A stretch of 64,000 nucleotides of DNA, taken from NCBI RefSeq assembly GCF_964204645.1, contig NC_134030.1, positions 11,863,947-11,927,946 of the forward strand, written 5' to 3'. Below are positions 1-64,000 of this stretch, piece by piece. Source of the stretch: Tubulanus polymorphus. Its lineage: Eukaryota; Animalia; Nemertea. The translations under genes were made by a program, and so were the position numbers. The notes below the pieces were generated by a model that was given only the letters and a program-made list of their open reading frames with translations, searched no databases and had not been told where the DNA came from. Position 1 is the first letter of the stretch. Each line of letters opens with the position of its first letter.

Positions 1-1228
1 TTCTTCTCTTAGTCCAATTAGTCTCGGAGTGCCACAAGGTTCTGTCTTAGGCCCAATTCTATTTCTACTATACATAAATGATTGCGTTAATGCTTCAATC
101 TCCAATTTTCCAGTATGTGTTGTTTGCTGATGATTCCAATATTTTCAAAAGCCACTCAAATCCGAGCCATCTTGAACTCATTATAAACACAGAATTAGCT
201 AAACTTGTAGATTGGTTTAAAGCAAACAAATTATCGTTAAATCTTTAAAAAAAACGTATTACATTGTTTTTAATAGAAGGCCTTGTAATATTCAAATGAA
301 CTTGTCTATAGATGGTAAACCCCTATCCAGGGTTCAAGACACAAAATTCTTAGGCGTTCAAATTGATGAAAAACTAAACTGGAAAAAAACACATAAGTAT
401 TATCTCAACGACGGTAGCCAAAAATATTGGTATCATCTACAAATTATCAAAACTTTTACCATGTAATGTACTAAGACAACTGTATTACAGTCTTATCTAC
501 CCTCACCTATTTTATTGCAATATTGTTTGGGGCAACAACTCCGATTCTGCTCTAGGTAAGTTATTCAAACTTCAAAAAAGAGTGATAAGAATCATCAGCA
601 AAAGTTACTACCTAGAACATACAGGCCCGTTATTTAAAGCCACTCAGATCTTAAAACTCCATGATATAAACAATCTTCTTGTTGGGCAGTTTGTGTATTG
701 TCATTCCCACAACCTTCTACCTCGCACGTTCGCTGATCTTTTTGAGTTAAATGCATCAATTCATAATCATCATACCAGATCGAGGACTAACCTTCGCTTA
801 AGTCATTACCGTACTAATGTTAAAAAGTTTTCATTGAGAGTAAAGGGTCCAAAACTTTGGAATCAAATTAGTCAGTCAATAAAAACCAGTAAAAGTTTGA
901 ATATTTTCAAATCAAATATGAAACGCCATTATATATCCACTTATTAATTGATTGTCCTCTTTTGCTGATCCTTCTTAAGCTGCTTTATATTTATTTAGCA
1001 TACTAGTGTATTTTCTCGTAAATCTCTGTATTTATCGCAGTTAATTTAAAACAGCAGTTTATTAGCCAACTACTACATTTTATATATTTAACATTCCTTT
1101 TCAGGGTTTCAGTTTATACAAGCCTTGCTTTTTCTGAAACCCCAGTTTTATATTACAACATTATGTATTAACAATAACATTGTACACATTGTTGCAATTT
1201 ATTTCTGAAATAAATAAATAAATAAATA
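1..1228 (+). mobile_element. 3' part of a CR1/L2-group non-LTR retrotransposon (degenerate ORF2 reverse transcriptase, 3' UTR and tail)
   Basis: [19 protein letters not shown] at about 27-85 and FADD at about 124-135; frameshifts/stops follow; ORF 582-947 has the typical ORF2 C-terminus (HNHHTRS...FSLRVKGPKLWN); ends in an (AAAT)n tail at about 1208-1228. Cut by the window edge. Confidence 0.9.
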
Positions 1229-1569
1229 CAAAAATGGGGAAGTAAGTTGAACACAATTTGGTCAGGTTGAACCCCTACCAATGGACCTAGAGTTAGGCGA
1301 GGCATTAGTTTAAACCACGTGCGTCTCGTTCAGCTCATGGGAATTTTTCTAATAACTGCAGATAAAGTTGTTAGAATGGACGAACGAACGTAAGGACCAA
1401 TCGTTGAAGCATATACGCGTCCCTATATACCAACGCTACGGGCCTGCTTTTGAATATTATTACTAGCTGTCCAAAGTTTATTTTACTTGTACGCGGAGAA
1501 GAGGTGTTCTTTCAGTGATGTTAACCCTCATAACACGTCCCGACAAGAGGGTTGGAAGAAAAAGTAAGT

Positions 1570-1619
1570 TGAACCTTGGAGTAATCATTTGACATGTCCG
1601 ATGATTACTCCAAGGTTCA
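1570..1619. repeat. Perfect short hairpin with 19-bp arms
   Basis: TGAACCTTGGAGTAATCAT (1570-1588) and ATGATTACTCCAAGGTTCA (1601-1619); the 12-nt spacer contains the palindrome GACATGTC. Confidence 0.85.
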
Positions 1620-2939
1620 GCAAATAAGCTTTCAAAATTATTTTTGAATGGCGATTCATTTGGGCGAAATTATTTGTAACAAAAAACGGTAGGCCTAGCG
1701 ATCGGCTATAACATTGGGTTGCTTGTTCCTTGCCAAATCTAAGGGAGCCACGAGCAATAGAGCCATAATTTAAGGAATGCTGGTTCTTTCTACAAAAGGA
1801 TTCCAGAATCTTCAGAGAGTAGTTCAATCCAGCAGTTCAATTGGGAATGGTCATTATCAGGTGTATACAAGTGGAGGAGTAGAAAACATACGTAGGATAA
1901 GGATCGTGTCGATTAATAGCTAGAGTCTGGATTCAATGGATATAGAGAAGTTCCTTAGGGTGATTTAGAATGTACAGTTGACTTCGCTGAAGTCGGATCT
2001 TGTGGTACCTTAGAAATGTTGAATGTTATGTATTTCATATATGATGTCACAAATACATCCGAATTGATCGGATCCGACTTGGGCATTGTCTCTTAATATA
2101 GTTATATTATTATTGTTATTATCATTATCATTATTATTCTTCTTATTATTATTATTTATGCATCACTAAAGTCATACAGACTTATATGGTAAATATATCC
2201 ACATACAAACGAAAATAGTTCACCTGTAAAAATACCGATATCGAGCAACATAAAACCAGACAGATATTATTCAGTTTATGAGACATAATATCAAAAGAAT
2301 TATTAATTATCATTCAATATTCGGCAGTCCAAACGTTTTCTTATTTGGGTTTGTGCACCACGGACATGTTCTCTCGCCAGGGATCCAATGTCATCAGAAT
2401 TATTAAAGCAGCGAATGCAGGGAAGGTGGCCGATGTATCAGTAAGTACTCGTTGAAGACAGAATATACAGTCAACCTCGCACAAATTTTAAAATCCCGTT
2501 TTATTTCTTCTCCAATAACCATAAAGATCTGTCTTTAACTCGTATGTCGTATAAACGCCACGTAATGTAGTCCCATTTCTTTATTTAATACAATACGTCT
2601 TAAGTCACAGCTCTGGAATGTATCATACCGATATTCTACGGCATTTAGACGACGCGAAATGAACACCTAATGTTGTCTCACGTAGTGTATTGATTTCATT
2701 ACGCCCTAGCCTATCTATCAAACGTGATCGGCGGCTATGAAGCAGTCGATGTCAATATTGAACTAACTTCGATGTCGTGCATTTCGTAAGAATTCCCAAA
2801 TACTCCACTACTGACAAGTCGTACATCGTTGAAGTCGAATAAATTATATTGGGCCCAACTTGTACGACTGAACGTATGTCGATGTGAAAAGCCAATTTAA
2901 AGACCGCAAGGATAAAAGTTGGACGACCGACTACATGTA

Positions 2940-20997
<18,058 letters not shown>

Positions 20998-21223
20998 TGC
21001 GCCACTCACGTCTCCGGAATTGTGTATCATCCCATATGCGTACATAGTAACATACCATTCATATTGACTGTTTAATCATCACACGGTGGTCTAATTGGGC
21101 AATTATAAATGCCATAGTCAACAAACGAGACTATGAGCGATATAAATATATATAAACTTTATTGTCAAAGTACAACTTTCACAACTTTGACAAAATTAAC
21201 ACAACATAAAATCATAATCTTTA

Positions 21224-22061
21224 TTAAAGAAGTGTCCAGTTTCTAGGCGCCGTTTTGTGGCGGTCCCTCGAGGTCCCCATTGTTGCGATAATTTGCATTC
21301 ATTTTTAAAACATAAGTTAAGATTGAATATCAAATAACTCTGCATTCCTTTGCTCGATGAACTTAATCAATACACCATTTTAAAGGAAATGAAATGCAGA
21401 TATATGCTGGCGATTCTTGGAATTTTTGAATGCAGTGAAACCAAGGACCGCATATTTTTAACCGCGCGTCAAAAAAATTTGCGATTTTTATAGATTTTGA
21501 AAGTGGTTTAAGCTAGATTTCCCACCTCTGCTGAGGTTAAAGAGCGTTATTTGTAATTTTAGCCTGCGTTGAAATATTTTAAATATCTTTCCTGACGACT
21601 GACCTGTAACCGCTAGAGTTTGAGATTACGCGCCAAAGGGGTCTCCGACTGCGCACCGCCATTTCACTGAACATTGAGATTTGTGACAAGAAATCCTTAA
21701 TGACATTTTTAATTTCATCACATTTTTCATGGGGATAATTTGACATTATAATCCCAATCTTGTTTGTACAATATTTGGCGGGAGCATTCTTTTAAGCTTG
21801 TTTTTAGGATCCGATTTTTCCCGCTATTGAAGTATGAACGGCGCAGTTGCGGAATTGTCGTATGCAGTCCGTCCAGCCTAGCGACGATTTTGTGTTCGGT
21901 GAAATCATGGACTCTAAAACGTTGTGGAGTCCATGGTTAAATGGTGGCCATCAATTTAAACGATTATGACATGTTAAAAACATAAGTCTCGTAATCCCTT
22001 TCTAATAATCTCGTAATTCTGGGATCATACGTACGATGAATTTACTGAATATCGACCTTCT
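21224..22061. mobile_element. Truncated copy (one end) of the long-TIR element found at 7381-10115
   Basis: Highly similar to 7381-7860 in direct orientation and to 9428-10115 in inverted orientation. Confidence 0.8.
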
Positions 22062-22239
22062 GGCTCAAGTCCACTATAGCATTAAATAGTTCCAGCAGAG
22101 ACTTATCACATTGGACTGGTATTTGGAATTAATCCGCCAATATTGGACTGATTGAATCTTACGACATTACGCCATAGGGACGTGTGGCTCAACTCCAGAA
22201 CAGGTAAAAGTAGAGATCTATCAATCCTAAATGTCGGCC

Positions 22240-22392
22240 GATTCTACTCGTCGACAATGTCTACAACCCCGATTGTCGACCGATTTTACTCGTCGACAAT
22301 GTCTACAACCCCGATTGTCGTCCGATTCTAACTCGTCGACAATGTCTGCAATCCCGATTGTCGACCGATTTTACTCGTCGACAATGCCTACA
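22240..22392. repeat. Minisatellite, 42-bp unit, about 3.6 copies, each with an internal hairpin
   Basis: Units start at 22240, 22282, 22324 and 22367; each contains TCGACAAT...ATTGTCGA. A 2-copy duplication of about 120 bp follows at about 22398-22630. Confidence 0.85.
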
Positions 22393-23424
22393 AAGTAGAT
22401 GAGAAAACGTCTTTTCGCGCGATGAACGACGTTTTCGGGTCGAAATATGTGCTTTTCCCGTCAATTCGAGCACTTTTGCGCATCGACATTTTCATTTTTC
22501 CGTTACGGAGAAAACTTGATAAGAAAACGGCTTTTCTTGCGCTGAACGGCGTTTTCGCGTCGAAATGTGCTTTTCACGTCGATTTGAGCGCTATAGCGCA
22601 TCGATATTTTCATTTTTCCGATACGGGGAACATTTTTTTGTTACTTTGTTGAGGCATCCGCGTGGTGTCCAATTGAATCGCCCCCCCCCCCGAGAGTCCA
22701 GAATGTGGCTGTAAGAAGCGTCGCTCAAACTAAATATTTTTGGTCTAATGACTCCCATCCCATCCATTCCAGCTTACATTGGCTTCCTGGTTTGTTTTTA
22801 GATGTAAGAATGGCGTAGCTACATGTATTCAGTACTATTTAATAGATCAGCCCCGAGCATAAATTCCCGTTAGGTCACTTCGTTCGTCCAGCTAAAATCT
22901 TCAAATGAGTCATTCAATAATATCATTGATTACATAAAATGAAAATACGTTTTACAAATTGCTGTCATGATTTAATGAGTAAACGTTAAATTCTAATCGA
23001 TTGGAAATCTTGAAATGAGGATGGCTTTCATAACGCCATCTTGATACTAAGGAAATTCGTTTCGAATAAAACATATGTAATACATGTATTTTGATAATAT
23101 CGTATCCTTCTGTCTGTGTACAGTTAAATCAAACGCCATCTATATATTTGGTTTTTAGGTATAGGTGGTGTGTAGAAATAGCAAGTATCAGATCTTGACC
23201 GTTTAGCGCTTGCTGCCCCAATACTGGTAGTGAAAAACATAAACGAACCGAAATGTGGAGTAATTTCTTTTACGTCGCGTCTTGTATTATGCAATCACAC
23301 CTTCACGTTATGGGTTTATCCTTCACGTGATGACGTTAGCGTCTGTTTGGCGGGGATGGCTGCCCATAGGTTGCTCTCAGTTGAGTCGGATGGCGTCGAG
23401 TTGCTTGTCGACATAAAGCCAGCC

Positions 23425-23682
23425 TTAAGAGCACAGGTCGACTACGACTTGATCACCGAGTCTAATGTGACGAAGGAATGACTCGTCGCTGATTGGCTTC
23501 GACGATCTGATAGGGTCGTAGAAATAGAACTTGTTCTATCCTTGCGATTCGTCTTACGATGGGTCTGTGATCAATCCACCGCGGATGTAAGTAAACCTAT
23601 GTCGAAAAGGTTTCCGATGAAAAAATCGCTGGCCGTTTATACGAGATGATCGGGTCGTAAGTCGACCTGAGCTTAGCTTTAA
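23425..23682. mobile_element. Degenerate MITE (PIF/Harbinger-like)
   Basis: Imperfect TIRs CAGGTCGACTACGAC..GATCA and TGATC..GTCGTAAGTCGACCTG, with TAA-like flanks. Confidence 0.5.
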
Positions 23683-24715
23683 TGTCTATACAACCCTTCC
23701 GAAATCATCACTACTGTATGTACTGAGTGATAGTTAATTGGATAGTCTAATTCACTGAATTAATGTTTCGTATCGGCCCCACTCTGCGCGGGTGCGCCAC
23801 CGTGCGGGATTTACGCGAAGCAGCAAACACATGGCCACTCTCTCAATTTTCAATGATAGAAATCGTGTGTGCATTTCAACTATTTCGGCTGTTAGGGTTT
23901 TAAGGCACAATATAAGTTGATGATGTGATATGGCGATGTTAATTAGTGATAATTCCGCAGTGAAGCTAGTCACGAACGGTGCCGATTGAGTGTACAGCAG
24001 CCAAAAACACTGAAATGTGCGTAGTTGCGTAACTATTTGCAGTGAATTGCAGACGAAACATGAAGCCTTAACGGCCGTTTTAAAAAAAATTATACCAATC
24101 GCAATTGTAAAATAAAAATGAGATAGAACCTAAGTTAAAATTCTGGCCATTTCTAAAATGTTATTACTAATTTTTAGTCAGTGCCGAACATTTAGTTTTC
24201 CAACAATAATGAGGGGTGGTAGGTAGTCATGCAATTCAAGTCATCATTTATTACACGTTACTTCCGTGTTGTTGAAAATCTCGTGAGTCCTGGACCAAAC
24301 CCCAATGAACAATGTGATCTGTGTGCTGGCCACAAATGCACACCGATCACACTACACTACCCATTACACACTCCAGTACCCACAGCTTTCATATATCCAT
24401 CCAAATATTTAGAGTGTCTTTCTTCCTGGATTCTGACTCGCGTTTGTGGGTGCTACTTAGTGTCGAGCAAGTTGTTAGTGCATTGCAGATTGCGGTCACT
24501 CTGATTAATTGTCACGCAAATTTCACTATGTGAACTGCATGTATCTGACGCCAGTCAAAGTTTATTCCTAGTCTTCATTTTTATCAACTTTTTAAAATGA
24601 GAAATCTAAAAATAAGAATGATTTCCTTACTTTTTTACGGAGACGAGAGAGGTCTAATCTTATTTTCATTTTTGAGGTAAAATGCCTCCTTCACAGTCCT
24701 GTAATCGTCAAACAA

Positions 24716-26168
24716 ACTAGGGGTCAAGGGATACAATGCTCACAATCTAGCAATTTCAATATTCAACGACCCCTGGTGATCATATAAAACAACCAATGAC
24801 CTTGAAACTAACCAACATTACAGAGCATGTCACGAGCTTCAATTTTGAAATCTAATGTGGTAACAAAATATGCCTATGTACTAATACAATGTGAAAATAC
24901 TAAGTTATTCTTCTATTCAACGCCCCATGGTGACCATTATGCAGCACCCAATGATGACCTTGAAAATCACAACATTCATAGAACATTTCATGAGCTACAA
25001 CTTTACAATTGATAGTGGTCACAAAATATGCATAGGTACAAATATAATATAGAAATACTAAGTAATTGTATTACCCGGTATTCAACGCCCCCTGGTAACC
25101 ATATGCAAAAAAACACATTGAAACTCATCACAATTATAGAACATGTTACGAGCTACAAATTTGCAATTGACAAATACTATATTTTTAGTTCATAGTTATT
25201 CAATTATTCAATGCCTCTGGTGACCATATAGGATCATTCATGTACAACTAGGCGCATCAGGGGAGGGGGAAGAGTAAGTGCAATTGCGTACTGTAATGCT
25301 TAATGTTTATGAATGGCCGATTATGCATACAGGGGTAGGGGGGTTGAAAAGTTGAATTTCATGCGTACGTAATACAACAATAATAGAACATGTCATGAGC
25401 TACAACTTTGCAATTGATTGCAGTTACAAAATATGCATAAGTACCAATACAAATAGACAAATTATATATCCTTCAATATTTAACTTCCCTGGTGGCAAGA
25501 AAAATAATTAGGTGATTTCAATTCCATGTGCGGGGATGTATCTTATGACAGTGCTAATTACCATCAAATATCAAGACTATAAGTTAAACCTCTTGATATT
25601 TTCCTCAAAAAACTTTTTTCCACCTGCGAATGAGTACTGATGGCATATACGATGGCTGCCAATAGCGTGGCAATTGGCTGATAAAAAATACCTTCTGATG
25701 TATTAAAAATATCTTGCCCATAGAATACCCATCACAAAATTTCAATGAAAATTGGCAAATCAGTAGGAGGCTAAAGGACTCAGAATTCAGGACAAAATTT
25801 ACATTTTTTGGCACAAAAAGGACATAGGGCAACCATTTTGAGTCTGATCATCCCAATTTTTCTCATGCTGATAGGCCCTTTTGGAGATAATAATATATAC
25901 GAAAGATCAAGGTAATAGATCAAAGCCTCTTGAAAATTTCCTTCAGAAACTTGGAAAATGTGTAAAAAGTGCTGATTTTGGAGAACAACAATGGTTGCCT
26001 GTCGGCCAACTTGATTCTGACCGGACCAGTTTTTTGGGCTGACAATGTGTCTAGGGTAGAAACATATGTAAACCAAATATCAAGGCATTACATTGAAGCA
26101 TCTTTAAAACTTCCCAAAATAACTGGATTTTGTCTACGGACAGACGAACGAAAAGTGAACGCAATAAC
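24716..26168 (+). mobile_element. Helentron-like non-autonomous element (HINE-type) with about 153-bp internal tandem repeats
   Basis: Starts ACTAGGGGTC; tandem units with TTCAACGCCCCTGGTGACCATATG...ATGACCTTGAAACTCACCACAATCATAGAACATG; ends GGACAGACGAACGAAAAGTGAACGCAAT. Confidence 0.75.
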
Positions 26169-27432
26169 TATGAGGCCTAAAAACACTGCTGTAAACAGCA
26201 TCTCAACGTCAAACAAGCCCAAAATGTCAAATATGGGCAACGCAATTTTGATTTGTAATTGTGGTTTTCATTGGTTGGAAGATTCCACGCTTGCCACAGT
26301 GAGTGAAAGCCTGTAATGAACAAATGTAGGGCCTGTGGCAAGGATTTGTTTTGGTGAGAGATTCAGCGGGCGGTTATCAAACCCTAGCAAGTAGGAATGC
26401 ACTTTGTTAGCCAAGGTTTAGTGTATATATTTTTGCAACATAGTTTATTGTGGTGGATAGGATGTGTATTTCATGACAAAATTTGCATAATGTAATCGAT
26501 ACGAATACCTTCAGTGGCATTCTAGTCAGGCCTTTAGCACAAAATGATGCTGTGATGCGGTTTTTTATGTTCCTACATTTGACTGTCAAGTATGATGGAT
26601 TAGTCGACAGAAACAAGTCCGAACGGACGTATAGTAGCCGGCCCTTCCAAAATTGATATCGATATCAATATGCTTTTGGTTTTCATTCACAATCAATCAA
26701 TAGCAATGAATAGATGGTCTAAACTTCCGCGTTTTAAACGGCATTGGCGATTAGATGGCGCTAGCGAACGGTGCACGAATTTCGGAGTCGATTTTTGTTT
26801 TCCAAAAAAAATTTTGACGCGGGGGTTCTAGATCGACGCGTTCACTGACCAGAAACAGAATACATTTTTTGTTTGGCCTAACATGTTATTTTTTGTGAGG
26901 AACAGTAATCCATATGGACTCTGCATCAGACAGGTCAATGTATTAGTTAAGTGGTTTCTATTTTCTGAGTCTTAAATTGTATTTCCAGATCAATAAACTA
27001 ATTATAAGTCATTTGAATAAGTTGTCAACATAGTGAAGTACAACAGGCTAAACAAAATCACGTTTAATTCAATGAAAATAAATCTTTTTTATTGTAAAGC
27101 ACCTTCTTGATTGTACCTCATATTATTTCGAATTATGTACAAAGACAAACAAACCCATCAATACAAATTATTCGATCATATCCGTTGACTGGCAATGTAT
27201 ATATTCCACACTAGAGACACCATGCTAGCAAAAAGCACACGATACTGAAATGAAAAGGAACAAAGCAATAATTTAATTGTTCCAATAATAGTTTGTAAGT
27301 ATACCTGTGAATTAGGGAAAAATGATCCCTTGTTTCTCCCTCTTCTCTATCCATTAAGTGACCAAGTAGGCAGTTGTTCTTTTAACATTCTTTGAAAAAA
27401 TAAAAGATTTGTAGTTCTGCAGCAGACACAAA

Positions 27433-28120
27433 CATAGAACACGTTATGAGCTACAACTTTCTAAATGATTGTGGTAACAAAATACGCTTAAATCAATATA
27501 ATGTGGAAAAACTTTTTCCCACTTACGAATGAGTACTGCTGACACCAAGATGGCCGCCTGCTGACACCAAGATGGCCGTCATAATTGGCTGATGAAAAAT
27601 ACCTGTCTCAGGTATAAAACATCCCTTTCCAAAGAATACCCATCACAAATTGCAATGAGAAATGGTTAACCAGTAGGAAGCTACAGGACTCAGAATTCGG
27701 GCCAAAATTAACATTTTTGGGCACTAAAAAGGTCATAGGACGGCCATCTTGAATCCGATCGACCCAATTTTTGTTATGCTGATGGGCCCTGGGGGGATTC
27801 ACTTATATCTGAAAGATCGAGGTAATTGATCAAAGCGTCTTCAAAATCTCCCTCAATAAGTTCAAAAATGTGTAAAAAGTGCTGATTTTGGCGAACAACA
27901 ATGGCTGCCAGTCGACCATCTTGAATCTGACAGGGCCAGTTTTTGGGCTGAAGATGTGTCTAGGGTAGATACATGTGTAACCCAAATATCAAGACATTAC
28001 CTTGAAGCATCTTCAAAACTTCCCAAAATAACTGGATTCCGTCTACGGACGGACGGACAGACGACGGACGAAAAGTGAACGCAAATGCCCGCTGGGACTA
28101 AAGTCCCAAGTGGGCTAAAA
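27433..28120 (+). mobile_element. Partial copy of the same HINE-type family
   Basis: (GGAC)n tract and terminal hairpin GCCCGCTGGGACTAAAGTCCCAAGTGGGCT followed by AAAAA. Confidence 0.8.
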
Positions 28121-28489
28121 AGCGAAATTTCACACTGTGCATTAATAAGATTAAAGTATTTATTCGTTTGACAAATCTTCCTCTGAACTCCCACCAACAA
28201 GTTATAAGTGGCGACACGACAAACGCAACTACGTCATGAAGGTAACAAAAAGATTTCTAAATAGCGATAAATAGGCAGGTAAAGGCAGAGTTATGACCTA
28301 CTAACTGCATATTTATGTTTTCCAGAGACATATAGCCATATACCAAATGCTGTAGAACTTTAAGCAAAAATTGCTGACAAAAAAGTCAGGAATAATTTTT
28401 GTAAACGACGATATGATGCGATACGTAAGTATGATGACATGCAGGGCTTTGGGGAATATGTTCTAAGTAGGGTGGGCAAAAAATTATAG

Positions 28490-29139
28490 GCCTACCTGAT
28501 GGACACTAAGATGGCAGCCCAATGCGTCACGCTTGACTGATCAAAAAAACCGTCTGAAATGTTTAAGATCCCTTCCCAAAGTATACCTGTGATAACTTTC
28601 AGTGAAAAATGCCACACCATTCTGAAGCTACAGGTCTTGGAAATTCGGGCATAAAAAGGTCATAGGATGGCCATTTTGTGTCTGATCAACCAAATTTTTC
28701 TTGTGTTGATTGATGTACCATATGGGGATACAAACATACATAAAAGATCAAGAAAACTTGAATAAAGGACCATGGGTCCGGTAGAATCAACTGAGAACAT
28801 TTTACTTGAGCACAAAAATCAATTTGTTCTTTGATTTACAATAATGTAAACAGCTGAAGATGAAATCATTGTGCACTGTGCAGTAAACATGTTCAAATTT
28901 GATGATATACACAGGTTTTCTCAATGAGTCATTAGCACATGGCAGAACAATCAATACTATGTTCTCGAAAAGGACATCACTGAGAAAGCCCCTCTAAAGA
29001 GAAATATGTATAAACCAAAGATCAAGACAATCCATAGAAGCATCTTCAAAACTTTCCAAAATAACTGGATCCCATCTACGGACGTATGAAAAGTGAACGC
29101 AATAGCCCACTGGGACTAATGTCCCAGGTGGACTAAAAA
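28490..29139 (+). mobile_element. Degenerate, interrupted copy of the HINE-type family
   Basis: Similar to the family body at about 28490-28760; terminal hairpin at about 29105-29139. Confidence 0.6.
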
Positions 29140-30972
29140 TGTGACATGCACTTACCTGCTGAGGAATGTAGTTAACATTAACATATTGAAATACTGTCCA
29201 AATTTTCCAATTCATCTTAAGTGCAGTCCAAAATGTGTCTTTGATTTTCCTTATGGCATATTTAGAACTGTGTCCCTTGATAATAGAAAAACAAGAGGAC
29301 CATTAAGTCCATATGGTCGGTGACCTATGTCTAAAATTGACCAGTAGTGGACGCACAAGGAACAACTCATGTTTCTCATTAAATTTTTTTCATTTTGTTT
29401 GTCACCCCTATGTTACTGATACATGAGCAGGGACGCCGCTCACCTCGCCGTGCATAGGTACAGCATCGTAACGCCATACTACTAACATCGTAAAACTCGG
29501 GGAATTCCCTGGGAGTACATTATCTTTGATTGGCGCAGTTTGCGGAGATAATGTGATGAAGGCATTACTTGTTATTCTTATGGAGAAAATTTCTAACTAG
29601 CACTGTGCTTTTAAGAAATAAAATCCAGGCAAGTTTTTATTTCGAACCCTGCAGTGACAATGAATAATTTACAGATCCCCTGCCAGTCAGTATAAACCAC
29701 AAAACATGCTATTTAGTTATGGCTTACTTTCAATGTAAAACTGACAATAAACCAATCAATGTCAGGTAGGCCCTCTTGTCGCCTTAAAACCCTCCACAAT
29801 TTCATCATAAATTTGAGAACCTAAATACAACACGCTATGGTGGTCATATAGCTAGAATCATGGATACAGGTAAATGACGTATTACGGGCATTTTTCTATC
29901 GGATTATCAGTTCAATACAGCGTTATGGGTTTATATCCATGGCAGTAGAGATACTACTGGTGTTGTTCGATGAACGGCAGGATGTTTAACAGCTACGATG
30001 CCTGGTCTCCGACCATAATTACTAATATAATTCTTGGATGGACTTTTGGACAATTATCATAGTACATATTTGTTATCATATTAAATAGACTTTCAGACAG
30101 ATATCACTACAAGATGTGAATGCATTTAACACATTGGCTGTCGGCTTGATAATACAGTGCCACCCCCAAGTGCCGCACAAATATACTTGTAGGTCAGCAC
30201 TGGAGTAATTACATAGTCAACCTTAGCTCAAAATTGATTTATCAAGAACATCGAAAATGAAGCCAAGTTTGTTAACATTGCCAACCAATCAGGAACTGTG
30301 TAATTTCCCCTGAGCCGGGGTGCAAATATCTGACAGTGAATAGGAAGAATCAGCTACAAATATATTTGTAATGGAACCGGCAGTAAGAATAATATTTGTA
30401 GCCAGCACGGATTGTGTTAAGCCATCTTGGTCAGGTACTAAGTTAAGTCACAGTCAGCTGTCTTGGATGACATCACTACCTCAGTTTGGTCATGATAGAT
30501 CACCAGTTGATATATGAAAGCTCTCTAGAAAACCTTTCGAGTGGATGAACAAAATGTATAATTACAGAATCAATGAATCATGATGGCAACTAGCCGGCTA
30601 GAGAAAAAGTAATTTCCCTTCCATAATTGTCATGGATGAATTTTCTGAAGTGCTAATAAAAAATCTTATTAGTAAATTTTTCTTTTTTTTCAGATATCAG
30701 TACCGACTCACATCTATCATTGCAAAAGAATGAATTCTTACCTCCAAAACTGCAACGATGTAGAAAAAAAGCAATAAGTACGGAGGGGCGAATATCATTC
30801 TATCGATGAGTACTCGCAACACACTTGAGTATTTTGTTCTTTTAGGCACCAATTGATCAAGCCAGATGTAGAATTGATGAATAAGTGGACCAGTTACTGA
30901 AAATCTGAATAACGCTATGACATGTCAAATAAGAAATCGAAGCGTCCCCATTAGCTACATGGTACAAATATA

Positions 30973-31945
30973 ACTAGGGGTCCAGGGACACCATGCCCAC
31001 TTGGGAAGTGGTTTCAGATGCTCAACAATCTAACAATTTCAATATTCAACGCCCCATCCAATGAACTTGAAAAAATCCAATGACTTTGAAACTCACCACA
31101 ATCATTATAGACATAGAACTTATCAGCTGCTACAATTTTGTAATTAAGTGTGGTAACAAAATATGCCTAGTTACCAATAGGCCTATGATATGGAAATACT
31201 AAGTTATTCTACTATTCAACGCCCTCTAGTGACCATATGCGAAGCCCAATGACCTCGAAACTCACCATAATCATAGAACATGACATATGCTACAACCTTG
31301 TAATTGATCATGGCAACAAAATATGCCTAGGTACCAATATATTAAGGAAATATTAAATTATTCTACTATTCCCCTAGTGTCCATATTATAGCATAACTAA
31401 TGTCCTTGAAACTCACCACAATCATAGACCATGTCATGAGCTACAACTTTCCAATTGATTGTGGTAACAAAATATGAATAGGTTCGAATATAATATAGAA
31501 ATACTAAATTATTGAATTGTTCAACGCCCACTGGTGGCCATATGCAAAAACCAATGACCTTGAAACTCACCACGAACATAGACCATGTCATGAGCTATAA
31601 CTTTCCAATTGATTGTGGTAACAAAATATGCTTAAGCATCAATGTAATGTGGAAAAATTTTTTCCACCTACGAATGAGTACTGATGACACCAAGATGGCC
31701 GCCGATTGCGTCATAATTGCCTGATCAAATATACCTGTCTCGGGTATAAAAGATCCCTTTCCAAAGAATACCCGTCACAAATTGCAATGAAAAATGGCAA
31801 ACCATTAGGAAGCTACAGGACTCAGAATTAGGCCAAAATAGCCATATTGAGTCTGATCGACCAAATTTTCCTCATGCCGATGAGCCCTTGGGGATACAAA
31901 TATATACGAACAATCAAGGTAATTGATAAAAGCGTTTTATCATCT
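30973..31945 (+). mobile_element. HINE-type family copy with four internal repeat units, truncated at one end
   Basis: ACTAGGGGTCCAGGGACACCATGCCCACTTGGGAAGTGG start, then tandem units of about 153 bp. Confidence 0.8.
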
Positions 31946-32327
31946 GAGGATTTTTAACTGTAACCACTTAATGCCGTCGCAAAAATTATATGTTGCAAAA
32001 ATTATATGTTGCAATTCAAGAATTTTGGTACAAAACGGCTTGAATAAGAACGCGGAGGTGACTGCCCACAAGGGGCCCAGAGAGAATAAAGTATTTCTCA
32101 CTACAGATAAGTAGTCATGAACTTTTTTGCCATTACATTGATTGAAATCACTGACAGGTATAGTAACACCGATATTAGAAACGTATTTGCATATTCTTTC
32201 CGGGAAGTGAAAGTGAGTCAAAAAACTATAATGACCCCCACTGGGCCAACTACAGCCTAAACAGAAAGCGTTCATGTACATCATTTGAAAGGTAATACAA
32301 TACCTACCAAACATTCGATGGACACAA

Positions 32328-34534
32328 CCCAGTTAACATTTCTAGTCGGCCCGACGTCGGCATTGAGTCAGACCAAGTCGGCATTTGGACGTGGGTCGGC
32401 AAAGAGTCGGCTTAGCCGTCAGGCCGACGTTTCCACGCCGACCCCGGCGGGGCAAATACTTATTTCTGATGCATTCGCTCTAATTTAAGCATAATATATG
32501 ATAGTAAATATTTTGTAGGTATTTGTGTAGCGTACCCGGTAGTTTTGTTTCAAAATTATTAATTCTTGATACGGTCATCTTTTCGTCGTCGGGCCAACGT
32601 TGGCCCGTTAAGCATATGCCGACCAAGATGGTGGTGCCCTCTTTTGCCCCATTTGTGAATTATTTAAATAAGGACGATATCAATACCTCAGTTATTAATC
32701 AATGATACACATATACGTTTGATTATATGTTATTAAAAAAGGTTGTTAAACTGAATAAAGAGTTGAAAGTTTTGTTTATAATGAGGCCGGCGTGGTGCGC
32801 AGATCTTCCGCCGCCATTTTGGTTCCATTCTGTTCGCTTTTTCGTTCGTATTCTTTGGTTATCAAAATCGCTATTCATCAGTCTTCTAGTTGTAACAAGT
32901 GTTATTACAAGTGTTACGTTCGGTAAGTGTTATTGTATTTACATGGTATTTCATATTTGCGGCTGAGCTGCTTCAATTTTAAGGCCTATTTGAAGCGACA
33001 TCAAATTCAATGCATTTTATTGCTAAAATAACACTTAAAATGATGATTAGGTTATTAGTACTATAATGTTGTAATGATTACAAATTGATTGTCTCAGGTT
33101 TAATAGCTGATATCATGGATAGATCATCAGGTTTTAGGGCATTTTGAGCTACTACTAGGCTACCGCCTAAGCCGTTGGACTGAAAATGAGAAATATCCCC
33201 AAAAATTGCGATCCCAGACAAAAAGAATAGACTTAAGCTAGACCTAAACTGACTCATTACTATGATCTCTATGAAGTTGATACAATTTATAAATACAATT
33301 ATTATACCAGTTTATATTTCTTTTAGGCTTGTCACAGCAATCGAGAAATTTCGTGAGGAAATGATGTTGGCGCATGTTCTAAAACGGTACAACGTCGAAG
33401 AGTGTGATATAGGCCTACCGGCCTATCACTTCCCGAAGCTTCACTCGTTGATATCCAGTCAGGACTTATTTACTGGTGACATTTTTAGAAGCTGTACGGA
33501 TGATCCCTTTTCATAAAAGACTCCAACAATGATTGAGCGGTGAATGAGGGAATTGGGGATGCATCAAACTTTGGCTTCAACATGCTAAAATCCAAATAAT
33601 TCTGTAGTCTTGGCAAAGAATTAAACAGCAGTTAAAACCTGTATACATAAAAATTCATATGCATGTCCCCTGCTTCAATACAGATCATGCCATTATCTAT
33701 GTAGTATGAAAGGATATAGTTTTGTATAATGTGATACTTAGAAATAGAAAGTAAAAGTTTGGATTTTTCTAAAATTCTTAAAAAACACTTAGATGATGTG
33801 TGCATATTATCCAGGCATTAATCATACAGATATTGCTTTGTTTATTTGTTAATAATGTCTTAAAGATAGTTCAAAATCATTGTTATCAATCGAAGTAATG
33901 CTTTTCAAACGACTTGGTATTAAATAAATATTATATGATCAGCGAGTTATCAAGTTGAAAAATGGCGACAGTAAATTTCTATTTTATTACTTTTATAGTT
34001 TATCTCAAAATCTATGAAAACTGTTTAAAATAAGGTATTGATTTTTGTCTTGCTACTAAAGGAAAAGTTGTACATGTAATTCTCTATAGATGTCTCAGGT
34101 ATCTTATGGAAGAGGTTTCTCAAACTCATTACAGTTGCTGGATGACGTTGGCAAACAGTCGGGGAATCGACAAATATGGACGGGGTATGGTCAGAAAAGG
34201 GTCGGATGAGGTTGGCAAATGGTCGGGGAATCGACAAATATGGACGGGGTATGGTCAGAAAAGGGTTGGATGATGTTGGCAAACGGTCGGGGAATTGACA
34301 AATATGGACGGGGTATGGTCAGAAAAGGGTCGGGTGAGGTTGGCAAACGGTCGGGGAACTGACGGACATACTATTAGGCAGTCGGCAAAACGTCGGCAAA
34401 GTGACGAAAACTGAAGTCGGGCCGACCACTTCCCGATGAACACGCCCAACGACGGGAGGACTGCGACACCGACTAAGGGCTGACAATCTTGCCGACTTTT
34501 TTGGACGTCGGGCCAACTAAAAATGTTGACTGGG
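32328..34534. mobile_element. 2.2-kb non-autonomous TIR element with CCCAG termini (CMC/EnSpm-like)
   Basis: 31-bp TIR CCCAGTTAACATTTCTAGTCGGCCCGACGTC versus the reverse complement of the end at 34534 (28/31); AA on both flanks; many subterminal GTCGG/CCGAC motifs. Confidence 0.75.
34147..34362. repeat. 64-bp tandem repeat, about 3.4 copies, inside the CMC-like element
   Basis: Units start at 34147, 34211, 34275 and 34339 (GTTGGCAAA...GGTCAGAAAAGGG). Confidence 0.9.
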
Positions 34535-35513
34535 AAAAGCTATATCTCTTATGGTTATGGAGCGGTAGCCATTTGAAAATGACTCCTATTGATACAGCAA
34601 TTCTGAGAAATTAATCTAGGTCTGAGTGGCACATTATTGAAAATCAATGGGATAACAAGAGCGTTGTGTCGATTGACTGTGGACAGGGGGCCGAGTTGTA
34701 ATTGACTCCTCCTGCATAAAACACTCTCTCCCTCACTTGAATCATTTGCCTGTTCCTTTTTGTTAGAGGTGATATCTTAAGATAATGGAATTTAATTCAG
34801 ATTTTGTTGGAATGCACTTACCGTAAATATTTGTGTTAAGAGTAAGGTGATAATTTTACTCGAGATAAATGTAGGCCTACTGTACTGGAAGTCGGGCCTT
34901 CAAACAACATCTTATTGATGGACAATGAAAAACACTTCAACAATGGAACAACATTTTTGAAAGGGGAAGCCTACCAACATAATGAAACTTTAAATTGACT
35001 TACCCGAATATTGCAAAGGCAGCAGTACTCCTTATCTTAAATGAACGTCTATTCTTTTTTATGGCTATAATTTGTGCTATCAGATCTCCTACAGCAGCAA
35101 TAGTGGCACTGTAATTCAATAGTAAGGCAATGATAGATTTGTTGTATAGTTCTACTGTAGCGGGTAGTGGCAATGAGAATACAGATCCCTCAAAAATCTG
35201 CCAGATACTGCTAGTGATCTTGTGTTTTGTGCAACACTCTCCTGTTAGTGAAAGACCGCATGTTCCCAGTAATATTCCCCCATTGTAGGTGCGCGTAGCA
35301 CCTATTGGATGTTATGAGGTATAGAGCTCCGGTAATGAGGAATCTTCAACGAAACGTCATGGGCCTAATAATCATCATAGGTTAATGCTATTAAGCTGAG
35401 GATTGGCAAAATCAACCACTTATATTGTTTTAATCAAAATTCTGTGGGATCAACAACTACGATCTTGGTTCTTTGGATGCGCAGAGGCGCTCTGAGCCAT
35501 TTTTGCTCAAAAT

Positions 35514-36905
35514 CAGGGGTCCAGGGACACCATGCCCACTTGGAAAGTGGTTTCAAATGCTCAATCTAACAATTTGAATATTCAACACCCCTGGTGACCA
35601 TATGCAAAACCCACTGACCTTAAAACTCACCACAATCATAGAACATGTCATGAGCTACAATTTAGCAATTGATTATGGTAACAAAATATGCCTAGGTACC
35701 AATATAATAAGGAAATACTAAATTATTCTATTATTCAACGCCCCTGGTGACCATATATAATAACTAATTACCTTGAAACTCACCACAATCATAAACCTTG
35801 TCAAGAGCTACAACTTTGCAATTGATTGTGGTAACAAAATATGCATTGGTACAAATATAATATAGAAATACTAAGATATTGTATTATTCAACGCCCCCTG
35901 GTGGCCATATACAAAAACCAATGACCTTGAAACTCACCACAATCATAGAGCACGTTATAAGCTACAACTTTCTAATTCATTATGGTAACAAAATATGCTT
36001 AGGTATCAATATAAATGTCGAAAACCTTTCCCACCTACGAATGAATACTGATGACACCAAGATGGCCAACAATTGCGTCATAATTGGCTGATCAAAAATA
36101 CCTGTCCCAGGAATAAAACATCCTTTTCCAAAAAATACCCATCAGCAATTGCAATGAGAAATGGCAAACCAGTAGGAAGCTACAGGACTCAGAATTCGGG
36201 CCAAAATTAACATTTTTGGGCACTTAAAAGGTCATAGGACGGCCACTTTGAGTCCAACCGACCAAATTTTTGTTACGATGATGGGCCCTGGGGGGATTCA
36301 AATAGGCTATATACGAAAGATCAAGGCAATTGATAAAAGCGTCTTCAAAATTTCCCTCAAAAAGTTCAAAAACGTGTGAAAAGTGCTGATTTTGGCGAAC
36401 AACAATGGCTGCCAGTCGGCCATTTTGATTCTGACAGAGCCAGTTTTTTGGGCTGAAGATGTGTCTAGGATAGATACATGTGTAACCCAAATATCAAGAC
36501 ATTACATAGATTAAGAAGCTTCTTCAAAACTTCCCAAAATAACTGGATCAGGATTCCGTCTATGGACGGTCGGACGGATGATAGACGAAAAGTGATCGCA
36601 ATAGCCTGCTGGGACTTAAGTCCCAAGTGGGCTAAAAATCAAGGTTACCGCTGAAAGCATCTTCAAAATTTCTGTCGACTTCAAAAATGGGTAAAAAGTG
36701 CTGATTTTGGCAAACACAATGGCTGCCAGTTGGCCATCTTGAATCTGACAGGGCCAGTTTTGGGGATGAAGACATGTCTCGGTAGATAGATTTGTAAACC
36801 ACATATCAAGACATAAGGCCTACATTAAGCGTCTTTTAGCCTCCTCAAAATAACTTTATTTTGTCTACGGATGGACGAACGGATGAACGAAAAGTGAATG
36901 CAATA
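35514..36905 (+). mobile_element. Near full-length HINE-type copy (to 36637) followed by a duplicated terminal segment
   Basis: Repeat units at 35581, 35734 and 35887 (153-bp period); hairpin end at about 36603-36637; the second terminal segment is interrupted by the MITE at 36906 and resumes at about 37502-37545. Confidence 0.8.
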
Positions 36906-37499
36906 TGGGATATCGACAAATTCAAGTTCTGGAATTTCCTGTTTGATGGCGCTAGTCAGAACCGGAAATTGGAACCTAAATCTGCCATGTTTTAGTTCAT
37001 TTGCAATAAAAATCTCTCACATCAAGTTTTTAGTTAGCGATATTTTACTTAGGCCTACTATACACCGTCACGCGCAATCCTATAAGTATGATATCCTGAC
37101 AATGTGTTGCGTTCGATAAAACCTCACTTCGAACGCTCAATACCACTAAAAATGTCAAAAAATTACCCAAAATCACAAATTTAGCGATGACGCTCGAAGC
37201 AGCTAACGGAAGTAAAGACTGGTGCCGGGTGACATCACTTTGTTGTTGAGTTCAAGACTTTAAGGGGAATTTATTGCAGGCTACACTGATAAATAATGAA
37301 ATAAAATTGATTTTAGAAGGACTACACTGGTAGATTCATAATAAAATATGAAAAGTACCAGGTAAAATATCGCTCATGAAAACTTGAAGCGAGAGATTTT
37401 CATTGCAAATGAACTAGAACATGGCGGATTTAGGTTCAAAATTCCAATTCTGACTAGCGCCATCTAGTAATTCAAGAACTTTAATTTGTCGATATCCCG
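36906..37499. mobile_element. About 590-bp MITE with about 140-bp TIRs and TA flanks (Tc1/mariner-type)
   Basis: GGGATATCGACAAATT...GATGGCGCTAGTCAGAA...GAACCTAAATC is mirrored at about 37360-37499; TA at 36904-36905 and 37500-37501. Confidence 0.8.
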
Positions 37500-39527
37500 T
37501 ATGCCTATGGAACGCTGGGTCAAAGAATCCCAAGTTGGCTAAAAACCAATAATGACTCACCACAATCATAGAACCAAGTAAAAGGGTTAATGTTTGTCAC
37601 CTGTACCAGGCCTATTTATGATAGGAAGTGGTTATTTTGCCGGATCCGGTCATTGACTTCTGAACGATATTTTGCCGGATATCGTCTCAAATTGGCGGTA
37701 TGACTGCAGTTTAGGTGTCCCTAATGGTTATGTACCTAACCTTACCATAACACTATTCTTTAATAACACTATGGCCACCCCCCTAGTCAGTAACCTGTCT
37801 GTGGTTTAGTTTCACAATCGGATATTTTCACAAACCACAGTCAGGAATGGGAAGGTCATTTTTGTATGAAATCTTCGTCAGCCAATTTGACTGACGAGTA
37901 ATTTGCCTGGCATTTCATTGTCTCTTAAGATATCCGTCTATTTTTTGTTGTAATCGACGCACAACAGATTCGTAGTTTGTCTGATACCTATAACACCTCA
38001 CCTGACGATCTTAATCCATGTGCAAATCGGCCGTAAAGTGAGAGTAAATTTCCGTCGGGTCAACAGCTGCCATTTTGAAAATTACTGGAGGTGCTGGCAC
38101 CTGTGGACTGAGGCGAGGACAACAGCACAAACTAACGAAGCGAAACGACGAAATTGAAAAAAATTAAGAAATCAACACTTATTCACATTTTTCTTTTACC
38201 AGAATTTATTATTTCATTATTTATTATGGAAAACACGAAGATTTGAAATATAAGTTGGAAAACCATCAAAAATAAAAATTGTCGTTTCGTCTCGGAAGTT
38301 TTATATAAATCCTTGTAGGTCCCCTTGTCTTATCATGCCACATGTGCAATACAGAGAAATGGCGGCCAATGGCGAAATTGGTGGAGAAATTAATTAATTT
38401 CTCAAAATAATGTTGACTAACCACTCGAAACATACATAAAATTGGATTATTTCGAAAGGTACCTGTGTTAGTTTGTGAATTAAGCCATTAATTGTGGACT
38501 GAAGTGAATAGAAAGTATACTTTTGAAGTGTTACTTTTTTCAACCGTGTTTTGGTCCTTGTCATCCCTAACGTTGGTATAAGCCCATCCGATTATAAAAA
38601 GCTTACCACCAACGATTAGGTAACTAACTAGCCACCCCCCCCCCCCCCCCAGTGGATAGGTGACCCAAACCTGTAGTAAACTAGTAGTAGTATAGTTAGT
38701 TTTTAATCAATTCTAAATTATTAGAAACTTTCTGCGTACCGTACCTAGAAACTGATTTTGTAAGAACTGGATTTTCCTGAAGCCAGTATGAATATTTACG
38801 TAGAATCACGTCCATCGTGGTTCCGTCCTGGCCTTCTTTTTAATTAAAATTGCTTGGCATAGGCGCCTACAGTAGGCCTATTTCGCTGGTGAAGTAAGAA
38901 CGAGAGAACCGTTCACTGACATGAGGCGTTGATTCCATTTATCGATTTATCACAACTACTAAAGTGGTTTCGAATCCCGCGACGGCGACCCTCGCAAATA
39001 AAATCTGGATCGGTAAAGTCAGTCACCGTGGTGGTGGTGGTGGTGGGTAATTTTAAGCCTTGGGCACAAAAAGTGTCAACAGTCAAGCCAAGGCGCGTCA
39101 TTAAACTTTCGTGTAGCCTACGTTTTCTTTTTTTTTTTGAAGCGGCTCGCCTGCACGCCGTAGTTGATTGCAGGCACGATATTCAATAGGTGAAGGTAGT
39201 AAAAATGGTCTCGAATGCAATATTATTCATCATCCTTAACTGGCTCACGGAAGCCCTTAGCCTTAGGCTAGTAGGTAACATAGAGAAGAGAGAGGCCTAC
39301 GCGATAATTTTTTTACAATTTCGACTTATTATCTCGAAATTCAACAGAGGCTTATAAGTCGAATTTCGACTTAATAAGTCGAAAATTGTAAAAAGGGCTC
39401 CCGTCTTAGGCTCTTATAACATTTTTGGTTTTTAGGCGCGAGTGATTTTTCGGTGAGTGTTGCATGCAACGCATGAATGGTGCGCGTGCACACTTCCGGT
39501 GTGGAGAGCCGACCCCGTGTATCAAAC

Positions 39528-39571
39528 GCAAAAGGTTGAAAGCCTGTTTTGGTCGATGGCGAGTGACGTCA
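39528..39571 (+). repeat. Left TIR of the MULE
   Basis: GCAAAAGGTTGAAAGCCTGTTTTGGTCGATGGCGAGTGACGTCA. Confidence 0.95.
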
Positions 39572-40230
39572 CTAGTACAAATTCCGAGCGGTTCGAATCC
39601 CACAATACGCCAAAATCACTACGGCCGCTCTGAGCGCACATCGCATTTCAACGTTGCCGTTTAATAATTGTAAAATAACTAATAATAGTTTAAGTTTTAT
39701 AAGGGTTAGAAGTACATTGTATTTACTGCTAGTGTATGTATATATCATGTACGGTTGCGAGAAATCCCTGCCCTGGTTAAACAGTAAGTCCACTAAATCT
39801 TTAAATTTTAAGTTGTTTAATGAAACTATTATTGTTTTAAATTGTTAAAACTGCAAACTATGGTTGTCGAAGATGCACCTTCTTCACATCCTTTGAAATC
39901 CTGGATAGCATCGCTGTCGGCAAAGACCTTCAGGTCTGTCTTCAACGGCACATCGCTTTGGAACAAGCGACTACTGTGTTATCAAATCTGAACTAGGTAA
40001 AAAAATGTTCCCCAAAAATAAAGACAAGTAAACGGATTAATTTGAGGTTTGAATGTTTTTGTTTATTTGTTGGTTCAAATCGAACCCTCGTCATCCTGAT
40101 CTCCATAAATCTAAGAAAAGTATTCGCACACTTAAAACAATAAAATACGAGCAATAAGCAATAACATCAGACTGGAGTAAGTAACTTTACTTAATTCACA
40201 GATACAATCCTACACAAAACAATAGCTATT

Positions 40231-40471
40231 CAGTGGCGGATCCACCCCTCTATTTTTACCGATGTAGCCGCAAATCTATGCGTTACTGAGTAAAAACCGA
40301 ATGAAATCTTTCTATTAAGTAATGCTCAGAATGCACCTGCTTGCATCTATTTTTCCAAAAAATTTTTAGGAAGGGTCTTCGCGTTATCGGTGCTTGCTCT
40401 GGAATGGCTTACAGCCATCTGTTGTTGCTTTCATTTGCCCCCCCCCCTTCAAAATGCTGGATCCGCCCCTG
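40231..40471. mobile_element. Small CAG-terminated MITE nested in the MULE
   Basis: CAGTGGCGGATCC...GGATCCGCCCCTG termini; no TSD recognised. Confidence 0.5.
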
Positions 40472-40489
40472 AGTGCAGACAAAATGATC

Positions 40490-41150
40490 GACAAAGACAT
40501 ACAGAACTCTAAAACAACAGTTAACAATTTAAGCAACGATAGACAAAACAGATAGCTGATTACTTTACAAACCTGTTGTCAGAACCTTAATTATTTTTAC
40601 ATGTACATACAGAGGACTGTTAACAATTCAACCAATGAAATTGCGATAGAGATACAGAACATACAGCTTTAACAGTAAACAATGCAACCAATGAAATTGC
40701 GATAGAGATACAGAACATACAGCTTTAACAGTAAACCATGCAACCAATGAATTGCGATTAACTAAGACCTACGAGCAATTATCAAGTTTGATAATTGCTC
40801 GTAGCTAAGACATACAGGACAAACAGGACTAACTTAATTGCGATAGACATACAGGACATACAGGATTAACAGTAGACAATTCAACCAACGAATTGCGATT
40901 AACTAAGACATACAGGACTAAACCACAGGACATACAGGACTAACAGTAGACAATTCAACAACCAATGAATTGCGATTAACTAAGACATACAGGACATACA
41001 GGACTAACTTAATTGCGATAGACATACAGGACTAACAGTAAACAATGCAACCAATGAATTGCGATCGCGATCACAAAGACATACAGGACAAACAGGAATA
41101 AACCACAGTAAATTGCGATAAAAAAGACATACAGGACTAACTGCAATAAA
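40490..41150. repeat. Degenerate modular tandem array downstream of the MULE ORF
   Basis: Shuffled modules AGACATACAGGAC, TAACAGTA(G/A)ACAAT and CAACCAATGAATTGCGAT, each repeated several times. Confidence 0.8.
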
Positions 41151-41919
41151 TATATAGGGCCTTAGGAATGCAAAATTCATTCATTTTGTCATTTGTAAAC
41201 ATTCCACAACTTATTTCATTATGTCATTTCCAGTTTTCAAAGGGAATTTTCTTAACTTCAGATGCCTCGAGGACATAAACATATAGAAAGATCTGTCCCA
41301 AAAAAATGTCAAGTGTCTTTCATAGTGCAATGGGCCCTGGTTTCCACGTTTATATATCACATATAAAATTCTACAGAAACAATCAATGAATAAGTGAAAA
41401 TTTACGAATAACAAACAAGACATTCAAGCAGTTGAGTAAGTTAAAATGGGACCAATCTATATATATTATATATGGATTATACAATTTAATCAGGGACAGC
41501 CTTGAACCGAGGTTGATGTGTCCATACACTCTCTTCATACACTCTCTGAACATGCATGTATGTATACTGCTGCCAATTGATGATAAGTCAAGGATGTTGA
41601 AGTTCTAGACATGGTCAGAATCATCCAGAGACATCGGCACGCATCACAATAACTGATGATTTTGCAGTAACCTGTAACATAAAAAATCAAGCGGTAATCT
41701 ATTCACAAAATATATTTTCCTGAAAGAAAAAACCTGAAATAGAGCACTATAAACACCAGTGCATATACATCGCTTCTTAACCTTATATATAATCGAGTAA
41801 ATATATAGGTGACTAAGTGACGGTCATTATAGGCTTCTACGTTCACCATGGGAAATGAAAATATTTCTAATGTCAGGGATTCATTCGAAACCCGATCAAT
41901 AATATTCTATACAAACTAT

Positions 41920-44900
41920 TTAGGAAATCGGGTCACAATGAAAACAAAACCACCTGATATGTTCAGGAGGAGCCTCATTGATTGGAGCACATTTCCAATG
42001 ATACCATCTATGGCAATTATCACATTCAATTGAGAATGTGGACTTTTTCTTAGGATTAGCATTGCATTTTTTGTGGCAGACAGGGCAGGTTTCAGCAACT
42101 AACTGAGAAGGGGTTTTTTCAACTTTTGATGACAAAAGATTATCTAGTTTCAATTTTGCTAGGTTTTGGAGGCCTGCATTTCCAGGTTGATCTATAAGAA
42201 TTTCTAATTCTTTTTCAGAATTGGAATTATTGATTTCTGTAATAGGAGAACTGTTGAGATAATCATCTCTATTATTATAATCGATTACAATAGATTTTTT
42301 CTTATGATGATTATGTTCAATACGAATGTGCTTTTGAAGGAATGTTTCACTTGCATATGAATTAATAACCCCATCTGCCCAACAAATAGCACATGAGATA
42401 GGTTTCAAAGATGAATGAGAAGTGGATATGTGCCTATCTAGTTCCCTGCGACATGAACAAAGATATGGAGGATTTATTTTGTCTTTAATACAAAAGGAAC
42501 AGACAATACTTTTTTCAAATAAAACAGACTTCGAGTCATTTTTAACAACTGGTATTGACTTAATATCTTTTGGTTTGGTATCTTTTGATTTTTTTGGTAA
42601 GGATGATTTATTCTGACTTAAAATATCTGCTGAAAATTCGATATCATTGCCAGGATCTGGATCAGTGGAGTCTATGGTTTCAATTTCTGATATTTTAGCT
42701 TTTTTACCTAGTTTGATAGCAGCATTTTCAACCATAGCAGAAAAGGATACACCTCTGTTAGCAGGTCTAATTATCTTTCGCCCTCCGTGTCTTGCATTCT
42801 CAGCATCTTTAGGCATTGTAACCTTAGGGCAGTAAGGGTCTATCACTTCAAGTTCAGGAAGGTTTATGGCAACCTGATTGTCCTTGATTGGACCCTCAGC
42901 ACGCCTATGAGCCATATTGTGAGGTTGTCGTTTGGCAGGTCGTCCGCTTATTAACTTAATTCCACAGTGGCTTTCATTATGTAAAATACTTAGAATGTGC
43001 CCTTTCCGAGCAGCATTGATATCATTCGAGCTAGCAATGTGGGAATGATCTTTTAACTTATCAATGAGGGTAGATGAAACAGAAATATTTTGTCGAGTAA
43101 AATTGTAAGTTGGCAGAGGCTCCACAATGTGGAATTTATATGCATCAATTAAAGCCTTCGTTGTGGTTATATTGTTTTTTTGGGCAAAACAGGCAAAAAG
43201 ATGTTTGCAAAAATATGGTTGTCCAATCATTATAAAAGCTTCACAAGTACATATACCTAGTTTCAAATTGATTAAATGGCAATTACCATCTACGTATGAA
43301 AGACAATTTTCAGGAACGATTGTAATAACGTAATTGAATAAGATACGACTGGATATTGAATCTAAATTTCCTATGTACCTTCGGCATTTTTTTGAAATGT
43401 CATATGAATGTTCCTCGGATATTGATACTTTATCGGGGAATCTTTCTTCTAAAACATCAAGCTGATTGAATGTATATTGAGTATCACCATTGAAAAAATT
43501 ATCATTATCTTCTAACCTATTTAAGTTCTTTCGTGAAGAACTCTTCACAACAAACCAATTAGTTTCTTCATCATATTTTAAAATCTCATTATTCTGTAAT
43601 AAATCAAAGGCTCTTTTGCAACACTTTTCTATCTTTTCAAGGTGACGTATATTCTTAACTCGTTGGTCAAGTTGCTTAAATTGGAGATTGTTCATATTTG
43701 TCGCTTTGATCTCATCATTAAAAACATTTTCAAACAGTAATCGTACAAAAGATGATATCAGTTTATTTAGGTGTCCACTTAAGTAGACATCATCTATTTG
43801 TTTGAATTTGCGCTCAGTAATATTATCAGTTAATAGCAAAGGGTTATTTCTGTTAGATTGGTCTGACTGATAAATTGATTCAGCATTGAATGCCCCAGAC
43901 CAAATTTGGGAATTAAACCAATTCTTCTTTAGGTAATCAATAAATAATGTTTTTGTATCTTGCGACATAAGGTCTAAAGAAATATCATTCTCAATAAAAC
44001 TAATAAATGAATTGGCTATATCAGTTCTAGAGGAAGCATCCCATGATCTCATAATGCATTTGAAACCAGTTTCTAGAGGCTTGCAAAATAAGCGAAGTTC
44101 TTGATTTTCATTCATGAAGCGACGAATACACTGCAGGACATGAAAATTACATAGTACTGATTTAAGATTATTGTCAGATGCTCCTTGCTTTAGACTTGCA
44201 TCTTTATCATGTTGTACAAAAGGACAAAATCTAGATGTTGATGAACATGGCTTGATTCTGAAAAAACCATTGCCATCATTAAATATATAGAATTCAGATG
44301 GATGATTACATTTTTCGTCTTTACATGGTGTATTGGCTAGAACTAACTGGATGGTAGTTGCATGAGTAGCCCCCCCTTCATCACTACTAATTGATGCAGC
44401 AGCAATACGTCCTTCATTTTTGTTGTCTGCAAAAGTTACAAATGAAGTTTTGAATTTCCACGAATTGAAATCATGTTTCACGTCAATACCAATGACAGAT
44501 TGTCCAAAGTTGGATAAATGTTCCAGAGAACGAGGATCAGAGAGAATAATGTGATAATTACGTTTGAGTGTGGCATCCCCTCGTTGAAATAAAAGGACAG
44601 ATTCATAGTTACCCTCTAATAATTTTTCAGTATTTCTCCAATCAGAACTTAGAATAGGTATTTCGTCTTGAGATTTCATATGTAATTTTATCGAAGATTT
44701 ATCAATATATTTCAATCTATTTGAAATTTGATCTAGGGTATGGTCATGACCGGCGCCATCATTTACATTTGATACATGAAGGTTATTGTGAGCATTGGTG
44801 GCAGAAAGAACCTTCATTGCTGTGGCTTTCATCATGACTCTATTTTCATCCCATCTATCTCTAGTAGATAAATTAGGTCGCTTTTTAATTTGTAAAGGAA

Positions 44901-47656
44901 TATTGTCATGATATTGACCATTAAGTGGTTTGCTGAAGATTCTCCACTTGGATAAATCAGTACTAAATAATACAAGTTTCGTTGCCCAATAACACATAAA
45001 ATGAGGGTGAATTAATTTTTTTGGCTCAAACTGCTGCCTTAACTTCACAGGACGATCACGTTTATTCTTCAGCTTATAGTTGTAACAGTTGGAACAAAGT
45101 GTTTCACCATCAGCATTTTTCCTCCATTTGTTAGACATGGTAATGGAGCAATGAATACATTGTTTATCATTTAAAACAACGTCAATTTGACATGAGGGAC
45201 AATTAGTGATGTTACTGGACATATTCAACTTTGAAAGATAATATCCACATGATGATTTACAAACTGAAGACTTTGACGAACATTTTATGAGCATTTCTGC
45301 AGCCACAAATTGAGAAGTATCCTCAACAATTGGCTCAATAAATTCAAATTTATTATCTAATCTATGGGTTTGCCAATTCTTTTTTAATGTTAAGGAAGCT
45401 TTCATCGTTGTCTGGTTACCAACAAATGAAGGCCGCACATTCTTATGCAGACGAACTGTTTTTGTAAAATCAAAAGTGAATCTATCGAAATAATATTTTG
45501 TGTCAGCACCAGTCATTACTTCCCCATTTTCAACCCATTCATCACTAAGTGGATTCTGGTTGTTGAGGTATTTCTTGATAGTGTCAATGGCTACCTGGTC
45601 ATTTGTACCTTGGTCTGTACAATGAAAACTTTTATACTTCGTCTTACTGCCAGTTGAATGAAAAGCAACTTCAAGATAATGCTTTCCTCTCCTGATGCGA
45701 TGGGAGATAGTAGTTTTAGAACCATTAATATGGGAAGTTAATGGTTCAGCTGAATTTAGAGTTAATGAGGATTGAGGATTCAAAATTGAGGATGTAGATT
45801 CAGGTGTAGATTCATTATTCGAAATTGGTGTAGATTCAGGTGTAGATTTAATAGTCAAAATTGGTGCAGATTCACTATTCGAAATTGGTGTAGATTCATT
45901 AGTCAAAATTGGTGCAGATTCACTATTCGAAATTGGTGTTGATTCAGGTGTTGATTCATTAGTCAAAATTGGTGCAGATTCACTATTTGAAATTGGTGTT
46001 GATTCATTAGTCAAAATTGCTGCAGATTCATAATTCGAAATTGGTGTAGATTCAAGTGTTGATTCATTATTCAAAATTGGTGTAGATTTAGATTTGGCTG
46101 TAGTTAAGACTGATTTGCTTTTTTTAGGGGCAATATAAGAGTCTGACATCTTTAATTCAGAACTAGCTAGTGTATTATTTGACTCAGTTGATCGTTTATG
46201 TCTCTGTCTGCGAGATAATCGTGATATCTTAGAGAAAGTAGTACTATTAGCAGTAGGTTGAGATGACTTTGAGAAGAGTTGAGTAATATCAATTAGATGT
46301 TTCATAAGCCAATTAATCAATATCAATCTAACAAAATCAGAATAGTTAGAAATGTTCTTAAGATAAGATAATTCATTGGGAGATGAAAATACACTTGAAA
46401 TATCCTTTTCATAATAGGTTGCAATGCAAGCACCAATTAATGTAGCAGGGCCACAGACAGATGAACATGATTGGAGTGGGTAATAACTAGTACAATTATT
46501 ACTACATACATGCACTGAATTTTCAGTAACAAAATGAGGATCATGGAGGTGGATATAAACAGGATCAGGGCAATTCAAACCTTTCAAAACAGATCTTAAA
46601 TGATTTTTAAATTCCCTTGGACAATCCCATGCTAGTGTATCAGCATAACACAGTTTGTTACTTTTTGGGTAAAAAACTGCTAGTGCATAATGATTGGCAA
46701 CAACATGTCCATAAGAATTTAGAAATACGAAATCGTTTTGGGTGCCAACATGCAGGAAAAAAATTAGTTTATCACAACTTATGAGTGGATTAGGACCGAA
46801 TCTTTTATATAAATTTGAAACATATTTCTTAGCATCAAATGTAAGTGGCATCATAAATGCATGAATATTACAGTACTGTTCATTTATCATAGATGCAAAA
46901 GCATTTAACACAGATCCTTCAAACCATTTTTGATTAGTCATCGTCTGAAGTTCTGATACAGATACGCTATTATTATTACCAACTGGAAATTGTTGAGAGG
47001 GTTTTAAGGAAAAGAGCATATTTGAAAATGCTTGAATCTGTTCCCAATCGACTGAATCAGTGGGGCTTAAAGGCTTACTATTTACCCAAAGATTCATGGC
47101 AAAAAGATCTTGTTGTTTGGTTTTAGCATAATGTAAGAAAAGAAACCTATTAATCTGATCAATAGAATAGCAGCCTGTATCGAGTCTCACATGGATATTA
47201 ATGGAAGGGTCACGGACAATCCTTGACTGCATCTGTGCTTTTATGTCCTCCAACTGATTTTTGTGGGGCATAGTGGGGGCATCATCAGCCAAATGACATG
47301 AATTAGACATGTCACAAATTCTGAATGACGTGACCTTTGATGGCATAACAGGAGGAATTTTCAAAAACTGATAGTCATTGAGGCACATTTCTGTTGGATT
47401 GTAACTAAAATTTCTTCTACATACATGTTCATCATCAGAATCATTCTCATCACTATCATCAATTATGATTGGTTCGATACCTCCACCACCTGTGATACTT
47501 AGCTGTTTTTTGTTTTCCATCCAGCTATCTTCCTGCATCTTTAATCTTTCTATCCTTTCTTTCGAACTATCTTCCTGCATCTTTTCTGCTTCCTCTATCG
47601 TTCCTTCCGAGAAATTGTCACAAGCCGCGTCCTTTCCTTCTTCCTCCATTGTCCGC
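41920..47656 (-). CDS. Giant terminal exon of the MULE transposase gene: Ulp1/C48-like protease, S/T/P repeats, GATA finger, MULE DDE core, SWIM, two C2H2 fingers, PHD finger
   Basis: Uninterrupted ORF 47667-41920 (1915 aa). Ulp1: WFEGSVLNAF, NHYAL, YADTL, LQSCSSVCG. GATA: CIHC-x17-CSNC...KNKRDRP. DDE: GIDVKH, QHDKD, LCNFH, TDNITE. SWIM: CTCEAF...CKHL. C2H2: CSFC...HISTSH and CAIC...HIRIEH. PHD: CPVC...ECDNCHRWYHWKC...WFCFHC. TTTCAG acceptor ending at 47657. Confidence 0.92.
45780..46090 (-). repeat. In-frame coding minisatellite (24-bp units alternating STPISNSE and SAPILTNE)
   Basis: Visible in both the DNA and the translated ORF; includes 12-bp STPE insertions. Confidence 0.9.
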
Positions 47657-47817
47657 CTGAAATACACATTATCAACTCACTTTTTTTAGACATATGAATA
47701 GATAGAGTATGAAATTACCCATATAGGCCTAACATAAAACATGGGTATCTCTGAGTCATTTGCATTAAGTCATTTAGATTTGTAGGTACTAAATTAATTG
47801 AATTATGTTGTACTTAC

Positions 47818-49613
47818 ATTTCAGTATGGTTTAAACTAACATGGTCTAGAAGATCTTTCCAATTGGTGAATTCAACTCCGCAAAAACATGTCGAGTCAGC
47901 AGGATCCGTCTGTGGATGAATAACCTAATGTGGAAGAGCACATTAATCTGTTTTTGCTTCAACATCTAAGCAAAAATAACAAAAATGAACCCGCGTCTCG
48001 CAGAAAGGGCATCAAACTTACATGTTCCACTGACTTCCTTTTTCTGTTAAATCTTTTAGTATTGTGACAACTTCTATTGTAGCATCCCTGAATATGAAAA
48101 CAAAGCTTTACAGCATAAATCATACCAATACCAATGAATTTCTATAATTTCATTTCGAGAAACATATTACTCACGTTCTTAGTCTGATAAAAAGGAGTAA
48201 ATAATTGAGGCTTTAAACAAATAGCAACACCAGCCACATCAATTTTAGTCATGTACTGGAAAAAAAAGACAGATTTGTGCATGCACAGCCTTTAGGTAAT
48301 TGTGAAATAAAAGTGACCAAACTAATATTAAATCATAAGTTCTTGAGATGATATGTACCTGGTCGAATGTGAAAAAGGCTCTTTGATCTTCACAACAGAA
48401 TTGTTTCCTTGTATGATGCGCAACGTCAAAACTGCTATACTGGATTGAAGGATACAAAAAACTGTTAAAATATATCTAACTTTATAAAGATAAATCACGT
48501 ACAAATCACTTAGGAAAACAACTTTACCACTATTGTTGAATCATCCCATGCTCTTGCTTGATCATCCTTCAATTTGTTTTTTGCTATCAGCTATCAATAT
48601 GATTCATTAATTCAATGCAAGGATTTTGAATAAAGTGGTTTCGTATTCAAGTTATAAAAACTAATTGCAAATCATTCATTTTCTAGGATATCAATGCTAA
48701 ATGATTACCTTTCGTCGATGGACTGCTCTACTTCTTTGCATCTTTTCAATCTCATATGGAAAGTATTGAGGGCACCTGATTAAGAATCATTCATTATTTC
48801 CAGTACAATCATAAAATTTATGTAGTTTGCATACCTGGTAATTGGATAAAATAATGCAATTCTACGTACATTTCATCTTCATTTTTCAATAGCAGTAGTT
48901 CCATTATCCTGTTATTTATGAACTGATTTCCCTTACGGCTGGGGTGTAACAAGTCAGTCCTAGATCACAAAATTTAGAAAAAAACAAGTTAGTTTAAATC
49001 GCGAAAAAATGCACATAACCTACTGGGCTTATTAAGATTAAACGATTACTTACGGTGAAAGGAGATCTCTTGAGAAGTGAAAATCAACGAACTTTACACC
49101 AAGTGTAAAGCATTCGCGGTGCAGCATTTCATTGTAATGAAATATTTTTGTGTCAGCATCGAAACTTTAAAAAAGAAAGAAATTTAAAAATCATTACATC
49201 GATCATAAATATAGTACTTCAAGAAAAATCTATTCTTGATACTTACTCATCACATCGAGGAAAAAGAGCTGGTACAATGATGGTCCCAGTACATTTATAG
49301 AGCAACAATCGAATTAATTCAACGTGTCTTCGCAGAACAATCTCAAGCGGGACATCACGCGTCATATTATTTGTTCCAACATGGACGATTAGTTGTTCCA
49401 CATTCAGCATCTTCACCTTTTTCAATTCTGTAATATACAACTAATCAGTAACCCAATGAAAATGAACAATATAAATCAGTACTGAACCGAGAAATTACCT
49501 TCCATCAATGTTTCAATGGTTCCTCCGGGGCACACGATCCTTGTCCATTCAAATAAGCCTACACCATCTAGCCCAGCATACTTTAAAATGCTGTCTGCTA
49601 CGAGACCAATACG
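47818..49613 (-). CDS. Ten short upstream exons of the MULE gene encoding an SGNH/GDSL hydrolase domain, a linker and a C2H2-like finger
   Basis: Exons 49613-49499, 49427-49247, 49164-49054, 48959-48870, 48775-48709, 48590-48528, 48439-48359, 48255-48175, 48087-48022, 47924-47818, all GT-AG and phase-matched. Motifs GLVADS, CPGG, HVGTNN, DLLHPSRKG, and CFCG..F.....L..H....H. The four SGNH exons are well supported; some linker junctions have alternatives. The start-codon exon was not identified. Confidence 0.78.
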
Positions 49614-51245
49614 CTACAAAAAAGATTATTTGTCAGTCTCAGGCCAATATCACAGGGAGGTGTGAGAGAGCACACTGGTTACTGTAAGACCCTACTACAT
49701 GCAAAAGAAGTGACACATATATGTATATCAATGTGATAGAATTGATTGAAAAAATTGTGCATAATAGTAGCTAGTGCCCAAAAATAGAACACAGTGTTAT
49801 TGAAGTGAAAATTTCTAAAATCCTCTGAAGCGGTGCTTATTTGGTAGCTACATGGGTATTCTAATTGAATAAGCATAAAGATAAGCGTGCACACACAGTA
49901 GCCTATGCATAAACAAGGGCCAGTTTCACCTTCACCTAAAAGTCCTGCAGTGTGAAGACTAACTTGTTCACCTAAACCACCTCTACCAGGCTGTGGAAGG
50001 CCTAACATCAGGCACTAAATTAAAAGATTCCTCTAAATCAAATTATCTATAAACATCCTCTTAATTGCAGGCAGACTGATTCAGGGAGGGGTGCAGCCCA
50101 AAATAGGGCATACATATCAGTATCATATATAATTAAAAATCAAAAGGGCACCAGATCATCAGAAAACATAATACCTATATTTTGGAAGTAGGCCTACAGA
50201 GAACATGTTTTGGAATATAAGCTTTTTAAAAATACTTGTTGATATTTTTAATTTTTCCTTTAAATTTCATTGCGACTTAAAAGTTTTAAGGGGTGTACAC
50301 CCCTGTATACTCTCCTGATCTGCCCCTGAATTGCCACTTAACAAAATTTCTCAGCTTAATTGTTGGCTAACTAGCTCAGTGAAACTGGGACCAGACCTAA
50401 TGCATACACCCTCAGTGGCCAGGGCCAGGATTAAACAGTTAGGCTACGTATATAAATAAAGGAATGAAAAGTACTTATCCTGAAATTGGTTAGGCTATCT
50501 ATCTGCAACAAGAAATACATTTTCATTGACTCTGAATACAGGGAACTACCATTCTTCTGTTTCGAGGCCTTAAAATTTATTGTTTATTTTTTGTTGCTGG
50601 ATTTGGAATGGTTGTTGGAATATTTAAGGCCTAGTAGGTGGTGACTGTGTACGGGCAACATAGGCCTATACCCAGTGGCATGGCAATGGCATGCCACTGG
50701 GTACCCACTACTGCACTATAGTATACTGCCTACGGCTACTGCGACTGGTGGTTCGGTTGGCAGAAATTACTTTTTAACATGGGGGGGGGAGGGGGGAAGT
50801 AAGCGTGGATGAAGACAAATTAATTTAGCCGAGTAAGTAGCAAGCAAGTAAAGTAGTGGCAGTACAGTAGGCCTAGCGACAATGTGAGTGTGGTGGTAAC
50901 GTGGCCGTGGTGGCAATAACAAGACTCCAAAACTGGCAAAAGCCAAAATTAAAAAGCCCTGCCGCCGCGCGGTCGCGACGCCTCGCCTGCACCACCGTGT
51001 ACGATCCTCGCGGCGTTCACCAGTGTTACCCAGTGAGTTTTTTATAATCTTGCAATCTACCTCTTTTTTCAAACCAATATTCCCACCAACTGGTCCGGAG
51101 ACAAGCTTAACACGTTCGGAAAACATGATTCACAATCTTTTAATCAACAGCCAGCAAGAATACACTTGACAGAAAATTCAAATTCAGCGGTTAACCGTTA
51201 AAAGTGAGTTGTTTAGCTGTGGGAGTAACAAAAAGGCGATCTTGA

Positions 51246-51289
51246 TGACGTCACTAGCCATCGACCAAAACAGGCTTTCAACCTTTTGC
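51246..51289 (-). repeat. Right TIR of the MULE
   Basis: TGACGTCACTAGCCATCGACCAAAACAGGCTTTCAACCTTTTGC (one mismatch to the left TIR). Confidence 0.95.
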
Positions 51290-52029
51290 GTATCAAACCG
51301 TATCAGGCGCGCGGTTTCGCAGTCAGTCCAGCGTGGTGAGAGCGCCTCGACAACCTAAAGGTCAGTGGTATATAGATAGGAGCGGCCCGCGCCCCCATTA
51401 ATTTTTGCCAAGATAACATTTCCAGGGCCATTTTGAAAATGATATGGCCAACCCGTCGGAACCCTGTACCGGCTGTACGTAGTCGTAGTCGTAGACGTAA
51501 GTGTAGCGTTTCTCTCCTGGGTAGCGTGTTTCTTTTTAGTGTTGGATACGTAAAATAGGCGTTTGCTACTAGGGTTCGCCCTGAAACAATATAATCGGGT
51601 TATACGAAAATATTGGGGGAAGTAATTCCTCCTCAGGGAAAAGATACATTATGAGAATGCCGGTTTGCTAGCGTATCTATTTAACACCCGTATTGCTCGG
51701 GTTAGTTTTACTATCAACGGGTGGCGCTGTATGTAAATTTCACATAAATCAACGACTTTCGGCTATTGGCGGTACTTAAGACCACTTGAAAACATCATAG
51801 TCAATTACGGTAGTAGTGAACATAAAAAGATACAGTACAAAGATACAGTACGGTGTACAGTTAAGGACATGATTCCATAGGACCCATACCAGAGACATTT
51901 TGTTCAGACAAGGACTATTAGTTAAACACTAATCTTCATTTTCAGCAATTAACGATCTGGTGAATTAATTAGTGATTCGGTCTTTCGTCGGTTCGAGATA
52001 AAATGCCCGCAAAATAAGAACCTAACGAA

Positions 52030-55000
52030 CCAGGGCTGACCATAAATTGCCCAACAGATAAATTTTCGAAACGACACAATCCAATCATGTTTGGTAACAA
52101 ATGTGGCGTGGACCATGGTCTTTTAACTGACCAATGCATGACCAGTACTGACCATATAGTAAATTATTTGTTTGCAAACAATTAAGTTGTTTGGTGTCAA
52201 ATAACTAGATATGATGTGGGCATTAATCTAAAACTTGTTTTGACCAATGCTTGACCAGTACTGACCAGTTACCAGTGCTAACCAGAACCCCCATAAGTAA
52301 TTTATATGTTTAGTGAATCCTTCGTTGGTACTACTAGCTCTTACATTTAAATGTGTCGCTTGAAAAAGTCTTGTCCGATTTTTGTTGTATGTAGCGAGCT
52401 AACTTTGAAATTCCGCTAAAATGCATGATTTTTACGTAGGGTTTTGAACGAACAACGTTTCCATTTGTAATTGTAACGTGCGCATTTGAGCCTGTAACGT
52501 GCACATTTCACTCGCATGAACGTGCGTATCGGTACCAACATGCGAGACTTGTCAAACTTTTACGATCAAGACTTTCAAACTGAACAAAGAAGATATCATA
52601 TCATATTATAAATACATGAATAGATGGAATGATAATGTAGTAGTTTTAAATGTTTCGTAGCTGCTGTCCACTGACCACAGATCAAAGCTAATTGCCTGAT
52701 ATGAAATACATTTTTGTTATAGAGATGTAGTAGATCAGTGAGAATTCAAACTTATGGTTAATTTTGAGTGATCACAACGCTAACCAATAGAGAAAGCTAA
52801 GGCCTAAGAAAAGATGCATTAAGTATAACATATCTTTCAATATAATGATGAAGTATTCAACTGGCCATCACAACAATAGTTTGACTTATCTTATTGAAAA
52901 AACCGGAGTGTTAATGGGAAAACCTTGAATTCGAAACAATTCCACACTCATCGTTTACTTTGAAAACACAATTTGCATTTTGTGGACATGTATTTTTTTC
53001 TGCACCAAAAGCATGAAGTATATTATCTTTGCTTGTAAAAATTTGAAATTTTGGGGAAGATTTTTGGCCTCGTTAACCTGTGAACACGTCCTTCGTATAT
53101 TTTCTAAGACCGACCCTTGAAATAATGCTGAGAGTTCCGAGGATAATTTTGGTAGGATGTAAACTTAGGCTGCTTCGTATCCGTGGAGGGTTGCTAATAC
53201 ACAATAATCATAAGTACCATGAGATTCGATAGAATATCGTTTTTCAATCATACGTACACGAATTATCGCGATATAAAGATAAATAATATGTTCATATACT
53301 TTTTACGTCTTATACTGTATATTTCTTTAGTAGTATAAATAAAGAGTGGATCAGCAGGCCACCTGAGACCATTCCACGATCTAAGGTCAGTTGCCAAAAG
53401 TTAGTAAGTTTACCAGTGCGACAAACAGCTAGTGCAAATAGCTAGAAAAGGTAACAATAGTGCATTGGCAAACGTAGAGCAAGCGTACATTGGTTGTTTA
53501 GGTTTTTCGAAGGGGAGAATTTGTGGGAAAATTAATCATTACTGAAATATATCCATGGCGAGCTTTTCCAGGGATTTAAAAAGTTGAGCTGTACACAAGG
53601 AATTTTGTGTAGTCCAATATCCGTGATTACCTCTGGCGTGGAGAGATACAATCTAAAACCAACCCTAGAGTCAAATATTTTACCACAATTTTTTATGATC
53701 AATAAAAAGATTGAGTAATAGACATTCAATCAGTATTATCTAAATTCCACTCCATTTTAAACTCATTCATCTCTTCACAAACTCCAACTTGTTGAACAGT
53801 CCACATTAAAATTAGGGACCACTATTCTTGCTCATCTACACTGGCTACCAATCTAACAAAGGATTAAATTTGAGTGTTTGATGTTATAACAATATCAGAC
53901 TGAAGTATGGATTCAGTTTCTACTTTTTAATTGAACATTTATATCACATATTGGGCATCATTTTTACCAGTATATATTGAATAACCTATCCATATATCAT
54001 CTTCAATTTTATGAAATCTGACTTTTGAGATGTCATTCAATCAATGCATTCACATGCGGTCGTCGCTTTCAATAGCCACCACAGACTGGCTCCTTATTAT
54101 TTCTTCGGTGATACCATTGGCGGACGATCCCACACGTTTCTTGCTCCAGCCCTAGAATGCTCAATATTCGTCATGAACCCCGATTTGAGTTTAAATTCAA
54201 AATACTCCTAAAACACACCTGTTAACTAGATTACTCTAAAACACCTTTATGTGCAAGAATCAGTGAAATTGGCGCTTTATCAGTTGTATTCATCATTCGT
54301 ACCCACGAATCTCGTATCGTATCCTATTAATGTGGAGACCCATCCTCGTAAAGAGAATGAATAGGCTCTGTTGCGTTCATATCATTTGATATGAGGCTAC
54401 GTGTCATCTTCAATTGAAATCACGTTGTTTTTTTAAAGGGTGGGCGAGAATATATTCTTATGTTTTTGTTTCTCTGAATGTTGCTATTTAAGAGTTCAAT
54501 AATTTCAGTCTACCAAACAAAGGATTTTCCGTATGTATCGTGACATGTTTTTCCATAACCCTAGGAGAGCAGGATAACTCTCTAGGTATTTTTTTGCGGA
54601 TGACCGAAAGCTGCTGTCCCTTTCTAGTAATTTGATGATATCCGTCGAAATCTAAATTCTAAAAAGGAATCAGGCATATCTTCTTTATTGACTAAATATG
54701 AACTCAACAACAAGTGACACTCCCTTCAAAGGCGCCGAAGTAAAATCATGTGTCGAGTGGAGATGATATTGTGTCAGAATTTCTTCAAAATCGGAGAAAA
54801 TTGAATATTTTGAAAATAATCATTTTACATGTATGTTTAAATCCGTTATAACTGGAGCAATTTTCATGAAAAAATATCTATGGAATCAGCGAAATGTAAT
54901 TAAGAGGAATACTATGTTTAAAAAGTTATCAAAGACATTTGAAAAAAGTTTTCTGAATTCGTCAACTGTTAAACTAGTAACAACCAGATGTGTTCCCATT

Positions 55001-56930
55001 AAACCACCGACCGCGAGCCGAGTCGATGTGAGATGTGCCCTACACTGAAAATCTCAAGTGCTATACAACCGGTTTTTTAGGTGCCTCTGAATGTCGGCCG
55101 TTAAAAAACTGAACAATTCCCATTTGGAAAGGGCCTACATAGTTAGAGAAAATTCAAGATGTGTATATCGTGTGAGATACAGGCTCCATATTTCATGTGC
55201 GTTTGGAATTTAACCTTGTTTATAACGAAACACGCATGTATTTATGCTATTTTAGATTTAAAAAAAATGTGTTTCATGAGACCCGCAAATAACGTCAAGT
55301 TATTTATGCATTTTTGATTAATATGAATAAATTTCGCTTCGAAATCTTAAAATTTCTCAGGTGGATTATTCAATAAATTCACAACAGTCCATTATGGATT
55401 AGTTTGACGCCAATCGTTCTTTTAAAGATCTTTCTTTCTCGAAGAAAGATTTTCTTAAAAACTTTGATTATGGCGAATCTTTTATGTGTCCGATAGTTAA
55501 ACCTTCGGGTATTATACTAGAATACAAATTTTTAAAGATATTCATAACATACTGAAGGATATCACAGGTTATACCCGAACATATGCAGTTGGATAGATCT
55601 TTTTGTTTCGACTCGCATGCGACAGTAAAAACGGTACTTGATATAACAAGTGAACTTCATCATTGATATTTTCACTAATCTACTTGAATTCCAAAAAAGA
55701 ACTGACAATGAAAAAGGGTTACAGCTGTGACTGATATCGCTCCAAATTTCAATTCCTATGAACACTTTTAATATAAAGACAACTATTAACGAAACAGTTT
55801 TTAGAGGCGAAGAATCCGCGTTACCATCGAATTTTCAAAACTTGAAGGAATGGTTAATGCCTCGGTGACCACTGGTCTAGTACGCGGTTTTCTGAAATGA
55901 AAGTGGCCAAGTCTAAATAACAACTATTGTATCACATGATTTCAAATATTAGGAACCCAATGCGTTTAATGATTTAATTAATTGGTATCGCGCAGATTGG
56001 TTTAAAGACGGGTGTTAGTCACCTTGTGATTTAATTGTTTTTCATGCATCGATTAATTATCTTATTATAACTTATTTGTAGGCCCATCCCGCAAACATTT
56101 TCTATTCATTGAGTTTTCAAACGCAGTACTGTTCAGATGATTCGAGTCAAGTAGTAAAAAAGTTTATGTATTAGCATTACTATGCAGTGAAAATAACGCA
56201 CTGCGGCAAGTGAGGTGCTGTGATCCAGATGTGTAACCCATTTATGGGTAATAAATTTCCATCATGTCAACGCCATTCAAAAACAGTAGCAAAACTTTCT
56301 GCTGGTTTCTAGAAATAGCAATACGACGACAAGCACTTTCGAATTCGACCACGATATTTGAGAAGTTTCGCTGGTGGTCAGTGATGGTCAATTTATGAAT
56401 TTTAATGGCGAATCCTTTCTAGTTTCACACCAAAAGCGGTACCGGTATATCGTTCTTTCAAGAAGTTTCAATTGGTCAGTGGTGGTCAGTGATGGTCAAT
56501 TTATGAATTTTCAATGGCGAATCCTTTCTAGTTTGACACCATAACGCGGTATATCGTTTTCATATTCGAGAAGTTTGAATTGGTCATTGGTGGTCAGTGA
56601 TGGTCAGTGATGAATTTGCAATGATGATTCCTTAGAGGTTTGAAAACAAACATTACATGATAAATTTCCGAAATTCGAAGTCAAGTGGTCAGACTCGGGG
56701 ATATCTCAATTGGTCAGTTACTGACCATCATGGTGTCACCATTGTGGTCTATAGCTCAAATGAAACATGTGGAACCGACGAAGGGGTCCAAAAGCGTTTC
56801 CTGGAGTGACGTGATCCAAAAATGCCCTAACTGGAAAAGGCAGTCTCTCAATTGGATGAAACCAAATCGGACAGGACAATTAAAATTTGGGAAGGCCACA
56901 GGCAGTGGTCTTTCTACGAAGCCCACGTGG
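52030..56930. mobile_element. Probable relic of a DNA transposon of about 4.9 kb with inverted subterminal TGACCA arrays
   Basis: TGACCA cluster at about 52035-52285 and TGGTCA cluster at about 56370-56730 (three direct repeats of about 110 bp); no intact ORF; exact termini not found. Confidence 0.35.
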
Positions 56931-59900
56931 TGAGCGTATTATTATGAAATCTTTTTTTAAACCACCATGTACCACGAAGTAATAAGCATCGTTGTAAGCA
57001 CTTGAAACAGCCATTAACCACTTGAAACTGTCAGATCAAACATCATACCGCATCCCCGCAAAGAGGGGTGGTTCAGCAAACCGGAGTTTTCATTAGCCTC
57101 TCTAGACTACCCCGCCAGTACGGGTAGCCGAGCAAACCGGAAAACTCATAATGCTAAATTCTTATCTAAATTATCGTCAAATAAATATTCATCCTTCTCA
57201 TTCCATGATCAGGGCTCAGCATCCAAGTAGGCGACTACCTGGCCAGGATTTCGCTTGGGTTCGAACCTAGTTCTCCCCAACATCTACCGTTCTCTACGTA
57301 TGACACTCTGTCATGACTACCCCCGGATGAAGGCCATCAGTCAATAAAGGACTGAGGGTTCGGATCCTCGATCGATGGTCTCCATCTAACTACTGCTGAC
57401 ACGTCCCTGATCGAACTGGTCCTCTCATAAAGACGAATAATAATAGATTGGCACTGAGGTGAAAAATAGCGGCGAAACTCCTCTCCTCGTTCAGAAAAGA
57501 CGAAGATATAAGACTTATATAAATCGTCATAAGATAAGAGCCCGTGGACTCTCAAATTTAATGTAACTAAGTCAATAAAATTAACAGCATATCTCTAAAT
57601 TCTCTAAGCTCGCGGCGCGTCTCGAAAAAGTCTCGCGTCAAAAATGCATCGTACGTAAGTTAAGGCGAATAAATAATTGCTTCCTTCGGGTTGGACAAGA
57701 TGATCATATCCAACCCGAAGGCGAGATAGGAAGGATCAATCTCTTACATCTTATATATAATTTATGTTCTCGACAGCAAAGTCAATAGTAAAGTCGGAAT
57801 TCTGCGTGTGACCCGTGATCATACCAAAGATCGGAATGTCCGACACGCTCGAACGACCCGCCTTTTATAGGAATCCGAGTGCGCTCATTGGCCAGTAGTG
57901 ATATCACTACGCGCGAAGTAGGCCAAGAGCGCGCACTAAATAGTACGCGAATAAAATAGTTTACAGGAAGATTAATGCTCCCAGAAATTAAATATAGTCA
58001 ATACACGCGCTAAAAATACCAAAAGAATACATTAAAGAAGATAAAAACGAAATTCGAATATCAAACCCGAGTTTGATGTACGCGCGCAAGAATAGTGAGC
58101 CGCCTAGCGGTGCGACAAAGCTCAACTCGCCGAGCGAGGAACCGAAGAAAACAAATCAAACTATGTAAATATGATGAAAATAGGATTATGACATTACCAA
58201 ATGGCAGTTCTAAAGTAAAAAACGATATCAAAAGAATAGACTACAGGTAAGTAACTTGAATGTTATTGCGCGAATTTACGATAAAAGCCAAATAAAAAGA
58301 TGTGATCGTGCTATTTCCCGACAGAAATCGATCAAAACCCCAACCCGAACGCGAATAGACCGTAACGAGACGCCCGAAAAACTTAACAGTGTCCAAATTT
58401 TCAGACTACAAATTCAAACCATCGAAAACAGATACATATATATATATATACAAATAAAATCGCCCCACCAGGAGATATCGGAGGAAAGGATGAGGTGCTG
58501 AAACAAAAATGAATCAGAGGTGTTAAACAGAAACAGGGTCCATTTTCGCCGCATAAGTAAGTAGCGACCGGCATAGGTAGCTATATCCATAAAAAATTCA
58601 AATAGCTCCAATCTTACTGAAAGAAAGCTTGTTGGAATAGGGAGGGCTCAAATACGATATGCTTTTTAAATTTTTGAATTATCTTCATCAGTTTTTGAGA
58701 TATCGCAAATTGAAGTTTGAAAATTTGAGCGAAAAGTATCTTCATGTTTCAATACACAAAAACTGTGATCTAAGAAGGCAATATTTCATGTAAACAAACT
58801 TCAATATCTCTTAAACTAAAAGAGATAGACAAGAAATTTAAAGAGCAATACACTCATAGCACTTTCAGGTGACAGTTGAAAGACCCAAAATTTTTATCTG
58901 ATTCCAAATGCCTATGGTTTCCATGGAAACCAGCCGAAAAATGGTAAAATAATGAAAATATCGATGTTAGATCAAAAGTTATGATGTAGAAAGGGGATAG
59001 AATAACTAGTTATCAATAGTTTATGTTTGCCCTAAAGTTTATCTAGGAATATCTATTATTATATAGATTATTATTATTAGGTTTCCATGGTAATGGCAAG
59101 AAAAAATGTGAAATATTGAGAAATATTGATATGATTTCAGATGAAATTATTTTTTTCACTACATAATTTTTGAAATGAATAAACATGATTATCAAGGCCT
59201 GTCAGTTAGGTCTATAACCATAGGCTCCTATTGCAAATTGATTTAAATATACCAATTCTATATATTATTTGCTAAATGAATTTTAGTTAAGAAAAGCAGA
59301 AAATTAGGCTTGGCCTCAAAACGCTGAAATTTGAAATATATTCATGATATCATAATAAAATCAATCAGTTTAGAAACACAAACCAAGCAATAGTAATAAT
59401 ACTACTAATAATAACTAAATTATAATCCATTTGTTTTGTTTTGAGCTAAATTTCAACAATATTTTATATATATTTAAATTTTGCTGCTTTTGGAAAATCC
59501 CCTCGGGAGCCTCACTGTCCCATCACGCGCCTCTATTTTTGCCCGTCACAAGCCTCAATTCATCCCATTAGACGCCTCCCTCTTTCAACAGCCGCTTTAC
59601 CGACGGGAGCGTAGTGGCGATCCGCGCGCGCAAAAAAAATGCCGATCATTTCGCTAAATCTGTCCTAATATTCAGAAATATAGTGATGAATAATTATGAA
59701 TCGGAAAATAAATACAATAATTCACCGCTAGACCGATGAATAATTGTTGAATATTGATCTCATCACGAGCAGCGCGGCGCGTCGTCATTCAATAACAAGT
59801 GCCGGCCGCCATTTTGTATCGCTTCAACGCAAAACTTAGACATCGACTTTTCCGGCAACGATCGCTCGGCCCCGACACGAAATAAAATCATGCAGTCTTC

Positions 59901-60596
59901 AGTATTTGAATTTTAAGATCCTAAACCTTCCGATTCCTGATGATTCGTCGCTTATTCCGGGTCCTAAGCTGACGAAATTTGCTCTTGAAAAAGGGTATAT
60001 TTCGATTTCTATTTTCTTCGACTAAAATGCAGATTTATACACTAAACCAACCCCCAAGTGATAAAGATCGATCTTATTGGTTGATTCCAAAAGATTTTAG
60101 CTCATTTGCATTGATAGACCGGTTTTATGAATGATTTTACTACGCGATGTCAAAACGCGTAGTAAAAACGCGCATCACACTTTTCCTAATCAATAATGGT
60201 CGTCACAATCGATAGTGGCGCCCCGCGCGGACATGAACATACCTAGCATAGGTTTTTTCAAATTGCTCAAACCCGTGGCAAGTTGCCCCTTGGTTAGGCA
60301 TGTCAAGACAATTTTCAAATTTGCCGTATTTAACAGGTAATACACTCGTTTAAAGGGGTTCTTCATTTGAAACAATATCCTTTTTCAATTTTGAAATTAT
60401 TGCTAACAGTTATTTGAGATCGCGTTTTGAAATTTGTTGACACTACTGGTTTTTCTCTTCATATTTAATGTTCAGAAAGTGTTACAACAATAGGTCACGA
60501 CAATGTATGCTGGTGTGTGCATGCTGCAGTGTGAAAACAAAGTGTTTTTGATACATATTAAGGCCAAATAAAAAAAATTAGTTGTTTATCGTCCTT

Positions 60597-61865
60597 TTTT
60601 AGCCCACTTTGGACTTTAGTCCCAGCGGGCTATTGCGTTCACTTTTCGTCTGTCGTCCGTCCGTTCGTCCGTCCGTAGACGGAATCCAGTTATTTTGGGA
60701 AGTTTTGAAGACGCTTCAAGGTAATGTCTTGATATTTGGATTACACATGTATCTACCCTAGACACATCTTCAGCCCAAAAACTGGCCCTGTCAGAATCAA
60801 GATGTCTGACTGGCTGCCATTGTTTTTCGCCAAAATCAGCACTTTTTACACATTTTTGAACTTTTTGAGGGAAATTTTGAAGACACTTTGATCAATTACC
60901 TTGATCTTTCGGATATATGTGAATTCCCCCAGGGCCCATCAGCATAACAAAAATTGGGTCGATAGGACTCAAGATGGCCGTCCTATGACCTTTTTAGTGC
61001 CCAAAAAGGTTAATTTTGGCCCAAATTCTGAGTCCTGTAGCTTCCTACTGCTTTATCATTTCTCATTGCAATTTGTGATGGGTATTCTTTGGAAAGGGAT
61101 GTTTTATACCTGAGACAGGTATTTTTCATCAGCCAATTATGACGCAATTGGCGGCCATCTTGGTGTCAGCAGTACTCATTCGTAAGTGGGAAAAAGTTTT
61201 TCCACATTATATTGATACCTAAGCGTATTTTGTTACCACAATCATTTAGAAAGTTGTAGCTCATAACATGTTCTATGATTGTGGTGAGTTTCGAGGTCAT
61301 TGGTTTTTGTATATGGCCACCAGGGGGCGTTGAATAATGCAATATCTTAGTATTTCTATATTATATTCGTATCAATGCATATTTTGTATCCACAATCAAT
61401 TGCAAAGTTGTAGCTCATGACATCATCTATGATTGTGGCAAGTTTTAAGGCCATTAGTTATTCTATATGGTCACCAGGGGGCGTTGAATAGTAGAATAAC
61501 TTAGTATTTCCTTATTATATTGGTACCTAGGCATATTTTGTTACCATGATCAATTACAAAGTTATAGTTCGTGACATGTTCTATGATTGTGGTGAGTTTC
61601 AAGGTCATTGGGTTTTGAATATGGTCACCAGGGGGCGTTGAATAGTAGAATAACTTAGTATTTCCATATTATTGTGGTAACGAGGTATATTTTGTTATCA
61701 CAATCAATTACAAAATCATAGCTGCTGACATGTTCTATGATTGTTGTGAGTTTCAAGGTCATTGGATTCTGTATATGGTCACCAGGCGTTGAATATTGAA
61801 ATTGTTAGATTGTTGAGCATTTGGAACCACTTCGCAAGTGGGCATGATGTCCCTGGACCCCTAGT
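60597..61865 (-). mobile_element. Full-length HINE-type copy in inverted orientation, inserted in a T-run
   Basis: TTTTAGCCCACTTTGGACTTTAGTCCCAGCGGGCT hairpin end, (GTCC)n, four units of about 154 bp, ends CCCCTAGT|TT. Confidence 0.85.
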
Positions 61866-61872
61866 TTCAAAA

Positions 61873-62271
61873 GGAAGTGGCTACTCGTACGGACCCGTAC
61901 GAATAATTCCGTAGGCTATTCGTACGCACCCGTCGGATGACTCCGGAATTATGTGTACGGTAAGGGATAGGGTTAGGGTAAGGTGAGGCTATATGTAGTT
62001 AAAACATTCGACCGACTGTCAGTGAGCTCGGTGGTCTAGTGGTATGATGCTGCGCTAGTAATTTACTGGCCCGGGTTCGAGTCTCGCTCTATCTGCTATT
62101 TTTCTCTAACTCTATTCTCCACACTTTCCTTGAATTTTCTAAGTCGTGCACCTCTGTACGCATGCTCGGTGTTAATCGGCCAATCAGCAACAGTTATTAG
62201 CGTACAGATCCTAGTCCTGTACGAATAGCCTCCAGAGTAATCCGTACAGGTCCGTACGAGTAGCCACAGCG
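61873..62271. mobile_element. About 400-bp MITE with about 50-bp TIRs, a telomere-like tract and a tRNA-derived segment
   Basis: GTGGCTACTCGTACGGACC...AGGCTATTCGTAC is mirrored at about 62218-62267; TTTCAAAA flanks both sides; TAGGGTTAGGGTAAGG tract at about 61960-61990. Confidence 0.7.
62025..62090 (+). pseudogene. tRNA-derived (tRNA-Pro-like) segment or SINE head
   Basis: A-box TGGTCTAGTGG and B-box GGTTCGAGTC; the 5' part GCTCGGTGGTCTAGTGGTATGAT resembles tRNA-Pro; anticodon and acceptor stems are degenerate. Confidence 0.55.
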
Positions 62272-63321
62272 TTTTCAAAAAGCTTGGGTAGGGCGGGAGG
62301 TTTATTTTTCATTTCAGATCGAGTGTTGTAAATGATATACGATTGATAAAGTAAAGCAGGTTTTCCATCGAAACATTTTTTATTTTAACTCTTCATACGC
62401 ATAAAAATACGCCACAATGCTACGACGGCCACAATGCTACGACGTACCGTTTTCGTCGTTCAATAGCGGTTCGGAACCGTCATGTGTCCCGGCGCTGAAT
62501 TCCGCATAAAAGTCTGCAATGCTAACATCGGCCTCTACGTTGCAAGAGAACCATTCACTTAGAAGACTCGAAGACCCGTCACGAGCGATTGAAGCTATCA
62601 CAAGCGGCATTGTTCAATTTGCACAACAGGCACGCGACTGGAAGTGTGGCGCCACAAGCAATACAAATACAATTCAATTCATAGAACTTTATTAACTTAG
62701 ATTTTAAAATCGATCTAAATACGCTCCACGACCGGAAATCCACGCTGTGAACGCTCCATAACCGAATATTGACTTCAATTTGTTATTCAGTGAACGCACT
62801 TCGTCGATAAATCATTTGGTTTGCTGCTATACTGTCCTACAATTGACATGAAACGGTAGCTATGGCAAATATTTTCAATTGGAACCAAAATAGAACACAA
62901 TAAAAAAAAATGGATTGGGTATTTTTCGTAGGGTCGGGTGGGGACGATAAACAACTAATTTTTTTTATTTGGCCTAATGATGATAACTTTCATAAGGAAG
63001 TTATTTTAAGAATTTAAAAAACTTTTCGGAAAAATTGTTCTGTGGCCTTTATTGGTATGTAATGACTTACATATGACGAGTATCCGTGTATTCATGTGTA
63101 TGTCTTCCCATATAGTTTACACTATTCAATCCAGAATTTATTTGGCTATTCGATTTAGGCCTACTTGTAAACAAATTGTATTTGATTTATCATATCAATT
63201 ATTAATATAATACTAATATGAATATTAATATTTGTAAAAATGTTGCCATAGCAACTACTAAATAGAATATTACTAAAAATGTCATATCGACGTCATTCAG
63301 CATTTATTACTATTCGACTTA

Positions 63322-63858
63322 TGGTCTATGATCGTGGTGAGTTTCAAGGTCATTGGTTTTTGCATATGGCCACCAGAGGGCGTTTAACAATCATTGGAAA
63401 GTTGTAGCTCATGACATGGTCTATGTTTGTGGTGAGTTTCAAGGACATTAGTTATTCTATATGGTCCATAGAGGGCGTTGAATAGTAGAATAACTTAATA
63501 TTTCCTTATTGTATTGGTACCTCGGCACATTTTCTTACCATGATCAATTGCAAAGTTGTAGCTCATGACATGTTCCATGATTATGTTGAGTTTCAAGGTC
63601 ATAGGCTTCGCTTATGGTCACCAGGGAGCGTTGAATAGTAAAATTACTTAGTATTTCCATATATTGGTAACTAGGCATATTTTGTTACCACAATCAATTA
63701 AAAATTGTAGCTTCTGACATGTTCTATGAGTGTGGTGAGTTTCAAGGTCATTGGATTTTTCAAGGTCATTGGATGGGGGCGTTGAATATTGAAATTGTTA
63801 GATTGTTGAACATTTTAAACCACTTCCCAAGTGGGCATGGTATCCCTGGACCCCTAGT
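63322..63858 (-). mobile_element. Partial HINE-type copy in inverted orientation
   Basis: Tandem units of about 153 bp ending CCACTTCCCAAGTGGGCATGG...CCCCTAGT. Confidence 0.8.
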
Positions 63859-64000
63859 TTAGATACATATAGCATTTTTTGGAGCATAGATGTCATTGAA
63901 AAATTCAATTAGGCCTATGTATGACTGATAGTGATATAGTGTGGCAGCACTTAAAAACATGATGTGAAATCTATTTCCAACAAACCTGGTGAAGAGAATA

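Follow-up and report, generated by a model that had tools for sequence, protein, structure and literature searches.

Why should a DNA transposon carry an esterase, and is the esterase really part of the same protein as the transposase? These questions are raised by a locus of the nemertean Tubulanus polymorphus, where the window (the whole 64,000-nt stretch of contig NC_134030.1 that was analysed) holds an open reading frame (ORF) of 1915 aa on the minus strand at 41920-47667. A sequence-only reading had proposed that ten small exons are spliced in frame to this ORF within a pair of terminal inverted repeats (TIRs), so that an SGNH esterase, an Ulp1-like protease and a Mutator-like transposase would be fused in one protein of at least 2232 aa. 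The answer reached here, in which we have good confidence, is that the locus is an intact, young and autonomous Mutator-like element (MULE) with a 12-exon SGNH-Ulp1-DDE gene whose domains have the roles proposed below. The ends of the element and their duplications, its copy number, the splicing of its gene and the homology of each domain are matters of observation.

The gene is a single minus-strand unit of 12 coding exons. Exons 1-4 (49613-49499, 49427-49247, 49164-49054 and 48959-48870; 48870-49613 overall) encode the SGNH domain, as identified from Pfam and fold as well as from spliced contigs of the public run X4. Exons 5-9 (48775-48709, 48590-48528, 48439-48359, 48255-48175 and 48087-48022; 48022-48775 overall), placed by X4 joints, form a linker from the SGNH module to the C2H2 finger of exon 10 (47818-47924; Pfam zf-C2H2, E 0.04). 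The donor of exon 10 leads over a 161-nt intron to the last and largest exon (41920-47656, 5737 nt), whose stop codon lies at 41922-41920. The ten introns, of 71, 82, 94, 94, 118, 88, 103, 87, 97 and 161 nt, are GT-AG at every junction and match in phase, and the ten exons joined to the large ORF reproduce the single open frame of 6699 nt that had been claimed. An open chain is weak support by itself, since 24 other chains built with these intron lengths stay open too.

The splicing is confirmed, however, by independent evidence from X4 contigs and a RefSeq model. The record of X4 does not list RNA as its material and its contigs cannot rank isoforms, but in these contigs all ten of the predicted introns are excised, including the one at 47656/47818, two joints further upstream are seen as well, and the joint from the exon 10 donor to 47656 is present at a depth similar to that of its neighbours; intron-retaining contigs also occur. 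The joined contigs are not due to an intronless copy, because the close genomic matches to exon 2 all sit in open frames of 62-66 aa. RefSeq XP_074643861.1 (P0002, 2196 aa, "uncharacterized", Tubulanus polymorphus) is the joined model from residue 37 on with no differences, and a further RefSeq model (P0005) is identical or nearly identical to it. The fusion that a six-frame track was said to miss is therefore seen both in the X4 contigs, as spliced joints, and in the RefSeq models, which carry it.

Where, then, does the protein begin? The coding sequence does not start at the exon boundary at 49613, because an in-frame TAG directly precedes this boundary, both in the genomic sequence and in the upstream exon of X4. 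The coding start is predicted to be a further exon, exon 0 (51126-51061, minus strand), which in 66 nt holds an ATG and 21 codons followed by a phase-0 GT donor, giving a predicted protein of 2254 aa. Exon 0 is joined to exon 1 in RefSeq XP_074649046.1, and its counterpart in a divergent second Tubulanus family (C7) agrees with it in the ATG, the 22 codons and the donor; no exon 0/exon 1 joint is listed among the X4 contigs. The proposal of at least 2232 aa thus stands as to the fusion and is corrected as to the 5' end.

The X4 transcripts use other 5' exons, with upstream joints at 49613/49936 and 50014/50475, which leave the serine block of the esterase untranslated. One is a non-coding exon (49936-50014) that ends in an in-frame TAG and has an upstream ATG in another frame, and the other (50475-50502) has two acceptors, at 50502 and 50498, and is spliced in X4 to an exon that, on contig C8, lies beyond the limits of the copy. 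This C8 copy, transcribed from the flanking exon, accounts for at least part of the X4 signal, so that element-driven expression is putative. The commonest RefSeq isoform (2196 aa) has Met37 as its start, which lies beyond SGNH blocks I and II, and would therefore lack the nucleophile serine; the serine block lies within RefSeq models P0164, P0004 and P0166, and outside the 2196-aa isoform and the X4 transcripts. The three catalytic activities that had been envisaged in one protein are putative too, because this commonest modelled isoform begins after the serine block. RefSeq also holds esterase-only products of 118-268 aa (P0004, P0006, P0160 and P0164), which are cut short by a retained intron or by an alternative exon, and an isoform X2 of 1995 aa that starts in exon 8. 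NCBI treats the copies as ordinary loci that have several isoforms. Through the use of alternative 5' exons and through intron retention, the gene may in this way give rise to esterase-only, N-terminally shortened and host-element chimeric products.

The same isoforms give weight to an alternative that we consider unlikely, though it is the most serious contender: that the gene has two products. The SGNH-C2H2 exons would then mainly encode a small accessory protein, comparable to a second gene of a MuDR-type element, the transposase would mainly be made from its own ATG (at 47649, or the Met of exon 8), and the fused mRNA would be minor or non-productive. The esterase-only RefSeq products, the 1995-aa product from exon 8 and the intron-retaining contigs of X4 are all what this arrangement would yield, but exons 1-10 without exception keep the phase of the fusion, the joint between exon 10 and 47656 is about as deep in X4 as those beside it, and the C7 family keeps the exon order before the large ORF.

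The protease, the transposase core and most of the reader domains are encoded by the large exon. The DDE core (43528-44610, minus strand; ORF aa 1020-1380, with D1062, D1154, C1173-x2-H1176 and E1285) has a conserved Cys/His insertion between its two Asp and is modelled with a pLDDT of 86.8. Homologues of the core were found by exhaustive search, and when the close family is compared by hhalign with PF10551-positive ORFs from this genome, the E-value is 1.4e-5 at a probability of 80%, with D, D, C/D-x2-H and E aligned with those of bona fide MULE transposases. Atlas features score 0.95 to MULE/SWIM clusters, and all ten of the Atlas fold rows listed for the core are MULE, at TM 0.47-0.62 (nine at 0.56-0.62), which together uphold the proposed MULE assignment. 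Pfam MULE (PF10551) finds no match on the protein even at E 10, and distant relatives reach 18-23 bits against a cut-off of 27.6.

Around this core lie the reader domains that had been anticipated, the GATA, SWIM-pattern, C2H2 and PHD fingers all being present in the translation. The GATA-type finger (45079-45159, minus strand; ORF aa 837-863, C-x2-C-x17-C-x2-C) matches PF00320 at E 0.0027, and the limpet homologue does so at E 6.6e-6. The SWIM-type pattern, CxC...CxH (43201-43251, minus strand; aa 1473-1489), has no Pfam SWIM score here; Pfam SWIM scores in distant relatives, and a crab homologue is listed in UniRef as SWIM-type. Two C2H2-type fingers (42313-42501, minus strand; aa 1723-1785) are read from C-x2-C...H-x4-H in the translation with a weak Pfam signal, and the PHD finger (41935-42087, minus strand; aa 1861-1911) reaches 24.1-25.5 bits with PF00628 against a cut-off of 24. 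Further upstream, on the same strand, a Ser/Thr/Pro-rich tandem repeat linker with a 24-nt unit (45803-46088) is evident from the translation and a tandem-repeat search. The set of Pfam families that had been expected is therefore realised in part: SGNH and PHD reach their cut-offs and GATA scores E 0.0027, whereas MULE, SWIM and Peptidase_C48 are without score on this protein.

The protease domain (46201-47223, minus strand; ORF aa 149-489) is of the Ulp1/SENP-like type (C48, clan CE). Pfam Peptidase_C48 (PF02902) gives no match on the protein of the element, but a profile of ten family members matches Ulp1 (1EUV) at E 2.6e-6 and SENP1 at about 1e-4, its top twelve hits all being Ulp1/SENP, and Foldseek with the predicted fold (pLDDT 76.5) finds Ulp1 at 2.4e-8, with the top 32 all Ulp1/SENP/NEDP1. 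The catalytic residues H326, D343, Q399 and C405 are intact and in Ulp1 order, with spacings of 17 and 6; His and Asp are invariant across the family, and the Cys is lost in two members only. The Ulp1/C48 assignment is accordingly sound.

What, then, is the nature of the esterase? Exon 0 together with exons 1-4 encodes a complete predicted SGNH/GDSL-type hydrolase, whose nearest counterparts are the esterases found in LINE ORF1 proteins and the OSK domain. RefSeq products of the element score 39.2 bits (P0004) and 35.0 bits (P0164) with PF13472 against a cut-off of 32.9, the isoform starting at Met37 falls just below it at 32.5 bits, and the Atlas model of P0164 matches GDSL clusters at TM 0.72-0.76, as expected of the SGNH domain that had been called. 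The SGNH blocks ADS, CPGG, GTNN (GTND in the C8 copy) and DLLH are all present. Among PDB sequences the module touches OSK (E 0.03) and 4C1B (E 0.16) and no others. LINEs with an esterase of this kind at the end of ORF1, in some cases accompanied by a PHD finger, abound in the genome; their esterases have only 20-29% identity to the module. An identity of the locus as a LINE ORF1p esterase of the CR1/L2/RTE type was considered and rejected, as neither a reverse transcriptase nor an endonuclease lies between the TIRs.

The distribution of the module among relatives is uneven. Patella caerulea (KAK6186404.1), Oratosquilla oratoria, Scylla/Portunus and marine ENA contigs have uncharacterized proteins of 1,700-2,250 aa with the same domain order and 30-42% identity across the Ulp1-like, GATA, DDE, SWIM and PHD domains, the Patella caerulea relative being multi-copy in the limpet, but these are without the SGNH module and the N-terminal set of C2H2 exons. 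A search of the 10 kb upstream of the limpet gene revealed no SGNH exon. A third Tubulanus family is also without the module, which is therefore not needed by the wider family. The C7 family, on the other hand, retains the module in the same place, and at about 58% protein identity it keeps all four catalytic blocks, although the introns do not align.

Could the SGNH exons simply be a captured piece of host gene? MULEs do pick up pieces of host genes (PMC6431247), and by such Pack-MULE-style transduplication the exons would have become a dispensable leader or N-terminal extension with a functionless esterase. The many short introns resemble those of a cellular gene, the serine block is missing from the isoform most often modelled, and relatives in other phyla do without the module. 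This origin is nonetheless distinctly improbable, given that the close matches to exon 2 in the genome are all element copies or members of the sister family, with no host paralogue among them, and that the element encodes an intact transposase and is thus autonomous. Moreover, the two Tubulanus families keep the catalytic blocks, the phases and exon 0 while their introns have diverged, which points to purifying selection on the coding sequence.

The element spans 11,762 bp (window 39528-51289). Its TIRs, of 44 nt each, lie at 39528-39571 on the plus strand, starting GCAAAAGG, and at 51246-51289 on the minus strand; they form a 92% complementary inverted repeat, are identical in every copy read, and agree with the comparison of copies, the homology between which begins at the left TIR, at 39528. 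Directly outside them the same 9-mer (GTATCAAAC) is found at 39519-39527 and 51290-51298, and such 9-bp target-site duplications flank three of the three copies with both ends read, with a different sequence at each, so that the TIRs of the earlier proposal are genuine. A target-site duplication of about 9 bp, within a range of 8-11, is a hallmark of the Mutator/MULE superfamily. The 2.4-kb non-coding 3' part contains subterminal tandem repeats with units of 56 and 77 nt (40622-40995), and 39528-41919 holds no ORF longer than 73 aa. Copies with 99.8-100% identity number at least 12 and are found on many chromosomes, seven of these copies having the full open frame; decayed and truncated copies also exist. 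By its sequence the element is an intact, recently active Mutator-type transposon, and we infer excision and reinsertion from the near-identical dispersed copies. That it is instead a host gene domesticated from a transposase and no longer mobile, as its NCBI annotation as ordinary loci with isoforms and a set of reader domains suited to a regulator might suggest, has a negligible probability beside a dozen or more near-identical copies on many chromosomes, with TIRs and 9-bp duplications of their own, and the decayed and truncated copies.

In the autonomous, fused-protein reading the DDE core would cut and paste the element, generating the 9-bp duplications, with the zinc fingers and PHD finger targeting DNA and chromatin. 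The protease would act on SUMO/ubiquitin-like conjugates during transposition, as has been proposed for other Ulp1-bearing transposons, and the esterase would be an accessory activity kept by selection. More tentatively, and with doubts that outweigh our confidence, a Mutator lineage may have recruited a LINE-ORF1/OSK-type esterase, which selection would since have maintained as an active domain at the N-terminus of its transposase. If so, class I and class II elements have independently adopted the same accessory chemistry, which would point to a common lipid- or acyl-dependent step by which the proteins of mobile elements reach their substrate. For two decades it has been asked what the esterase of LINE ORF1 proteins does, and the fused esterase provides a second, mechanistically unrelated system in which to ask the question. 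The locus further strengthens the case that SUMO/ubiquitin-like proteases and chromatin readers recur beside large animal Mutator transposases, in nemertean, mollusc and crustacean proteins that at present carry no annotation but "uncharacterized".

How does this element compare with known systems? The kinship of IS256 and eukaryotic Mutator transposases is accepted, and the best solved fold match to the DDE core is the IS256-family ISCth4 (PDB 6XGX/6XG8; E about 1e-4, TM 0.28-0.40), although the bacterial enzymes are without the Cys/His insertion, SWIM motif, protease, esterase and reader domains. With the LINE ORF1p esterases (CR1/L2/RTE; ZfL2-1 ORF1p, PDB 4C1B) and the OSK domain of Oskar the module has the SGNH fold in common, but here it is split by introns, resides in a DNA transposon without a reverse transcriptase and is fused to the transposase. 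Hydrolases also ride on mobile elements as a Helitron-captured SGNH gene in platyfish (PMC4021074) and as GDSL esterases of rotifer LTR elements and Terminons (PMC6431247, PMC5718144), in these cases as a passenger gene or part of a retroelement, and none is fused to a DDE cut-and-paste transposase. None of the papers searched links SGNH to a Mutator-like transposase, in keeping with the novelty suggested by the sequence-only reading. This novelty is qualified in two respects: the fused protein is already present in RefSeq, as "uncharacterized", and Ulp1-bearing MuDR elements have already been described in animals (hydra, lancelet), with families in Repbase from Hydra and Branchiostoma, some with PHD, and the plant KI-MULE/VANDAL/CUMULE (PMC2836005). 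The esterase-protease-transposase combination is thus one not described for cut-and-paste transposons, in which the SGNH addition is new and the Ulp1-MULE is known. With the Ulp1-MuDR families the element shares TIRs, 9-bp duplications, a MULE DDE, a clan CE protease and PHD, and it is set apart from them, as they are described, by a protease that precedes the DDE within a single polypeptide and by an SGNH module that is spliced ahead of both.

The element occupies 39528-51289 of the window, and within it one spliced gene on the minus strand fuses an SGNH esterase and an Ulp1-like protease to a transposase. The sequence-only reading had joined ten small minus-strand exons (49613-49499, 49427-49247, 49164-49054, 48959-48870, 48775-48709, 48590-48528, 48439-48359, 48255-48175, 48087-48022 and 47924-47818) to a 1915-aa open reading frame, which is indeed present at 41920-47667 and is entered from 47656 onward. 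Rebuilt by script from the intron lengths, the ten-intron chain was recovered as 6699 nt that are open, with GT-AG boundaries everywhere and consistent phases. However, 24 other open chains could be built by script with identical intron lengths, so that openness is little proof of the chain and independent evidence is needed. Four public sequencing runs of one study (X1-X4) contain the element, none of them recorded as RNA, and these were compared with 45400-51289. Runs X1-X3 contain none of the predicted splice joints there, and contigs of X4 contain all ten, including the 161-nt intron between exon 10 and the large frame, the shorter side of several of these joints being only 24-30 letters. 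The X4 contigs also reveal two extra introns upstream (49614-49935 and 50015-50474), and the same run contains contigs in which introns are retained. Could the joined contigs derive from an intronless genomic copy? This is ruled out by the assembly search, in which the close genomic matches to exon 2 all lie in open frames of only 62-66 aa. At the protein level the large frame matches RefSeq proteins of Tubulanus polymorphus with 100% identity, and the joined model agrees with isoform X1 XP_074643861.1 (P0002, 2196 aa) from model residue 37 to its end with 0 differences; the NCBI pipeline thus arrived at the same splice model. The joined product was assessed through P0002, the esterase-only RefSeq product P0004 and the RefSeq model XP_074649046.1 (P0164), the exons otherwise being searched singly. 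X4 contigs are also seen to exit the element at 47821, the exon 10 donor, and at 51203, 86 nt inside the right end. The continuations of these loose ends map to one place each on contig C2 of the Tubulanus genome (532880 and 26103987), neither near any listed copy, and may stem from insertions missing in the assembly, from partial copies or from chimeric transcripts.

The part of the earlier model that has to be revised is its 5' end. Position 49613 had been taken as the beginning of the fused coding sequence, yet it sits after an acceptor and is immediately preceded by an in-frame TAG, both in the genome and in the upstream X4 exon 49936-50014; coding would begin in a further exon upstream, exon 0. 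In both a sister family on contig C7 and the window element, an ATG and exactly 21 further codons lead up to a phase-0 GT donor (51126-51061 here); exon 0 is 50% identical between the two, in surrounding DNA that cannot be aligned. Exon 0 is joined exactly to exon 1 in P0164, which derives from another copy, and the joint is absent from those listed in the X4 contigs. The conservation in C7 and the structure of P0164 point to exon 0 as the native start, and the protein that includes it is predicted to be 2254 residues long, with its SGNH domain complete. X4 transcripts that carry exon 49936-50014 offer Met37 as their first in-frame start codon, which accounts for the RefSeq isoform of 2196 aa; a product starting at Met37 is without SGNH blocks I and II. 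The ATG in this minus-strand exon opens an upstream frame of about 50 codons that stops inside exon 1, and RefSeq XP_074651601.1 begins at that ATG, with a different splice shifting it into the main frame. The database protein P0161, considered as a divergent esterase, was rejected as an alternative splice form. The 5'-most X4 exon is absent from the window and lies immediately beyond the end of the element copy on contig C8, and therefore at least that X4 transcript is a host-element chimera. In X4 the exon outside the C8 copy (G000:C8:10710727-10710752) is joined to two acceptors of the element that are separated by 4 nt (window 50475-50502). A 215-aa chimeric esterase in RefSeq, XP_074657053.1, is built from the C8 copy, and its block III reads GTND, not GTNN.

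The identity of the esterase rests on several measures. Exon by exon, Pfam gives a weak SGNH signal in exon 2 only, and on the element's RefSeq products the SGNH/GDSL hydrolase profile PF13472 scores 39.2 and 35.0 bits (cut-off 32.9). Among Atlas folds, the P0164 model matches GDSL clusters with TM 0.72-0.76, and the blocks ADS, CPGG, GTNN and DLLH are intact in both the window element and the C7 family, all of which upholds the SGNH assignment. The only PDB sequences touched, weakly, were the OSK domain of Oskar and the esterase of ZfL2-1 LINE ORF1p. For the protease region an alignment of ten family members, with an invariant His-Asp pair 17 residues apart and a Gln-Cys pair 6 residues apart, served as a profile; this matched Ulp1 (1EUV) at 2.6e-6, with SENP1/2 next, and the predicted structure (pLDDT 76.5) matched Ulp1/SENP at 2.4e-8, so that profile and fold agree with the proposed Ulp1-like protease. 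A 2251-aa protein from an ENA contig (P0022) has two Ulp1-like domains in tandem, and two further relatives have another residue in place of the catalytic Cys.

Pfam finds PHD and a weak GATA on the large frame and nothing more, the remaining domains having been called by more sensitive tests. The GATA and SWIM patterns, the C2H2 fingers and the Ser/Thr/Pro repeat can be seen in the translation, as had been predicted. An exhaustive search with residues 900-1600 of the frame returned 139 relatives, and distant relatives have MULE matches below threshold and SWIM matches above it. By hhalign, the close-family profile aligns with frames of the same genome that are positive for the Pfam MULE profile PF10551 (E 1.4e-5), the residues aligned being D1062, D1154, C1173-x2-H1176 and E1285. 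The DDE profile has no match among PDB sequences. The Atlas neighbours listed for the predicted core (pLDDT 86.8) are MULE clusters only, its best solved structural match is the IS256-family transposase ISCth4, and language-model features also give MULE; these lines agree on a MULE DDE core. The first two catalytic Asp residues are separated by a segment with a Cys-Cys-His-Cys set (PC...C.HP...C; window 44200-44330, residues about 1115-1141), perhaps an additional zinc-binding insertion within the core, since it is invariant in the large-protein family and absent from ordinary MULE frames of the same genome.

Seven copies were compared to define the ends of the element, at 39528 and 51289, where the terminal inverted repeats that had been claimed are found to be 44 nt long, starting GCAAAAGG. 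The element is flanked by 9-bp duplications whose sequence varies from copy to copy, and the 2.4 kb past the stop codon are non-coding with subterminal tandem repeats. At least 12 copies are 99.8-100% identical over the parts compared and the full open frame is seen in seven copies, other copies being truncated or decayed. The element is a real transposon of the Mutator type, intact and recently active. Contig C3 has a copy of 90% identity that was rejected as a test of selection; its exons (5.6%) and introns (4.8%) diverge equally and stops are present, and it is thus decaying and uninformative.

How widely is the esterase shared? Large homologues of 1,700-2,250 aa and 30-42% identity, none of them named in databases, occur in Patella caerulea (several copies), a mantis shrimp, two crabs and marine ENA contigs. 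Like the element they carry protease, GATA, DDE, SWIM and PHD in identical order, but unlike it they are without the SGNH region, and a stretch of 10 kb upstream of the limpet gene yielded no recognisable SGNH exons. In the C7 family, SGNH exons 0-5 and 8-10 are preserved ahead of the frame at about 58% identity, exons 6-7 having no match. A C7 copy (G000:C7:9325300-9338300) has a 1.6-kb tandem duplication of the Ulp1-like segment, and its match to the frame ends at about residue 940, ahead of the DDE core. On C10 a degenerate copy still has an SGNH-like exon, the protease and the DDE part in that order, with a weak esterase match (E 1.2e-4). In a third Tubulanus family (C6, 1787-aa frame) no SGNH exons lie within 9 kb upstream. 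Because the C7 family keeps SGNH exons and the C10 copy an SGNH-like one, and the third Tubulanus family and relatives in other phyla do not, the esterase belongs to a sub-lineage and is conserved in it. In the protein search an SGNH N-terminus was shared by no long proteins other than those of this element, and the 215-aa esterase product matched Tubulanus copies only.

As to the source of the domain, the genome contains more than 100 intronless PF13472 matches and many non-LTR retrotransposons with an esterase. In the LINEs examined (L037-L041, e.g. L038:289-3692, minus strand) ORF1 encodes a CCHC knuckle, or a DnaJ-like and PHD part, and ends in an SGNH esterase, and an endonuclease-reverse transcriptase frame follows. 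Contig C4 also has an SGNH-like sequence, 14.5 kb upstream of a MULE frame; it is intronless and probably LINE, and was left out. The LINE esterases are only 20-29% identical to that of the element, which excludes a recent transfer, an old one being a possible origin. Kapitonov and Jurka are said to have described, in 2003, esterase and PHD domains in CR1-like ORF1 proteins.

GDSL esterases have been reported in rotifer retroelements (PMC6431247, PMC5718144), and a platyfish Helitron has captured an SGNH gene (PMC4021074). The literature search found no paper that combines SGNH with Mutator-like and transposase, in keeping with the novelty proposed for an SGNH-MULE fusion. The protease part is already on record, Ulp1 domains, some with PHD, having been described in hydra, lancelet and plant Mutator transposons (PMC2836005). 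The combination of protease, transposase and PHD is therefore already known, and the esterase is the new feature.
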